Assembly: GCA_965285935.1 (NCBI GenBank)
Contig: OZ260663.1
Coordinates: 14,074,001-14,138,000, forward strand
DNA: 64,000 nt
Direction of reading: 5' to 3'
From: Ophelia neglecta
Lineage: Eukaryota
The notes beneath the pieces were generated by a model. It did not search any database. It had not been told where the DNA came from and worked only from the letters and a program-made list of their open reading frames with translations. Within the stretch, counting starts at the first letter, position 1; each line of letters begins with the position of its first letter. This document shows, one piece after another, positions 1 through 64,000 of this stretch. Both the position numbers and the translations under genes were made by a program.

Positions 1-690
1 AATGGCTTAGAGAATGTACCACCTAGTCAATATTGGATAAAATCTAACGCGATTTACGTTGTGACTTCTATTACACAATTGCTGGCTTGTGAATCGAACA
101 CGAGGATTGTGAAGGGGATAGTCCAAGGCACTTAAATTATGAAATGCCTACTTATTTAAAACTTTGCTTTTTAGTAAATAATAGAAGGCACACTCCTTAA
201 AATGTCTTGTATGCTTCTTGCACACATAATGAATAAAAGGGATTTATTTTATTGGTATCATTTATGCTATTCCAAACTTATTAAATTAAAGCCAAATTCA
301 CAATTTGTATTACCGGAAACGCCAATTGACAGGTATTGGCTACTTAAAATAAGTATTTTAATTTGCACATTCAGTTGTAGTTGACCACCAATATTGCCGA
401 TAGTCTCTTCCTATTTCGTTTAGTTAAAATCAACTAGATTTCGTTGCTGTAATATAAGTTGGTTTTGAAATTTATCATGGTATTTTGAGATCTACAGAAA
501 CATCGGTGTCTCCACTATTGTTTTGCATAGCTCGGAACACACAGATGACATGCCATTCGGACACCAGAATCACATTTATGTATTTATATTAGATCTCATT
601 ATTTGGTCGGAGTTTATACACACTTGATAGGAAATGCACTAATGTTGTTTGGTACAATTGTTGCAATACAACTCACAATTAGTCTTTTAC

Positions 691-784
691 TACTGATTTA
701 ACAATTACAGCATGTTTTTTTCTTTTTCAGGTAAGTTGTTCTGAACAATTATGATAGTGTGACCTATGTCTTCATATGGTAAGT
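691..784 (+). other. Candidate recursive splice site with 48-nt cryptic exon (731-778)
   Basis: Branch-like TACTGAT (691), poly-pyrimidine TGTTTTTTTCTTTTTCAG|GTAAGT, second donor ATG|GTAAGT at 779. Confidence 0.7.
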
Positions 785-3700
785 AAACGAGATATGTTTG
801 ACACGATGGTCAATTATTTCCGTTTAGTGGCAAAGTCGGTGGACCATTTAAAATGACCTAATTAGCCTTTTTTATGAACGTAATCATGGTAACGATTGGG
901 AAGCGTCAATAAACAATCCTTTGTCGAGTCGCTGATAAGGCTGGGGACACTCTGACACGTCATACAATGATCAAACTAATACTTTTATTCGGCCACAGGA
1001 TTAGTTTATACAATTAGTTTATCACTAATTCAGATAGCAGACATGTATCACTTTCTCCGTTGCTTACAGAACGTACCTAGATAATGAAACTATTGTAGCC
1101 GGTCAAGCCTACGGCAAAACAAAATTTTTGATTTATCTATTTTCAATATAGTAATACTATATTTAATAATCTCCGCTGATCATCTATGAAACTGGACATT
1201 TAGAATTGCCATTCCTGAAATGAAATGCCACATCTCTCTTTGGAACAAATTCAGTTCATTGTCTTTTTTTAAATTTGACATATGCTGACGTTAGGTAATT
1301 TCCCACGGGGTCCGACAATGTTATTCTGCACATACACGTCATATTTGACTCTTGGCTTAGCGATTCTTGTTAATCCATCCCTTTCCTAGCTTATTTCCAT
1401 ACAATTTATAAAAAAGCAGAAACTCGGCAAGACATCGAAGAAAAAACGGGAAAACAAGCCAAATCATTAAATCGGTCCGAATGTATCAGAAAACCAGCAG
1501 CCACAGCCCCACACACATGAGTAAATTAATCTCCAGTTCCAATAAGTAAATAAACTAAATTGCAAATGATTAAGATGTGTCAACTACTAGGCGTTCTTGT
1601 TCTCATTCGCATATTTAATTAGCACGGAGTAAACAATTGGAAGAGGTACGGTGTATTTAGTATTTTCCCATTTCTGTTTATAGCAGTGTGTATTTGTACA
1701 ATTGACATATTCAGTTAAATAAAAAGCCTGCCTCTCAAATGCCTCTCCGACACATTATACTGGCTCGATTTCGTGGGCTCGATGACAATGTCGTATATAT
1801 GTTGTGCTGACTAGTAACAGTGAAGCCTTAACGAGGTAATGGGTTGCTGCCAATTATCTTACACTGCATTCACAAATTACATTAGCAGCAATGTACGATG
1901 AATCAGGATTGTTAAGATTGATATATACTGTTAAACAGTGCCACGAGATGAGGCATTGTGGTTTCGAAAGCAGTGACATTAGCCGCTAAGACATTACAAA
2001 CGAAACTGTCAACTAAGGCGTTATACTGTTTCGGTACGACAAACAGGCTGATCATTACCACGAATAGAACCTTTCAGAGCTCAATGCCCCGGAGATGTAG
2101 ATGTGCGTCACATAATGAATGATTGTTCTAGTCCAGAGGTTGGACTTTAGAGCTCATCTCTACGCGCAAAGAAGTGTATATATGTAAGGTTCTCATACTA
2201 AACAGTAAAGAAAAGGTACATGTTGCTTGGTTTGATTACTTTGTTTTAACAAGACAACCATGATGCCAAAGTTACGGATAAACACTCCGTGGTAGTTCAT
2301 GAGGGCGCAAAATTCCTTACGTCCAAAAAGGCAATGGGAAAATAAATACCTTTGTATATCCCAGTCATGAAGTGGTATGGACGCAATTTCCGGCAAATGA
2401 ATGAAGTATTTGATATAGTTCAGGTAAGTAGAGGGCATGGTTGTGGTCCTGTATTTGAAGGCAATGTGAATTGTGAAGGAATGTCCTATTTCCCTGTTCA
2501 ATTTCACTGGAAATAAGTGTTATTCTACGTTGATAAGAGTACCAAAGTGCGATGTGTGGGCAGCTGTGTATCTATTTATATTTTTCATATATTCACCATG
2601 ATATCAGACGCCTTTCCAAACTAGTCATTATTTATATTTATGTCGTATTCCAAACAAATGGTCGTAAAAAGCGATATGTCCTAATGACCAACAACTGCCC
2701 AAGAAAAACTATCAAAGGAGTTACACATTGCATTGACTTTACATATACCACAGTCAAATTAAATAACTGCAGACGTCCCCACCGCATCACTGTATGAAGT
2801 CATTACTCATGGACCAAAGCAGTGATGTTGCAGCGGTGAAAGGAGGACTGTTGAAATTACTATTGACTGAATAATATAAATTTTTTGAAAGCAGTCTCCC
2901 ATGGAAGTTTTTTTTATGAAGGTTTATTCAGGAGGTGCTGCTACACTGTTTTACCATCCAGTCATTAAATGTCAACAAAGATTATTATATGTATCCGATA
3001 CTTCCGAATATGGTGGGTATACAAGATGCGGTATTTTCTGATTTGTTGCTTCGTTGATTTAAAGAATCAAGGAAAATGAGCTGTTGAAGCAAATGTCCTT
3101 GATGAGGATCATGCCTGTTAGTAATTAGTCCCATATTGTGCTCATTGTGTATAAACAAATTGCTAAGGCTGTAACTGCTGGATGTAATAAAGTAGTGGTC
3201 ACCTAAATTAAAAATATACTATTAGTGCAAGGGGCTAATTTGTATTTATAAATATTTTCAGACAATAACGCCTTTTAACTGGTTAAACATTGAAATTTAT
3301 GACGTGTATAATTTTAGTCCCGGGACTGGGAATGGCTTGGTAATTGTTCAGTATGCATGTAATTGTACTGTACGCCACTGTACACTTGCTCCCCTACTGT
3401 GAAAATGCTTAACCCATCGTGCTGTGCTGAAAAGACCATTGGCTTATTATAAAGATTCTTTTGGGTTTCACTTATGCCTACGCATTTTTCGCTGTCAATG
3501 ATTCCGTGCACAACCAACACTGCTTATGTAAAAAAAAAACGACAGCTGATAACCGCCATACGACGGAAAACGCCAATCAGGAAATGTCAAAATTGGTCCA
3601 AACTCATCAGGTACCGACAGCTAGAGCCATCTATGTTTATATCCCCAGCCTAATAACAGTAAATAAATTAAAAGTGATACCACTTGCAATGACAAGCAGA

Positions 3701-6700
3701 ATTAAGAGGCATTTGTCTCCAACCAATCGGTATTGATATGAAAAAAAAATAATGTCATTTACTGATATACCATATATATATTGTGGTCTGTATGCACCGT
3801 TAGCGATTGTATACACCCGGCATATGAAGCTAGTGACAAAACTTCGAACACCTCGAAGACTCAATCTTCAGAATAAACTGTTTTCTCACAATGAATTGTA
3901 TAGTATTGATTATTAGATTTTACGTTAATCGCCGATTATCATCGATGCTGGGCATCCATAATATATATTTTCACAGTTAGTTGTCATGAAAGGTAGCTTA
4001 TTCAGAGTATAAATGATTGGTGCGACTGGGTACTTGGACTAGTGGTTTTGGTAAATAAACGTTCCACTTCATTATCTACCTGCTGGGTGTCGCTATGCTT
4101 CCGGATGGACAATAATGAGGCGCTTAAGGCAGTAAATTGACTGTTGAAACAGAGTACCTACTTACTGATTTTCGATAATGAGATCCATATTCAAAGGCAA
4201 GTACTCAGTTAAAAATATCCGATTGATAAGACCTACTTTGTTACGATTGTATTCTAAAATATACAATAGGTCATGCAACTTTATATGCCGATATCTGCGA
4301 AATACAAAGGCCATGGCCTGTGTTCATGTGCTAATTGTAAGAAAGGCGTTTTTTAATTGACTAGATTGGGCAGGGACAAGCATACAATAGGCTATGCTGA
4401 CGAACCTAACATAATGGAAGGCCGTATAAATGATATTGTTTAACAAGATTATTGTTTAACAAGATAAATGTCCATTTGATCAACTTATTAAATATGAAGA
4501 CTGAAGAATTAAGATTAAGCTAGCCGTAGTATTATGCTGGCTAGTCCCAACGATGTGACCAGATTGGGTCTCATGATCAATACAGTGTTCCAGATTGCCG
4601 CTATGTACTGTTTAAACGTCCATGTATTACTTACATATTATTAATTGATATAATGTCAAGGTAGAGATAATCAACGCTTATCTTTGCATGGAAAGTGCTA
4701 CCACTTTCATTCAATAAGAAAAACCTGTCACCAAAATCGTGAGACGTCCTTTTTTTTCTTTTTTTTTTGCCAGTGTTTTTAAATAATCACACTTGTTACC
4801 ACTTGACCCAAGTATGATTCTTTTGTCTTTGCATGTATTCTTCAAAATTGCTGCTACGCATATCACATATCAAAAGGCTATAAGTTGCTTATTTTCTTAA
4901 CATTGTTTAGGTGTATAAAGCTTAAAGTTTCCGAAACAGACTTCTCTCCGCCATGTAAGCGGCAAAAATGGATACAAGAAAATAGCAATAATATAATGGT
5001 GCAAAAAACTTCGCGACTTCCATTTACCGAGGACATGTACGACTAGACGAGATAACTCTTACTCCTGCAATATCTTGAGCTTTATTGAGATGGAGGTACT
5101 GGAGATCACACCAATTGTAATCACTGTCTTCATAAACTTAACATTTTTCTGGTGGATGGAGCAATCAGAATGTAGTATACTCTTGTTTTATCCATCACCA
5201 GCAATATACTCAGGCGGCATCTTAATTTCTTAAGTCTGAGCTATTGCACATTTTGCGAATGGCAGAATAAACTGCGTCTAGCTACGAATATAATATGCTG
5301 TCTTATTTGCGATATAGCTTATGTGTAGTTATCGTGGCCTTCCATATTTAATTACACATCTAACTGATAAAAGTTTGGTTAACAAAGATCGGAACATTGG
5401 TAAAAAGCAAACAAATAAAAACTTGTTCTTAAAATATGATGTAGAAAATATATATTGAATTGGTTTCTATGGAAAGAAGTCGTTTTTTTGTTATAATCTC
5501 ATCGCTCGGCCATTTAACCTAGATACAACGCCGACTCAACACAATCTACGATCCGAAAGAAATCCGTTTATTCAATCAGAAAACATAGTAAACACAGAAA
5601 ACAACCTTCACGAATGCAATCTTTTACACTGAATTCTGTTTCAGTTTTGGATAGATTTTACGATGTAGTTGTCACAGTAGAAAAGAAAAAGGAAGAATAG
5701 TTTCATCACATTGCTTCATCGGTTGTTGGTAGTGCGACTTATCCTTATGCAAAATGGCCGTCGCACCAATGATGCTCACAAATGTTATTTGTATTCAGAT
5801 ACTTATGGCTAGCTTTTGAACTGGCCAACGCCATACATCTGACGTTGTCGGATGGAAATGTCCTTTTTGGTGCAATAGAGTGGAACGCCTTCCCATGATA
5901 CACCACGATAATGGATGAAACTAATACATAAATAATTTTTAAGCTTGTACAGATCGCTGTGCGACTTCCTTTCAAGACATTAAATCAAACTTGTGTGTTT
6001 TTTGCAATGTTATAATTACACTGACTGTGAACTATGCATCATCCTTGCAAAACTCAGTCAGCTGCTGTATCACAAGTCTCATCATTAACAATATTGTTTC
6101 CTTGTTACCAAATTACCCGACCGAAAAGAAGCCTCCGACGTCAGAACTAAACATATATGTTCTGTGCCCCACAGCGGCTCCAAATGCCTTATATTCAATG
6201 TAACTAGTGTGTATGAAGCAGGATTACCGTAGCCAAGGTTCGTTGAAAATACGAGATCCACAAGTGGCGATAAACATCAGAACAAACATATAATTTCGGG
6301 TCATCATTTGTGTGACAGCCACACTCAATCAGTGAAACGCGCACTACCACCAGCCGAGTAAGCAATGTGATCATGCGAGAGTCTTAGTTTAATCAAGTCT
6401 TGTTATAAAAACAAGAAGTAGGCAAATGAACGTATCCCCATTTCTACACAATTAATTAATTGAATGATTAAGGTGTTCCTGCACACCTTGAACACCTCCC
6501 AACACCAACACAGTGAAATCAATGTTACCGTAATGAGTTGAACCAGTCGCAGACCAAGGGCATTTTATAAATGATAGATGTGTCCCGTTAAGTGTGGCAA
6601 AGAGGAATTAACTAGTTAACTATTACATGCAGAGAGTGAATCAGTTCTGTCGGTTGGCGGGCAAATGGATAATGTGATTGATTGCATAAAGCGGCCAATC

Positions 6701-9700
6701 ACCTGATACCTTTAAAGCCCAAATCCACAATGTCATTCCGTTAACTACTTTTCCCTTTAACATTTGCGCGGTGATAGCTCACATTAAAGTTGTTTGATCA
6801 TTTCCGGAATCAAACCGACAGGAATGACATATTGGCGATTTACAAACTGTGCACATGCGATTTGATAAAACCATGCACCTCTTATACAATTTTACATTGA
6901 TTCCTTACAGCTGTGATTATCTCACATCGGTAAGGCCTGACATTTTATCCTGCTGGAAGCTTTTCAACTATGTCAGGAGATTATACAGTCTGATTTATGA
7001 TGTAAACCAAAGCTATGTAAATTCCATGCCTAACAATATAAATCCAAACCACAAGTATTTACACTTGTGTGATAACAATGCATTAAAACTGGCGGTCAAT
7101 GGACGATGCTGATAGTTACTTGATCTACATATTCAAGGAAACAAATATTGCTGCCATTTTTAATTTATCTGTTGGGATAATTTTTGTTCTCTACTTACTA
7201 TCTTAATAGAACATTGAAAAGGATTGTAAGTGTTGCACAAACTTTTACAGCGTCTGCTCTGATTTGATGAGCTAGCTTCCTGCCGTTAATGAAATATCCT
7301 TGAATGCAACTGAGGACTGACTTGGTGGTTTTATTCTGACAGACAACGCCATGGACATAATATGTTCTACTTCATATACAGCTGTTTTAAAATGGCTGAA
7401 AGACAACATGGTTTGCATTGCCATCTGCAGAGTCTATTTCCTGCGTAAATGCAATGTCAAAATACGGAAGCGTAATTGTTTTAGTGTATTGTTTTCCGTC
7501 TGCACGATCGTCTCACTTAAATGGGATTTTGCTGGTGCGATATGGATAATTTATTTCCTCAATTCTTAACAAATTGCTTTGTTAACCAAATATATTGAGA
7601 TGAATGCTTTATGAAAACATGACATGTAACCTGTCTATTGAAATAAACACCCGCCTTAACCAAAAACGATTAAGAAGGGCGCTCCAATAAGGTTTTATGT
7701 ATCGGCCTTAAAATGAACAACTTTATTGGGTACTTATCGGTTCTACTCCATATGATCAGGGTAACACGTACAGATTATATCGCTCGTTGTCTTCACCCCC
7801 ACAGCCATCAGTGGTGGTGACGGGAGTTGAGAAACGATAGTCAGAAGAATAACTGCTTGTCATTTTTTGCCAACAAATTTGTTTAGGATGAATGTGAAGT
7901 TCTAGCTACTCTTGATAGCTATCTAAACAAAATAACACATTCATTGAACAAAGTGACGATGTAGGGAAAGCGCAGTGCAGTTACATAATCAGTTGATACA
8001 TGTTATGCGAATGTATAACGCACTTGTGTTTTGATTGATTTGTACACGCTAGGTTATCGGACATTTACCCTTTATTGTTCGAGTGTTCTTAATCTATCTG
8101 CAGAATGTATATTTCTAAAATGTCGAGACTATCAATCACTTTTGCAAAGGAAAAATCAATATAATTCGTTCCGATTTGAAGATGTTACAACAAAATGGCC
8201 AGTTGACCGCTTATAAGCCTAGCCTGAACCAGCATGGAACTGTCGTTTATTTCTGCTCCAACATCTCAGACAAGCTGAGTTGGGTTTTTGCTTATACACT
8301 AAATTGACTGGGTGATGATAATGATCCTGTCACGTAATGTTCCCTTTGCATCGAACGCTTTCAAAAATACTTTGGATTTACCGGCCCGATTATGTTTAGA
8401 TATAATAAGAGCATGTACGACCCAAAGGCGGCACACTGACTTAGGCGTGACAGATTGACCCGGCATTCAGTGTAAATCATTTTCTAGCACTGTGTTCGTG
8501 GTTCCTTTGATTTATACAAAGTTCTAATTTTTGCAGTATACATTTACCAAACAGTGTCTTGGTCTAAATCCTGACTGACTGTGAATGCTATATTCACACT
8601 CCTGTAAGTACTTGAAAACAAACGTAAATGATAAAAGTTAACGATTTGTCTTATCTTAGGAAAATTTAGAATCAGCAACTGGTGATTGGGCTGAAAAATC
8701 ATCCAGTTGTACCATAAATAGGAACTGAACATATAATTTGATGGTAGCTATGAAACACATCGTTGAAACTTTTAAACAGCTTATCCCTAAAGCAGAAAAT
8801 GCAGAGATCTTGTCTTCGTTGTACCATTTGTAACCTGGCTTACGGTGAAATTAGGCCAGCCCGTTTAGGTTGGTTTATCTCGCAAAAAGACAATTTATCT
8901 TTTTTTATTTACTAGATGTGGGCTGTTCATTCAAACTTGCCATGGCTCATTTAGGTACACCATACTAGTAAATATGAATTCAGAAAGTATCAAGTAAATA
9001 ATAATAAAAAAGGATGCTTTAAATTTGGTAATGTTTGATGACTGAAAGGATGACCATTGAGTAGCAAACGACACCGGTCAGCTTCTTTCAACTGGCAGTT
9101 CTGCGCCATGGTTTAAAACCGCAGGCTTTCACAACCTGCTGTTCTAACTCCCATTAAAAGACATTTATACTTCTCATTGGAAATGATATCAATTTTATTG
9201 GTTTATTTTTGCTATGCATTATAAGCTTACTTACTGTTTGGGAGCTTGGGACTATATTTGGGCAAGTGGCGGTTGGTTTCGGGCGATTTAAGGCCGACTT
9301 TATTGGTCTTTTATTTATAAATGATATTATCTATTTCGTTCTGGTATCCACTCTCGTTTTGTATACATCGCTGAAGAGTATCTAATTCAGTACTTGTCCT
9401 GTAGCAGCCTTAATGGCTATTTACTATTGATAAGTTCGCACTGCTCTTTCTTTTCCATGAGCATATTATATTGACACACGGAGACCTTGTGTGAACGACA
9501 ACGACGAAAATGGATATTTTTAGTATGAGCCATTCATTATTTTATGTGTCTTTTCAGTCTTTATGATTCTCATTAGTCCTATGAATAATTGCTTCTGAAA
9601 AAACGCAACACATTATTATGCCAAACTTGCATTGTACGGTTTGACTTATGTTCTGTGACAGAGTCGTTAAACGAGGGGGAGAAAGTGGGTAGGTGCATTT

Positions 9701-12700
9701 GCAACCGCAGAAAACACCGTTGTTGATGTCATTATTGATGGGAATACTGTTTTACTGTGCTCTCATTTTGACTGGAAGCCCTGCAAATCTTTGTCAGTAA
9801 CACTGAGAGGGAATTACCATGAAAAACCGAAGTTGATAAACTTAGACAACTTTCAATGTTTTTTTTCAGTACACGTGCGACATGTTTTAATTATCATCCC
9901 AGAATAAGTAGACTGTCAAACTGTCTCCTTTATCATTTACTGATGATTGAAGGAATAGGAATGCATAATAATACTTTGCGAATAAAAAAAACAATTATCG
10001 AAGTGTATTCAAATATTAAAATTTCTTAAAAGCAACAACGACTCTACATTATACCATAAGATATCTGGGACTCGCAATTGAAAGTGCAGACAGTGAAACT
10101 AGCCTGCATTCTCTATTGTACTATCCAACTGTTAATTAAGAAATATTAACACATAATGCGATATTCAATGTTAAATAACCTATGTAAATAAACAATCCCT
10201 ATTATCAGAACATTATTTTCCAGTCCTTTGGATGATCTTAATTCAGGGGTTTTAATTTACATTGCAGTCAGAACTAGGAACTTTAGTTTTAGTTCGATAC
10301 ATATATATCTGTATGTTTGCAGGCATGCCAGTCGGGTTATCCGTTTGTCACAGTCGCTGCCCGCCTGACTTGAATGTGTTCCCTATATACCCTGCAGAAA
10401 ACCCGAAAGTATTCCAATTTTAAATTTATTTGCTTAGTTTTAACTTGTGTTCTCATTGGTTCACTAGTTAGATTCATGTAAATGAATGAACCTGCCACTC
10501 CCTGTAAAAGGAATGTTTGATCAGTGGCAAAGTTTGCTACAATCATTAAACGCCAGTAGAATGATCTGGCGTTGGGTTAAGGTAATCATCATTAGCAAAG
10601 GGATTATAGATAATCGCCAACTGTGTTTTATGGGACCCAGGATAGCCTCAGTCTGTCTTCGAAAGATGTTCTTTTTTTGTTTTGTTTTGCTTGTTGCTAG
10701 ATCAGTTATCCGGCCTATTTCTTTCCACAGATACGTTCTCTTCTGGGAGGGTTGTTAATATAAATAATATCTATGCAACTATACGCGTTTTTAGCACGGA
10801 CATGCTGATATTCATTGCGCTACCTATAACATGTATGTATGAAGGTTCGCGAATTGTAAATACTGCTATGGCTTGTTCCATTTTCAGATGTCATGTGTTT
10901 TGGTTTCAAGAGACGGGCACTTTCAGCTATATGGCAAATTCAGCGGTTCAATGCTTTGTATTAACCAACCATTGGGCCTTTAATATTAAGTTGATCTCAG
11001 TCTTGATGAAGTGAACGCATGCTAGCTTTGAACACGTCATGCGGCTTTCCAGTTGGCCACTATGATTGAAGCTGCGCGTTAATTCTATCTGCTTTCTAAT
11101 GTCATGGCTCAGTAGTTGACAACCCCCAGGGGACCGATTATACATATATTACGTGATCGACTGGGCAACAGCTGTCCTCCAGTGTTGTCACGAGCGGAGT
11201 AGTCAGAAGGCAATGCTAAGCAAGTGCCGAGTTCTGCAACCTAACTTAAAAGAATAAAATGTGATTATCACGTCCGCAAAAACTAAAGCTAATTACCACA
11301 GGAAATTACACAGGCAATGTTTCGCTTAGCATTCCTGTCAAGTAAATAATAATTGATATGTTAATAGACTGCATCTACCATTGATCAATTAAAACAAATC
11401 AATGCATTCACTTATTTGCCTGGAAGTGAATTATCTCATTATTTTGTCCAACTGGGATTTAAGCCAATCATCTGTAATGTTTTGCCTTGCGTCAAGTGAT
11501 AAATATTTCAAATAAAGCCTGCTTTGCTGGTTACTAGAGACGGTCTTATTCAACCAATAAATCTATCATATTAAAGGAAAATATTGTTTGATTGTTACAT
11601 GACAGCATCAACAGCAGATTGTCAGCTTCTTTTCCCTTCTTTCCTCTTTCTTTGCGTCACATACATTGCAGAGAGCCACACAATGTTATGGACATATCAC
11701 CACGATCAACGATCGACGCTAACACCGGTAGGTTTTACGGAATGACTTAAATTGCAGATATAAATTCTCCTACCTACAACAATCTAGCCACTAGAAGCGA
11801 AAACAGGAACGAAACAACTTGTGCAGAGTGCTTCATTACTGCTTTGGGATGAGTAACAAGATTAACAAGATCACATGTATCATACCTACCTATCAAACAA
11901 TTAATCTCTTAATAAATACTGTCGCAGATTCGCTGTTTTTGGTACACACCAAGCCGGCTTCGTTCGTTCAAGGTGAACTTATCAGTTTTAATAAAACAAA
12001 CGAGACAATGGTCAAGTTAGAATGAAATGTGGTCTAGCTTAGTATGTGATGGTCTAAGCACTGGCGTTAATGAGACATTAGATTCTTTGCCAAACATTGA
12101 TGCAATATATTTCATGGATCATTCCTGATTTTCATATTCACAATGCCAGGCGGACATTCACTGCGAAGACCACACGCAGATTATACTGATTAGTGTTTTG
12201 ATAAAATATACAGCGTATTAGCGTTTGCTACAGCGCTTAACTCGACTAATTCCTAAGTCTATTACTACCTCTCGTCACGAGACCAGTTCTTCAATATTAA
12301 GGTTGCATATTTAGTGTAAGGCGAGTGCAGGGGAGCAAATAGCACTTGAAACCAATTTGAAACAATAGCCGCATGATACCAAAACCGTAAGCTATTTAAT
12401 AACAACAAGAAAACGAGCTTAACGATTAAACCTAAAACGATTGTTTTAGATATAGAAAATAAAATATAAGACTTAAATAACAGTTTGCATATATCACAAT
12501 AAGGAATATATAATTATACTCATACTACACAGCATTCATTAAGTAGCAATCAGTGACGTAACTAAAGCTGCATGAATACCTTACGAATTCCTTCCCTGTG
12601 TTTAATAAACAAAGCTTATTTTAAAATTAAAATTGTATGCCGGACTGGTGCACTATCATGTATTTACTAAGACATACGGAGAAGTATGTATTTGATGCAA

Positions 12701-12899
12701 CATCACATTGTGGTTAGTTTAAGCATAATTATTTATTCTGGGTCACCTAAAAGACATGTGCGAACCCATATAAAAGCCATGCTTCATATATGCAAATTAT
12801 TGACAAGCTATATGTCATAGGGTGGCTCTCATGCTAGCGTCTTATTAAGGCTTAATGAGAATCTCCCTGACCTATATTTAGTTCATTTAGACACACACA

Positions 12900-13021
12900 A
12901 TGTTTCATTGTGTTTATATGTAGTTTACTCACATTGTACTTTTATTGTCCACTTCATGTTTATATATTTTCATGGTATACATTTTTAGGTTGAATAAACT
13001 CTATGACTATGACTATGATTA
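12900..13021 (+). mobile_element. Probable LINE 3' terminus
   Basis: T-rich tract, AATAAA, then (CTATGA)3 microsatellite tail. Confidence 0.35.
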
Positions 13022-15132
13022 TAATAGGCTAAGGCTAATCCAGAGCGGCCCATGATGGTCCATTTAAACTAAACTGTCATAAGACATAATCATGGGTAAA
13101 ATATATTCATTTGTGGGGCGGCCAAAGGAATTGCCATCTGCCTTTTAAAGGAATTGGACATTTTAGGTTCAGTTAATATGTCAATTTAGGTTGGTATGAA
13201 TTTTATAAGACACATTTTATGGCATAACAGTAAATCATCTACGAATGGGCGGCACTGTGAGAAACCAAGTAACAAGTACTTACACAGGCATAAGGCGCAA
13301 ATCGATAACTTACAAAATTGTCTTAAATTCTTGAAGGATGCGGGCGTCTGGCCAGACGACCTGTTTTGCATAAATGAGTTGCCAGAGCGTTAGGATTGCG
13401 CGCTTTTTCGACCATATTTCTTATATGATAACATTCATAAAACACGGAGATTAATAAATTGGTAACTTTCCATCTTGTACTTTAAATAATTCCTTTTCAT
13501 TTGTTCAATTAACAGCGAGGTGCCAATTAAAATGGGCAGGGACACACTAATGTACAATAGTGAAAATATTAATACTGTACGGATTGATCGGTACCGTGGG
13601 TTGTTACTTACGATGGTGCAAAAAAAGTACCCATGCATCAACCTGGCGTCACTCTGGCTACTCGGTTTTGCAGAATATCATGGTTTGCTCCTTAGACACT
13701 GATTTATGCAACACTTTGATTTCGCCATAACCAGAGCACCAAAGGTCCTTCATTACATATGGATTGTGCCAGAAAAACACATTACTGCTCGTTACATTAG
13801 TTAATCCAAAAACTAGGTTTTCATCTGAAAAAGTCCAATGCGAATTGCAAATCATATTAGAGGTTTAACATTGTCGGCCCGCCACCAATATGAAGGCGCC
13901 ATCAGCTACCTGTACTGTCTACGGACTACTATATGTCCCTCTAATCAGGTTCAAACCAAGCAGGTTTTCACTAAATGTAAATGCCTGAAGCCAAGCGCTA
14001 GAAACAAGGTTGATTCATTCATTTCTCTATGGCCTCGGGTAACATATGTATAAGAATTGAAAAGTGATCAAATAAAAGGTAATGGGCCATTTTCATATAT
14101 TAAGTAGCTGTATATTAATATGGAACATAAAGGTATAAGGCACATGTGCATTTAGGAATTTAATATTCTGTTTTTTTTATTCACGGTCGAGTTACATTTA
14201 ATCAAACCTCGACCCAGGCCCTACTGAAGGAAATGTTCGAAATTCAAAACGACTTTCCTGTTTATTTTCTCTTTTTAAATATTCATTCATAAATTAACCC
14301 ATTGAAAATTTATTAAGAACAGTTACAAATGATTTATTTAAATGATTGTTGGTCTAATCCCGCTAATGTCAAACTAGTTGATATATCTCTGTGTTGCGAA
14401 ATTCTTCATACTCTGCTAACACATTTTATATTGCTTGTACCTAAATTTACCAACTGAAGAAACAGAAAAAAAAAACAGGTTCAATGACGTCATTTGGCGT
14501 AGGTAAAAAGTATGGTTTTTAGTAGCTTTAAATAACGGGTGTGGACACCCAGGCAGGTGGCGACCCTAATGATCAATGAATTGTAAACCGTTTGTTGGGG
14601 TTTTGTTTACCATGAGGCATTATGATTTGCATCCCTTGGTTAGAAGCTGGTAGCCTTCCCAGCTATTTTGAGTCTAAGTAGCTCCGGATCGAGTGTCTGT
14701 TTCATTTCATTTTTCTATGCTCTCAATGGAGAGTACATTAGAAATGCTCAATGCCTTGTTCACATCCTTAAAATTAAAATCCAGCATTTCAGTCATTGAT
14801 TTATCTAAATGCGCATTGAAAATAATAATAAAGGGTGCAAGGCTCCAGAATAGAATGACAAAGGCCGACGCTGCCATAAACCACATCACTGGAACTACTG
14901 AAATGCTAAAACCCTATGTGAAGTGGGGTTTTAACTGTTGCAAGTATCGGCGGTTCATTTTCGGCCTGTCGAGTGTATAGGTTAATGTCGTTGATTTATT
15001 TCCCAGTCCACGAGGTAATTAATAGTAAACGTTTGTAAAAGTTGTATGTCGAATTGCATGTTTGGAACTGTTCAGCATGAATACGTTTCAAATAGGAATT
15101 GTCAACAAGGAACATTAGCTTCAAATACGACC

Positions 15133-15460
15133 ACCAGAGCGTGGCCGAGTGGTTAGGGTGTCCGCCTCGCAAGTGGTAGATCGGGGTTCGAATCCCGATC
15201 GCGTCAAACCCAATACTTAAAAATAGGTACTGATAGCTACCCTGCCAGGCGCCCGGTATTTCGGGTGTAGTATCAGGACTGGTCAACCCGGTGTCAGTAT
15301 AATGTGACTGGGTGGGGTTCCCTGTCTGGTGTCTACGGCAGGTACTCCAGTGAGGCAGCACTACAAAGAGGGCATTGAGCCCACTGTCACAAGTAGGCAC
15401 TGTGGCCATATGACCATATAAGTGTTGAAAGCCACGTAAAACCCCAAACAACAACAACAA
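15133..15460 (+). mobile_element. Full-length tRNA-derived SINE (central domain possibly Meta-type)
   Basis: A box TGGCCGAGTGG (15142), B box GGTTCGAATCC (15185), central CCCGGTGTCAGTATAATGTGACTGGGTGGGG, 3' GTTGAAAGCCACGTAAAACCCCAAA(CAA)n tail. Domain name is from recall and unverified. Confidence 0.88.
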
Positions 15461-16250
15461 GAACGCAGTGTCTGCTTACTTATCAGGCTTTATAGCTACA
15501 AATAAACTTTTTAGACTCGAAGAAACATTGCAATACAACGGGACATGCATTTCTGCCGCTTGGCGAAATACACCAGATGTTACAGAGGCAAGTATTCAGT
15601 CTCAAGCTTCATTGGTTCACTTAACATAGTTTATTGCACTGACGACAGGGTGTATAGGCAAGATCCCATTGTATGGACCTTAACTTAATCCATTTGTCAT
15701 GTGAGTATGGTGTAGCATCACGCCTACGAAATGGTCCGTGCTATACTTTATAGAGTATATTTCATTTTCCTCCCACGTTTTTCTGATAATTTCGGACTGA
15801 ATTGATGAGAAATTCTTCATTAAGGATTTCGACGTATCTTCGGGTTGGCACAACATATTGTTCAAGGCGGTTTTGCCACGTCCATCTTAACCCACATGAT
15901 TGCCAATCATGTATTTACCATTAGACTACATATCATGTGTTATCTATCGCTGATGCTGGTGACAGGTAATTTGCTTTCTATAATTGAAATGTTTTCTCTT
16001 AGAAAGTTGGGGGAAGAGCCTCATGCTTTAAAGCTATGCTCATAGTAGACCGGATTGTTAAAATATATTGAATGATCGAAAATTCGTATTATGTTATGAT
16101 TGTTTGAACGTGATAACATCGTTTGCTATTCAATTCACCCACGATACGTAAACAATATGTTTCGTAGACGTTCATAAACTATCATTGGCTAAATAGTCGA
16201 TGCAGTCCTCAGCTGGTACTAACAACTTGTGGTATCGTTCCATCATAACG

Positions 16251-16764
16251 ATTATTATTATTATTTAATATTATTATTATTATTCGTAGCATTTTTATAG
16301 CGCTTTTACATGTCAGCTCAAAGCGCTTCACAACACAACAAGGGATTAAAAAAAGGTTGATCACGCGCAAATATAAAAATAGTCTGACAATAAATACGAC
16401 TAAAAATGTACACAATAGTTCAAATGAACTAGTCAAATGCACATTTAAAATAGTGAGTCTTAAGCCTAGATTTAAACACTGTGACCGATGAACTAGATTT
16501 TATATTAATTGGGAGGGAATTCCATAGTTTGGGAGCGCCAGTGGAAAACCTCCGAGCACCATATGTTACTGTTCTTGATCTTGGAATGACCAGAAGTAAA
16601 TTGTCATTAGACCTTAAGTTTCTCTGAGACTTGTATGGTTTGATCAAGTCTGATATATATTCTGGTGCTAAACCATTCAGGGCCTTATACACAAGAAGGC
16701 AGACCTTGAAATTAATTCTGTACTGAACAGACAGCCAGTGTAATTCACGGAGAACAGGAGTCAT
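16251..16764 (-). mobile_element. 5'-truncated L2/Crack (CR1-group) LINE, 3' end
   Basis: ORF2 C-terminus TPVLRELHWLSVQYRINFKVCLLVYKALNGLAPEYISDL...LRS...APKLWNSLP...FKSRLKTHYF (stop at 16429). 3'UTR has an AAGCGCTTTGAG...AAGCGCTATAAAAAT motif and an (AAT)n tail. Confidence 0.92.
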
Positions 16765-19700
16765 CTTACATCTGTATCCAGACCCGGTAAGCATTCCAGG
16801 CTCCAAGAATCTTTCCTTGTTATCCACTGCTATGATCTTGCATTGCTACGGCGTGGGCTTTGTGATCCGGTGTTATGCTCACATATCACTCGTTGCTATC
16901 TCCGTTTAGCACCCAGTAATTGTATGGAGGTGCTAAAAGGGCGTTTGAGAGATTCACAGCCATTCAATCCATGATACTCCGGCCCATGCACTCTGCTTTC
17001 AAGGCCGCTTGGAACACGACTGGTATTAAACTTCGACCAAGCATTAAAGCCCCGGTATTTGGAGGGCAGTGCTCCATTGATGCATGGATGGAAAAAATGA
17101 ACGGATTAAGATTGTTTTTGCCATCACTGTGTGATTATCTGCTTGGCATCTCATATGCTTTTTAGTCAATACACCAGGGCAATTAATTTGACAAGTTGCC
17201 TGACAAACTTCTGGATTACCGCAACCGTTCATGTTACTAATCTAGCGCACGTTGATCTAAACTGAGTTGCAAGGCGCTTATATTGAAATAATCCAATCGA
17301 TAACAAACGTCAAGGCTTCGAAATCGGAAGCAATGGAAGAATGTGCCATATTGCAGCTCATGTAAAGCCGTAGGTGTACCTGCGCGGTGTTTGCAATCGG
17401 TTTCTCAAAACATTCGAAGTTCCACTCAAATGTGTGAACATTTGCATGTATTAAATTAATGTTAAATGTGGTTTATTTATTATAGTGCGATCCAAACAAC
17501 TGAAAATTTCTTTTAATGTTAACGGAAAAAGCAGTTAATACTAATTGAAGATATGATATTTTACCAACCTTTTTTTTTAATTGACTCGTGTGTGGTGTTT
17601 TTCGCTCTAGACAAATAGTTTCGAAAAGTTCAGTGAACTGATATATAGTATTATTAAATTTTATTTAGCAAAATGGATAAAGTCCCCAGTATCGTTGGGC
17701 TAGGTGGGTGGTTCTGCCAGCGTTGTGGGTTAGAGTACCAGCCAATACAACAAACTCCTTTGAAATTATTATTTATTAACGGGGAACGTTGTGGCAATAT
17801 ATATGGCTTGTAAATCCATATTAATGCTTGGCCAAAAGACGCAATCCCTTAGGCATTGCCTTTTAGAGCTTCATAATTGTAAACGACACCAAAGAGCCAC
17901 CAGCATATTCATCATTTGCATCATATGTGGGTTGTCAGAAAAACGTGTCTGTGTCAATTTTAATATTTCCGACTCTAATTGTAGGCAAGAATATTCCTAT
18001 TTCAGCAGTCAAAGAGAGTATCCTCGCTATGAAAGAAACCTTGTTTCATTCATTTTTGGTCCAAGCGTATTCCGATGATTTAGTCATTTTCAATTTTCCA
18101 TTAACTCATTGCTACTTGAGATTTTGTTCTCCCAATACTCTTAATAGGAAATGGAAAACAGACTGGATATCTTGGCAGCACACAAAATTATGCGGAAGGT
18201 ATGCCCGGTAACGTATTTTATGTCACTTTCTGGTGACACAATGAATTATGTAGTATGTAAAACTGTGTACATCAAAAGGTAACGACCCCATTAATCTATT
18301 AAGAAATCAGGACAAAATGTTCGGCATAAAGTAATGTATCGGTTTTTGATTTACGACTATGGCGAGATACTTTGCCACTTAAGCCAGTGATGGTGATTGA
18401 AAAACAGAAACATTCTCTGGGCAGGTTTTTTTCTGATAAATATATACATCAGTGGAGTATAGGTGACACGATCTTAAAGTCAAATAGACATTATAGTGCG
18501 TTGTATTCTGGTGCCTCTAGAAAGCTCAGCATGAATGGTTGCACATAAGCAAATTTTTGCTAAAATAAAACAGCTGCTCATTTGTAAATTTAACCTATAT
18601 AGATTAACGAAATGTGACCCGACCTAATTTCCAAGTGATGCCCAGCCGACTGGTAAGACAGCTCGTATAAATGGCCAGAGACCTCAGTTTAAAAGGGAGC
18701 TATGACTCCATGAACCTTAATACAAGAGACTCTATTAGGGTTGACAGCTCTTTCAATAAAGTGAAAGGATCGAAAGTGATGCTGACGGCGTCCGGTACTA
18801 CTGCGGAATCAGCATGTCATGTCATTTATTTCTGTAGATGTCCTTAATAACTACTGCATGCAAAATTCCATGAGTACCACTTGAATGCATACTATAGCGG
18901 CTCTTTGCATTCAATACTATAAAGACATCTTATTCACGAACATATGGTAAGAGTGTTCGTTCGATATCTAATTATGGGTAGAAGATCATAACTTGATAAT
19001 GGTAGAAGATATTTGGAGTGCAGTCGAATTGAGTGAGATGAACGCTCAAGGTGCAGAATATGATGGCAATGCATTGCAATGACTACGGTTCCGTGCGTTA
19101 AGTCAGCCAGTTCCGTTTTTTTCTCCATGGTAAAGTTGCCATGAACTTTACAGCAATTAATACTGATGCAATTGCTAACTATGCACGTTTAGGCTATAAC
19201 TTTTAATGGATAAGTTGTGACCTTTGGGCCAAACGTAGAGAGTAGATTAAACAATTATGGGCATTAGTAGTACTTAGTAAATAGTATTTAAGATGCTACT
19301 TGCTGATTTGTTGTTCCTTGATTTCCATGGCGTAACAAAATACAGACTTGTCTTTTTTTTAATAGATCACAGCAAGAAAGCTATTAGTCACAATAGCAAA
19401 AGCAGTCCTGTTTATAATAAAGCCTGTTTCGCATTTCCAAAGTCCGGCTCCATTCACTGGTGCGTATATATACATAGTAGTATCAGGACTGGCATTCGTC
19501 CAAGAAAATATTCAACAGTATAAATCCTCGCTACTGCGAATGCTACAACAAACTTTGCTGCTGCTGCAGTTTACTACTTATCAACTCATTGCCGCTGTCC
19601 TCAATACTTCTCACAAAACCGTTACAGACAGCTTTTGCCTGGGACGCGGAGTGGTATAATGCATGAAATATGGTGCTACTGCTTAACGCCAAGTGCCGAA

Positions 19701-22700
19701 ATGCAGAAAATGGAATGTACTACTTTCTTTACATTATTAGTAGTTCTAGTAGTTCTAGTCCAATTTTCTAGTACAATTTTCGTAAGACTGTTGATTTCAT
19801 ATTACTTGATTGAGTATCCGTATGCGATTCATGTTGCTTAAATCCATAATTGGAAATTTTATATTTCATATTACCCAAGCTTAATGAATGGAGATCAAAG
19901 GAATTAAAGACAATACTGGCTTGAGCTTTTTATTTAAAAGATTGCTGAGTTTGATAGCAGTTATCTATGTTTTTCGTTAAAGATGAGTGCTGTATAAAAT
20001 AGGGATCGTGGATATAGATTGTTGATGCTCTTTTTGTTTAGCGAATGGAAATTGGCAAATCAGCAACAAGGTTTTATGCGTCTAGCTCCAGCTTTAGTCG
20101 ACCTATTTTTTTCCTGCATTATCAATATAAAAGTGTGACAAAATAAAATTCTGATGGCTTGCAAATTGATATCAAATAAAACTGTGCCCTGGTTTAAGAA
20201 TACACCGTCCACATATTATCAATAACATAGAAAAGATTATTATAAGAAATAAACTGTTTAAAACTTTTCTTTCACACTTTTATTTGATCTGTTCTACCCG
20301 AACCCGAAGAGCTAGAAGGGTTTGTCACTACACTTGTCTAACATATCTCCCCTTGAGCGCTGTCTCATAGCATAACTATACCGGGGTATTGGTCATAGTC
20401 ACTCGATTGTTCTACTGGCATCTTCCTAACGGAAATAAAGGCAAAAGATGCATTCAAAAATGTGTTCTCTCAGTCGAACATAGTAGTTTTATAGTCGTGT
20501 TAACCAAGTAGTATAGGTTGATAGAAGCATATTATTGTGAGACAAAAACTATTTGCATGTGTATTTCCCCAAATTTTACAGTCATTTGCTTCTCACCAAA
20601 TTTCAAAGTTTAACTGAGAATTTCCTACTTAACTGTCTGTGCCCCGCGTAATCACCATATTTAGCGGCCATCACAGAAAACACCATATAAAACACGATTG
20701 CAGAAACCTGATACATATACATGTTTACATAAGCCATAAGTATTCGCTAAGGAGCTAGATATTGATTTGTTTATGTGTGTGGTGCTGCAGTTGCTTCTGC
20801 CTGATGATTTCAGACCTTTTAAATGGACTATTCGTGATCAATGAGTTAGCTTTTTCCGCCGGATATACTACTCCCCTTACTCATACACCTAACCGGATAT
20901 AATACTCACCTTTTTCATACGCCTACTGTTCAGTATCGCGTCACTAGGCTGTCGAGGCCGGAAGCTTTGGGTAAATGATGTTGCAGTTAATGTCATCACT
21001 GATGGATATAAGTTGATCAAAATTTCCGCTCTGACTCGGTATGTCATGTTTTGCCTCATACAATGCAAAAAGCATGTGCACTGCATCAGAATGAAAACGC
21101 TCTTATTAGGCTTTTTTTTCTGTGTACGCTGCCATTTACACCTATCTTTTGTAAATCGTCAGCCCCTTCCATAACTTCACTAAATTGTGATCGATGTTGT
21201 TGGATACAGAATACCACTCAAGTAACTCGTTTCTAGTGAAATACCTGCTCCCATGCTCACTATACATGTACACGTCACACGCTTGCTTCTAAGCTCCACA
21301 GGGAAATACAACCAGAGAAAAGCTGTTAAAACTTTGAAATCCGAATCTCTCGCAACTATAGCTTTCTCAATCTGCTCTGCCTCTTGTAAGAGTGTCTAAC
21401 TCAGCCGAGACCGCAGGGACCCCTGTTGGCTTATTTATTCATAAGGACTGCTTAGGACTTCTTAGATTGAATGAGATAGTTCCCTGGAGACTTGTTATCC
21501 TAGTATATTATTGTTAGTTATTTTCCTCAAATAAAGGTGGGCGTATCGATGTTGTTTTTTTTTTTGGGGGGGGGGGGATTCATAAATAGGGAACATATTT
21601 TAGAAAAAAAAGGTGCTTTCCAGACATACTTATGATTAAAACAGATATTCATCATCTAGATTTTAAAACAACGAAGGAAGTTACTAGATCGAACCCTGCC
21701 AACAGTGTGACACATTATCAAATATATCCCAAAGTACATCTGTTTATGAACATTGTTTTAGCTTGCTTCAATTTGGCGAATTTTCTACATAGTGAAGCAT
21801 GATTGGTTTTGATATCGTCCGTAATATGACGATACAGATTATACGTATGCCAATTTAAGGCAATACTTCTGATTGTCTATAAATTTCTTTGGAAAGATTA
21901 TGTAGATTGATTGCTTTTAAATACGCCCAGAAATGGCCTAAAAAGACATATTAATGAATAAATTGTTAGCCATTGTGGTTTTTATATTTAAAGAACTGCC
22001 CGTTGACTTTTTCCTACCTCATCGTGTGTCCTCGAACGTATCATACAGCGCTTACTTTAGGACGACACAATTTTATCGTGTATTCCTTTTCTGCCTGAAC
22101 TGCAACATTTGATAGACTTTCTATCTACCTTACTTATTAATGCATTGAAAAAATAATAGCAGTGCTCTTTAATCAAAACCAGTGTATTTTCTATGACTTG
22201 ATTTTAAGCAATCACACCATCCTACACTTACGGTCTCTATCTTTTGCCAGTGAGAAATCGCCCTATACGGATGCCAAGAGGATAAAAAAATACACATTCA
22301 CTACATCATTTAAGACCATGCTTGGAGAAGGCGAAAGGCTCATTAACGTGATTTAGGTGTTTTTACGTTTATTGGCGAGCATGCTTCATTCTGACTCTAT
22401 TAATATAATTGCTGCCTGAGAAGCAATTATTGTGATAGAGCTAATATTAGTTCCTTTTTCTTAATTTTGATTTTTACTTGTTTGAAATGAATGTAACATG
22501 GTTATGGAACCATTCACTTGTCACAATTGTAAATAGCAATTACGCTTCGTATTTGCTTCTGATAACAACAACTCCAAGCACGATCATGACTATCAATTTT
22601 GCGTTCATAAATTATATATATTTTTAGACTTTCGTTGGAACCAAATCACACCTTGTTTCGACGTTTTTGCTGGGACGCACGTGAGGAAAAATGTTTTCTT

Positions 22701-25700
22701 TTTATCAAATGAATCTAGCTAATTCATATTGATGTCGGATTTGGAAGAATTTCGGATATCTCCTCTAAGTAGATATTTAAGTAAAAGGTTTTTTCTAGAA
22801 ACTTGTGAATGGACACAAATAATTTTCAGCATGATTGCAATGTTTGGTCTTTCCAAAAATGATGTTCAGCCGGGTTGTGGTTTCTGATCTTCATAAAAGA
22901 AGTAATTTAAAATCCCTGTCAAAGAAAAAAAACAAGTATTGTCCTGTGCTGAAAATGTTCATGAAAAGAAGTCACGCAATGTAGGTTTTTTTTTTCAAAA
23001 TGTTTCCTGTGCCATTTTGTTATGCGTTGTCATGATTTAATCAGCTCTATTGACCGAATAAAATGGCAAACTTAAATAAAGCCTGGTTGATATGTATCAG
23101 CATACAAGTGGCAATAACCGTTCTTTTATGAAAACACAAGGCAGTGTAACGAACTGCTGCCGCCATCCACCTGAGATTCAATATATGAATGATTGGAGTT
23201 GTGCCCAGAATGCTAAAGATATTTTTTTTCCTGGCCTTTTTGCAGCAAAGAAAATACTGAATTTTGCATTTCAGTCGTAAAATATATTGAACTTACTGTT
23301 ACCATCTGGAAATTTGCACCAAAAGGTCCACGATGTGTACAAAAAGGCGAGTTAATGATATGGTCAAGCATCAATAAGCAAGTGTTACGTTAAGTACTGA
23401 GTACTTTATGTCTTTAGGCAATTGTTTATATCGGTAAACATTACTGATTTAGACGTAAATCAACATTTACTTATGAAGAGATTGGTTCCTAATTCTTGCA
23501 CTGTAATCAAGCTGACGCCTGCAAGAATACGGGGTCGTTTATTCCAGGATTTTTGATATAACAGGCATATACCGGGAAAAACAGGCGAGTTTGTAGTTTG
23601 AGTCGTCTATGCCCGTATACACTTGTTTGAGGTTCGTATGCGGGCCGTATGTGTCATTCACATTAACGAAATAATAAAGATCATTGTCTACTTTTTAAAG
23701 AAAACTGTATTTGGTACAAAATGCTTCTGAAAAAAACAAACTCATTAGTTGAAATATTTATTAGAAGCGGAAAAGACACCGACAATAACCTATAATCCGC
23801 CAACCAATCAATTCTTCAAGCGGCTTCAGGTGTTTTGCCACAAAGTTCTAGTCTCAGCTCTATAATTTAAAACACACATTGGGAGATGCGATGGCTGTCA
23901 ACGACTCAAAGTTATCAGAATTTTCTTTATCTCCAACATGCTAACAGGGAGGACAAGAAATAGAAGCATAGGGGATTAAAAGTATTAGAATTACGGTCGA
24001 TTGACTAGGTAATGCCGCCCATTTATACTGTGTTACAGTCCTTTCAAATTGTTCCTTATCCGGCCTGTGGAGATAAGACCACATGTATCAGTGTATTACT
24101 TATACAAGCATATGGTTTGGGCAATCCATAGCAAATGGTGACTTACCGCGAAGGGAAGCGTGATGTCGCAGGCAAGTTGTGTCATATTGTGTTGCTGCTA
24201 ATCCGTAAACTTACGGTAGCCTGTTCCACCTAGCAACATGCTTTGATGCTGGTTTGCGCCATTTTGCAGAATGGCCTAATGACGTGACGCTAAGTGTCTA
24301 TTCCAATTAACTTTGGTGAACAGCAGTGGTCGAGATTACGATCAGATAGACACTTTCAACTATCTATCTGACAAGTGGCCCAAAGCTACACGAGAATCTT
24401 ACACCTCCGCATTCGAGCCAAAGGCCATTGTTACTAGATATATCTTACTATTAGTAGAAGCATTTACAAGTAAATAAACAACCCACCCGGAAAATAAAAT
24501 AAAATGCTCTACGCGTTGCTAAGTCTTCGTACATTCGGCAATGATGTTTTTTCAGTACATGTTGCATGAGCTTACAGTTTTCTCGCTTGAGAACGGTTGG
24601 CTGATTTTTATTTAAGTGACATCAATTTTGATTTTTACTTTAAAGTCGGAGAAAAGGTGGTTTATGTTTGTTGGTCTGCAGCGGACAGTTTCTATTTAAT
24701 TTGGGCCGTTGGTTATCTAGTTCTCGACTTCATGGTAATACCTTTTGCTTCTACTATATAGTGTATACCTTCTACGATAAGGTTGGTCGCGGAACAAAAA
24801 TTTACAACCCTTGTTTTTAGACGCGTGAACAAATATAGGCCTACCAATGCTATATTTTATCAATGATACCGTTAGTGGTTTAGACTGCCAATGTTCATAT
24901 GGTAGGACATTATTTACCATTGTATTGAGTAATCAATTTTTCAGATTATCTGCTGTTGGTCCGTTGATTCATTTTGTCGTTTTATCGTGTCAGACGATCC
25001 CACATTTGTACTTAACGGAAATACACTAGGCGGCGAACAGCAGGAATTGAGCGAGCGTAATAATACAAAACGGTTATAACGTCGGCCACAGGCGACAGCA
25101 GACAAAGACTGGTCTCGCCCGTTATCCAGACCTGTTCATGCAAGCGATAACAGGCATGTGTTGCATTTGGAATCTCGCAACAACCTTATATGTTTGACAG
25201 TTCACATTAAAACTATTGTGATATAAATAAGTGAAGTATTTTTAAACTGACGCATTGGGATTGTAAAAATTGATACGTTTGCATTCTCGAGCGTAGACAA
25301 ATGTTCTCTTGTGTCCCTTATTTCATACTTTAACCAATTTATATTTAATTTTCCACTTATTTGCCAAAATTCAAATTTACTGAGATGAATTATTATAACT
25401 AGTTAGCAGAACACTTGTAGGACTTTAAGTTTAACATTGTGTTTAATAGCAATTGTACATTCTCCTAGATGTTTGTTATATGTTTGCTGCTTATTATATT
25501 ATATTATTTTACTCCGTATGTCTGATACACGGACCGGTCTATTTTATGTAATTTTTTCATCCAGTGAATAAAACCAATTAACAAACTTTCCGTGACTAAA
25601 TAAAGGGATAAAGTTTTTTTATAGCTATAGCGCTAAAAAGTTATACCTCTAACTTTGGGTACAGGACATTATCAGGTACAATAATATGGGGAACATTAAA

Positions 25701-28700
25701 TCGGAGGGGGGGGGGGGGGGTTCAAAGCAATAAATTAGCCCTCAGAAGTAATTGCCAACAAGATTAGTGAAAATAACAAAGCTTCACGAGGGGAACACAT
25801 CCATGCTTTCAATAAGGAAAGAACAATTGCTTTACTTGGATTTTTTCTCTCGCTACAAATGCGTTCCGAGCCATACGGTTACCGTCGATTGCTACTCTAA
25901 TCACACTTCGTGGTATTAATTAATGATGCAGGGCGATATAGTATGTCACCCATGATGGTAATTTACTTGGGTAAAAGTCGGCAAGGAAACATTTCATCAA
26001 GTTAAGTGTCTCCTTTGGTCCACAACACTGTCAATTTTATGTGTGTTTGCTAAGAATTTACGTCAACCGTAGTTGTAAAACATGTAATTGGCTTATAGCT
26101 ACTACTAAGCTTGTTACTGGTAGTGTAATTACCGCCTTTACTTCCTCGTGAATTACGTATCGGTAAAATCTTAATACATTGCTTCATTGGGTACAGATGG
26201 AGGTTAAAGTGGTCATAAATGGATCGATATGAATTTTAGATAAAATGGTACTGTCACATTGTTCATTGTGAGGGTCCAACTCATTAATTGCGAGACTGGG
26301 CAATAAATATGATATGCATTCCACTTAGACTACTCTTCCTTTCCTGTGTTCAGTTAGCAGCATTAGGTGTTTTTCACCCATGTTTTAACCACTGAATTTG
26401 ACCTTTTCGCATGCAGCAATAACCTTGTCGGTCATTCTCAAACGGCATTTTCATTATAAATCAGGCAATGCATTGGGTAAAAGTATAAAATGCTTTTAGT
26501 AGTATATGTCAAGCTTTTCAACATTGTCTTCAACTGCACTTAATTATTAAAGGTGACGATTTATATTGTACATGTAAAAAATGTCATTGCTGTTGGTCAG
26601 CAATGCCTTGTTCCCCTACTCCGTGTTGATAGTGTTTCGATACTACTTGCGGCAATGCTACAGAACGGGGCTAGATACCTGGGAGACAAAGCATAATCGA
26701 ATCGTTAGCTTATTGCCCATTAGCAAAAACATTTTATCAGTACAAAGTGAATCTATTGATAGTAGATCCATTTCATAGTTTACAAGCTACACTGAGTGTA
26801 TTTAAATTTAATATATTTAGACTGTTACAACAATTGAATGTTGAGGTGGATAACGGTATCATAATTCATGCAAGTGTATAATCACAAAAAACATATTTAA
26901 AATCCATTGCAACTTGGGTTAGAACATTGGCACTTTGATTATTGTGTATTAATTTTGTGAATTTACTCAATGCCCTAAGGCAAATCTTGTTGCAATTTGA
27001 AAGGAGTAGGTATAGGAATTAGTGCCATGTTTCTAATATGTATCTACTGTACAGTTTTGTATCCTCAAACAACGAGAATGGGCATTGTAAAGCGGGAATG
27101 AATATATTCTTATATCAATTGCCATGAATTACGTTATTGCTATTGTCGCTTGCTGAATCTAATTTCAGTTGGCAGCATGCCCGGTGCAGTTCGTTATTGT
27201 TTCAATCAACAGATTCATGAATGACGCCTCGGGCGAAATGTGTCGGCTACATGTCATACTGTTTCAGAGTGCATACCGATGTTAGCAGAATAATTGTTAT
27301 GCTACTCTAGAGCAAATATAGGCACTATGTTTCATTGAATCACATTGCCCGGTTTGTGTTGAAAGCTCCCAGTGAAAACCATAATTAATTATCAATAATA
27401 TTATCTAATCTAGGCTTCAATTACATGAACTAATTTGCTGCAGGCTCACAAATATCAATTCTAAGTTCACTTACCTTAACTAACTAACTTAGATAAACCA
27501 ATTTACAATAGAAATAATTGAATTGATATTACTTTTCCTGAGAATTATTCGACCGTTTTCGATGGTCCGATTCACATCAACCAATTGTCAACCTGGGACA
27601 AATAAGAAATACGCCCTAAGAACTCTAACGAGCTAAATTCAAAATGGGATCTTCGATCACATGCCATTCATCCATTTCTTCTGAAGATATTGGATCATCC
27701 GCCACTTTCAACAGCTAGAATTGTATTCCCAATACTTTCTATATTGATTTATTAAGAGGGAGGCCATTTCGTTTCAGTACGAAGGCGGGAACTTAAATTC
27801 GTATCTGTGTAACGTATCTGAACTCCTTTGTCGCAGGTTTTACAGTATGTGGCTCTTAAACACTGATCACCTGTTAATAATTATTAATGCTATAAATAAA
27901 CACACTATTGATTTGATATTTGATATCACTAAAAAGATGAATTCGCCAAACGTTTATCATGTAGCCAGTTAGCAGCCTTAACAAAGGAGTCCTTTGGAAG
28001 TATCATACAGATAAAATATGTCAACCAAGCAATGCATAATAGATATTTTTTGTCCTGATACATCGCCCATTTTTTAGCAACGGCGAAATTTCAATTCGCT
28101 CAAATAGAAAGATATATAGTCCAAGAAAAAAAATCAGCTTCCCTCGAAAGTATCCTCGTTCATAATACGCCAATATAACATTGAACTCACCCAAAGTCAA
28201 CACCAGAGAAAACCTGACATCCAATCTGTCTGAGCGAATCTCGTGCTATCCGGATTGCCAACACGAATGCTACGTATTTGGTATCCGAATCACGAGCACA
28301 TTCATCGTGAACGCGATGAAACTGAACAGATGAAATTGACGTTTAGATTAAAGCGGAATAATTGCATGTCAATGGGAATTGCCTTTATGCTCAATGTTCG
28401 TACTCAATGGCGTGCTCTTTTATATGTTTCCTGCATGATCGCGGCTTTAACTTCTACAACGAATGCGGAACTCGCATGTAGGATATCCGCAAACACTGAA
28501 TTGAATGATAAAGAAACAATATTTGCTAAAACCTTTCTTTGTTTTAGCGAATCTGCATTTGTCGTCGGTTTTCTAGAGCAATGCGGATTATGTTTCATAT
28601 TTTAGGCTTGCTCTTTGGTAAGCTATATGTTATATGCAAACTATTTATAACTTGGCATTGGCAAATAGTGTCAGAATCATCAGATCACACTCGGTTTCAA

Positions 28701-31700
28701 AAATGTATTATTGGTGATGTTTAATTCGTGACTAGTCAGTTGTAAACATTTTTGTGTATTGCACATTAATTGGAGACCCCGAATAAGTTGCTCGCACGTC
28801 CCCATCACAAAAATCGTGTTTTATTTCGTGAAAAGCGGATGCGCCTTAGGCATGATCAATCATCTCCTTAGATCTTAATATCCCCATCTTCCTTGTGAGC
28901 TGTGTCGGCTTGCCTAGATACAATAAAAGACTATAAATCTTTCGCCGATACGTGAGCTAAATATACGCCAGTCCTACTCATTACCTCCAACAACCATCCA
29001 TCACACTAACACCCACAATATCCGTCTGCTTATTTGGCTTTCCTTAACTCTCAAAATAACACACAGGAAGCGGAAGTTCATTGATCATTTTGACTGTCAG
29101 TGTGATATCGGACAATTTTTTCCCCAACAGAATGGTATTAATAAATTCGCTTCACAAGTTACTATTCCGTAAATCATCATTAGCAATGTTCAAATACGTA
29201 ACTTTTGTTATTTGAACATTATTTGTACCTTAAATGCTTTAACTTCGATTTACGGCACCACGTAGTAAGAAAGATTCACTGGCGCGATCGCCGTAATTGA
29301 GATGTATTCATATGTGCATTATGACATAATAAATAGTCATTTTGAATATTGTAAAGACAAAGCAAGCTTGATGTAAGGTGATGTTGACTAAAATACAGTG
29401 CCTACTGCCTTATTATCGATGTATTCACGCATATAATGTAATGTCATAGACGTCTTCCGCGGGTAAATCAGTTTGCAAAATGTATAGTTTCAAGGACACC
29501 ATGCAGGTTTGCGTGAAGTTTATGTATAGGTCAGTGGATGATAGGAATATTATAATTGCACTGCAACGATTTTACTATTCATTTCCTTGTGAGGCGGTAT
29601 GCGATAAACTATTGGAATATTGAAAAAACAAACATCAATACGAATTAGTCGAAAGTGGAAGAACGTGTTAATAAAGCAAAATCATATTTGAAATGGCCCA
29701 TCCATAATGATTAATGTTATGTTAATCAAATGACGTTGTACGTTATCAAGACAAGAACCATATAAGGTGAAAACGTAAAAGGAACTTAGAAATAAATCGT
29801 TTTAACAAATGTAATCTCGCAGTAAACGAACACACATTGTTTTACCGGCGTGTTTTCTGCCATAATAATACATTTTTGAAAAAGCATCTAGAAAGAAATG
29901 CCCTAATCGCCCATAATTCAGAAAGACCAGACGACTACTTATTTGTAAAAAAATTTGAAGTTTAATCGAGCTCTAACATGGTCTTAGTGCTTCATGCATT
30001 TCCGACACCTTTCAGACAGTCTGGGCCGCAAACCTCCACCAGTGGTTTTTTTAAAACTGTGCTAATTAATTGGAGGATCCACTTAAATAATTGTAGCTGA
30101 ACACATGAGACAGACAATTTGAATTAGTTTAAAGGCTCCATGCGGCTTTATATCGGCAAGTTAACCCAGGTCTAAGTTTCAATAGTTTAATGGAAACAGA
30201 GTATAGCCATGTAGCCATATAACCAGAACGTCTTGTTTGTAATTCTGGTCCTGTCTGTCATTGGTTTTGCCAATGAGAGGCTTATGTCTACGAGTTTCCA
30301 TACGCACACCTCGGCGTCTCTTCCGTCCCATCATCTTCATCTTTATCCCTATAGAGCAGCTCCTGTCAGAATGACAAGAATACCAATTACTAGCTGTGAC
30401 GACAGTTGTTTGCGTCTTTATATTGGCATCGTCATTAAAACAGACAAAGATGGGTTGTTTTTAGGTTTGGAGCCAATAATAATGGGCGTCGACGTAGATT
30501 TGCGATTTAATTGTACGTCTACTCCTGTCTTTCTGATCAGATTCCTTTAGGGTTAAGCAATGTGATAATTTTAAACAAACTTCCATCGGATCAAATTAAG
30601 AACCGGCGATGCTAGTCATAGTTTAAAACACGTCAGGCAATTAAGTTGCAACCAAGTATTACATGGGCAACGTTTGCTCCGCAACTCAAACAACTAACAA
30701 AAACGTATTTTCTGAGGCACGCGTTTGCCTTAATTAAGCCGCCCTTTAAAACAAAAATAAACGTATTGCATCAGCCAGTCTTTATGTTGGTCGTGCTTGC
30801 CATACCTTAGTTTACTACTGCTGTCAATGAATGTCAGTTTGTAAGGCTAGTAAATTGTTCACTGGCTTATCGTGTGAAGTCTGTTAAGAGGAAAGTTCTC
30901 CAGTATAACATTGGACGGAGTCAATAAAGTCCTTATGAAAGAATGTTTCCTGATCTCTGAACACTTGGTTATGTGCCTTTGTAGGAATGTTTTTCAGCAT
31001 GTCAACAAAGTTTTCACCCCTTGTTAGAGGGAATAATAATGATACGGATGAAATCATTGGAATGAATACCCGGATGACAGAGTGCTATATAACATATAAG
31101 CCTCTGTCAGTATGTCTTTATCAAGTGGACTTGATAAAGACAATGATTTCAATGGTTCTAGCAGTGTAACAATTAACACCATTCTTATATGTACTGTGTT
31201 TTAAAACGTGTCGCACTAACGATAATGCTGCAGATTGCTGGTGATTGTTCAGCCTGCAGCTATTCCTTGGAAAGACTTTTGAAAATACAAAACCTTAACA
31301 CACGGCTCTTTATCGACTGTTATGGTCTAAGGTACCTACATCACTCCCCGTCAACTCAATTCATAAATAATACTTTTGGAGCTAATTGCAAACGAAAGAA
31401 TCGGAAGGCGAATTCTGTTTGAGTCCGATTATTGAACAAATACATAGACAGCCACGAACAAAGTGCTATAGTAGTGCAATTAATTTTGATATTTTGTTTA
31501 CATGGCAAAGAAGCAAAATTTGAAATTTAAAGCATGCTTTAGTATACAAGATTTTGGACTGCCTTATTACTCAATTTTGTTATTAATTGGGAAATATGAC
31601 TGGATTAAACCCTTCCATAAAATAGAAATGCAGACTAACACATACAATATTAATTGTTATAATCGAAGACATTATGTATAAAGAATTACTTTCTTAATGC

Positions 31701-33803
31701 CACTATGCAAGCATGTAACCGGTGTATGAACGATTAGGTTCACTTATTTTGTTATTTATGATGTCCATACATACATGCATTGCCGTGCATTAAACTACAT
31801 AGGTTGTTGTCTATGAAGATAGATGCCAACGTTGCCAACTGTAACAGTTTTAACATGTGATGGTTCCTATGTATACATATGGACAGACATTTTTGAACAG
31901 TATTTTATACCAAAGGACAAACATGATATTCGAAGATATCATTATAAAAAGGAAGGGTTAGCTGAAGCAAACCCCCTTGAATGAAAAGGTATCTCATCTG
32001 CCTGAGCACGTTTCCTGATTAGCGACAGTCTGGCCCAGAGTAACCTCAGGTAACAAGGCTTCCCTCTTGAAACTATTTGCTAGGTGAATGCGTGTCCAAT
32101 TATATGCACTATTAAGCACAAATGTCTATTTTCCCACGCGCACAAGCTTCCGTAATTTACAAAACTCTTCAAAAAAGAGTGATTTGCCAATGCGCCTTGA
32201 TACCATGTGCGGGCTGGGCTATAAGAACATAACTTTGTCTCCAGATGCTTCAGAGTAAACATACGAATTAAATGCTATGTAATATAATTTTGTTGTTAAC
32301 CATATAAGTTTGGGAACCAGCCAGAAAGCTCCATACATCGGGAAAGAAACATTTAGTGTGGATATAAATAATTAACAATGCCGATTTTAGGTTTTCTGTT
32401 AATAAACTTAATCCTTCTAAAGATATCGGACTTCATAAGTTCTTTTTCCAAAAGTAACCTGACTTAACTGTGGCTACAGGCGAAGAAAACCTATAATGCT
32501 TTGACCAATTTCCGGTCTTGAGGAAGGTGTAATGCAATACCTCAAATGGTGTGGATGACCAGACGCTTTCCGGCTATTACAAACCCTCTTTACGCAACTG
32601 ACAAGTTGATGCGAAAAGATAAACGGTACATGGCAACAACAAAAACAAGAATTACGCCTGAGGTCTTTTTAATGGAAAGCCAAAGTCAACGCTGTAAAAT
32701 TTACAAGTGCGCCTAGCGGATATTGTTTCCGAAGTATTTTCATTATACACATGCTACATGAGGTATCTCAGCAACTTATGGTAAACAATGGCTTCACTTA
32801 GAAAATAGTGGAGCGACGTGAACGCAGGTAGTACATTTTGACGGACAATTGGTTGTCTTGATCACTCTAGTTCCTTATGAAAAGCCGCACATCGATTGTT
32901 ATGACAAACCAATGACTGCTGTGAAATGTTATTCTTCCTGTCAGCTCAGATTTTGTGGGAGTATGGAATGCATGTTTCTTTTACAAATTATTTGACAACA
33001 AATGTATTAATCGCTCCGAATGGTGAGGGTAGCTGTTGCATTATACACATACATGTTACTAACCTTTAATCAGTAATCTACATCGCAGTTCTTGATAAGT
33101 TGTCTGGCATTGACGCACAGTGAACTTCTGATATAAGGGCTATGCAGTTTGCCATGAAGTCTTACACTTGATGGAATTACACGCATCAAATGTCCGAAGG
33201 GCGTGTTTGATGTGACAAACTATAGGAAGTGTACCTATTACTTTCGCTTGGATACTCTCTCTTTACGGTGAAGCAATCATTCTGTAAATTATTTTTAATT
33301 TGCAATCAATTCCGCTAACTGTTACCTCAGATCTTCTTTTCACTTCATTTAATCAGTTTTCTCTGATATCATTTACAAGGCATAAATGCTGTAAAAACAT
33401 CTCCAAGCCTGTGATTTTTTTATTGGATATTTTATATAGAGTTAATGTCTAAAAGCATATAACAGACAAGAGGTAGAAGATAATTACCAAAGCAACAAAC
33501 AGTGCCTCTGCCATCCCCTAAATCATGTATATGTCGTTTTCACATACCTTTTGTGTGTGCCTAATAAAAATCCCGGCCATAAAACACATAATGCCAGCTG
33601 ATCTGACACTAAAAACCAAAAATCGACTGAATACCTGGCATTAAGAGAGGATTGGTGTTTTAGTGTGAAAAAAATACTTTGAAGTATCACATTGACGCAG
33701 AAAATCGACCAAGCGTTGAAAGGAAGAGAAATGAATTGTCTGGATTCGTTGAATAAATTTTAGGGTCAATAGTCTTATTTGATTCAGATCAGATAGAACC
33801 TGC

Positions 33804-34045
33804 GACCGGTTTCTGGGAGTGGTGTTAGGTCTAAACTCGGATTCAAATCAGGGTTTAAGTGCTTACTCGGTCTTAACTTGGTAATCGGACGTTCTGGAAG
33901 CTGAATTAGGACTTAAACTTAGCCACTTAGCCACTTTGGTCTTAATCTTAAGCCTGGTCAATTTAATGACTTGTTCTCAGCTAGTCGGTAATACTAGTAG
34001 GAAAAAGTAATCACATATCTTTAAACCGCTTTTAGAAACCCGGTT
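33804..34045. mobile_element. Degenerate MITE (possibly PIF/Harbinger-like)
   Basis: Imperfect terminal inverted repeats ACCGGTTTCTGGGAGTGGT / ACCGCTTTTAGAAACCCGGT with internal CTTAA/CTTAG repeats. Confidence 0.5.
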
Positions 34046-37000
34046 CAAGAGATATTATTTATCTGAACCTCACAGATAACCAAGAGTGACAAACTACAGG
34101 ACAGCAAAGATGTAGCCTGTCAGTCTTGTCGTTTTTGAATGATTCATTGTATTCGAGCTGTACCATCCAAGGTTCACAGTAGTGCGAGTCTGAGAGCTGG
34201 TTAAAAAAGACTGGGAGTGGATACCTGGTTAGCAATACCATTCCATTTAACTTAAACAGCCCATTAAATAGATTCGAAATCATCAGCAACTAACGACCAA
34301 GGCCGCATTGACATCAATCTCCCGCAAAGCTTTCGCTAATGTTTTCCATTATGAGTCCATTTAGACAGGACATGTTAACATGTTTACTGTTAAAAGAAAC
34401 AAATTGGGAAAAATGCGAAACTTTCCTGTGGGCGAATTTCCTAGGGAGCCCTGTTTCCAAACGAAATCACGCTACGTTACATAACACATTCACTCTGCTG
34501 GAATTAAAATTTGGCACAATATAATTTGCGAAATTGGTTTGGTTTCAATAGATTCAAAATTCACCCAAGCTTTATCAATACCAGCTTTAAATAGACTGGT
34601 ACATGACGTGTATTAAACTTGAAATGTTAACCGCTGTCAGAATTACGGAGGTCATGAAAAGGAGCTTTATTTTTTACCATGATCAATCGAAAACTGTTGG
34701 TATGGTGGATACTACCTCCTGATCGGTCATTCACTCAAATGTGTGTTCTTATATTTTTTTTTGTGATATCTGGGAACTTTGTTTCAGAAACACTTTATAT
34801 CACAAGCACAAATTGCTGGCATTCTAAAGCTCGGAAATGCTTCTCTATGGGTATGCATTCTGCCTTTTATGTGAATATCCTGGTTGGTAGGAGAAAATGA
34901 CTTATGCCACGCCTTTCGGCCAAGTGTCATGCAGTTTAACATGCAGCTGTGTTGTGTCAGCATGAAACGTAGAATGACCTACACCTCGTCCAAACATTCA
35001 ATCAGACACATTGCTTGAATATTCAATTTCAGATTTCGTATCTGCAAATCATGTACCGCTTGTTTTTTGCTTGGTAAAAATATTAACGAATTTACTTTCT
35101 CGACCATTAAGTTGCACCATTATCATTGAAATGGAAGGCAAAATTGCCCTGTGAAAGTTTCCAGTTCCCCTAGTTAAATCACATATGAATAAATTTGTCA
35201 GTGTGGTAGACTCCAGTCATCTAGGTGTTATGTTACGAGATAACATTTAGGCATAAACCCAGGTGCACAGATTGCCTGGCACAACTAGGTTGACAAACGT
35301 TACAATATCACAGCTGTAGCCGAGATAAATATTTTATCTGCAATTAGGCATTCCGTGGCAAGATTTACGTTCTCCTATATGCGCGGAATGTGCTGTGTTT
35401 AGTTGCTGGGTCTGATTAATAAACATAAAACGAACCATGATGTATATATCATAATAATATAAGGCACTAAGAAATGTATTATTATTAAACCTCTTGATAA
35501 TTTAACAGCAAACTCTGTCTGACATTATAATGCCCAGAATCTTTTGGTTGTTCAGAAACATGAATAACGCCCTATATAAGTTTTCATCTGTGCAAACTAA
35601 CATGTGTCCTCTGGGTGTTGTTTAAATTCTATTGAAGTGCTGTCTTTTTTTTATCAGGAGCTAAATCAAACAGTGTGAAAATCACGTGATTGGCGCAGAT
35701 TATTGTATTGCGCCGCTGTTTGTGGTTGATAATAAAATCCAATCCCGTCTAAAGATTTGTAGCAATTTTATTTAGGTTGCTGAAACGGTGAAAATAGAAT
35801 CGATAAAGTGTAAATGTAGTTTTTCTTTTCCTGAATCAAGCTGAATAAAAAATGGTAATATTTTACAGAATAAAATATGCGAATTCCACACGAATCTCCC
35901 GAATGCTAGGTGTGTATGGCGGTACACAGTTGTTGTAGGCCTTGCAAGCTACTTATATCATTAAAAGTTTAAAAAGTGTCACTTAGACTATTGTCTGTTA
36001 TCGTCAGGAGCTATTCGTCCGCTCAACATGCCTAATGCAAGACTTTCGCATCATGGCGTCCAACTTTTGTAACAACGCTATCTACATAAATCAATATTAA
36101 TGGCAGACATTATATTTCATGTGAGGTTTTAAGGAGCATAAATATTAAATCGAAGGTTCTGCTTGGTTTTGCCAATATCTCCATTTAGCCATGAAAGTAG
36201 ACTAGCTGGACGAGGTTTCTTTCTCATACGTTTAAAATCGTGCCATTCAATTCTTTATTCGTTAAAACATCAAAGAGTATACAATTTCGAATATTTAGAC
36301 TGCGACTAAAACGAACCATGCAAATATAATCACACTAAGTAAAATGAATTATCCCAAATGCAATTGTTGTTCAAACAGAGGTTGTGTATAAATGTGTAAT
36401 AGATAATGCGGTCTTAAAACAAGCCTTGTGTTTTTATTTTTAATTATTAACTTAACCTCCCATTCGTTAAAAGCAACATTTTCATTCGACCAGCATAGAA
36501 GCTATATATTTCACTTTTCCCAAAAATAAATTTCCTCTGTAAACCTCAGCTGGACACTGCACAGTGGTTATAGGCTGGCCAAACTGGACAACGTATTACT
36601 ATTTTTCTGGATGCTCCTATTCGTAAGGAAGCCTTTGCTCTAGAATGGAAAATCAGTTACATATGCCTAATCGTTCATACTACAGTTGCTATTGTCAAAA
36701 TAACAGATGATACACTGACAATAATGCACTCTGTTGGACTAACCCACACCAAAAACATTTATATTCGGCATGGTAAGAATCGCTGCCTTGGTAGATAATT
36801 GATATTTCAATATGGACAGGGTGGTTAGATATTTAAGCACATATAATAGTGGCTGAAAATATCGTGCTGATATAAAAAGAATTAATTCTGTGAAAACGAT
36901 AAAAGACGGGATCAGGTAAAATATCCTTGACGTTTCCTTCGAAATACCAAAATGAAGGAGAGAAATGTAAGATATTACGTTGATAACACAAAGTGAAACG

Positions 37001-39340
37001 TTATTAGGGCTAGATTGTTCTTAAATGTGTCAGGTGACATAGGAAATAGACTAATACGGTTATTATGTTGATTCAAGTCTTGTATTGTTTCATCCAGATC
37101 AACATCTATATCTCAAGGGGGTTTAAGCTGTACTGTTGGACACGAAATTTCGTGTTATGCTTTATTTTACTCAATGTCATCCTCGGGGCATGGAAACTGA
37201 GACTGGAAGTCGGATATGGGCTAGACGGATAGTAAAAACAAATTATGGCCCTGCCGAATGACACGGCTACAATGTGCATATTTATGTTAACTGGAAATAG
37301 GCCTCCATTTCTACACGTCGTCCATTTTGCCGCAAAATTTTATGACATACAATGTAACTTGCCTGTTCACAAGGATGACATCGTAGGACCTACCTGCGCC
37401 CCCAAAGCATGTAGCAAGTTCTCGCCAATTCTTCGTCAGGCACTGCTTGTGCCTTAGCCGTGGTTGCACTTGTGCATTATAAATTTAGTATTGTGTCATA
37501 CGCTAAACATGAAATAAAAACCCATCAGGTTCTGACGTATTGGTAAAAAGTAACACATATCGAGTGGATATTAATCAAATGTGTTTCATTTTTAAAATCA
37601 TGTGAATAGTTAATGCTTATATAGTCGAATCACGACACTGCCATCACATGTATACACTGTATTTAAAATGTAACGCTTTTTTTCTAAACCTCAAGTGCTT
37701 GTCAATGCAATTAACTTGCTGACTACTTTCAACATGTAGAAAAGCATGGTCAATTGTCAACTTGATTCAAGGCAAGTATAGGCCGGGAAATATTTCTGAC
37801 TGCACCAAACCATATGTACACGAAGAATAAATGCAAATAGCCGAAAAGGCCTTCACTCAAATTTGTCACAGGTAAAATAAGTTTATTTTATTCGGATGCA
37901 GATAAGTGTGTACCATGTAGTAACTAACGCCTATACTCATTAAGCTGAATCGGATGTGCATGGTCGATCGTTTTTTTCTTACTATCGGATAGAGTAGATG
38001 GCTCAATAATATAGTGAAACGAAATTATTGAAAAAGGAACTGTAAATTGCATTCTGTATCAGTTGAGCACATAGAACGTACATTTCCTCTAAATTGACGG
38101 CCGCCAGACTGGATTAATCACCAATCTTCGCTCAATAAAATGGCCGCTCCACAACGAAATAAGGAACTATATTTTTTCTCCAAAGAGGCAAAACCAATAA
38201 CTTATGTCGGGAACTGTTAGGCTAAGAGACGAGACTTTTCGCGGTATGAGACAAGGCATGTTCCACCTGGTGTCGTGAAAAGTTGATTTGCCGACATTAC
38301 TACGACAATATTTCGACCTAAACAAGAACTCAACCTGACAGGTGGTCGCGACGACAGCTGACGTATGGTCGTGCACATACCTGTATCTGAAGTTCCTTTT
38401 AGTAATCAGATAGTATTATTATCAGTCGGACGTTTGAAGACACTAATGTATGCGGAATAGAACAAAATAATCAATAGTCAGCGTTAGCATTAATACAAAC
38501 ATTGCCTTCATTTAGCCGAAGCAGTGATGCCTTTGTCTTTCATCATTGACTGGATATTCACATGGATACAAACTTTGAAAAAATGCGAGTTGATACCCGG
38601 AAGACAAAGCAGTATCAGTGACTTGGAATCGTCCATTTAATCAGTCCAAATCATCGGGAGACTGCAGCTCCGAGACACTGCGACATGTCACTACTCGTGG
38701 TTTAATTCACTGCGTTGTTTTTCAGGAATCCGCTCGCATATTTGCTCATTAAAAATGTGCAATGTATGGCTCTCACGCTCTAAACAGGCCAAAATATTGT
38801 ATTAGCCGATAATGGATAGATCTTACACAGTGTTACATGAGCCTTTGATGGAGTGCGTTAAATGTTTCCCATACTGAATTCGTTCCAGCATATTTGGCTT
38901 GCCTGGCTGGCGGGCATTTTTGCCTCTGTTCTGGGAGAGACTCATTATCTCACCACCCGGACCTGATCAACTCGCGTGGGTCTCATGACCACCTAAGGGT
39001 GACAAGTATCCATTTCATGTTCTCATAATGACATAGACCTAATGAATAAACTTACCAACTGTTAGCAATGGGGTGACAGTAATTTGCGCCAAGAGAACCT
39101 TGGCTCACATATATTGCAAAGCCACATAGACCTATTCGGATTTCTGCGTAATAAATTAACGGAGGCACTACATAAACAAACACACACCGCTCACATATAT
39201 AAATATGTCCATTTACTAAGTCACGACTGACTGGTTTGACTAGCTTGATGCTTGATAACAGACTAAACTAGATAGTGCGTTACCGGTTTTTATGTGTCAA
39301 ATAAACACTTGTAGCTATCGCTTCCTGGATATTTTTAGCA

Positions 39341-39579
39341 GGGGTCGGCTGTTTAAAGAGTTTTAGAATTAGACTTTAACTTTCGTTCCATAATTTCAAA
39401 CTTAGACTTGAACTTCTGACTTCAACTAAAACGACTTGAATGGGTTGTTAAAAGATTCTAAGATTCAATTCAATTTTGATTTTAGACTTCGACTTGGGGT
39501 TTACTTAAGAATGTCAAGTATCTTAGACTTTAGACTAAGAAAAAAAATTAAAAGCAAGAATCTTCTACAAATCAGCACC
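39341..39579. mobile_element. Degenerate MITE-like repeat with (TTAGAC/TTCGAC) subrepeats
   Basis: Many TAGACTT/GACTT units; weak inverted ends GGGGTCGGCT.. / ..AATCAGCACC. Confidence 0.3.
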
Positions 39580-40101
39580 AGTATTATATATATTTTTTAA
39601 ATATAAACACTTTATTAGCGATTTTGATTTGCTAGCCTGGTATCTTATCTTCATTTCATGTCAGTTCTATATTCAGTAATACACTACACATCTGTAATGT
39701 CGGCTAATTGATTTCTTAATGTGGCCGAATATTGGCTGCGAAACGGGAGTGTTTAGTTATATCGTGCAAACATACCACCTTCGTGATAGTATTCACATCT
39801 TATTAAGTACAGAGCACTTGAACGTAGCGTTTGTTTAAGTAGATTATATCTGAAATTTGGGCCTTTTTCCTTCATAATTTACTTCGATTGGGGCTCAACG
39901 TATATCTAGAAAAATATTATGGTATTTACAATGAAGAGTAAGTCGACAGTTTAAATACAAATATCTGTGTCAACGAGGTGTAAATATTTGTAAAGTTTTT
40001 TTTCGGAGCAGTAGAATTCTGAACCGTTAAACTGTTGTCTATATATCGTATAATATATGTCTACTAGTAACATGGTTTTCTTATGTAATCTAGTATTCAT
40101 A

Positions 40102-40279
40102 CAGTGAAACCTTCCTTAAAGACCACCTCTATAAGTAGACCATCTGCAAATTCAGACTACTAATATGAAGACCAAAGTATACCCTTTCAATGCAAAATAA
40201 CCTGTGTAAACAGACCGCCTCTGTAATCAGACCAGTATTTGCCAGACCCTTGGGTGGTCTTAATTCACAGGTTTCACTG
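40102..40279. mobile_element. Tc1/mariner-pogo type MITE (178 bp)
   Basis: TIRs CAGTGAAACCT / AGGTTTCACTG flanked by TA duplication (40100-01, 40280-81); internal AGACC repeats with an inverted GGTGGTCTTAA. Confidence 0.85.
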
Positions 40280-40281
40280 TA

Positions 40282-40389
40282 GTTGTATTTTACGTTTGCT
40301 TTCATGTAATCTAGTATTCATGTTTGTATTTTATGTCATTTCATGTAATATAATAGTCATGTTTGTATTTTATGTCTTTTCAGGTAAGT
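40282..40389. repeat. 39-40 bp tandem repeat overlapping the splice acceptor
   Basis: GTTTGTATTTTATGTC.TTTCATGTAAT.TA.TA.TCAT x about 2.7; a further partial unit at about 40078-40100 precedes the MITE. Confidence 0.85.
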
Positions 40390-40453
40390 TTTCTGCTCTT
40401 TAAGCACATTAATTAGGCATGCTCTCTTGCAAGAATACCAGTCCAAGGTAAGT
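40361..40453 (+). other. Candidate recursive splice site with 64-nt cryptic exon (40384-40447)
   Basis: GTTTGTATTTTATGTCTTTTCAG|GTAAGT, second consensus donor AAG|GTAAGT at 40448. Confidence 0.65.
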
Positions 40454-43400
40454 GGAATAGCTATTTTATAATAAGCCTTGAAAAAAATAGATCCTACGGC
40501 TAATGACTCATGGTTTGACTAAGTTTAGAGTTCTATATTCTACAGCAAGCTGACCAATCGTGGATTGAGTCGGTTTAGTAATTTATTCTACAGCCAGCAG
40601 GCGAGACATGGAGTGCTCCTTTTAGTGTTTCGTTCGGGAGCGTCCTTTTAAACTACGTAACTCTATCCACGCCATCTTTGGTCGATTATGATTGACTCTC
40701 TCAGAATTAAACATTGTACATATCATTGACGAGCAATGTCTTCGGCTTTTTTTCGTACAATGAAGCTCGCTCTGATATTAAGCCCTACCTTAGAAAGAAT
40801 AAAATGTTATGTATGGAGCCATCTAAAACAAGAAATATTTAAAGGTTTCGATGAAACTCGACAGTATTGGGCTTAGATAGCCTGCGGAGCTTGCACTTAC
40901 TGAGCAAATTGGCATGCATGATCGTTCCCAATTTCACGAAAAAAATGGGTATTTTTCCTTCACTGCGCATGCATGTAATCCCGAAAAAGGTTTTTTTTTT
41001 TCATCAAACAGGCTTCGCGATAGTTAAAAAAGGAGTATTATTTCAGCCTGATTCTAACAGACAATGGGTCGCCAGAAGCTGTTCATAGTTGTTGTCATAA
41101 TGTTATGTTTTTCCTCCGGTAAAATCACCATGTCAAAAGGAATAATAAGGTATTTTCACTCCTTACCTAATAAGAGTTACTTTAAAAAAGTGGTATTTAA
41201 GATGAAAAATCGGGTTTTTCCCGAAAGAAAAAAACAAGACGTGGAAATACATATAGAAGTCAGTGGAATAGAGGGGATTTTTCAAAGATGAGGACTATTA
41301 TATGTTCTTTATTTATCAGACTCCGGGAGACGTCCATACATGGGAAAATATGAGGAAATGGCCTCCGGAAATGGGTATTGATGTCGCACATCTGTCTGTT
41401 AAATGATGATTCAATGATGCAAACATGAACGTCTCCCAAACCTGGGTCATTAATCGCAGATATATTGTTGTATAGATAATTAGGATAAATAAAAAGTGAA
41501 CTGGTAATATGACTCATGCATATGCTCAATCCATGATAAACATCCTGGTCAGTCAGGAATTTACCCCACACATAAATGATGTGTGTCCCCCCCCCCCCCC
41601 CCGACTGATAACAATGGCTATAGAACCAAGTGCCTCACCTAGCCATCTGACCAATCGCCTCACAACAGCGGCAAAGAATGCAGACCGACGTGTCGTAGTA
41701 CAAATGTGTTTTAGAACTACAAGATATTTGTGACATGGGCTCTTCTTACTAGACACAACGTGATATGCGCCCGATACAAATGTAACATCGGCGACAATTG
41801 GTTACAATATCACTCGGGTATAATATTAGGTCCTAGAACACAGCTACGAGTGTTTGGAGAAAGGTTTTAACCCCTATGCATGCCATAACGACACTCACCA
41901 CCTGCGACACCCATAACTTCCGTAATCATTTAAATAATACATGCCAACAGCGACTACTTAAATGTCCGAATGTTAGTTTACTTATTACATGTTGATTTTT
42001 GATTATAAACAAATTATTTGCTTGTGTACGGGTATACAGAAGTGCCTGTTGATCTAGTCATTATGCTTATGTATTATCGGCTTTTAACGTCACTGTGTTC
42101 TCAATATTATAGTAACTGAGGTTTTCCATAGCAGTCCATAATTTAAGCACTAATAAGCAGAAACGATCCTGCGGGCAGACTTCTGAACGGAAGAAATAAT
42201 GACTAGATCAATAATTAGCTATATAAAAGTAATTGTATATGCCTCATTTGAGCTGACTTGCTTCCGGCTTGGTCAGTCGCTTTTGTCAGACGGCTATGGC
42301 ACCCTCCTCCCCAATCATCGCCCATCTGGCTCATTACCTACATTTGTCTCATTGTAAGTCAACTGCATGGGAAATACTTTTCCTGCCACCCAAGGAATGT
42401 TTCATGATTTCCGCGTCCTGGCCCAACTTCAGACTTATTTTATGCCTTGTACCACTACTGATTTTTCACCTGTTAACCAGAAAAGGTTTAAATGCGTTGT
42501 CGTTAGCTAAGTATCCACGGCCTTTACCTGATTGCCGGCTGACTTATCCAATTTCGCAGAAACTACAGCTCACTGTTGTACAGGATTTAATAAAATAATT
42601 ACGCTCTTTTTTACAATTTTTTAAATGTAGCTAGAAATATGCACGAGGTTATAGCGCAGCCGACAGTTTCAAAAAGCTTTGCACAGCTCATATAGGATCG
42701 ATCTTGCATAAATGACTGGATGTATTTGCTGGTTACCACGAACTTAACCGAACTTACTCAATGCAGGTTGATGTAAGTACACAGCGTTAAGTGAAACAAT
42801 ATTTTTACATCAACAGTATAAGTTACTACTTCGTGTAACGCTTGCCATTCTCGTCTACCAGGAAATGTTAATCTCTTTGATCTAGGAATTCACACTCATG
42901 TCCTTGCACCTGAAGACCCTGGAATTGTCAAGGCCAACATGGTCTTGAATAGACTCTGGCCTGGTATTGGGGTCTGAAACGGACTGATCTGATTTGCTGA
43001 TTCTAAAGGTTTTGGTTTTTATACTGTTCATGCGTGATTGTGGCCTTAGGAATTTGTGGTAGTTGGTTCGTTTGAACTTTTATTCATTTAATGAGTTCAT
43101 TGTAGGCAAGGAATGATAAATTTGTTCTTTGGTGGACTCGAATATACACTTACGCTGGTTCCATTTGAAGCTAGTGTTACATAGTTCGCCTTAGCTTACA
43201 AGGCACTTAGAACATCTGGGCTGTTTGCATCAAATCTTCCAATTGGATTGATTTCAATGTCAATTAAAACAAGAAGTGTGTTTAATGCGTCAGGGAAGTA
43301 TAATGTCAATGTTACATACGCAGGTGGTTGATTATTGCAATGCAATCTTATATGAAAGAAGCCACGTCCATCCTTTACGTAAAGCTAATCTATACCACCT

Positions 43401-44785
43401 ACGAACTGTCACGTGTACGGAAAATGATCTAAAAGCCTATATAATGCCTTCCGTTGATATCAGAAGACCGTAGGAGGCATCAAGCCTTATGCAAAGTTTA
43501 CTCGGCATGATGTTTTCTGCCGTGCACTTTGCTAAAAAACGTTGTTTTGTTGTGAATGACTAAGTCAGGTCAGGCATGAGGTTTTATCCTTCAATCTCGC
43601 GGGCTTTTATCATTTAATATTGCCTTCCTGGTCAGTTTAGATGCCTGAAATTAGTCTTCAGGAAGGGTTATTTGGAGGAAGTACCTTCTGAGGTACCCAC
43701 AGACACAACATTCATACTCGGGTCCAGAATGGTTAAAAATGTCAACAGACTTTGCTTCTGAAATAATATTTTAATCCTTTGTATTGTCTCTGGTGGAAAA
43801 ACCGCAAAAAAGCAACGGTACTATGTCAGATCAGCATCATATTAATTGGCTTTACAGAATCGCAAATCTCTGGCTTATCTTTTCTGGACAAGGAAAACGA
43901 ATTCCCCTGACAGAATTAACTCCCAAGGACAACCAGATATATTGAATTGAAAGGTTTGTTTTTCATGTCTAGTGGTAATGTAGCTCGGCAATTACCTAAC
44001 AAAAGTAGGAGCAGTGTTTGTGAAAGAGGTGAGCAAAGTAATGTGTGATTCGGCATTTGTGACGGAGGCTTAAATTGGAGTGGCTATAGGACATAAGCTG
44101 GCAAGAGGATAGGGATATATGTGAATGTGTAGATTTAGAATGAAAAATGTCACTTTTGTATTAGCCGCCTTGATTGTGACTGGGTCCCTGCCGGAAATGA
44201 GAAGTGGTTACTCTGAGTTCCCACACCTCGACCGGGGGATATCTCTCCAGGGTGTCACGCTAAGCTCGTATTTTACTAACTCACGCAGTGGCGGACCTAG
44301 CTTCGGTTACTTTTGGAGCTGCCTTTTTTCAGGTACTGGCTGGGACTAAGTTTTGTCTAGGCGTAGTTGAAAGGTTCAAGATATCGATTTTGGTTCTAAG
44401 ATGTTGTTTTTAACAATATATCTATAGTAGAAATATGTTTGGTTTAGGTCAAGCAATATGAACGATTAAGCTGTTGGCAGGTATCAGAATAAACATAGTG
44501 CAGTTTTTACGATTGGCCATTTATTGAATGATAATTTGCATAGAATATTCAGTAATCTGGTCGATGAAATGAATTTGCCAGTGTTTGCCGCATCCGATAA
44601 TTTATGAAGATGAACATAGTTTAATTTACCCTATGGGTTTTAAAACAATGGAGCTGGCATTTTCCCTGTAATGTCCCCTATTGTATGACCAGAGCAATTA
44701 GGAATGGATATAATGAAGATGAATTTCGTAAACGCTTCTCCGTTCTTTTGAGAACCCCCATTGTATATGTATTGGTAAACAGGTA

Positions 44786-44880
44786 CAGTGAAACCTGGAA
44801 ATGAGGGACAGGCAAGGGTCTGTCTTAAGGTGCCCTGTTTTCTAAGGTGCCCCTAATTTTAAGGTGATTTAACATATAAA
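44786..44880. mobile_element. Truncated end of a related pogo-type MITE
   Basis: TA-CAGTGAAACCT then TAAGGTG(CCC) x3 subterminal repeats; no second TIR found. Confidence 0.5.
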
Positions 44881-46209
44881 ACGATATGACTTAAGCATTG
44901 ATAGAAGGCTCTGGACTTACTTAGAACTGGGTCATTCTTGCCTATTCCGCGAATACCCGCATCACTGAAAACCCGGCAGCGTATTACCTTACCCAGCTAT
45001 GATATCCTCAATAGTTATTCAGCTATGAGCTATGTAAAAAAAGGAATAATGCGAAATAATTAGAATCCAATTTTTGGCTCTGAATGCGCAGCAGAAATAT
45101 ATCTTTATTTTGCACTTTGAAAATCATTTTGGCAACCTCTGGAAATGATACCACTGGGAATGGACACTTGTGTTTTTATTTTCTTTTATTTATTCGACGC
45201 CTGTCGATTAAAATCAATGCAAGTCAATATAAAAGCCCTCGTTTCTACCATATCTCGTCGAAAAAACTCCAAACACACATATTACGTACCTTGATATTGG
45301 CACTTATGTGGATGGAGAGAAAGATAGATTGACATAGTGTTGCCAGTAAATGGCTTTTCAGAACTAGAAACAATTTAGTCCATGTTCAACGCTTATCGTA
45401 AACATATTAAGCGCGAAATTCCCCAAACGTTGGCGCCTACTGTGGGAGAATTCAACTCGAGTCGTTTAAGCAGGTTATCTCCATTGCGCGTGACTGGTCT
45501 ATTACTTTCATATCAGTTGTACACTAATACTTTTATCAATAGACGGCCAGTGTCCAGTCAGCCAGCTAGGGGAAAGTTCATATACTATTATCAATATTAA
45601 GTATATCCTAGCTGGCTATACTTACCGTGCGCTGGGAAATGGAGGACGCTATTCCTAGCCCTATTATTGCGCGCGCGCGTGGGGGGGGGGGGCTACTATG
45701 GACAGTGAAATTATGCTTCCCAATAAATAGTTCCACGCATGGGGCTACATGTTTAAGATAGACTCAGTGTAACTTACAAACGCAATTAGTTATCACTTTA
45801 GTCTTTCAACTTCGGATAGATGCAACTACATGTAAATGGGTACCTCTTCTCTGTTGAGGGATGCAGTGTTGAAAGACATAACATGCGTACAGTATTGTCG
45901 ACAGCCTGTTTTTCTCCCAGTAAATAGAGGCGAAAACTGTCCATTTAATCTTACATAGACCCTCCACATAAAATACAGTTCAGGGGAGGCCTTTCGCCCT
46001 TACCTCTGTATTATATTTTTTTCTATCCGTGTTGCCGCCGCACCTATTGCAGGCTTTTTAACAGGCAGTGAGCTCCGCTATGAAACGGCGAGTTGTAGGT
46101 TGCATGCCACAGCCGCCCCGGTAACAAGATCCCAGTCGGGAAACTTCGCCCGCGCCTACCGTACGTCTGCGAGAATCTGCTTGCACGTGCGTCAAGGGAG
46201 ACGCTGGTG

Positions 46210-46679
46210 AATTATCGCTCACAGGTGAAGAAAGCATGCATGGTAATCCCCTGACGAAGATATTCCAATGCTCTCATAGTGGGTGGAATTCCACTTACAA
46301 GACATGGTTTCCATGCTTCTAGTGCTAAGATACTCAACAGGCGATACATAGCCCCATATGTCATGTCGACAACATGATAAATAGGTCGAATACTTAACTT
46401 TGATGCTTTTTCGACTGTGTACGTTTGCTATCAGTCTGCCAAGGTGGTAATTGTAGTTTTACCTTGACGCCATTAAGTAGGTCAGGTCATAGCCGGTCAT
46501 ACTCGCTGTCGGCACCTCAAGTTACCCAAGTAGCCGGGTATTGAAGGAGACTATTCAAACGCCCGCCGAGTCCCCGGAATGTTGATTCACAGAGGGTGGA
46601 TACACGTCGTGATTTCATACAAAGTGCTATTCAACGGGAACCCATGTGTTGGTAACTAACTACAAAGTGGTAAGGTAAA
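46210..46679 (+). promoter_or_regulatory. Putative promoter/5'UTR block of copy A
   Basis: Colinear conserved patches with 62643-63069: AATTATCGyTCACA, GACAACATGwTAAAT, ATCAGT..CAAGGyGGT, GGTCAyACTCGCTsTCGGCACyTCAA, ACAAAGTrCTATTCAA. Inr-like TCAGTC at 46431. GC/CpG-richer sequence at about 46030-46200. Confidence 0.6.
46479..46499 (+). promoter_or_regulatory. DR4-like element plus extra half-site
   Basis: AGGTCA(46484)-tagc-CGGTCA with an overlapping AGGTCA at 46479. Confidence 0.5.
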
Positions 46680-47502
46680 ATGTCCTCAGGTGCAGCAGGC
46701 AGTGTGGATGCACACAGGACTAGTTTAACGATATTAATTTGGTTTATTACCATTCTGGCCGTTGTTTCTGGGAATGTTTCCCCGGCTGAGAATGTGCAGG
46801 TAGTGCGGCTAGGAATTATTCTTCCCGCTAAACCTCCGCCTCATTGCTCGAGCATAAAAGAGGTTCAAACGGTGATGGATTTCGCCTTGGGACGGGTCAA
46901 CAATGGCTTGTTGGATAACATAAGCAGTGTTGAGGGTATAATCGGGGCTGATAACGAGCTTAAACAGGGGGAGATACTTGTCAGGAACTTAGAAGGGAAT
47001 ATTGTTCGGCTTCAGGCCAAGTATGTTGATTCCCAATGCTCGGATCTTTATGCCCCGATCGCCGCTATGAATCTATTTTATAACCGAGAGGTGGATGTTT
47101 ACTTCGGGCCCTGCTGTAAATATGCCCTCTCTCCCGTGGCCAGATACACAAACATCTGGGGGCTACCCGTCATTACGCCCGGGGGACTAACGGAAGCTTT
47201 CAGTGACAAGAGGGAGTTCCCTCTCCTGACTCGCTTCGTGGCCCCCTACGACAAACTGGCCAAGTTCATAACCCGGATATTTATTGCCTTCGGATGGAGG
47301 ATAGGCGGCCTACTATGGCACAATAACATAATATATCGTACTCTGGGCAGCTCGGAGTGTGCCCAAGTTGCCACAGCGCTTATCAGACTCATGAGAAGCA
47401 TGCCCGAATTTGATGACCCATACAAGGAAACTTTTGACGAGGGCGCTTTTGACAATTTTGATTGGGATCGTATTTTGGCAGGGATTAGGAACAATTCACG
47501 CA
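46680..47502 (+). CDS. First coding exon (copy A) of a natriuretic-peptide-receptor-type membrane guanylyl cyclase: signal peptide + N-terminal ANF_receptor ligand-binding domain
   Basis: Hydrophobic leader SLTILIWFITILAVVSG, then family motifs RLGIILP, YVDSQCSD, VDVYFGPCCKYALSPVARY, WGLPVITPGG, EFPLLTR, FGW. Ends ...IRNNSR at CGCA|GTGAGT (823 nt, phase 1), matching the known exon 1 boundary of vertebrate NPR1 (..GR|V). ORF read-through to 47591 is intron. The cyclase domain is not in the window, so an NPR-C-like product cannot be excluded. Confidence 0.92.
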
Positions 47503-50499
47503 GTGAGTATTTATTAAGGATATTTTCTAAATGTTCCAGGGTTTGTTTGCATGTCTCAACTAATCTGTCCCGTATGACTTGTTATTCATAGATAAACGCG
47601 AAAGGCCATGTACACAGAATACTATCTGATAAGGCAATCTCAGACGGTCACATTTCATATTTTGCACGCTGTCTTTCAAATAGACGTGACTAACCACACT
47701 ATCTTGTTAATAGAAAAATATCGATATAAATAGAGGTGTTGCAAGCCATATCACTGCAGTTATCAGCATGATAGCAAAACATTACAAACAGTTTTTGGCC
47801 ATCTGCCATGTTAAGTATGTAAATATGTGTGTGGCACACGGTAAGATTGATAGCTCTTGATACCAGTCAGTTTGGCCTGACTACCGTTGATGCAGGAATT
47901 ATTGTAGAACTTCCAAGTTAAGATTAAGAGCAAGATCAAATTTATATCTTGCAAAAGTGTAAATGGAATTTATTTACTGAAAGCAATTACGCCACAAATC
48001 TTTTTGGGCAGGTGATGCCTAGCAACGTAGAATATCGTTTTTCCTTTTGACTGAAGGCAGGGACGGAGGTAGAGAGGCGGTGAAAAGGTGGGGTAGAGGG
48101 GTGGGGTGGAGGTCGGCGAGTTGGTGGGGGTGCATGAATACAATTTTGAAATTTGCATACACTATATGACGTACGTAAAATTCCCATTACAAAATCCATT
48201 TAGCTTGGAAAGAAGCTTTAAGTTTAAAGTCAGAACCACCCTCACCCCTACCCGATCCTAATTAGCGTGCCACTTCTACTGTCAGTAGTGTTTTACGTGC
48301 ACATTTGACCTCATCATGTCAGATATTATTAAACATTAATTAATAATGATTTAATAGTACATGGTCAAGGCATTGTGGTAATATACACGTTCCTTGTCAA
48401 CGTTTGACGAGCGGCCTTTAAACACTGCGCTAAACCATTATCTGGTCACGCGACCCAGAACTCCCTTATGTGTACCTCTAAATCGAATAGTCAATTCCAC
48501 AATTCCAGTATTCCTAGCAAAATATATGGAGGACACTGGAGGAAACTCAGAATACAATTACTATAAGGTTGGAAATAAAGCAACAATAGAGTCTATATAC
48601 CGATTTCCGTATACAAAGGAAGGTTCATACAGCTGTCGCATAACTGTATGGTACTCTAGAGATTAATATATTTATACAGTGACCTAATTATCGCAGCCGT
48701 ATCACTACTCTATGATATCTAGTCGCGGGATCAAACCCTGGAAGGCAGTCAGCCAGCACGCTGAAGTAGCCAGCCGTGTATGAGAGGGATGCAGACATCA
48801 TTAATATTGCATCTGAAAGGAATAAATTAAACATATTTAGAACTGTAAAGGGGCAATGCATGGTATATTTGTGTCATAACAAGTCAAAAACATGACATAT
48901 CTCGTGTGTTTACAGGATTTTTATATTCGGAATGTATGGCCAATGCTTGAAATAGCCCTACACATTTATGACGTGCCTCTTCCCAGAACCGTCACAAAAG
49001 TCACTATACATCTGGTGGTCTTGTGCTAAATAGGGAATCTGCGCAATATTATGGTCACATTACAATGTGAACATACTACACGGCAGTCAAATACACGCAA
49101 ATATCTCTTGGCCGTAACCGAAGTTAATCCGCCAGACATTGAAATTTATTTTCGACACTGCAATAATATCGTGGCCGAAATACTGGTGCCTATATATGTG
49201 AATCCCTTCCGGCAGGGCGTTCGAGTCCTGATGGAATACCTTCTGCTATTACGGCTAGTAAGATGTCAGTTAATGACGGTGTATATATGTATTAGATTTA
49301 TTACCAGCGCGTCTGATTCAACAAATAGATGGATTAATATGTTTTTTTTACCCGAACACATAATGTAGGGATATGCCATGTATGACATAAAGCCAAGCTC
49401 GTTTGAAATATATGGTACATGTGATCGAAAAGGACAATTATTACCTCTAACATGATAACGAAATGACAGGTGCAGTGTGTTGGTCCGTCGTAACGAATTA
49501 AACGCGTCAATAATTCACGCTTACGTCTTTTGATGTGGCTTGCTTTAATGTATTCATCTTCTGATTTTAGTTTTTTCCGTTTCGTTTGTTCTATAGGGTT
49601 ATTTATTCAGTCGGTTCCCTTTTTTCAACAAGGGCATGCATTATCCGTTATGTTCGTTAACATGCATTATAGTGCAATTCGTCTGTTCCTAGTTGATTTT
49701 CATGATCTTTCAGCCATTTGGCAGGAGGAATAGCCGACGGATTAGAGGATTCCAGTTGTCAAAATCAAGACATGACATGTCCCTAACATAGCTCTGGTCT
49801 AACTGCCGATACTCGATATATTTTCATTAAAATCTTTAGAAGGCATCACGAGTCTGGCAACCTTTCATATTTTCATTACACAGAACCTCAGCTTCCCATT
49901 CGTAGCTCAGGCCATTTATCTTCGTCAAATCACTAAACCAACATCATACACATTTTCTAGGTATGCCACAGACAGGAGCATTTGACAGGCATTCAACGAA
50001 ACCTTGAAACTCTCCGCATCTAATATAATGTATGATTGAAATCTGTGCATGGTTGTGTTAAGAAAGTCTGCTTCTGTTATCTCAATTCTCGCACGCTCTT
50101 GTTGTGTTCCCTTCAGCCTCTTAGCACGGTAAGCAGTACACCCTAAGAGACCGATTGTTGAAAGCCTATCAGGCCAGATTATAAATGTCTTGGGAAATGT
50201 TTCTTTTGATATCTCTGACAAATGTCTGCGATGCGTAAAGATCCGGATTATGGCAGCATAAGTAGATTTCTTCGCTGAAACGATTTATTTCTCTCGCTGC
50301 AAAACAGTCATATGAATGAACCGTAGAACTAGAGACAAGGACGTGATTGTAACACACACACAACTTGTAATCTTTCTGGGTCAATGTGCAGCCTTGGAGG
50401 TGTGCATTTGATTACCGGATAAATCGTGCATATCTTTCCTGTGTGCATATCATAGGTTGATATTGATCCTTGATAAACAAGCCATGCTCAGAAGCCTGG

Positions 50500-50625
50500 A
50501 GTGTTGTTAGTAAGGCAGGCTGGCTGATAACTTAACGTATTATTATAATAATCTTTAGGTAAATGACGCGACATCCCAGGGTTGGAACGTTCATCCTGAC
50601 CCACTTGCTCTAACCCAAAGCCGGA
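50500..50625 (-). mobile_element. Decayed SINE head
   Basis: Reverse complement reads GGCTTTGGGTTAGAGC..GTTCCAACCCTGG..TCGCGTCATTTACCTAAAGA..CCTGCC, colinear with the 5' part of the SINE at 15133. Confidence 0.4.
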
Positions 50626-50730
50626 GGTCGACAGGTCTATCTTTAAATAAATCACCATGTTCCGTGTTTATTTAAATCACAAAATAATCATCAGATACAT
50701 GCTTTTCATAAATCGTGCATATGTTGTCCA

Positions 50731-50937
50731 AAACAAGGGGCCCCTAAAATTGTTCTTTTGACCAAACTTGTTGTAACCGATCATGTGAAATCTGAGTGAG
50801 AAATATCTCCATTTAGCGTGAAGATATTCTAAATCAAACAAGGGGCCCCTAAAATTGTTCTTTTGACCAAACTTGTTGTAACCGATCATGTGAAATCTGA
50901 GTGAGAAATATATCCATTTAGCGTGAAGATATTCTAA
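50731..50937. repeat. 105-bp tandem duplication (2 copies)
   Basis: Units start at 50731 and 50836 with one mismatch seen; each contains the palindrome AGGGGCCCCT. Confidence 0.95.
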
Positions 50938-53900
50938 TATCCAATGTTGCCAGAGTCCCATCCATACCCATCCCACACCCTGCCCCAACCCCTAAGTTGG
51001 GACCGTATCTATAGAGGGAACCAGTCGAGCAGTCATGTATCAGGTAGCCGTATTTGTTATGTTAGTTTCTTTCGAATCATAGAATCCCCGATCAGCTTAA
51101 AAAAGCAATTGATTTCAGCCCTACATTATCTAGGTATGCGTGAACAAGTGATGTAGTTCAACTGCCTGTAAAGGTCGTATTTGTTGCAGGAATATTGTCG
51201 AGAATTTATCAAAATAATTTTTGTTTCATAGCTTCTAGCATGTTCTAAACAAGCATGGAAGGACCATTTGAGCTAATGTAACAAGATTCGAATTCCCTAT
51301 ATTAATCTGTGACATTGATAACGACAATTTGGTCATTGACCTGGCTAGGAACAATTTACAGCAGTGTAGTGAACGAAAGCAGTGCCATTCTTGTTACAAT
51401 GAATATCTGTCTAATTAAACTCTGAAACAAATCAGATTAACATTTAAAGTCATCAATGACCGTCTATCCGCGAGCTGTATTGTGCTCAATCACGTAAGGT
51501 TCTACTCAAATTGATTGGTATGCAATAAATGGAATGTTCAAAGATATTAATTCAACTGCCTTGAATATGTGGTTATATATCTTACACATCTTAATGGTTT
51601 CGATTCCAAGAAATTTCCTAAATTGTTTTAAACAAATCTATAACTTAAAACTTGTCCGTTTTATACTTATATAAGTAAAACAATAACAGGAGTTTATGAT
51701 GTTATATGAGCGTCAACGTGCACCTATTGATACAGCTTGAGCCTGCAATGAAAATATACTAAAACAGATTTTATGGTTGCTTATGCAACATCCCGTACGC
51801 TTAGAACATGATTATGAAAGCAAAATGCACGCTCCCGTGACTCGTATTGCATGATCATGTAATGCAGGATTATGTTCGATATGAGTTCCCTGTCTAAATG
51901 TGTTTGCTTTTTTTCACGCGATGTGTCTTTGTAGTTTTCGCGTTATATGCTCGTTTTTCACCTCAGTAGATAGCGGGCTCATTCGTGCAGAAGAACATTC
52001 TCATGTTGAGTTTATTGTGACAGTTCGCCTGCTGCCGCCATTTTTTCAGTATATCAACACATCCTACTATCAACTTAAAACTAACACCGACGCATTTGTT
52101 TTGTTAGCAGCTCTTCCGCAATCCACAGTCAAGGAAGTCATAATATTGATTAAACGGATAAATCAAAATACTATCAAATATTGTTTCAACGTGATACAAT
52201 GACGATTTGTTTAGTTAACGACTTCAAGGGGCACACGTTACTGTTGATATTCGGGTCAGATTCATGATGAAAAAGGAGTGAATTAATAATTGATAACTCT
52301 TACATGTTACTCCGATTCCCCACTGCTTCCACTGAATTAATTATTAAGACAAAGTGTGTAGATTTTTTAATTGTTTTTAAATGTAATCAATTCGTAATTT
52401 TGGCTGATAATGTTTGCAAAGCAAAAGCGCATGTGTTCAAACAGAAAATGAATCAAACATGTTATTATAAATGAAGCGCACGAGATGTGTATATATGTGA
52501 CCTTACTAGAACAATCTCTTTGTAATTGATAAAGTGTATGAGCAATGGATTTTTAAAGCACGGAGTGGATACCCGGCAGACAATTGCAAATAATAATTCT
52601 AGAATAATCCTTTAAATAGGGTCAGAACTAACCAGGAACCACCAGCGGCAGCACCACCATTATCAGAAATCAATATTAAGCCAGCAAACATTAAATAAAC
52701 ATGTAAAAAGAAAATTCCAAACAGAAAATTGAAATCACTGCAATATTATGTTGTCAACAGTTGATTATAACATATGCGATGTTTATACAATTTTAAAAAA
52801 CTGAGATTATGCGCGTACAAATAATCAAACGGGAAGGCGTTCTGTTTTAAACAATATTTGATGACAAGAATTTATTATTTTCTGCGCCTCAATATATATA
52901 TATGACTGATAATGGTATAATCACTGCTACGCTATAAGGTGGTGACATACCACAGCTCGCTCGTGTCGTAGAACCAATTGATCAGTTGTCAGTGCCATTA
53001 CCCAAGCACAATCAGCAACCACCACTTATCAAGATTTGGTACGTGCTGTCAAGAATGTTTCTGTTACGACCAGGTTATTGAAAATCACCGTCCACTCCAC
53101 TCCACTCTATTACTACGCTCAAACCATCTTTTTAGAAATATATAGGCCCTTTCTGCCAATAACCAACTGGGTAATATAAATGGCTATTAGAAAGAAAGTA
53201 CACGTTCTTCCTAGAATTACTGTTGGCAAAACAGATTTAAATCACTCCCGTTGGCACTTAAACATATTAAAACGCCAAACATACAATGGCTTTTTTGTAC
53301 TCAACTCAATTTGTATCTTTATTGATCCGACTAAAACATAATTTAGAAGACGTAGAGGATTATCGGTCTTAATTAAACAGGGGGGGGGGGGGCAAAAGCT
53401 ATTGCGCCTAAAACAAAGTTTGTTACCTTTAGTGTCAACGCATATATGATAAGCGGCAGCTTAATGGGAATTGTATGCCATATTTAATAAATGTGTCTAA
53501 TTTAAAGGTTACTTGAAAAATTCCGAATCTTGTAAAATATTATTGCTACATGAATAACATTCAGACCAATTCCTGCAGGCATCTGTTGAAAAGGCATGTA
53601 TAGTTACTGATATTTTCCGGAATATTTCGAAAAAAAATTGATATACACATGTACGTGTACTATGTACCCTCTCCTGTTCATCATAGGAAATTTCCAACCT
53701 ATTACTGTCCAGAAATGGCCAAAATATTGCATTCGTTGACCCCTTCCCTAAGTTACCATTTGCGGGTATTCATTACCCTTAAAGGTTGGCTGATATGATA
53801 ATCACACCTTTTTCGTGGTATCTGTTTCTGCTCTTAACCTTAAAAGCAGATATCAAGATAAACCAAGTGATAGGAGAAGCAATAGAAAACTGTTATTATC

Positions 53901-55573
53901 ATTCCTGTAAATCGACTATGTTATGATTCATTGTGTGTACGTCATTGAATATGTCAACAATACTCGCCAAGATTCTATTTGAAATAACCGATTGCCACTC
54001 GTGAATGAAAGGTTGTAAGACATGGTACGAGATACCGTAAAATACTAGATATATAAATACGAAACGAACAAACGAGAGTAAGGTTCAGGTGGGGATATTC
54101 CATCCCTAACCCTAGCAACTCCCCTAAACCTGTTTCATTTAGATACTTTCTCGTAGCCATGCCTCGTGTATGGTACTCTGTGTCAGGTTTTACAGTAGGC
54201 CCTCGTAAATTGTAGCAGTCCGTTATTGCCTTTCAAGTCCCATTGCACTCCTAGAATAACACGGACGGGTCAATGAAAAATTCATGTTTCTCCCTTAAAA
54301 TCTAATAGTTTTCGGTAACGGCTGGAAAAGACATAATTATCCTCTCAGCTACACACAAAATGGCTGACGTAATTGGAATTAAAAAATAGTTATTCCTTTG
54401 TGCCTCTGAAAATGCGTATTTGTCGAGGTCGATGCCTGCAATTATTAATGTGCACTCTTTGCTTTAGCGGAGAGAAAATGGTTACACATGGCAGTAACCC
54501 GATCTCCTGATGGTCTATATTTTTTAACTTTAAGCTGAGGATTTATAGATATAATTTCCAAAAAATATGGTATACTTTTACGACTTAAGTGATATGGTAA
54601 TATTTCAGGATGTGTTGAAGCATCTGTGCTACAGATAAATTAGCTAGAAGAGTGTTACTATTGCATAGAGTCACTGGCCTTATTTTTCCAATATAAGCTT
54701 CATTAGTAAAACTTGTCCTGTTGATTCAGCGTGTTTTGTACCAGACAAAGCCCTGACATCTGTTAACTGAAATGCCTTTCACTTTCAAAAAGTGGTTGAG
54801 CCTACAAAGTGTTTTTCTTGGCGTTCATTTTAGTGTGAAAAATGTCGAAGGCTGTTGATTTGTTGTTTGCGAGTATTGGTCAATATAAGCTATTCGTTTC
54901 CCAAGAATGGAATCTCAAATAATCAGTTGAGTTGACCTATTTGTTTCTTTAGCCTTATTAACCCGGCAGTTCGCGTCACTGACAGAGGCCATGTGTCTAA
55001 TAATATGTGCTTTTATTTACATAATGCCGGAAATACCGTGTTAATGCTGCTTAGATGGCAGGACAGTTCCATTCTTAGGAAACACATAGCTTATATTAAC
55101 TGTTACTCTTTTGTATGGGACAAGGCCCATTTTGTTGTCAAAAGACGCTAATTAGTTCTGATCATTTTCCATTGTGAAGCAATGTACCCATTATAGATTA
55201 TAGATTTCGGCTACTAATGTCTAAAGAAAATGTTGGAACACAACAAAAAGTTATTGCGGTTGGACAGATCCTTTCGACTTCAAATTGTTATATTGCATGG
55301 AAAGTTTAATGGGACCACTGCCATTATAGCGTGAGATCAGCAACATTGTATAGGTACCATATTATGCTGCTCTATGTAGCTTAAAAACAACTAAGGCTGC
55401 TTTATGGTGGCTAATACTAGTGAACACTTTTCCTCATTCAATGGCGATCGATGATATATTCCCAACTGTTATGCTTGCCTTTCTTCGGTGAAAGCAAAAT
55501 AATACACACTAACGATTGATGTATCCCATAAGGCATCTGTTTATTGTGAGTTGTGACCGTCTACCGCAGAACT

Positions 55574-56099
55574 GACTAGTGATGAGCGTGTCTCATGCTT
55601 CCCTTGCATATAAACCATTGTCCATTTAAACGACCGGACATATCTCTCCCTTTTCCAGCTTTGATTAATCTCAATTTTTATGCAATTTAGGTTTAAAATT
55701 TTTATATTCTGATAGTTTATTCCTATAAGTAATCTTCATCACTTGCAGCCTTGAAACCCATACAAAAGTAACAATATAATTAACAAAACATTGGGGATAT
55801 ATCTTCCTAAAACTGTTTTTGTCTAATTTGGCCGGTGATGGTGAATAATATGAAAAGACTATGAAGACTAGTGATGAGCGTGTCTTATGCTTTCCTTGCA
55901 TGTAAACCATTGTTCATTCAAACAACCGGACCGATCTCTCCCTTATCCAGCTTTGAATAATCTCAATTTTTAGCATGCGCATTGATTTGTTAAGTCAGCT
56001 GGGCATTTTTTTTTCTGACAGTTATAACATTGTATTTTTGTGCAATTTAAGTTTAAATTATTTATAATCTGATAGTTTATTCCAAAAGTAAATCTTCAT
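55574..56099. repeat. Diverged direct repeat (about 165 bp x2)
   Basis: GACTAGTGATGAGCGTGTCT...AATCTTCAT at 55574-55739 and 55866-56099; the second copy has about 70 extra bp. Confidence 0.9.
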
Positions 56100-56193
56100 G
56101 AACCGTACAAGAATGCTTTGGACGAGGGGACTTTTGACTTTTCTGACTCGAATCTTATTTTCGCATGGATCAGGAACAATTCACGCATTGAGT
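56097..56193 (+). pseudogene. Relic third copy of the receptor first exon (3' end only, dead donor)
   Basis: Translates HEPYKNALDEGTFDFSDSNLIFAWIRNNSR versus copy A DDPYKETFDEGAFDNFDWDRILAGIRNNSR. Ends AGGAACAATTCACGCA-TTGAGTAT versus functional -GTGAGTAT. Confidence 0.9.
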
Positions 56194-59100
56194 ATTTATA
56201 TTAATTCGTTTTGATTTAGTAATAATATTGTTTCAAAGAAAACTGACTACGTTCTGTATATGAATCACTTTCTTGTCTTTCCAACCCGACCATACCCGAC
56301 CATCAATGCTGTCAAACTATTAGGGTTAACGTAGTTATGTTGAAAAGTATCAATTAGTATTAACTGCATTATTATGGTCATGAAGATTTGTCCGAGGGAC
56401 CAAATCGTAATTTGATCAACGCTGAATGCATGAAGGGAGGGAATTGAGATAGTGTATTGGTATTCACTTTATTACACACTAGCCAAATACTAGGAATGGA
56501 TAATGCAGGTCAATTTTAACCCATGTTTTCTTACGTAATAGTTTTTTCGTTCAATCTTGCCTGCCCGAGTAATCTGATTATGTGATTCAAGTCGTGACCT
56601 ATTTCATCTGGGTAATGTAATCACAAAATGGCAGGTACGACAGTATGACAGTAGAAACCCAACTATTACTAGTAGAACATGAATAAGACACTACCGGAAA
56701 CGACACAAAACCGAAAATAAATTCATCAAGCCTAATACCCTCATTGTTGAGTAGTAAAACTCGTTCCTGTCGTTTTGCGTTGGTTTTTTAATCGGTGAAG
56801 CAGACGTTTCAACTGCATTCGTGTCTTTTTTGAAAACGCATAGTCATTGAGTTTAATATTCATCGACCATGCCTAAAGATTATACATATTCTGCCAGTGA
56901 AATAAATTCGTACCTTCTACCTTTCAAAAATTGAACAATATCTTGATCAAAGCCCTAAAACCATTAGTAAGCAGAGTGATCCATATATGGAGACATAATC
57001 AACAACATTATGGCATTGTTACATAGCAAGCAACCTCCCGTCCATGGCATTATCAATACAATGCTGTGTCTCATATACAACACGCAATACACTCACATTG
57101 GGAAGTATGAAAACATATCAAAGACTCCTCCCATTAGCATATGATTGTTTTTTTCTGACTTTTTCTGGTTTAGTGCGATGACTGAAATAAGGGAAATATG
57201 TTGACTACTTCTCAATGATCGTGTTATCAATAATAATATATTTAATATTTATTTCGGCTTAAGCTTCCTGATGATTTCGGATTGATAAAATGGGCTACTT
57301 TGATTAATAGCTGTGCTTTCTCTGCGGCTTTTCCACTTCCTCGTTTATGAAATTTAGCAAAATATGTCCTGATTACCATAGGAAACATAGATTTGTTACC
57401 AATTGCTCGGTTTAAAAACATGTTTCTAGTGAAGACCGACCAACAATGCTGAAAACGGTTGGTTTTGTACGTAAAGGTAACAACATTAACAAAGCCATGT
57501 GGCACAAGAGCGTCAAGATGTGCCCCTCTTCATGTATCAGATATGAAAGGCAATACATCAAGTTTTCATCTAGGGATGCCTGTTCCATGTTTATTTAGAT
57601 AAAGGAGCCGTCTTGGATTAGTGACCGAATGTGTATAGCGAGCCATGTCAAATCCATTATTCAAAAAGACGATGACCCACAAGCCAACCTATAATCTCCT
57701 CTCACTAGGCTTAGGAATGCTCCATCAGTAGTATATGATATCACACCAGTGTCCAACACTTCCTTGTGATTGCGTGGTGTATATAATTGGCAAATTGATT
57801 GTAATCTATTACGAAACTGCAATCAATGTGCGAATTAAAATGGAACACAGCTTGTGTAAAAAGTCCGTGCGATCATCTAGGCCAATAGTCGGTGCATTTA
57901 TGGGCCAGATAAACTGTACATCGTCTTCGACCATTATAAATTATAGAACCCATTAATTCCTAAGTACTAAAGTGTACAGATAACCAATCTCTGTTTGACA
58001 GATTAATGCCATTCGACAAGCTTTTTTTATTTTGGCTCAAAGTACATAATTAGCATGAACTGATATCCGAAATATACATCAAAACAACATAAAGACCTAT
58101 TCGTTTTTTAAATCTGTTCCAGCTCCAAAATATTAGTGCGCATTGAGGCCATAAGCTAGATAACCATTGCTTTGCAAAGAGATCTTTGTTAATCATGGGC
58201 ACGTCGTTCGCCTTTGATAATTAGAATAAAGCTAATCAGTTCGCTCTTCGCCAGATTGGGTAATATCAATGACCTATAAAAATAAGTGAGAGGTATTATT
58301 TCAATTTGATACAAGACTGTTTAACACAGCGCTTGTCAGTTTTTAATTCAGTCAGCGGTATTATATCAACATGAAACATAACTCCTAAATGACAAGCGCA
58401 GGGTGAAACAGTCATTAATCTCTAAAATAGATCGAAACGCCATAAATAAAATGCTTTGTGGTAACCCACTGGATTCAGGATTTTATTGACGAGGTTATAA
58501 ACGTTATTTATGTGACTTGGAGGATTAGCTCTCTCAGCAAAGCGGGCAGCCCAAAAATTCTTTCGTGTAGACAATTTAATTGCTTTGCTGTTTTTTCGTT
58601 TTCCACGGTGCTTGTAAACATATACAATTTTGGCGGCGGCCTAACAGTTATTTCATGCCACATTTGTATGAATTTGTTTGATTTATATTGCGCTTTGAAA
58701 GGTTCTAAAACATCATTATCGTCAATTTAACCTTTATTTAGCATGTCTAGTGTTCAACATGTATATTGCAATCGCTTTGACTGGGTTTAGGGTTGATTAT
58801 ATGTAGTGTTGCGTGCAACTAAGCAAATGTCAATGTAAGGTCTACAGCCTTTGGCTATTTCTATGCAGAAATATAACTAATATACACTATGTGTACCATG
58901 TACCATAGAAAGTTGTTGCTTGTCTGGAAACTGGTCATATTTTATGATGGTGGCACCATGTTTTGAATTTAAACACGTCTGCCCGTTAAACAGCCGAGGA
59001 GCTCGTTAAACCGCGATATTTGATATACAATGTAAGCCAAGTCAATAGGTCTGTTTTCCTTCGACTTCAACATTATACAGACTGCGGATTAAGTTTGTAC

Positions 59101-61858
59101 GCTTAAACCGACTATTTTGGTGATTTGGGCCGGCTGGTACGGATTTGTAAAATGATGAGGAGATTGGGTCCGAGCTTAATTTCGCATCTTTTATTTGTTA
59201 TTGGATGCCACTGTTTATCGACTTATGGCTGTCACCTGGTTTATGCGAATTTAGTCGTGGCTGCTCTTCTGACGAATACTTTCTTCCATAGGAGCTATAT
59301 ATATAATGACGTAGTTTAGTCATGAACGCCTAGACAATGTTACAAAATCCTTACGCAATCATTCTACCTTTGGTTGGGTTTTCTCCAGTATTTTCATTTG
59401 CATCTCGTGCATATTGTTGAACAAAAATATGTGCTAGATTAACACTCATTTAGTAGAGTTTATATCTTTCCATATTCAATCAAAAAACAATTGAAATAAA
59501 ATTGCCATCTTTTTTAACAATATTCAATGAATGATTGAACTCTCCTTCTAGGCCAGGCAGAGATGATTGAAAACGGTATAAAGACTTTTGGACATTTCAT
59601 TTTCGTAATATGGCTATGAAAATATGGGCATACCTTCACCACATAGGCGATAAATGGGGCTTTAGTGCAGCAAAAATCATTAGATCATTTGATGGCAGTG
59701 CACATTGAAATTGAGTGCATTTGTCCGCTGCATTTATATGTAGTTCGTTGGTGCATTCCCAACCACTAAGCCACTTTGCAGTTTGAGGAAACGCTGTTTG
59801 GAGGATGAATTTTACGTATCTCTGTTGTTATGTTTCTTGAGACAACTCTACCTAGTCTTAACTTGAAGTGAGGGCTCAATACGCCATATTACCAAGGACA
59901 AATTTCATCATGGCCCTGTTTTGACCACTAGATCTTTTGTTTTGTTGTCTGGCTCTCATAATGAAAAACTGTATGTATCTCATTGCAAGTGTTGTCACTT
60001 TTAAGGATTTTTTATGATTACTTCATTTAAACTTTATGTTCTGTGAGGGAGGAGGGGATTTATCGTTTTAGTGGTAATCGGCTGGTGGTTCCTGGTAAAT
60101 TTGTACCACTTTAATTGTCACTTCCTTGCTTTGTAGCCGGGTGTCTACTTCCGTATATCATAAAATAGTAACTGAGTGAGTGTGTTCCCGTCTGTTAGCG
60201 ACGGAATAAGTTACGAGGTGGTCTGGGTCGTACGTGTTATCATCTTATAAATCCATGTTGCCAATGTTTATCACCGGCTAATTGGATCTCAACTAGTTTA
60301 TAGTTACTACGTCTGAGTTGAACCACCGCCTGTACCATGTGCATGTAGATTATTTTAATATCGTCACGCTAACCCACAAACTGTTAAATAGTCAATTTAC
60401 TTGAACAATACTTAAAAGCTTCCATACCGCAACATCGATTTATCTCCTTTCAACACGGCTACCAACATGTCAGAACATGTCACTTTCTGCAAGAACTTGC
60501 AAAACAAATGTGAATTTAGAGTAAAAGCACCTGGATCGCATAGTTTTTGTCAATTAATGCAATGACACTACTCAAATTACTAGTGACAACAATTTATGTA
60601 AAATTCATATTTCCTAAACAGTGGTCGGTTTTCGTAATGTCGGCCGTCTCGTATGTTGATAGGCATAAATATATAACTAGTGAATACAATTTAGCCCAAT
60701 ACATTATCACTCCATGTCGTGAATATCCTATAGATAAGGATGTATTTCAGCATTCAATGCAAGGTCGACAAGGGGTTAACTGTGCTATACACCATTCAAC
60801 TTCACCCGTAACCCATGATTTCAATGCGACTAGTCACATGATATACACCGCTTTATTGTAACACTACAGACGATAAACATCGCTTCCATTCCGGCTGGTA
60901 TGGTTAACAAATGATTACAATCATTTAAACGGTTCGTATATACCTTTTTGTTGATACCGATGTTGTATATGATTGCCAGTCTATTGCATTATGTGTCAGA
61001 AAACGGATTGCGAATGTCCCGTGTGCAAACTATAGCTGGGAATGTCCCATTGATGTAATAATTCAGGCTAACTAGGAGTCCCATGTTTTATCAAGTATTT
61101 TGTCTAGATTATTCCCCCGAGGCGTTAACTTGATCGCGAAGTAGCTGATAAGGGAATAAGTAATGCTGTTGAGGTAATGTAGAAATGTATACGTTCCTGC
61201 GATTGGATTATTTGGGGTTTAACGGGACATAAGCACCATGTTTAGCATCTTTAGGTTGGCTTAATTTCATATGTAAGTCTCAGAATTGTGTTTATTTATA
61301 ATAAAAAAAATGTAGACATTGTATCAGTTATATGTTATTTAGCATTATCGTTATGAAAAATTCTAGGTGTATTTGCCAGGTTTTGGTTCTTATTAAACAG
61401 CATTAGCTCAGGTAGATTAGAAGTGAGTGATTCAATATAAAGGTAAAATCGCGTTTTGAAAGACTCAAAATTTATAATTTGTTTCCATATATCTCCTATA
61501 TGGTTGAACGGATTTTTCTTTTAAATATCTTTATACACGGATTTTTACAATCTATTATATTATACACTTGCAATCATTACGATATGTTGTAAACTAAATC
61601 GTTCAGTTATGGTAACTGAACCAACCCGCACTATTTGGACGGCACTGAATCAGCGACATATCAATAGATTCAATTATATTTTCTATGATATAAGACTGCA
61701 TTTTTGAAAAAAGGGCATCATTGTAAAGAAGTGGTCCTCTGTGACTTAATACCACGACATTTTTAAATGTAAGCACTAGGTTATCTCCACTACTGTATTT
61801 ATTCTTATTACACTGGCATATCGACTTGAAAATCAGTCGCAAATACATATGGCGATGT

Positions 61859-62360
61859 AAGGGGGAAGAGAGCTAAAAGTGGGAGGAGGGAGGGAGGGAA
61901 AAGGCGACATGGGAAAAAGAGGGGGGGGGGGGCGAGGAGGGAAGGAGTGAGAGAGGTATTGAGAGGGAAAGAGAAGGGGAGAAAGGGAGGGAGGGGGAAG
62001 GTGGGGAGCAGTAGAGGAAGACGGGAAGGAGGGAAGGAGAATGGGACTGAAACAAGAAAGGAGGCGAGGAGGTAGAAGCGAAAGGAGGGAGGGAAGGGTG
62101 GAGGAGGGAAGGAAGTAGGGAGGGATGGAGGCATTGAGGGAGAGAAGGAGGGAGCGAGGAGAGATCCTTTAAGGGACAGGATGGAAGGAGGGGGTAGGAG
62201 ACACAGAGAAGGAAGGAGTAAGTGAAGGAATGAGGGGGAGGAGGGAGGGAAGGAATGAAGGAGGGAGGGAGTTATGAGGTGGCGAGGGAAGAAAGGATGC
62301 AAGGGGGAAAGGTGAGTTGGAGAGAGGGGGAAACCGAAGGAAGTTTTGAAGGGGGGCAGG
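61859..62360 (+). repeat. About 500-bp G/A-rich low-complexity polypurine tract
   Basis: Near-continuous GGAG/GGAA/GGGA repeats; explains the Pro/Ser/Leu-rich minus-strand ORFs. Confidence 0.9.
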
Positions 62361-62642
62361 GTGCCACTGGTGTCATTCAGTAGGCTAGTAGGTACACCAT
62401 TGCCTATATTTGACCACCTTGATCCGGCCCACCCTATCTCCTACCCCGCACCCCCCACCCTAAGTCCGATCGACCAATCCCAACAGTCACTATTAAGAAT
62501 GCTCACCTGTTTATCAAGTCTCAGTCATTCTGTATATGTTAGCTTCGAATTTGAGGTAGGTGATCAACCGCATGGTTATAGATCCCGTAGAGCATATACG
62601 GATTACAAGACGTCTTTGCGCTGATCACAGGAGAAATTGGAT

Positions 62643-63069
62643 AATTATCGTTCACACCTGTGGATGCCATTGGCCAAGGATAATGTCCCATTGGTGTTTT
62701 GGTATCAGCAACGTGGCAGGAGCCTAGACATTGCGATATAGCATGAATACACAGGTATACTAGTTTCCGTGTTATGGTCTAGTTTAATAGCAGCCGCCGC
62801 TGATGTCTGACAACATGTTAAATGGAACGAACAGTTAATTTTTATTGCTTGGTGTGTGTGTTAATTAAGCATCAGTTAGTCAAGGCGGTTTAATTGAAAT
62901 GTTTGGCATGAAGTTTGAAACTGTGCCAGGTCAGAGCAGGTCACACTCGCTCTCGGCACTTCAAATCAGCGACAAGGTTTAAAGGCGATCATTAATAGCG
63001 ACCTGTGAGTCCCGTAATCTTTAGGCAAACTCGGCGGAAACACATTGTGCTCACACAAAGTACTATTCA
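62643..63069 (+). promoter_or_regulatory. Putative promoter/5'UTR block of copy B
   Basis: Homologous to 46210-46679; Inr-like TCAGTT at 62872. Confidence 0.6.
62928..62943 (+). promoter_or_regulatory. Perfect DR4 nuclear receptor response element
   Basis: AGGTCA-gagc-AGGTCA; homologous site retained in copy A. Confidence 0.55.
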
Positions 63070-63937
63070 ATGCTAAAGAAAGTATTGGAAATCATTAAAA
63101 TGGCGGAAAGTATAGTGTTGTTTACAGCCGCCGGCAGATTGGATGAAAACAGGCCCAGTTTTGCAATATTATTTTCCTTTATGAGTATTTTGGCCGTTGT
63201 TTCGGGGAATATTTTCACGGCGGAGAATGTACAGGTAGTCCGGCTAGGAATTATTCTTCCCAAGAAACCCCCGACTCATTGCTCGAGCATAGAAGAGATT
63301 CAGCCGGTCATGGATTTCGCCTTGGGACGGGTTAACAATGGCTTATTGGATAACATAAGCAGTGTTGAGGGTATAATCGGGGCGGATAACGAGCTTAAAC
63401 AGGGGGAGATACTTGTCAGGAACTTAGGGGGTAATATTGTTCGGCTTCAGGCCAAGTATGTTGATTCCCAGTGCTCGGATCTTTATGCCCCGATCGCCGC
63501 CATGAATCTATTTTATAACCGGGAGGTGGATGTTTACTTCGGGCCGTGCTGTAAATATGCCTTGTCTCCCGTGGCCAGATACACAAACATTTGGGGGCTG
63601 CCCGTCATTACGCCCGGGGGACTAACGGAAGCCTTCAACGACAAGACGGAGTTCCCTCTCCTGACTCGCTTCGTGGCCCCCTACGACAAACTGGCCAAGT
63701 TCATAACGCGGATGTTAGTGTTTTTCGGATGGCGAAATGCCGGGATTCTTTGGCACAATAACATACTATATCGTTCTCTGGGCAGCTCGGAATGTGAACA
63801 AGTCGCCACATCATTAATCAGACTTATGCGAATCATGCCGGAATTTGTTGAAACATACAAAGAAATATTCGACGAACATGCTTTCGACCAATTCGACTGG
63901 GATAATGTTTTGTTCGGGATAAGGAACAATTCACGCA
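63070..63937 (+). CDS. First coding exon (copy B) of the same NPR-type receptor guanylyl cyclase
   Basis: Paralog of copy A with the same motifs and same phase-1 donor CGCA|GTGAGT (GT at 63938-63939). Start is ATG 63070 or, with better context (aaaATGg), 63100. Confidence 0.92.
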
Positions 63938-64000
63938 GTGAGTATCTAACATATCTGTTATAATTAGGCTTCCATCGATAAAATCACAACCTACTGATTC

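What the first reader, a model, noticed from the sequence alone, without database searches (positions are those of the whole stretch)
691..784. Recursive splice (ratchet) site 1 with 48-nt cryptic exon
Seen: a strong acceptor directly fused to a perfect donor (TTTTTTTCTTTTTCAG|GTAAGT), with a second GTAAGT donor 48 nt downstream. Known: this AG|GT plus short cryptic exon layout is the signature of recursive splicing in long Drosophila and vertebrate introns. Inference: the window begins inside a very long + strand intron that is removed stepwise. The exon has an in-frame-dependent stop pair (TGATAG), so it does not look coding.
Basis: partly seen in the sequence, partly recalled or inferred. 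Interest (0 to 1): 0.75.

Follow-up and report, generated by a model that had tools for sequence, protein, structure and literature searches.

The report
Candidate recursive splice site ladder
A splice acceptor fused directly to a splice donor, followed by a 48-base dummy exon, sits with two look-alike units inside the 200-kb-plus shared intron of a receptor guanylyl cyclase gene that has eight alternative first exons, so this giant intron is probably cut out in steps as in fruit flies, although no RNA data exist to prove it.

Summary
In detail...TTTTTTTCTTTTTCAG|GTAAGT at window 730/731 and a second GGTAAGT giving a 48-nt unit (731-778) with stops in all three phases. It is not alone. The same architecture recurs on the + strand at window 40384 (64-nt unit) and at C5:14035657, 38.3 kb before the window (48-nt unit). 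That is 3 on the + strand and 0 on the - strand in 277 kb, against about 0.003 expected. The three share no flanking homology and are single-copy. All lie in the sense strand between variable first exons V4 and V5 of a receptor guanylyl cyclase gene with eight phase-1 first exons and one constant exon set. Window 1-46679 is therefore intron for V1-V4 transcripts, 200-277 kb long. The motif class is rare genome-wide and clusters by strand. Stepwise (recursive) removal is the best reading (about 0.6). This scan has already reported at least eight similar candidates elsewhere in this same genome. This one is a further member, and its new feature is the variable-first-exon setting.

The parts
691..713 (+). 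Region upstream of the acceptor with candidate branch points (TACTGAT 691-697, TTAAC 698-702) and an upstream AG at 709-710. This AG is AA in the other haplotype.
   Evidence: Read. The 710 G>A change is. The branch points are my inference from the YTNAY consensus (recalled), not tested.
714..730 (+). Pyrimidine tract plus CAG: the 3' splice site of ratchet site S1.
   Evidence: 13 of 15 pyrimidines in the scored tract.
731..736 (+). GTAAGT donor placed directly after the acceptor AG. This is the 5' splice site that would be regenerated after an upstream exon is joined here.
731..778 (+). 48-nt cryptic RS-exon of S1. It has stops in all three phases, and in the host intron's phase 1 it reads GKLF*.
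779..784 (+). Second donor GTAAGT (context ATG|GTAAGT) that closes the RS-exon.
40363..40383 (+). Pyrimidine tract plus CAG of ratchet site S2. The tract is the second copy of a 19-nt direct repeat (40319-40337 and 40358-40376).
40384..40447 (+). 64-nt cryptic RS-exon of S2. It begins with GTAAGT and in phase 1 reads GKFSAL*.
40448..40453 (+). Second donor of S2 (AAG|GTAAGT).
46680..47502 (+). Variable first exon V5 of the receptor guanylyl cyclase gene: ATG, signal-peptide-like start, ANF_receptor profile 18-130, phase-1 donor GCA|GTGAGT. It marks the downstream end of the exon-free gap that holds S0-S2.
63070..63937 (+). Variable first exon V6, 83% identical to V5, with phase-1 donor GCA|GTGAGT.

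Best explanation
Window 714-784 is a recursive splice site: a ratchet point with a 48-nt cryptic RS-exon. It is the middle one of three such units. S0 is at C5:14035657, S1 is window 731, and S2 is window 40384.

All three lie in the sense strand of the giant shared intron of a receptor guanylyl cyclase gene. That gene has eight alternative first exons (V1-V8) and one set of constant exons.

Proposed mechanism (inferred, not shown). Transcripts that start at V1-V4 must join their phase-1 donor to constant exon C1, 200-277 kb downstream.
- The V donor is first joined to the S0 acceptor. The short unit is recognised as an exon with the help of its downstream donor.
- That junction recreates a strong donor, CTG or GAG|GTAAGT.
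- The recreated donor is joined to S1, then to S2, and finally to C1.
- Each time, the dummy exon is removed together with the next intron segment.

If the downstream donor of S1 or S2 were used instead, the mRNA would carry a premature stop.
For: Anatomy. There is a perfect (Y)nCAG|GTAAGT junction with a second GTRAGT at +48, +48 and +64 nt in S0, S1 and S2.

Strand and chance.
- In the 277-kb V1-to-C1 span the strict class counts 3 on the + strand and 0 on the - strand.
- An independence estimate gives 0.003 expected full units per strand, Poisson P(>=3) about 5e-9.

Not repeats or duplicates. Each unit is single-copy in the 762-Mb genome. The three share no flanking homology, so the shared motif is not inherited from a duplication.

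Host intron.
- Eight paralogous ANF_receptor first exons lie on the + strand.
- All eight have phase-1 donors, and the C1 acceptor is phase 1.
- The 13 constant-exon pieces are single-copy in the 338 kb fetched.
- Seven of the 9 constant-exon pieces scanned against Pfam hit ANF_receptor (C-terminal part), kinase or cyclase domains; 2 had no hit. Cyclase-domain hits in this area were only at C5:14245603-14246340.

Regenerated donor. V1-V4 end in CTG, CTG, GAG and GAG, so the regenerated donor keeps G at -1.

Genome-wide class.
- The strict unit pattern has 15 hits against 3 in the reversed control. Seven of the 15 sit in two repeat arrays, which leaves 8 places. These include S0, S1 and another same-strand pair.
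- Of 62 hits to the 18-mer with up to 1 mismatch (reversed control 32), 19 keep CAGGTAAGT. Among these 19 there are 4 same-strand pairs closer than 100 kb, against about 0.02 expected by my arithmetic.

Against: - There is no RNA evidence of any kind. No RNA run holds or accompanies this stretch, and the three runs laid are DNA-like contigs.
- The ladder covers only the V4-V5 gap. The last step, S2 to C1, would still be 103 kb, and V1 to S0 is 95 kb. The 96-kb and 80-kb introns of V5 and V6 have no strict unit. Segment shortening therefore cannot be the whole story.
- The segments are about 39 kb, far longer than the 9-15 kb reported for flies (PMC6110457, passage).
- The RS-exon donors of S1 (ATG|GTAAGT) and S2 (AAG|GTAAGT) are as good as the regenerated donor. 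The usual 'ratchet donor is stronger' rule is therefore not clearly met.
- Whether V1-V4 are expressed is unknown.
Confidence: 0.62

Rival explanations
1. The units are ordinary regulated cassette or 'poison' exons. They would be spliced in between a V exon and C1 in some conditions to shut the mRNA down by nonsense-mediated decay (S1, S2) or to add 16 residues (S0). On this reading the GTAAGT at their 5' ends plays no resplicing role.
For: Each unit has a good acceptor and a good downstream donor. S1 and S2 carry stops in phase 1. S0 is 48 nt and open in phase 1, reading GKYIVMLRLYKNTSSG. The downstream donors are as strong as the ratchet donors.
Against: Three of three units begin with exactly GTAAGT directly after the AG. 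An ordinary exon has no reason to do so, at roughly (1/4)^6 per exon by my arithmetic. The same fused motif clusters by strand elsewhere in the genome. This rival overlaps the main reading, because RS-exons can be included at times (PMC8605326).
Confidence: 0.15
2. The units belong to a separate, unannotated + strand transcript (for example a long non-coding RNA) that lies in the 103-kb V4-V5 gap, and not to the guanylyl cyclase pre-mRNA.
For: All three units lie only in the V4-V5 gap, not elsewhere in the 277-kb span. There is no RNA data to assign them to a transcript.
Against: No first exon or other exon of such a transcript was found. The orientation is the same as that of the cyclase gene. 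No V-like or constant-like exons lie in the gap. Even in such a transcript the fused AG|GTAAGT would still point to recursive splicing.
Confidence: 0.08
3. The strong GTAAGT motifs are U1 snRNP landing sites. They would protect the giant intron from premature cleavage and polyadenylation (telescripting; recalled concept, no call) and would not be splice sites that are actually used.
For: Two consensus donors lie within 48-64 nt in each unit, inside a very long intron.
Against: This does not explain the pyrimidine tract and CAG fused in front of the first donor in all three units. GGTAAGT alone is not enriched in the window.
Confidence: 0.05
4. Chance occurrence of splice-like motifs in AT-rich non-coding DNA, with no function.
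For: The window is 35-40% G+C with many T runs. Three of 100 shuffles gave two matches to the fused motif with up to 1 mismatch.
Against: The full unit is expected about 0.003 times per strand, and three are seen on the sense strand with none on the antisense strand. Genome-wide, the class clusters by strand.
Confidence: 0.05

Closest known systems
Drosophila intronic ratchet points with cryptic RS-exons (Ubx m1/m2, kuz, Bx; Hatton 1998, Burnette 2005, Duff 2015, Joseph 2018, as described in PMC8605326, Introduction read)
   Same: The acceptor is fused to a GTAAGT donor. A short unit of about 50 nt is closed by a second donor. The exon content is non-coding or out of frame. The site lies in the sense strand of a very long, first-type intron, with several sites per intron.
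   Different: The host is not an insect; the scan's earlier notes call it 'probably annelid', which I did not test. The segments are about 39 kb against 9-15 kb typical in flies (PMC6110457, passage). The downstream donors are as strong as the ratchet donor. The host intron is shared by several alternative first exons. No RNA proof exists.
Vertebrate recursive splice sites with RS-exons acting as a 'binary splicing switch' (Sibley 2015, seen only as summarised in PMC5126111, one passage, and in PMC8605326)
   Same: Two donors compete, and that competition decides whether a stop-containing RS-exon is skipped or kept. The sites lie in very long introns of long genes.
   Different: Here the upstream partner would be one of four alternative coding first exons. 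Their last three bases (CTG or GAG) set the strength of the regenerated donor. Nothing is known about inclusion.
Clustered variable-first-exon genes (protocadherin, UGT1A type; PMC1885805 seen in a search listing only)
   Same: There are eight first exons, each with an ATG, a signal-peptide-like start and its own donor. All are in the same phase, ahead of one constant exon set.
   Different: The variable part is half of the ligand-binding domain of a receptor guanylyl cyclase. Among the 15 papers listed, none holds 'recursive splic', so I found no report that ties recursive splicing to such arrays.

Membership tests
Recursive splice site (ratchet point with RS-exon) | Juxtaposed 3' and 5' splice sites, (Y)nNCAG|GTAAGT | tested here: met
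   TTTTTTTCTTTTTCAG|GTAAGT at 714-736.
Recursive splice site (ratchet point with RS-exon) | Lies in the sense strand of a long intron of a gene | tested here: met
   The site lies between the V4 donor (C5:14017603) and the C1 acceptor (C5:14217585), on the same strand. The intron is 200 kb for V4 and 277 kb for V1. This is a gene model from sequence only.
Recursive splice site (ratchet point with RS-exon) | A downstream 5' splice site defines a short cryptic exon (about 50 nt) | tested here: met
   ATG|GTAAGT at 778/779 gives a 48-nt unit. S0 is 48 nt and S2 is 64 nt.
Recursive splice site (ratchet point with RS-exon) | Cryptic exon content is non-coding or frame-breaking | tested here: met
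   S1 has stops in all three phases. S2 has a stop in phase 1. S0 is the exception: it is open in phase 1 and a multiple of 3.
Recursive splice site (ratchet point with RS-exon) | The regenerated ratchet donor is stronger than the RS-exon donor | tested here: inconclusive
   The regenerated donor is CTG or GAG|GTAAGT. The RS-exon donors are ATG|GTAAGT (S1), AAG|GTAAGT (S2) and GGG|GTGAGT (S0). No scoring model was available.
Recursive splice site (ratchet point with RS-exon) | Motif conserved at syntenic positions in related species | not testable with these tools
Within the species, two of three contigs keep both cores unchanged, which says little.
Recursive splice site (ratchet point with RS-exon) | RNA intermediates: exon-to-ratchet junction reads, saw-tooth coverage, lariats | not testable with these tools
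   No RNA run was found. The runs laid are DNA-like contigs.
Variable-first-exon gene array (protocadherin / UGT1A type) | Several first exons, each with its own start codon and donor, all in one phase, ahead of a single constant exon set | tested here: met
   There are eight V exons with phase-1 donors and a phase-1 C1 acceptor. The constant pieces are single-copy in 338 kb. Seven of 9 pieces scanned carry Pfam domains.
Variable-first-exon gene array (protocadherin / UGT1A type) | Each variable exon has its own promoter and is spliced directly to the constant exons | not testable with these tools
   No RNA data. No acceptor-like signal was seen just upstream of the V5 ATG (by eye).

The most novel reading that the evidence does not exclude
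The three-rung ladder is a relay that exists specifically for the four distal variable first exons. It would carry their donor stepwise across the 103-kb exon-free gap to just 6.3 kb in front of V5.

At each rung, the choice between the regenerated donor and the dummy-exon donor would act as a gate. It would yield either a productive receptor mRNA or a stop-containing one. At S0 it could yield a 16-residue insertion instead.

Recursive splicing would then be a layer of control over which ligand-binding half a clustered receptor gene expresses, in a lophotrochozoan. As far as my searches show, recursive splicing has not been described in that group.
Probability: 0.12. Interest if true: 0.7.

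Novelty: new member of a known kind. Interest (0 to 1): 0.5.

Why it matters
Recursive splicing has been demonstrated in flies and vertebrates. In the library I searched, no paper ties it to annelids or molluscs. For 'recursive splic' with 'annelid' there was 1 paper with one mention of each term and an unrelated title. For 'recursive splic' with 'mollus' there were 2 such papers. I judged all three from the listings and did not open them.

If this site and its two partners are used, they add to the genome-wide evidence from this scan that stepwise intron removal is a general bilaterian solution for giant introns.

They would also be the first case I could find of a ratchet ladder inside the shared intron of a variable-first-exon receptor gene. 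In that setting the identity of the upstream first exon sets the strength of the regenerated donor.

It gives a simple, testable prediction: V-to-731 junctions in nascent RNA, and inclusion of a 48-nt poison exon when GTAAGT at 731-736 is weakened.

Tried and rejected
RNA evidence. The look-up of sequencing runs listed no RNA run, only three runs of one sample and one study. Laying them gave DNA-like contigs, which were useful only for polymorphism.

Origin by duplication. A MAFFT alignment of +/-400 nt around S0, S1 and S2 showed no homology and did not even align the cores. Rejected.

Repeat origin. S1, S2 and S0 are each single-copy. Only window 40250-40290, upstream of S2, is the end of a dispersed repeat.

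Other candidate rungs.
- C5:14155782 (CAG|GTGAGA, no second donor), C5:14194396 and C5:14210293 are weak. The relaxed class is not strand-biased once the three strict sites are removed (+5 against -3). I do not count them.
- C5:14217697 is the ordinary donor of constant exon C1.
- Window 2421-2429 (CAG|GTAAGT) has a poor pyrimidine tract. It lies inside 1519-3675, which contigs of two runs skip. Rejected as a rung.

Equal spacing. The distances are 39,074 and 39,653 nt. One 100-N assembly gap lies in the S0-S1 segment outside the window, so that distance is nominal. I draw no conclusion from the near-equality.

A second constant exon set or dead V exons in the V4-V5 gap. None was found by tblastn. 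The only V fragments are at window 56100-56198 and at C5:14201376.

Relaxed genome-wide pattern. One search was swamped by a 43-nt satellite on C2 and is uninformative.

ORF all-against-all blastp. One search was mostly repeat noise. It was useful only for confirming that the eight V exons are paralogues.

Protein homologues of V5.
- There were 25 hits, the best at 65% identity.
- I fetched 6 of the 25. All 6 carry the conserved ...NNSR exon-end motif followed by further residues, like the window's own ORFs that read on into the intron. I therefore take them for genomic ORF calls, which give no splicing evidence.

Paralogous array on the - strand (C5:12.97-13.05 Mb). I could not fetch it. None of the 15 strict-pattern hits lies there.

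Spliced model. I did not build or search a joined V+C spliced model. Exons were searched one by one.

Papers.
- PMC8605326: outline and Introduction read.
- PMC6110457, PMC2773006 and PMC5126111: passages by 'find' only.
- 10.1101/006163 and PMC1885805: search listing only.
- Sibley 2015, Joseph 2018, Burnette 2005 and Hatton 1998: not seen, cited through those texts.
- Supplements were not opened. S5 Fig of PMC6110457, on segment lengths, may bear on the comparison.

Taxon. The 'probably annelid' label comes from earlier notes of this scan. I did not test it.

Full report
OBSERVATION

One search shows, on the + strand, a pyrimidine tract at 714-727 and CAG at 728-730. GTAAGT follows directly at 731-736. 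A second GTAAGT lies at 779-784, preceded by G778. The unit between them, 731-778, is 48 nt and holds TGATAG at 752-757.

In the window:
- The fused motif YYYYYYNCAGGTRAGT (up to 1 mismatch) occurs twice, both on the + strand (721-736 and 40374-40389). The expectation is 0.38, and 3 of 100 shuffles reached two.
- CAGGTAAGT occurs three times, all on the + strand, against 0.44 expected.
- GGTAAGT alone is not enriched: 9 against 6.4 expected, and 23 of 100 shuffles reached 9.

The signal is therefore the fusion and the paired layout, not donor-like words as such.

A THREE-RUNG SET

The second window site (CAG|GTAAGT at 40383/40384) has its own second donor, AAG|GTAAGT, at 40447/40448. This gives a 64-nt unit.

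The window is G000:C5:14074001-14138000. I fetched 144 kb upstream and 130 kb downstream of it and scanned the 338 kb on both strands.

A third unit of the same build lies at C5:14035657, 38,343 nt before the window. It reads TTTTCTTTTCAG|GTAAGT with GGG|GTGAGT at +48. I call the three units S0, S1 (the finding) and S2.

In the 277-kb span from the V1 donor to constant exon C1:
- The strict class (at least 11 of 15 pyrimidines, Y at -3, AG|GTAAGT) counts 3 on the + strand and 0 on the - strand.
- Relaxed classes are not strand-biased beyond these three.
- None of the other five relaxed + strand sites has a second donor of the GTRAG form 20-160 nt downstream; one of the three relaxed - strand sites does.

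An estimate from the local frequencies of AGGTAAGT, of the pyrimidine-tract condition and of GTRAGT gives 0.003 full units expected per strand. The Poisson P(>=3) is about 5e-9.

The three units are each single-copy in the genome. They share no flanking homology. They are therefore neither repeat-borne nor copies of one another. What they share is only the splice-signal layout.

THE HOST

Two open frames in the window (46680-47591 and 63070-63963, + strand) start with ATG and a hydrophobic leader. They match the N-terminal third of Pfam ANF_receptor.

A six-frame search of the genome finds eight such exons on the + strand of C5, between 13.94 and 14.20 Mb. They are mutual paralogues.

Each has a phase-1 donor:
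- V1: CTG|GTGAGT
- V2: CTG|GTATGA
- V3 and V4: GAG|GTAAGC
- V5 and V6: GCA|GTGAGT
- V7: GAG|GTAAGT
- V8: GAG|GTAAGG

Downstream lies one set of exons.
- I scanned 9 of the 13 constant-exon pieces against Pfam. Seven hit: the rest of the ANF_receptor domain (profile 179-213 and 271-327), a kinase-homology domain and a guanylate cyclase domain. Two had no hit.
- The first constant exon, C1, has the acceptor ...TTCCTTCACAG|TTGTGG at C5:14217585, also in phase 1.
- The 13 constant pieces occur nowhere else in the 338 kb.
- Cyclase-domain hits in this area are only at 14245603-14246340 (26 weaker matches of that call were not listed).
- No V remnants lie in the V4-V5 gap.

It follows that window 1-46679 is intron for any transcript that starts at V1-V4.

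Distances:
- V4 donor to C1: 199,982 nt
- V1 donor to C1: 277,167 nt
- V4 donor to S0: 18,054
- S0 to S1: 39,074
- S1 to S2: 39,653
- S2 to the V5 ATG: 6,296
- S2 to C1: 103,201

One 100-N gap lies in the S0-S1 segment outside the window. That distance is therefore nominal, and I make nothing of the near-equal spacing.

WHAT THE UNITS WOULD DO

In phase 1, the phase of the host intron:
- S1 reads GKLF-stop. S1 has stops in all three phases.
- S2 reads GKFSAL-stop.
- S0 is open and 48 nt long, so it would add 16 residues in frame.

After a V1-V4 exon is joined to a unit, the regenerated donor is CTG|GTAAGT or GAG|GTAAGT, with G at -1.

This matches the published model. In that model a ratchet point is recognised together with a cryptic RS-exon of about 50 nt. 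The regenerated donor then normally wins over the RS-exon donor. The dummy exon is removed, and its content is poorly conserved and usually out of frame (PMC8605326, Introduction). In the vertebrate version the same competition acts as a switch towards stop-containing mRNAs (PMC5126111, passage).

These steps are inferred from anatomy. None is shown here.

GENOME-WIDE CONTEXT

The strict unit pattern YYYYYYNCAGGTAAGT-N30-70-GGTRAGT has 15 hits in 762 Mb, against 3 for the reversed control.
- Five hits are one tandem array on C8 and two are a local repeat on C7.
- The other eight places include S0, S1 and another same-strand pair on C5, 57 kb apart.

The 18-mer TTTTYTTTTCAGGTAAGT with up to one mismatch has 62 hits against 32 in the control.
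- 19 of the 62 keep CAGGTAAGT.
- Among these 19 there are four same-strand pairs closer than 100 kb, where I compute about 0.02 expected.

The scan's notebook lists at least eight earlier candidates of this kind in the same genome, all without RNA data. The class, not only this site, is non-random, and this finding is a further member of it.

RESULTS AGAINST THE READING, AND GAPS

- No RNA run exists for this organism in the index.
- The three runs laid are contigs of one sample. They differ from the window at 1-1.8% of positions over 65-1128. The differences include 710 G>A, one T fewer at 715, and 774 A>G inside the unit. In two of the three contigs every difference is listed and none touches the two cores. 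With so few core bases this says little.
- The ladder does not divide the whole intron. V1 to S0 is 95 kb and S2 to C1 is 103 kb. The 96-kb and 80-kb introns of V5 and V6 have no strict unit.
- The segments of about 39 kb are several times the 9-15 kb typical of flies (PMC6110457, passage).
- The downstream donors of S1 and S2 are as good as the regenerated donor, so inclusion cannot be excluded.

COMPARISON AND NOVELTY

The site works like, and by every sequence criterion fits, a Drosophila-type ratchet point with RS-exon. The criteria that need RNA or relatives could not be tested.

Searches of the paper library for 'recursive splic' together with mollus-, annelid, or related terms gave only incidental co-occurrences. 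Among the 15 papers listed for protocadherin or variable exon, none holds 'recursive splic'. I found no report of recursive splicing in this animal group or in a variable-first-exon array. Subscription papers are not covered.

I class it as a new member of a known kind, credible but unproven.

VERDICT

- Probability that the site is used for recursive splicing: about 0.6.
- Interest: 0.5.

Noticed in passing
G000:C5:14035645-14035710 (38.3 kb before the window): A third ratchet-type unit, S0: TTTTCTTTTCAG|GTAAGT with GGG|GTGAGT at +48. Its 48 nt are open in the host intron's phase, so it could be a frame-preserving 16-residue micro-exon.
   Followed up: partly
window 1519-3675: Contigs of two of the three runs skip 2,157 nt here (joint 1518 to 3676). 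All runs have loose ends at 1518 and 3675, and word depth spikes at 1401-1600. This looks like a polymorphic insertion or a repeat boundary. It contains the third CAGGTAAGT of the window (2421-2429), which has a poor pyrimidine tract.
   Followed up: partly
window 40319-40337 and 40358-40376: A 19-nt direct repeat (CATGTTTGTATTTTATGTC), 39 nt apart. The second copy supplies the pyrimidine tract of S2.
   Followed up: no
window 40250-40290: The end of a dispersed repeat with at least 40 near-identical copies genome-wide, just upstream of S2.
   Followed up: no
G000:C2:117400707-117404934 and beyond: A 43-nt satellite in which every unit carries TTCTACAGGTAAGT. It swamps relaxed genome-wide searches for ratchet motifs: 289 forward hits.
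   Followed up: no
window 56100-56198: An isolated fragment similar to the last 33 residues of V5 (61% identity), between V5 and V6.
   Followed up: partly
window 16429-16827 (- strand): A 132-aa open frame that looks like the tail of a retroelement protein. It has no Pfam match.
   Followed up: no
G000:C5:12973153-13045607 (- strand): A second, smaller array: four ANF_receptor first-exon matches and one cyclase-domain set on the opposite strand, about 1 Mb away. No strict ratchet unit lies there. The DNA could not be fetched.
   Followed up: partly
G000:C5:14155782: CAG|GTGAGA with a moderate pyrimidine tract, 41.4 kb after S2 and 17.8 kb after the V6 donor, but with no second donor. It is a possible weak fourth rung or noise.
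   Followed up: partly
G000:C2:18706545 and 18750409 (+); C5:98095571 and 98101558 (+); C5:87523562, 87580530 and 87609659 (-): Other same-strand groups of perfect fused acceptor-donor motifs. These are likely further ratchet ladders in other long introns.
   Followed up: no

Follow-up and report, generated by a model that had tools for sequence, protein, structure and literature searches.

A probable fly-type recursive splice site in the inferred long introns of a receptor guanylyl cyclase gene with variable first exons in Ophelia neglecta

Results

A receptor guanylyl cyclase locus with eight predicted alternative first exons

The window, a 64,000-nt stretch of the 762-Mb Ophelia neglecta genome (G000:C5:14074001-14138000), lies within a receptor guanylyl cyclase gene that extends from window position -134300 to 172739 (G000:C5:13.94-14.25 Mb, + strand). 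The mitochondrial COX1 of this genome reads with translation table 5, and its closest named matches are annelids (75-78%), followed by gastropods and chitons (74-76%), which points to a lophotrochozoan, probably an annelid. The layout was obtained by adding 200 kb on each side, with the window numbering continued, and by tblastn with the full-length receptor guanylyl cyclase P0129, which carries the name 'atrial natriuretic peptide receptor 1-like' in its source. The first coding exon is present in eight copies (V1 to V8), near -134.3, -90.9, -63.9, -57.2, 46.7, 63.1, 121.0 and 122.7 kb and all on the + strand, and the constant exons are found once only in the 464 kb, at 143.6-172.7 kb on the same strand. 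Each variable exon keeps an open reading frame that begins with a hydrophobic stretch and encodes the N-terminal half of an ANF_receptor domain; Pfam was run on V5 and V6, and all eight are among the ANF_receptor matches. The copies are 25-83% identical to one another, and the phase-1 donor that closes each of them is compatible with the exon-2 acceptor at 143585. This is the arrangement of a variable-first-exon gene, with tandem homologous exons of the same phase ahead of one constant region. A separate gene for each receptor exon is ruled out by the single set of constant exons in 464 kb. On this gene model, the receptor exons in the window represent V5 and V6 of the eight alternative N-terminal exons:

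46680..47502, + strand: V5, signal peptide and N-terminal half of the ANF_receptor domain, phase-1 donor (Pfam)
63100..63937, + strand: V6, 83% protein identity to V5, phase-1 donor (Pfam, alignment)

Each variable exon presumably has its own promoter, and CpG content does not mark promoters at the variable exons. The sequences upstream of V5 and V6 match over about 320 nt; this block includes AGGTCA-N4-(A/C)GGTCA direct repeats at 46484-46499 and 62928-62943, which we take to resemble the DR4 element of nuclear receptors. An intronless 645-codon ORF with RING, B-box and NHL matches is located between V2 and V3 (L014:6624-8558; window -73376 to -71442, + strand).

The introns from V1, V2, V3 and V4 to exon 2 would be 277, 234, 207 and 200 kb long, and each contains three recursive-type splice sites, the third of which, site 2, is the subject of this report. 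Since eight variable exons precede a single constant set, site 2 is placed in an inferred intron of 200-277 kb and the transcripts that most likely use it begin 57-134 kb upstream of the window. From V4, the sites divide the intron into pieces of 18.1, 39.1, 39.7 and 103.2 kb.

A paralogous cyclase (G000:C5:12.97-13.05 Mb, - strand; L180-L187) has four variable N-terminal exons and one constant region; three of these exons have phase-1 donors, and the fourth has no donor above threshold. Its introns of up to about 61 kb hold one weak site with no strong second donor. Tandem N-terminal ANF exons are also present at C7:13.26-13.30 Mb. A shared-word search for full-length relatives of V5 returned none, and a HMMER search did find them. 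Two or three tandem N-terminal ANF halves with no C-terminal half are seen in six of the ten public protein models checked, from amphioxus, bichir, two snails, a brachiopod and a spider (P0070, P0062, P0016, P0032, P0012 and P0026), and these six may be mis-joined variable exon arrays. If they are, the public models suggest that the array is old and widely mis-annotated.

Site 2 and its surroundings

Site 2 reads TCTTTTCAG/GTAAGT in the window letters (a slash marks the junction) and is followed 64 nt past its first junction, 40383/40384, by a second donor, AAG/GTAAGT, at 40447/40448. Its parts and immediate neighbours are as follows:

40102..40279, no strand assigned: high-copy miniature inverted-repeat element with CAGTGAAACCT ends and TA on both sides (read depth)
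40300..40387, + strand: 39-bp tandem repeat, 2.3 copies, ending in site 2 (repeat analysis)
40359 (-25), 40353 (-31) and 40348 (-36), + strand: candidate branch-point-like A residues (sequence only)
40364..40383, + strand: pyrimidine tract and CAG acceptor, acceptor score 9.9
40384..40389, + strand: GTAAGT, the donor that would be regenerated once an upstream exon is joined to 40384
40384..40447, + strand: cryptic RS-exon of 64 nt, frameshifting, with a TAA stop in the phase-1 frame
40448..40453, + strand: second donor that would define the cryptic exon, score 12.4

The site thus has the juxtaposed (Y)nNCAG/GTAAGT of fly-type ratchet points, and the downstream donor delimits a short hidden exon. 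Scores were taken from matrices built on 19 acceptors and 20 donors of this gene only and are therefore crude. On this scale the 19 real acceptors range from 5.4 to 13.1, which places the acceptor of site 2 in mid-range; of the three sites in the gene, site 2 combines the lowest acceptor score with the highest second-donor score. The phase-1 frame, in which all variable exons end, meets the TAA within the 64 nt. Folding of 40340-40470 revealed nothing unusual (z 0.70).

The pyrimidine tract of site 2 forms the last part of the 39-bp tandem repeat, whose unit start, TTTCATGTAA, resembles TTTCAGGTAA, the start of the third copy. Because the tract lies within a repeat whose unit start is motif-like, site 2 may have arisen recently, or slippage of the repeat may have involved a site that was already there. 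The miniature inverted-repeat element, about 100 nt upstream, has a read depth above 100,000 vs 10-25 nearby, and sits within a further copy of the 39-bp repeat unit.

A second haplotype was recovered from three public runs of one sample that behave as genomic DNA, the contigs of which also confirm the assembled letters. At site 2 it differs by G40356T, C40376T and T40392C, and both motifs are intact. A 12-nt deletion at 40417 shortens the cryptic exon from 64 to 52 nt, both lengths being 1 mod 3, and a 62-nt deletion follows 40460 (from 40461), beyond the second donor. The pattern fits signals kept around free content, in one sample, and the hidden exon, with its frameshift, stop and haplotype changes, has the unconserved, out-of-frame character of such exons.

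Three sites on one strand

Site 2 is the third of three + strand sites spaced about 39 kb apart (-38343, 731 and 40384). Site 1 occupies the following positions, and lies 39,653 nt from site 2:

711..784, + strand: site 1, pyrimidine tract, CAG/GTAAGT (junction 730/731), 48-nt cryptic exon with stop codons, and ATG/GTAAGT 48 nt on (sequence)

The further upstream site at -38343 reads TTTTCAG/GTAAGT with GGG/GTGAGT 48 nt later, also on the + strand; unlike those of sites 1 and 2, its 48-nt hidden exon is open in phase 1. A 100-N assembly gap separates it from site 1. Two other candidates lie in the locus: a CAG/GTAAGT at 2423/2424, 1.7 kb after site 1, has a weak tract and no second donor, and the CAG/GTGAGA at 81782, 41 kb past site 2, was left uncounted as weak and devoid of a second donor.

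An earlier note, made from the window letters, had described site 2 with its second donor 64 nt on, and the letters are as it described them. It also held that sites 1 and 2 are non-homologous and 39.65 kb apart, that both share the strand of the receptor exons, and that the minus strand has no equivalent. Local alignment (+/-300 nt) of the two sites matches at the motif only, so the two are not homologous; sites and receptor exons are all on the + strand; and the window minus strand has a lone AGGTAAGT, with A at -3 and no pyrimidine tract, with CAGGTAAGT counted six times on + and not at all on - in the 464 kb. The note's uncomputed statement that two such motifs are unlikely by chance can now be given a value. 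Markov models of order 1-3 built on the locus predict about 3e-4 compound motifs per window on both strands together, and 3-4 per genome, and the probability of two or more in the window is 3-7e-8, for a pattern that was defined after the sites were known. These figures are exact Markov sums, which replaced simulated sequence that had yielded too few events (3 in 50 Mb). When acceptor and both donors are scored together over the 464-kb locus, the three sites reach 34.7, 32.8 and 31.5, vs 20.4 for the next + site and 25.1 for the best - site.

Genome-wide behaviour of the motif

The strict motif Y12-NCAGGTAAGT has 29 matches in 762 Mb vs 4 for its reversed control. A near-miss control, GTAAHT (three hexamers together), has 42 matches, many of them in poly-C, and its own reversed control 22. 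The compound form, Y5-NCAGGTAAGT with GTRAGT 25-75 nt on, returns 42 rows, or 33 after merging tandem-repeat rows, vs 20 rows (13 merged) when the second donor is sought at a shifted 125-175 nt. Among the strict sites, a second donor is found for 12/29 at 25-75 nt vs 1/29 at 125-175 nt (Fisher p=0.001). A tighter pattern matches ten times in 762 Mb, three of these being the sites of this gene, and its control does not match.

The sites also cluster by strand. At distances of 5-100 kb, the 29 strict sites form five same-strand and no opposite-strand pairs (0.05 expected), the 33 merged compound sites 11 and none (0.07 expected), and the 42 GTAAHT controls no pairs of either kind. Three of the 11 same-strand pairs come from this locus, one from duplicated sequence on C9, and seven are others. 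The C9 pair (G000:C9:7408250 and 7450220, - strand) consists of homologous compound sites separated by 42 kb, both donors having been kept through a local duplication.

Strand of sites in other long introns

Five further site clusters were taken and their host genes looked up afterwards. In all five cases in which a host was identified, including the receptor cyclase, it lies on the same strand as the sites. At C2:8.0 Mb, a KCNH2-like gene has a 139.8-kb intron between exons that match hERG residues 27-102 and from 104-105 on, with three sites in between. At C12:65.0 Mb, a GABA-B R1-like gene is split at NDTM/CDPG by a 174.5-kb intron with four sites that cut it into pieces of 27-42 kb. In the PLC-like gene at C9:75.6 Mb, exons for PH, PI-PLC-X and C2 begin at 75.72 Mb; a candidate first exon lies 169 kb upstream of these, and four sites are present. 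At C5:87.5 Mb, kinase exons on the minus strand are preceded by five sites on that strand; the gene is presumably PKA-C-like, a name given from its motifs and the Pfam Pkinase match. In both the PKA-C-like and the PLC-like gene, the distal first exon is itself a prediction. The remaining cluster, at C2:18.7 Mb, has three sites on + and one on - and stands outside the count of five, as do clusters at C7:2.3 Mb and C9:7.4 Mb. Three observations concern these regions. Two near-duplicate tandem kinase exons in the PKA-C-like gene (G000:C5:87447659-87449324, - strand; L143) suggest mutually exclusive exons; a 399-codon ORF upstream of its proximal first exon (P0156) has no Pfam or Atlas match; and upstream of the GABA-B R1-like gene a histone-fold ORF resembles a diverged H4 copy (L074:6001-6408, - strand).

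Across the five long introns that could be defined, 847 kb in all, 19 sites are in sense and one is in antisense orientation. As 12 of the 19 had served to pick the regions, the remaining comparison is 7 vs 1 (p about 0.035, hand arithmetic). The single elements over the same 847 kb number 161 sense and 154 antisense for GTAAGT, and 339 and 270 for strong acceptors. The sense-strand enrichment for which the earlier note proposed a check is thus borne out over five chosen introns rather than an annotated whole-genome count. In the other four introns, most sites have a second donor that is weaker or degenerate. The reading of the motif as the ordinary donor of a pyrimidine-rich exon fits the match at 143696/143697, the true end of exon 2, but fails for the sites in introns that separate consecutive coding exons of the KCNH2- and GABA-B R1-like genes.

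Discussion

A recursive site with a hidden exon as the preferred interpretation

We consider it likely, with good though incomplete confidence, that site 2 is a recursive splice site (ratchet point) of the fly type whose hidden exon measures 64 nt, and that it is the last of three sense-strand sites in a predicted 200-277 kb intron. Transcription would start at one of V1-V4. The acceptor at 40383 and the donor at 40448 would define the 64-nt exon, and the variable exon, carried via -38343 and 731, would be spliced to 40384. The donor rebuilt in this step, GAG/GTAAGT for V3/V4 or CTG/GTAAGT for V1/V2, would then be in competition with that at 40448. If the rebuilt donor is used, the hidden exon would leave with the last 103 kb and the variable exon would be joined to constant exon 2; if the second donor is used, an exon that shifts the frame and carries a stop would stay in the message and target it for decay. 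For a transcript from V4, the intron pieces removed in turn would measure 18, 39, 40 and 103 kb. As similar signals are aligned along other giant introns, stepwise removal of long introns is likely in this animal. Strong sites are absent from the last 103-kb segment and from the introns of V5 and V6 (96 and 80 kb), and since these stretches hold none, recursive sites would not be required here for introns of that size.

The closest rival differs from this interpretation mainly in which donor usually wins. The 64 nt could act as a regulated poison exon, retained in part of the messages, chiefly those with V1/V2 starts, and lowering their level by decay. Donor scores at site 2, from the crude matrix of 20 donors, are 13.6 for the rebuilt V3/V4 donor, 9.9 for that of V1/V2 and 12.4 for the second donor. 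Because the second donor is about as strong as the rebuilt one, and stronger for V1/V2, such retention is conceivable, and the length of 1 mod 3 in both haplotypes and the setting of inclusion by donor competition in flies (PMC8605326) agree with it. The crudeness of the matrix weakens this argument, however, the second donor is mostly weaker or degenerate in the other four introns, and the same source describes fly intronic ratchet exons as almost always skipped, so that we regard a mainly regulatory exon as unlikely. Somewhat less probable still is a placement of site 2 in a long 5'-UTR intron or non-coding exon leading to V5, 6.3 kb downstream, instead of the V1-V4 introns. The three sites fill a 103-kb gap that ends at V5, none follow V5, and an acceptor-like site scoring 10.0 stands 759 nt before the V5 ATG. 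Use of that acceptor, however, would add 13 upstream ATGs, a score of that size is expected 0.3 times per 1.5 kb, no acceptor with a score of at least 7 is present within 1.5 kb of V3, V6 or V8, and the shared upstream sequence of V5 and V6 is as for a duplicated promoter and first exon.

The local repeat raises the further thought that site 2 is an unused, neutral by-product of the 39-bp tandem duplication and two or three substitutions. The resemblance between the unit start and the third copy, the transposon 100 nt away and the lowest acceptor score of the three all point in this direction, but the same likeness would result if the repeat had slipped between a pre-existing site and a similar word upstream of it. 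A neutral origin also leaves unexplained the second perfect donor outside the repeat and the 39.65-kb spacing that matches that of the neighbour, and both motifs survive in a haplotype with deletions around them. With three of only ten tight-pattern matches in this gene and none in the control, we judge this to be the least probable of the readings, and quite improbable in its own right.

Relation to known systems

In Drosophila, ratchet points with cryptic RS-exons (Ubx, kuz, Bx, luna) have the consensus (Y)nNCAG/GTAAGT on the sense strand of long introns, several per intron, and a short hidden exon of about 50 nt, poorly conserved, out of frame and usually skipped, with a downstream donor and a competition between donors, according to the portions of PMC8605326, PMC5126111, bioRxiv 10.1101/006163 and PMC6110457 drawn on here. 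Of these features, the sites described above share the motif, its recurrence along one intron, the short hidden exon, out of frame and little conserved, that ends at a second donor, and the position on the sense strand within a long intron, which for V1-V4 to exon 2 is predicted from DNA. Their density of 2.2 per 100 kb compares with 2.196 in fly introns above 50 kb (PMC2773006), although the scoring differs and the introns here were chosen for their sites, and the segments of 13-103 kb compare with a fly mean of 18 kb and a maximum of 63.6 kb (bioRxiv 10.1101/006163). Unlike the Drosophila cases, the present ones belong to a different phylum, are predicted from DNA, and have eight alternative coding first exons feeding the same sites. 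In vertebrates, RS-exons of long neuronal genes are defined through a downstream donor, with donor competition following (Sibley 2015 and Blazquez 2018, as cited in PMC8605326 and PMC5126111); PMC8605326 speaks of only nine fully suppressed intronic sites in mammals, vs at least 19 sites in five genes here.

In the survey of Shepard et al. 2009 (PMC2773006), such sites are enriched on the sense strand in the fly, mosquito, bee and beetle and also in the sea urchin, and vertebrates show no such excess. The present sites have in common with its RP-sites in sea urchin, mosquito, bee and beetle a sense excess in large introns, there 4- to 22-fold. No lophotrochozoan is among the 13 species of that survey, and the sections considered here treat neither the second donor nor clustering. 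The suggestion of the earlier note that the finding would extend recursive splicing to an uncharacterised lineage therefore holds in part. No published study of recursive splicing in lophotrochozoans (annelids, molluscs) was found in a search that mostly lay outside subscription journals, and supplements could list more species; the sea urchin, mosquito, bee and beetle sites (PMC2773006) come before it as extensions beyond the fly. The mechanism is thus already known, what would be new is a lineage for which no published case was found, and site 2 is very probably a functional member of the known class.

The greater novelty may lie in the variable-first-exon receptor array. Like UGT1 and the clustered protocadherins (PMC3325998, PMC1885805), the gene combines tandem variable first exons with one constant set. 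Unlike in these, the variable part is the N-terminal half of the ligand-binding domain of a receptor guanylyl cyclase. Separate promoters are presumed for the array. No paper on a receptor guanylyl cyclase with variable first exons was found, and the portion of PMC10876440 considered here is silent on variable first exons of fly CG34357. As the last three bases of the rebuilt donor come from the chosen first exon, the 64-nt exon could be skipped or kept according to the promoter. A speculative extension, which we hold to be possible but rather doubtful, is that V1-V8 swap the outer half of the ligand-binding domain, the recursive chain spans the 200-277 kb, and the choice of first exon sets the fate of a 64-nt poison exon and so tunes the isoforms.

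If the sites are used, exon-defined recursive splicing would be present in the third great bilaterian branch. Together with flies, vertebrates and the computational signal in the sea urchin, these sites would then, if the interpretation is true, make stepwise removal of giant introns ancestral to bilaterians. The genome provides an exact and short list of targets, 19 sites in five signalling genes. The host gene poses a second question: one locus may supply up to eight receptors with different outer halves, and the recursive sites may be what sets their ratios.

What the first reader, a model, noticed from the sequence alone, without database searches (positions are those of the whole stretch)
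46210..63943. Candidate variable-first-exon array for a receptor guanylyl cyclase (protocadherin/UGT1A-like architecture)
Seen: three same-strand copies of only the first exon in 17 kb (two intact, one dead). The intact copies each have a homologous upstream block and signal peptide, and share the identical phase-1 donor AGGAACAATTCACGCA|GTGAGTAT. I could not find the expected exon 2 (starting about I-V/I-I-L-C) or any TM, kinase-homology or cyclase exon in the 15.5 kb between A and B. Known: NPR-type cyclases have about 20 further exons, and clustered protocadherins and UGT1A use promoter choice among tandem first exons spliced to constant exons. Inference: one locus swaps its ligand-binding N-terminus onto a common cGMP signalling module. 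I know of no such description for this family but cannot search the literature.
Basis: partly seen in the sequence, partly recalled or inferred. Interest (0 to 1): 0.92.

Follow-up and report, generated by a model that had tools for sequence, protein, structure and literature searches.

The report
Variable first exons, one guanylyl cyclase
The two exon copies in this window are two of eight alternative first exons, each with its own start codon and signal peptide, lined up ahead of one shared set of receptor guanylyl cyclase exons, so a single gene can probably make up to eight receptors that differ in half of their ligand-binding domain.

Summary
Exons A (window 46680-47502) and B (63070-63937) are intact, 84% identical ANF-receptor first exons. 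The third copy is a 105-bp relic whose donor reads TT.

It is not yet supported by RNA from this animal.

- **Exon census:** whole-genome searches find eight same-strand first exons on C5 (13.94-14.20 Mb). There is only one exon 2, one exon 3 and one TM/kinase-homology/cyclase series (14.2176-14.2473 Mb).
- **Second locus:** a mirror locus on C5 has four first exons to one constant set.
- **Signs of use:** eleven of the twelve first exons keep an ATG, a signal peptide and a phase-1 donor that fits the exon-2 acceptor. dN/dS is 0.12-0.27.
- **Other species:** two other species keep the same exon order. RefSeq isoforms of the orthologue in bivalves, a nemertean and a horseshoe crab differ only upstream of this junction.
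- **Age:** a tree puts at least three exon types before the split of annelid-like worms, molluscs and nemerteans.
- **Precedent:** C. elegans gcy-28.c and gcy-28.d use separate promoters. I found no paper describing such an array.

The scan had noted sub-features of this window before, but not this array on other DNA.

The parts
46680..47502 (+). Variable first exon A (V5 of 8). Holds the ATG, the signal peptide and about the first half of the ANF-receptor ligand-binding domain. It ends in phase 1 (last base A) before GTGAGT.
   Evidence: ORF and sequence; Pfam PF01094 E=5.6e-19; matches the NPR-A ectodomain, PDB 1DP4 residues 57-154; dN/dS against B is 0.27.
63070..63937 (+). Variable first exon B (V6 of 8). 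Same layout as A, with an alternative in-frame ATG at 63100 and the same phase-1 donor.
46363..46679 (+). Block upstream of A that is homologous to the block upstream of B (presumed 5'UTR and promoter). It is 78% identical, about the neutral level.
   Evidence: blastn and alignment. No strong acceptor-like site lies within 400 nt upstream of the ATG.
62803..63069 (+). Block upstream of B, homologous to the block upstream of A.
56095..56199 (+). Relic of the 3' end of an A-type first exon, with the donor GT mutated to TT. It is a dead cassette.
   Evidence: tblastn piece of 29 aa; blastn 81% over 105 nt; alignment.
709..784 (+). Recursive-splice-like site 1: pyrimidine tract, then CAG|GTAAGT (junction after 730), then a second GTAAGT at 779. 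It lies in the long intron that transcripts from V1-V4 would have to remove.
   Evidence: The pattern occurs twice on the + strand of the window against 0.02 expected by chance; a related tract-plus-AGGTAAGT scan found none on the - strand of the 194 kb.
40362..40453 (+). Recursive-splice-like site 2: pyrimidine tract, then CAG|GTAAGT (junction after 40383), then a second donor at 40448 (a 64-nt recursive-splice exon layout).

Best explanation
A and B are the fifth and sixth of eight alternative first exons (V1-V8, C5:13,939,700-14,197,450, + strand) of one NPR1-like/gcy-28-like receptor guanylyl cyclase gene. Its constant exons 2 to about 22 lie at C5:14,217,585-14,247,277, starting 80 kb past the window end.

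What is shown:
- The exon census, with one constant set for eight first exons.
- The matching splice phase.
- Selective constraint on the first exons.
- Conservation of the architecture in other species and phyla.

What is inferred:
- Each V exon carries its own start codon, signal peptide and about the first 52% of the ligand-binding domain. Transcription probably starts just upstream of one V exon.
- That exon's phase-1 donor is then joined to the single phase-1 acceptor of exon 2. This gives ...IRNNSR-I-VVLCASPD... for A and B. V exons further downstream are removed as intron.
- For V1-V4 the removal may be stepwise, through the two recursive-splice-like sites in the window.
- The result would be up to eight receptors with different N-terminal ligand-binding halves on one TM, kinase-homology and cyclase module.
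For: - **Census.** Searches with B, V3 and V1 as queries, all candidates scored, find exactly 8 such exons in this cluster and 4 in the mirror cluster, plus one decayed copy. Exon 2 and exon 3 each occur once per cluster in the whole genome.
- **Constant exons.** tblastn with a 1084-aa receptor cyclase lays residues 275-1081 once on the 194 kb and residues 13-275 four times. Cyclase Pfam hits occur only at 14,245,603-14,246,340. A TM-like exon lies at about 14,236,681.
- **Splice fit.** Eleven of 12 first exons keep an ATG, a signal peptide and a phase-1 donor at the homologous site. The exon-2 acceptor is phase 1.
- **Selection.** dN/dS is 0.27 for A-B (dS 0.37) and 0.12-0.27 for five other pairs. 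Unused copies do decay here: the relic at 56095, W2 with an insertion, and a copy with 4 stops at C5:12,997,776.
- **Synteny.** An A/B-type exon is followed 7-7.5 kb later by a V8/W4-type exon, with nothing constant between, in two other species.
- **Isoform precedent.** RefSeq isoforms in Tachypleus, Ostrea, Saccostrea, Crassostrea, Mytilus, Argopecten, Mercenaria, Mya and Lineus are 10-46% identical before this junction and 99.5-100% identical after it.
- **Age.** The tree has two deep V clades at 100/100 support, each mixing this genome's exons with mollusc and nemertean isoforms.
- **First-exon status.** No strong acceptor-like site lies just upstream of 10 of the 11 ATGs (W1 has one at -52).
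- **Long-intron signals.** Recursive-splice-like sites occur only on the + strand.
- **Model organism.** C. elegans gcy-28.c and gcy-28.d have separate promoters, different start codons and a shared 3' end (PMC9249223).
Against:
- No promoter element shared by the V exons was found.
- The block upstream of A and B is conserved only at about the neutral level.
- The evidence behind the RefSeq isoform models could not be inspected here.
- V2 has a weak donor (GTATGA) and W3 has a GC donor.
It was covered only by whole-genome protein searches.
Confidence: 0.78

Rival explanations
1. The V exons are alternative exons of one gene, but they are chosen by splicing rather than by promoter choice. A single upstream promoter or leader exon would drive the whole array, as in mutually exclusive exon clusters.
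For: No promoter evidence exists. No shared promoter motif was found. The A/B upstream block is only neutrally conserved. W1 and some related exons have an acceptor-like AG 50-60 nt upstream of the ATG.
Against: Every V exon carries its own ATG and signal peptide. Ten of 11 lack a strong acceptor-like site near the ATG. A and B have in-frame stops just upstream of their ATGs. The C. elegans orthologue uses two separate promoters (PMC9249223).
Confidence: 0.1
2. A and/or B, and other upstream copies, are orphan partial duplicates that are not spliced into mature mRNA. Only the V exon nearest the constant exons (V8) would be the real first exon.
For: No RNA data from this genome. Dead copies do exist in both clusters. 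The distances to exon 2 are large, 80-278 kb.
Against: dS of 0.37 between A and B, with dN/dS 0.27 and no gap or stop in 270 codons. In codons 76-195 pN is 0.01 and pS 0.12-0.2. Older pairs with saturated dS are still intact and keep phase-1 donors. A/B-type exons are conserved, with their donor, in three other species. Orthologous loci have several modelled first-exon isoforms.
Confidence: 0.08
3. Each V exon is a stand-alone gene for a short secreted protein of about 300 aa that reads into the intron, for example a decoy half-domain.
For: The open frames run 8-40 codons past the donors before a stop.
Against: Exon 1 encodes only about half of the bilobed ANF-receptor fold: Pfam positions 2-140 of 353, and the junction falls at residue 275 of a domain spanning 89-447 in P0115. 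The read-through tails are not conserved between A and B. A donor conserved in phase 1 at the same site in all copies and across phyla would be unexplained.
Confidence: 0.03
4. Assembly artefact, such as collapsed or duplicated haplotigs.
For: None found.
Against: A and B differ at about 20% of bases, and the other V exons are far more diverged. There are no N runs in the 194 kb and 100 kb that were read. The same exon order is seen in independent assemblies of other species.
Confidence: 0.01

Closest known systems
UGT1A locus (vertebrates)
   Same: A tandem array of paralogous first exons. Each encodes the signal peptide and the N-terminal substrate- or ligand-binding half, and each is spliced to one set of constant exons. 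Dead cassettes are interspersed. (The UGT1 architecture is as described in PMC3325998 and PMC1885805, listed.)
   Different: A different protein family (a receptor-enzyme rather than an ER transferase). About 21 constant exons instead of 4. The array spans 258 kb. Individual promoters are not demonstrated here.
Clustered protocadherins (Pcdh alpha/gamma)
   Same: Variable first exons encode extracellular parts and are joined to constant exons that encode the signalling part. The array is large, and there are signs of gene conversion between neighbours.
   Different: Pcdh variable exons encode the whole ectodomain plus the TM. Here the V exon encodes only about half of the ligand-binding domain. 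No conserved promoter element comparable to the Pcdh CSE was found. Stochastic choice is untested.
C. elegans gcy-28 isoforms c and d
   Same: NCBI names some bivalve, gastropod and insect relatives 'gcy-28-like'. The two isoforms have their own promoters (broad versus AIA-restricted), different start codons and a common 3' end (PMC9249223).
   Different: Two isoforms are described, not an array of eight. I did not check whether the worm isoforms differ in the homologous exon. The papers I read do not describe it as a variable-exon system.
RefSeq 'atrial natriuretic peptide receptor 1-like' isoform sets (Mercenaria, Mytilus, Argopecten, Ostrea, Saccostrea, Crassostrea, Mya, Lineus, Tachypleus)
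   Same: These are orthologous genes. Their isoforms diverge over the first 225-275 residues and are identical afterwards, switching at the same ...R/S/G|(I/V)-V/I-(V/I)-L/M-C-A junction. Their N-termini fall into the same deep clades as this genome's V exons.
   Different: They are computed gene models whose supporting evidence I could not see. Two to four distinct N-termini were seen per species in my sample, against eight here. I did not examine the genomic layout of those loci.
Mammalian NPR-A (NPR1)
   Same: The same domain order: ANF-receptor ectodomain, single TM, kinase-homology domain, cyclase. Exon A matches residues 57-154 of PDB 1DP4.
   Different: To my knowledge NPR1 has one first exon (from memory, not tested here).

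Membership tests
NPR-type receptor guanylyl cyclase | Extracellular ANF_receptor (periplasmic-binding-protein-like) ligand-binding domain | tested here: met
   PF01094 hits on A and B. Exons 2-6 match residues 275-497 of a Pfam-verified receptor cyclase. PDB NPR-A and NPR-C matches.
NPR-type receptor guanylyl cyclase | Single transmembrane helix between the ectodomain and the kinase-homology domain | tested here: met
   A hydrophobic 23-residue stretch in an open frame at C5:14,236,681-14,236,750, between exons 6 and 7. Its splice sites were not mapped.
NPR-type receptor guanylyl cyclase | Kinase-homology domain | tested here: met
   tblastn of P0115 residues 622-843 (its PF07714 region is 595-837) onto C5:14,240,860-14,243,407 at 50-74% identity.
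NPR-type receptor guanylyl cyclase | C-terminal class III cyclase catalytic domain | tested here: met
   PF00211 hits above the cut-off at C5:14,245,603-14,245,800 and 14,246,233-14,246,340. tblastn identity is 58-90% over residues 847-1081.
NPR-type receptor guanylyl cyclase | One continuous reading frame across all exons | tested here: inconclusive
   Each constant exon has an open frame and plausible AG/GT flanks, and the exon 1 to exon 2 phase fits. The joined model was deliberately neither built nor searched.
Multiple-variable-first-exon gene (UGT1A / clustered Pcdh type) | Tandem same-strand array of paralogous first exons upstream of a single set of constant exons | tested here: met
   8:1 and 4:1, with exhaustive scoring of candidates.
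Multiple-variable-first-exon gene (UGT1A / clustered Pcdh type) | Each variable exon has its own start codon and a donor compatible with the common acceptor | tested here: met
   ATG plus signal peptide in 11 exons, and phase-1 donors at the homologous site. Nine are GT[AG]AG, one is GTATGA and one is GCAAGT. The acceptor is phase 1.
Multiple-variable-first-exon gene (UGT1A / clustered Pcdh type) | Mature transcripts join each variable exon directly to the first constant exon | not testable with these tools
The only support is from orthologues' RefSeq isoforms.
Multiple-variable-first-exon gene (UGT1A / clustered Pcdh type) | An individual promoter in front of each variable exon | tested here: inconclusive
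   No strong acceptor-like site upstream of 10 of 11 ATGs, but there are no TSS data. The C. elegans orthologue has two promoters.
Clustered protocadherin-type choice mechanism | A conserved sequence element shared by the variable-exon promoters | tested here: not met
   No 8-10-mer shared by the ten upstream regions beyond what shuffles give. An AGGTCA direct repeat occurs only upstream of A and B and not in the orthologue.

The most novel reading that the evidence does not exclude
The NPR1-like/gcy-28-like receptor cyclase of spiralians is an ancient, conserved variable-exon receptor system dating from before the annelid-mollusc-nemertean split. It would have at least three old exon types and lineage-specific additions such as A and B. 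Cell-specific promoter choice would give individual neurons or tissues different ligand specificities on one cGMP output. Because these receptors work as dimers whose ligand site lies between two ectodomains, co-expressed variants could form heterodimers and multiply the repertoire, up to 36 dimer types from 8 exons.
Probability: 0.2. Interest if true: 0.85.

Novelty: new member of a known kind. Interest (0 to 1): 0.62.

Why it matters
Receptor guanylyl cyclases are usually thought to diversify by whole-gene duplication. The large gcy families of nematodes are an example, and so are the four complete tandem genes on C7 of this genome.

Here one gene appears to diversify its ligand-binding half by the UGT1A/protocadherin method, and the arrangement seems to be more than half a billion years old. 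If transcripts confirm it, three things follow:

- Counts of receptor cyclase 'genes' in spiralians understate the receptor repertoire.
- The many RefSeq models of about 830 aa that seem, from their length, to lack an N-terminus would have an explanation.
- There would be a tractable system for asking how promoter choice tunes peptide or chemosensory cGMP signalling in single cells.

It also gives an independent case for studying how splicing across 80-280 kb skips intervening donors, possibly with help from recursive splice sites.

Tried and rejected
- **Own-species proteins or transcripts.** The protein collections gave nothing above 65% identity to A, so there is no junction evidence from them.
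- **Fetching the upstream 140 kb (V1-V4 region).** I replaced it with whole-genome protein searches.
- **Shared promoter element.** An AGGTCA direct repeat conserved between A and B is absent from the other V exons and from the orthologue. A k-mer search of ten upstream regions did not beat shuffles. The bacterial-type promoter scan does not apply to this genome.
- **Literature.** Eight full-text searches found no paper on variable first exons in receptor guanylyl cyclases. Only the gcy-28.c/.d promoter usage turned up.
- **Ideas dismissed.** Hidden constant exons between A and B, an assembly artefact, and stand-alone short proteins; see the rival explanations.
- **Joined model.** All searches used single exons by reference.
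Full report
**1. What is in the window**

The window is C5:14,074,001-14,138,000 (+ strand) of a 762-Mb eukaryotic genome. The closest named relatives of its proteins are annelids (Capitella, Ridgeia), with a nemertean and a brachiopod almost as close. The animal is therefore a spiralian and probably an annelid.

- **Exon A** (46680-47502) and **exon B** (63070-63937) are the only ORFs of 180 aa or more in the 64 kb.
- They are 84% identical over 270 aa with no gaps.
- Both match Pfam ANF_receptor and the NPR-A ectodomain.
- Each starts with an ATG and a hydrophobic signal peptide.
- Both end at the identical ...AGGAACAATTCACGCA|GTGAGTAT, in phase 1.
- DNA homology covers about 320 bp upstream of the ATG and stops 11 nt past the donor.
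- The third copy is a 105-bp relic at 56095-56199 whose donor reads TT.

**2. Where the rest of the gene is**

I read 130 kb beyond the window and 100 kb of a second cluster. A 1084-aa horseshoe-crab receptor cyclase (P0115, Pfam-verified) served as the tblastn query.

- Its residues 13-275 align four times in the 194 kb: to A, B, V7 (14,195,058) and V8 (14,196,781).
- Its residues 275-1081 align only once, as a collinear series at 14,217,584-14,246,739.
- An independent exon-finding pass, comparing all minus-strand ORFs of the second cluster with this one, found the same single series of about 20 conserved exons and nothing else between the first exons.
- Exon 2 starts at 14,217,585 behind ttccttcacag.
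- A TM-like exon lies at about 14,236,681.
- Cyclase Pfam hits lie at 14,245,603-14,246,340.
- The constant exons have open frames and AG/GT flanks.

I did not build or search the joined model. Every search used single exons by reference.

**3. Census**

Whole-genome searches with B, V3 and V1 scored every candidate.

| Locus | First exons found | Strand |
|---|---|---|
| Cluster 1 | 8, with donors at 13,940,417; 13,983,807; 14,010,840; 14,017,602; 14,121,502 (A); 14,137,937 (B); 14,195,712; 14,197,450 | + |
| Cluster 2 | 4 (W1-W4), plus one decayed copy with four stops | - |

- Exon 2 and exon 3 each occur exactly once per cluster in the whole genome, again with all candidates scored.
- The ratios are therefore 8:1 and 4:1.
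- For contrast, C7:29.05-29.13 Mb holds four ordinary tandem receptor cyclase genes, each with its own exon 2/3 and cyclase exons.

**4. Are the first exons used?**

- Eleven of the twelve keep an ATG, a signal peptide and a phase-1 donor at the homologous position. V2 has GTATGA and W3 has a GC donor, cag|GCAAGT.
- W2 is split by a repeat insertion of about 330 bp.
- Nei-Gojobori dN/dS is 0.27 for A-B (dS 0.37) and 0.12-0.27 for five other pairs, some with saturated dS.
- Within A-B the middle of the exon is nearly frozen (pN 0.01, pS 0.12-0.2). The 3' third is older (pS 0.46-0.67).
- Dead copies exist beside the intact ones, so unused copies do decay in this genome.
- With one exon 2 per cluster, the only way these exons can contribute to a complete bilobed ligand-binding domain is by splicing to it.

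**5. Other species**

- Contigs from two other organisms carry an A/B-type exon (65-68% and 50-54% identical, donor ...NNSR a|GTAAGT). It is followed 7-7.5 kb downstream on the same strand by a V8/W4-type exon, with no constant exon between.
- RefSeq isoforms X2 and X3 of Tachypleus 'atrial natriuretic peptide receptor 1-like' are 46% identical up to ...SR|VIVMCASP and 99.5% identical afterwards.
- The same profile holds in Ostrea, Saccostrea, Crassostrea, two Mytilus species, Argopecten (3 N-termini), Mercenaria (4), Mya and the nemertean Lineus. The first roughly 240 residues are 10-40% identical and the rest is identical. The switch falls exactly at my exon 1/2 junction.
- A maximum-likelihood tree of 48 first-exon peptides has two deep clades, each with 100/100 support:
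  - V1, V2, V3, V4, W1 and W3 group with one set of mollusc and nemertean isoforms.
  - A, B, V7, V8 and W4 group with the other set, and with Capitella, Lingula and the chelicerates.
- Molluscan and nemertean loci thus hold both clades, as this locus does. The array therefore predates the split of these phyla.
- A and B belong to a divergent sub-type that I saw only in this genome and three unnamed related assemblies. They duplicated after the split from the closest of these.

**6. Mechanism**

- Ten of eleven V exons lack a strong acceptor-like site within 400 nt upstream of the ATG near the start codon (W1 has one at -52), as expected of true first exons.
- No shared promoter motif was found.
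- Two recursive-splice-like sites (pyrimidine tract, CAG|GTAAGT, second GTAAGT 48-64 nt later) lie at window 730 and 40383. Both are on the + strand, against 0.02 expected. They sit in the 103-kb gap between V4 and A, which fits long transcripts from V1-V4 crossing the window.
- In C. elegans, gcy-28.c and gcy-28.d are driven by different promoters (broad versus AIA-restricted). They have different start codons and the same 3' end (PMC9249223).

**7. What is missing**

Splicing of A and B to exon 2, and promoter choice, remain inferences. Part of the upstream array was examined only by whole-genome protein search.

**8. Verdict**

It is a new member of the multiple-variable-first-exon kind, closest in logic to UGT1A.

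It is also already implicit in RefSeq isoform models and in the two-promoter gcy-28 of C. elegans, although eight literature searches found no description of such an array.

Noticed in passing
window 709-784 and 40362-40453 (+): Two recursive-splice-like sites with a recursive-splice-exon layout, in the long gap between V4 and A. Both are on the + strand. The pattern is expected 0.02 times by chance and is seen twice.
   Followed up: partly
G000:C5:12,972,717-13,045,919 (-), loci L027-L034: A mirror-image paralogous locus with four first exons (W1-W4), one decayed copy at 12,997,776-12,998,165 and one constant exon set. Its constant exons are 64-98% identical in protein to those of the main locus.
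   Followed up: yes
L033 (C5:13,031,384-13,031,710, -): First exon W2 is interrupted after ...FCYLAMS by an insertion of about 330 bp rich in GGGGTCGAAATTCTACAT-like repeats. The rest of the exon, ending ...EEVGAQYG, resumes downstream. It is probably a disabled cassette.
   Followed up: partly
L030 (C5:13,002,373, -): First exon W3 has a GC donor (cag|GCAAGT) at the conserved phase-1 site.
   Followed up: no
G000:C7:13,263,251-13,317,838 (+): A possible third array: three ANF-type first-exon matches (13,263,251; 13,297,648; 13,300,505), one exon-2-like match (13,305,004) and one cyclase (13,316,037; 13,317,728).
   Followed up: no
G000:C7:29,048,480-29,128,939 (+): Four ordinary tandem receptor cyclase genes, each with its own exon 2/3 and cyclase exons. 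This is a useful contrast to the variable-exon loci.
   Followed up: no
window 46875-47502 versus 63265-63937: Mosaic divergence between A and B. Synonymous divergence is 0.12-0.2 in codons 76-195 but 0.46-0.67 in codons 196-270, which suggests partial gene conversion.
   Followed up: yes
window 46480-46520 and 62900-62940: An AGGTCA-type direct repeat (nuclear-receptor half-site-like) sits in the most conserved part of the A and B upstream blocks. It is absent upstream of the other V exons and of the orthologous exon in L036.
   Followed up: partly
proteins P0199, P0014, P0044, and the many RefSeq models of about 830 aa: Public gene models seem to struggle with such loci. The Lingula model matches exon 2 twice. 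Some predicted proteins carry two or three ANF_receptor matches, as expected if tandem first exons were fused into one model. Many models are about 250 residues shorter than their full-length relatives, as expected if they lack the N-terminal exon. I did not check either point.
   Followed up: no
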